Source: Naegleria gruberi (lineage: Eukaryota). Taken from it: a stretch of DNA of 1,105 nucleotides. Below are positions 1 to 1,105 of this stretch, piece by piece. Where the stretch lies: the NCBI GenBank assembly GCA_000004985.1, contig GG739557.1. One strand, written 5' to 3'. Below the pieces are notes generated by a model. That model saw only the letters and a program-made list of their open reading frames with translations. It had not been told where the DNA came from and searched no databases. The translations under genes were made by a program, and so were the position numbers. Positions within the stretch are counted from its first letter, which is position 1. Every line of letters begins with the position of its first letter.

Positions 1-662
1 ATAACAACGTCAATTAGTTCCAATTTTTTCAAATTTGGATATTCTAAATTAGCAACAACTGGTTTCCTAATTTTGAACATACGTCCATACGTTTTAGGAC
101 CATCAATTGTCAAGGAAACAAGCTGTGCTTTAATTGAATGATCACCTGTTTTTGCATTATTAAATTCATTTTCAATTTTCAATTCTACTAAATTAGGTAA
201 TGACAATTTGCTATTCATTAATTCATGACAAATTGAATTATCAGATAATTTAGATCTTCTGATATCAAGAGATTTTAAATTTGAAAATTGATTAATAATA
301 AACCGCAATTCATCAATAGGAACAACACATTTTAAATATTGTAAACTTGTTCTTAAATTTTCAACAATTTCCAATGTTGCTTGAGAAACTGGGTTTTCAC
401 CAAATTCCAATTTATCTACAAGTAGCTGCTGCCGATCAATTTCAAATAATGCATTATTAATAAATGTTGATGATTTTGCACCTTTAAATTCAACATTAAA
501 TTTCGTTTTGGTGAGCGATAGAAACTTCCACTTTTTACAAACGATAGAAAGTGTTAGGAGGCGGAATTTTGAATGGAGGAAGGAAAATATTTCTAACAAC
601 ATTTCTGTTGGTAATTGATCAGTTAAATCGTGGCTGTGATGACACGATGTAAGAATTGACAT
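1..662 (-). CDS. F-box/LRR-repeat protein (FBXL-like), 5' partial: N-terminus in window, C-terminus beyond left edge
   Basis: Minus-strand frame with ATG at plus 660-662 (context AAAAAAATGTCA), in-frame TAA at plus 678-680 six codons upstream. 220 sense codons with no stop down to position 3, in ~70% AT DNA where random frames close quickly. Translation: MSILTSCHHSHDLTDQLPTEMLLEIFSFLHSKFRLLTLSIVCKKWKFLSLTKTKFNVEFKGAKSSTFINNALFEIDRQQLLVDKLEFGENPVSQATLEIVENLRTSLQYLKCVVPIDELRFIINQFSNLKSLDIRRSKLSDNSICHELMNSKLSLPNLVELKIENEFNNAKTGDHSIKAQLVSLTIDGPKTYGRMFKIRKPVVANLEYPNLKKLELIDVV... Residues ~17-48 match the F-box consensus LPxEILxxIFsxLxxxdLxxlxxVCKrWrxL. Downstream segments FSNLKSLDIRRSKLSDNSI, LSLPNLVELKIEN and YPNLKKLELIDVV fit the LxxLxLxxxxLxD LRR pattern. 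The supplied ORF track missed it because there is no stop codon inside the window. Confidence 0.85.
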   Translation of the reverse strand, partial: MSILTSCHHSHDLTDQLPTEMLLEIFSFLHSKFRLLTLSIVCKKWKFLSLTKTKFNVEFKGAKSSTFINNALFEIDRQQLLVDKLEFGENPVSQATLEIVENLRTSLQYLKCVVPIDELRFIINQFSNLKSLDIRRSKLSDNSICHELMNSKLSLPNLVELKIENEFNNAKTGDHSIKAQLVSLTIDGPKTYGRMFKIRKPVVANLEYPNLKKLELIDVV

Positions 663-693
663 TTTTTTAAGTGGCGTTTAATGTTCGATTTAG

Positions 694-705
694 GAAATCG
701 ATTTC
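694..705. promoter_or_regulatory. 12-bp perfect palindrome GAAATCGATTTC in the 5' leader or promoter of the F-box gene, with an extra half-site TCGATTT at 685-691
   Basis: Plus 694-705 gaaatcgatttc is its own reverse complement. It is centred ~38 nt upstream of the ATG at 660-662. A 13-bp-spaced repeat of TCGATTT (685-691 and 698-704) gives 1.5 copies of the half-site. This is the geometry of a dimeric DNA-binding-protein site, but no factor is identified. Confidence 0.25.
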
Positions 706-764
706 ATAAGAAGAACAGAAAATGAAGGAGTAAATGATTGCAATCTTCCCAAGATTTACTGTTG

Positions 765-770
765 TTTATA
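765..770 (-). promoter_or_regulatory. TATAAA box ~105 nt upstream of the F-box gene ATG (eukaryotic reading)
   Basis: Minus strand reads CACTTATAAACAAC (reverse complement of plus 761-772). The distance to the ATG fits a Pol II TATA element in compact AT-rich eukaryotic genomes. It is a single hexamer in AT-rich DNA, so support is weak. Confidence 0.2.
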
Positions 771-883
771 AGTGACTGGCAAAAGTCTTTCTCTTTATAC
801 CAAGAATATTGGAGCTTGATGCAGAGACTGAGGTTGTGCTTGGAGTTGGTTCTTTCTTCTTTTCAGCTGATTGCTGCATTCAT

Positions 884-895
884 TCTCTGCAGAGA
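884..895. repeat. 12-bp perfect palindrome TCTCTGCAGAGA inside a moderately GC-enriched spacer segment
   Basis: Plus 884-895 tctctgcagaga equals its reverse complement, flanked by AGATCT (893-898) and with CAGCTG at 865-870. It lies within 811-910, which is ~45% GC against ~30% in the adjacent coding sequence. Confidence 0.3.
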
Positions 896-912
896 TCTGT
901 TCGAGTCTTAGT

Positions 913-931
913 AAAAATTGGCGCAACAAAA
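913..931 (-). terminator. Oligo-T tract 3' of the tRNA (T4 at +8..+11, T5 at +23..+27 on the tRNA strand). RNA polymerase III terminator-like
   Basis: tRNA-strand sequence after G73: ATAATTATTTTGTTGCGCCAATTTTTAC. T4 corresponds to plus 928-931 (aaaa) and T5 to plus 913-917 (aaaaa). There is no convincing GC hairpin before the T-runs (only a 3-bp TTG/CAA stem), so this looks more like a Pol III terminator than a rho-independent one. Confidence 0.35.
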
Positions 932-938
932 TAATTAT

Positions 939-1011
939 CTCCCCCTGGTGGGCTCGAACCACCGACCTGCAGATTAACAGTCTGACGCTCTACCGACTGA
1001 GCTAAGGGGGA
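939..1011 (-). tRNA. tRNA-Asn (anticodon GUU), 73 nt, CCA not encoded
   Basis: Reverse complement of 939-1011 is TCCCCCT-TA-GCTC-AGTCGGTA-GAGC-G-TCAGA-CTGTTAA-TCTGC-AGGTC-GGTGG-TTCGAGC-CCACC-AGGGGGA-G. Acceptor stem 7/7 bp (U1-A72). D-stem GCTC/GAGC with G18G19 in the D-loop. Anticodon loop CU-GUU-AA has U33, anticodon GTT and A37. 5-nt variable loop. T-arm GGTGG/TTCGAGC/CCACC. Discriminator G73. A-box-like TAGCTCAGTCGG and B-box-like GGTTCGAGCCC are present. One non-canonical pair U27.C43 in the anticodon stem. Body resembles Lys(UUU)/Asn-type tRNAs. Confidence 0.9.
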
Positions 1012-1020
1012 TCGCGGTAG

Positions 1021-1050
1021 TTTATAAATGATTAAATAATTGTTGCTCAA
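1021..1050 (-). promoter_or_regulatory. Candidate promoter elements upstream of the tRNA: TTGAGC (-39..-34), 18-nt spacer, TATAAA (-15..-10)
   Basis: Minus-strand sequence CACTATTTGAGCAACAATTATTTAATCATTTATAAACTACCGCGA precedes tRNA position 1. TTGAGC matches TTGACA in 4 of 6 positions and TATAAA matches TATAAT in 5 of 6, which would place a bacterial-type start ~4 nt before the mature 5' end. On a eukaryotic reading the TATAAA could be an upstream TATA-like element, though it sits closer than the usual -30. AT-rich DNA yields such matches by chance. Confidence 0.2.
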
Positions 1051-1105
1051 ATAGTGTAAATGGCCTGTCCAAGAATACCACAATTTACCATTCCTTAGTA
1101 GCATG

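Follow-up and report, generated by a model that had tools for sequence, protein, structure and literature searches.

The stretch of DNA analyzed here (the window; 1105 bases, GC content 33%) carries on its minus strand a tRNA gene and, downstream of it, the 5' part of a protein-coding gene that leaves the window at the left edge (Table 1). The open frame begins at an ATG at positions 662-660 and continues to the left edge without a stop codon, where bases 1 and 2 form a partial codon. Judged against the 450-aa reference protein described below, the 3' half of the gene, approximately 230 codons, lies past the edge. An in-frame TAA is located six codons 5' of the ATG, and none of the intervening codons is an alternative start; therefore, the ATG at 662-660 is the only possible start codon in the copy of the gene carried by the window. 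Its context reads AAAAAAATG, as quoted in the preliminary description of this DNA.

Table 1. Positions of the features in the 1105-base window and the evidence for each.
Feature	Position	Strand	Evidence
5' part of F-box/LRR protein gene, 220 codons	1..662	(-)	Translation, shuffles, BLASTP
Start of LRR solenoid, residues ~79-220	3..428	(-)	AlphaFold model of the reference protein, Foldseek, phmmer alignment to SKP2
F-box domain, residues 15-49	516..620	(-)	PF12937 and PF00646 above cut-offs; alignments to FBXL17 and SKP2
Spacer, 276 nt, from tRNA gene to ATG of F-box gene	663..938	(-)	Sequence; small ORFs only
T-runs 3' of tRNA gene	913..931	(-)	Read from the minus strand
tRNA-Asn(GTT) gene, no encoded CCA	939..1011	(-)	ARAGORN; Rfam tRNA (67.9 bits, E = 2e-14); cloverleaf fold

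The remaining five frames of the window are interrupted by stop codons every few dozen codons. The stop-free run observed in the open frame spans 225 codons, that is, the 220 codons from the ATG and five sense codons 5' of it. Mononucleotide shuffling of the window (2000 replicates) gave longest stop-free runs of 71 codons on average and 170 at most, and no replicate (0/2000) reached 220 codons; the probability of 220 open codons calculated from the local composition was approximately 6e-9. The GC contents at the first, second and third codon positions of the frame were 0.39, 0.29 and 0.20, respectively, the pattern of coding sequence in an AT-rich genome. The preliminary description had reported a frame of 220 codons running off the left edge, and both the translation and the shuffles confirmed it.

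The tRNA-Asn gene is a neighbor of the F-box gene on the same strand and is not functionally part of it. A run of TTTT occurs at positions 931-928, corresponding to +8 to +11 from the 3' end of the tRNA, and a run of TTTTT at 917-913 (+22 to +26). Eukaryotic RNA polymerase III terminates at T-runs, and the two runs look like terminators of this polymerase and may function as such. A tRNA gene without an encoded CCA that is followed by T-runs is the arrangement expected of a nuclear Pol III gene. The 68-nt core of the tRNA had no exact copy in any of 185,579 bacterial and archaeal species genomes and none in IMG/VR. Besides the tRNA, no further Rfam family was found in the window; a match of Plastid-ycf2 (5'UTR) to positions 938-1011 of the plus strand, antisense to the tRNA gene, scored 19.4 bits against a gathering threshold of 65.7 (E = 0.49) and was rejected as a chance match.

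The spacer between the two genes presumably holds the promoter and the 5' UTR of the F-box gene. Within it, we identified no conserved element, no Rfam match and no significant repeats; the direct, inverted and tandem repeats of the window as a whole were short and AT-rich only. Among the complete ORFs of the window, the longest (positions 880-1104 of the minus strand; 74 aa, with an ATG start) passes through the tRNA gene; it is spurious, a by-product of mechanical ORF calling. It is probably the only complete ORF listed in the supplied ORF track, which the preliminary description had already dismissed as an artefact, and its course across the tRNA-Asn gene bears that judgment out.

We compared the predicted protein exhaustively by phmmer with 1.84 billion (1.84e9) representative proteins at E <= 1e-3. 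The best match (E = 1.2e-130) was a 450-aa protein of Naegleria gruberi, NAEGRDRAFT_53605 (EFC37601.1; XP_002670345.1; UniProt D2VZW6), which is encoded on a 245-kb scaffold (245,038 bp) and is named "hypothetical protein" by NCBI/RefSeq and "F-box domain-containing protein" by UniProt. BLASTP of the 220-aa fragment, which had been suggested as a check in the preliminary description, aligned residues 9-220 of the window protein with residues 14-225 of this reference protein, with 210 of 212 positions identical and no gaps. The ungapped match indicates that the part of the gene within the window contains no intron. A word-index search with the 220-aa fragment returned no match, even though the 99%-identical protein is present in the same collection, and its outcome is not evidence of absence; the same search with the reference protein as the query returned the reference protein only.

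The window copy and the reference copy have the F-box at the same place, and in both the LRR solenoid comes next. Across the aligned region they differ by two replacements, I41 and V113 in the numbering of the window protein, both of which are leucine in the reference. Their first residues also differ, reading MSILTSCH in the window and MKIYKKMSDLLMF in the reference; this N-terminal difference consists of substitutions and a one-residue indel (SILTSCH versus SDLLMF), located just before the sequence HSHDL. Because the first eight residues and two of the 212 later ones differ, the window does not represent the reference allele, and it could represent a recent paralogue. Sequence comparison thus makes it nearly certain that the window gene is a copy of NAEGRDRAFT_53605, and it is best read as coming from another strain or haplotype or as a recent paralogue. 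In the reference, the gene model begins (MKIYKKM...) where the window has its stop codon, six codons 5' of the window ATG (region 639-680). Since the window has a stop at the reference start, the shared methionine (M1 of the window protein, M7 of the reference) is a usable start in both copies. It may therefore correct the reference gene model, which is possibly too long, by six codons.

RefSeq and UniProt already list the gene as a prediction, and its UniProt name includes the F-box. The preliminary description had called it unannotated; this is true of the supplied ORF track, but the gene is annotated as XP_002670345.1 and D2VZW6. In our literature search, the locus tag was not mentioned and no study of the NAEGRDRAFT_53605 gene was found. 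The window is nuclear DNA of N. gruberi (Eukaryota, Discoba, Heterolobosea), or comes from a strain or haplotype that is extremely similar to the reference strain NEG-M. The genome of N. gruberi NEG-M is reported to comprise 40.9 Mb with a GC content of 35% (PMC9928731), and that of the window is close to this value. Of the two hosts considered in the preliminary description, the eukaryotic one holds, the closest protein being from the N. gruberi nuclear genome, and the AT-rich bacterium without Shine-Dalgarno sequences can be set aside.

The F-box was recognized by hmmscan with both of the Pfam models that had been proposed for this comparison. F-box-like (PF12937) scored 36.8 bits (cut-off 24.3, E = 3.3e-9) and F-box (PF00646) scored 31.0 bits (cut-off 20.5, E = 2.1e-7), each covering residues 15-49. 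Both models also matched the full-length reference protein, in which F-box-like scored 38.1 bits. The peptide LPTEMLLEIFSFLHSKFRLLTLSIVCKKWKFL, in which the likeness had originally been noticed, occupies residues 17-48 exactly as described, and the window F-box retains the consensus positions LP, E, L/I, IF, L, VCKKW and L. The earlier assignment of a near-consensus F-box at the N-terminus is therefore supported by two profiles past their curated thresholds.

When the window protein was compared by phmmer with all PDB chain sequences, the top matches were FBXL17 (E = 0.0097) and SKP2 (E = 0.014). The F-box positions common to the window protein, FBXL17 and SKP2 are LP, E, LL, IFS, L, S, VCK, W and L, and the alignment with SKP2 is colinear over residues 15-158. 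The AlphaFold model of the reference protein places helices at residues 24-37 and 48-56, where the pLDDT is below 50 because the underlying alignment is shallow (five sequences). Confidence is low in the F-box part of the model (pLDDT below 50 at reference residues 1-22, 24-26 and 31-81), so that the three-helix fold and the Skp1-binding interface, for which the preliminary description had proposed a structural prediction, are putative.

Downstream of the F-box, the model of the reference protein (AlphaFold2; mean pLDDT 59.6, pTM 0.59, built on the same five-sequence alignment) forms approximately 13 units of alternating strand and helix from residue 84 to residue 411. The pLDDT in this region ranges from 54 to 87 (10-residue blocks, reference residues 81-410), with one dip to 47 at residues 171-180. 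The repeats of the solenoid are irregular, 22-30 residues in length, with beta-strands on LxL motifs. Six of the strands fall within the part encoded in the window, at residues 79-82, 109-112, 131-134, 160-164, 183-187 and 213-217 (window numbering, obtained by subtracting 5 from the reference numbering). Comparison of the model with the PDB by Foldseek gave 58 matches at E <= 1e-3, and all 50 of the 50 matches listed were LRR solenoids. Among the matches listed were internalin, ribonuclease inhibitor and NLRP LRRs, as well as FBXL17-SKP1 (6wcq_B, 6w66_B) and SKP2 (7z8t_F, 8byl_B).

The profile evidence for the repeats depends on how much of the protein is considered. In the fragment, the sole LRR profile match by hmmscan against Pfam was LRR_4 at 10.9 bits, under its cut-off of 27, whereas the 99%-identical full-length reference protein passes LRR_Zer-1 (PF25013) with 33.6 bits (cut-off 27). 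The LRR-like repeats reported in the preliminary description to follow the F-box, and the profile search that it had proposed for them, thus find weak support in the fragment, where no model reached its threshold, and are supported by the full-length protein and its model. LRR_Zer-1, the model and the Foldseek matches together place LRRs C-terminal to the F-box, as in FBXL proteins. With moderate confidence, the LRR fold is predicted to follow the F-box directly and to extend as a solenoid to approximately residue 410 of the 450-aa protein.

Relatives of the window protein are few. At E <= 1e-3, only four proteins were found among the 1.84e9 representatives, three from N. gruberi and one F-box/LRR protein from a beetle. 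The N. gruberi paralogue NAEGRDRAFT_80870 (136 aa) shares the F-box and the first repeats with the window protein at 34% identity, and its gene model is short. A second paralogue, NAEGRDRAFT_52708 (963 aa), shares the LRR region at 37% identity, including the block LKSLDI...LMNSK.SLPNLV; its model is without an F-box and contains a PI3Ka accessory domain (PF00613, 50.2 bits). Over its N-terminal approximately 430 residues, NAEGRDRAFT_52708 corresponds as a paralogue to the LRR part of the window protein, and the PI3Ka domain comes after these residues. Either this domain order is genuine, which would make it an unusual LRR-PI3K-like architecture, or the gene model has been fused or truncated. 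No orthologue from N. fowleri, N. lovaniensis or any other Naegleria was detected among the 1.84 billion representatives, and in these comparisons the family appears to be either species-restricted or very fast-evolving.

In the SCF paradigm represented by SKP2 and FBXL17, the F-box binds Skp1, Skp1 forms the bridge to Cul1-Rbx1, and the substrate to be ubiquitinated is captured by the LRR surface. By analogy, the F-box of the window protein would dock on Skp1, which would bridge it to Cul1-Rbx1, and the concave face of the LRR solenoid would bind a substrate. The bound substrate would then be polyubiquitinated, and the protein would act as an FBXL-type substrate receptor of an SCF E3 ligase. 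SCF complexes are generally conserved across eukaryotes, and on this ground the presence of Skp1 and Cul1 in N. gruberi is assumed; our literature search found no statement on Skp1, cullin or other SCF components of Naegleria. The preliminary description had equated the combination of an F-box and LRRs with the receptor architecture of SCF ligases (FBXL). The architecture itself is present in the full-length, 99%-identical protein, and the SCF function that the architecture suggests is probable. Taken as a whole, the window very likely carries an N. gruberi copy of a gene for a lineage-restricted F-box/LRR protein, probably a substrate receptor of the SCF type.

We weighed this reading against three others. 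That the frame might be a chance ORF in AT-rich DNA, with a coincidental likeness to an F-box, has nothing in its favor besides the absence of annotation from the supplied track. Not one of the shuffles produced a frame of this length, the probability calculated from composition is minute, both Pfam models exceeded their curated cut-offs at E-values of 3e-9 and 2e-7, and a protein predicted independently matches the frame at 99% identity. The Pfam F-box matches, the BLASTP result and the shuffle test together refute this explanation, and we assign it practically no weight. A different origin, in which the window would be prokaryotic or viral DNA and its gene a mimic of host F-box proteins from an amoeba-associated bacterium or a giant virus, deserves more discussion. 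F-box mimics are well documented and common in amoeba-associated microbes, and the candidates include effectors of the Legionella AnkB/LegU1/LicA type, the F-box/LRR expansions of amoeba-associated Chlamydiae and Amoebophilus, and the F-box proteins of Mimiviridae. Papers found in our literature search dealt with Legionella effectors and with gene exchange in amoebae. The AT-rich sequence, for which no Shine-Dalgarno sequence need be required, and the prokaryote-style appearance of the ORF track are also compatible with such an origin. However, the closest protein is encoded on a 245-kb nuclear scaffold of N. gruberi, and all four matches of the exhaustive search were eukaryotic, with none from bacteria or viruses. 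A tblastn search with the frame found no match in 50,697 phage records or 72,556 plasmid records, no related loci were confirmed in IMG/VR or in JGI metagenome contigs, and the NCBIfam search of the window protein gave no match. Exact counterparts of the tRNA core are likewise absent from the prokaryotic species genomes searched and from IMG/VR. With relatives absent from the bacterial, plasmid, phage and viral collections searched, we rejected assignment to the bacterial-effector or viral F-box class, and a microbial origin of the window is extremely improbable.

The third alternative accepts a real F-box/LRR gene and questions its role. The gene might have arisen by recent duplication and be silent or in decay, or its product might bind Skp1 without a cullin, or bind neither of them; some F-box proteins work outside SCF complexes. 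Several observations are compatible with this possibility: the family is lineage-restricted and fast-diverging, with only four proteins at E <= 1e-3, three of them from N. gruberi and one from a beetle; the N-termini of the two copies differ by substitutions and a one-residue indel; the models of the paralogues look truncated or fused (NAEGRDRAFT_80870 with its 136 aa, and NAEGRDRAFT_52708 without an F-box and joined to PI3Ka); and expression of the window gene is a prediction. On the other hand, the frame is intact over its 220 codons with only two replacements in 212 residues relative to the reference copy, all of the F-box consensus positions are kept, and the GC contents of the codon positions bear a coding signature. 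We therefore consider a role outside SCF complexes, or no role, unlikely, and retain the SCF-type substrate receptor as the preferred reading.

As a copy of a gene already predicted in RefSeq and UniProt, the window frame is of little importance in itself, and the F-box/LRR gene is ordinary. The locus does illustrate a weakness of prokaryote-style ORF tracks: where a gene extends past the end of a short eukaryotic contig, such a track overlooks it and lists instead an artefact ORF spanning a tRNA gene. A more far-reaching idea is that a small, fast-evolving family of F-box/LRR receptors restricted to N. gruberi tags non-self proteins of intracellular bacteria or giant viruses for ubiquitination through a variable LRR surface. 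The lineage restriction and the divergence of the N-terminus and of the paralogues are compatible with it, but we found no positive evidence for this here and regard it as a very long shot; if true, it would represent LRR-based cell-autonomous immunity in a heterolobosean.

Among known systems, the microbial mimics (Legionella AnkB/LegU1, the F-box/LRR proteins of Chlamydiae, and those of Mimiviridae) have in common with the window protein the combination of an F-box with a repeat domain and the setting in an amoeba. The window gene differs from them in that it lies in eukaryotic nuclear DNA beside a tRNA gene of the nuclear type. The metazoan FBXL proteins SKP2 (FBXL1) and FBXL17 are closer in design, with an N-terminal F-box that carries the Skp1-binding consensus and leads directly into an LRR solenoid, as in the window protein. 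However, the sequence likeness to SKP2 and FBXL17 is marginal (E of approximately 0.01) and lies mainly in the F-box. Orthology to a named FBXL (SKP2, FBXL2-21) was not found, as none of these was among the four proteins recovered at E <= 1e-3 from the 1.84e9 representatives. The repeats also set the window protein apart: FBXLs typically have cysteine-containing repeats of the LRR_6 type, whereas those of the window protein are irregular, and the Pfam LRR model that fits them best is Zer-1-like.
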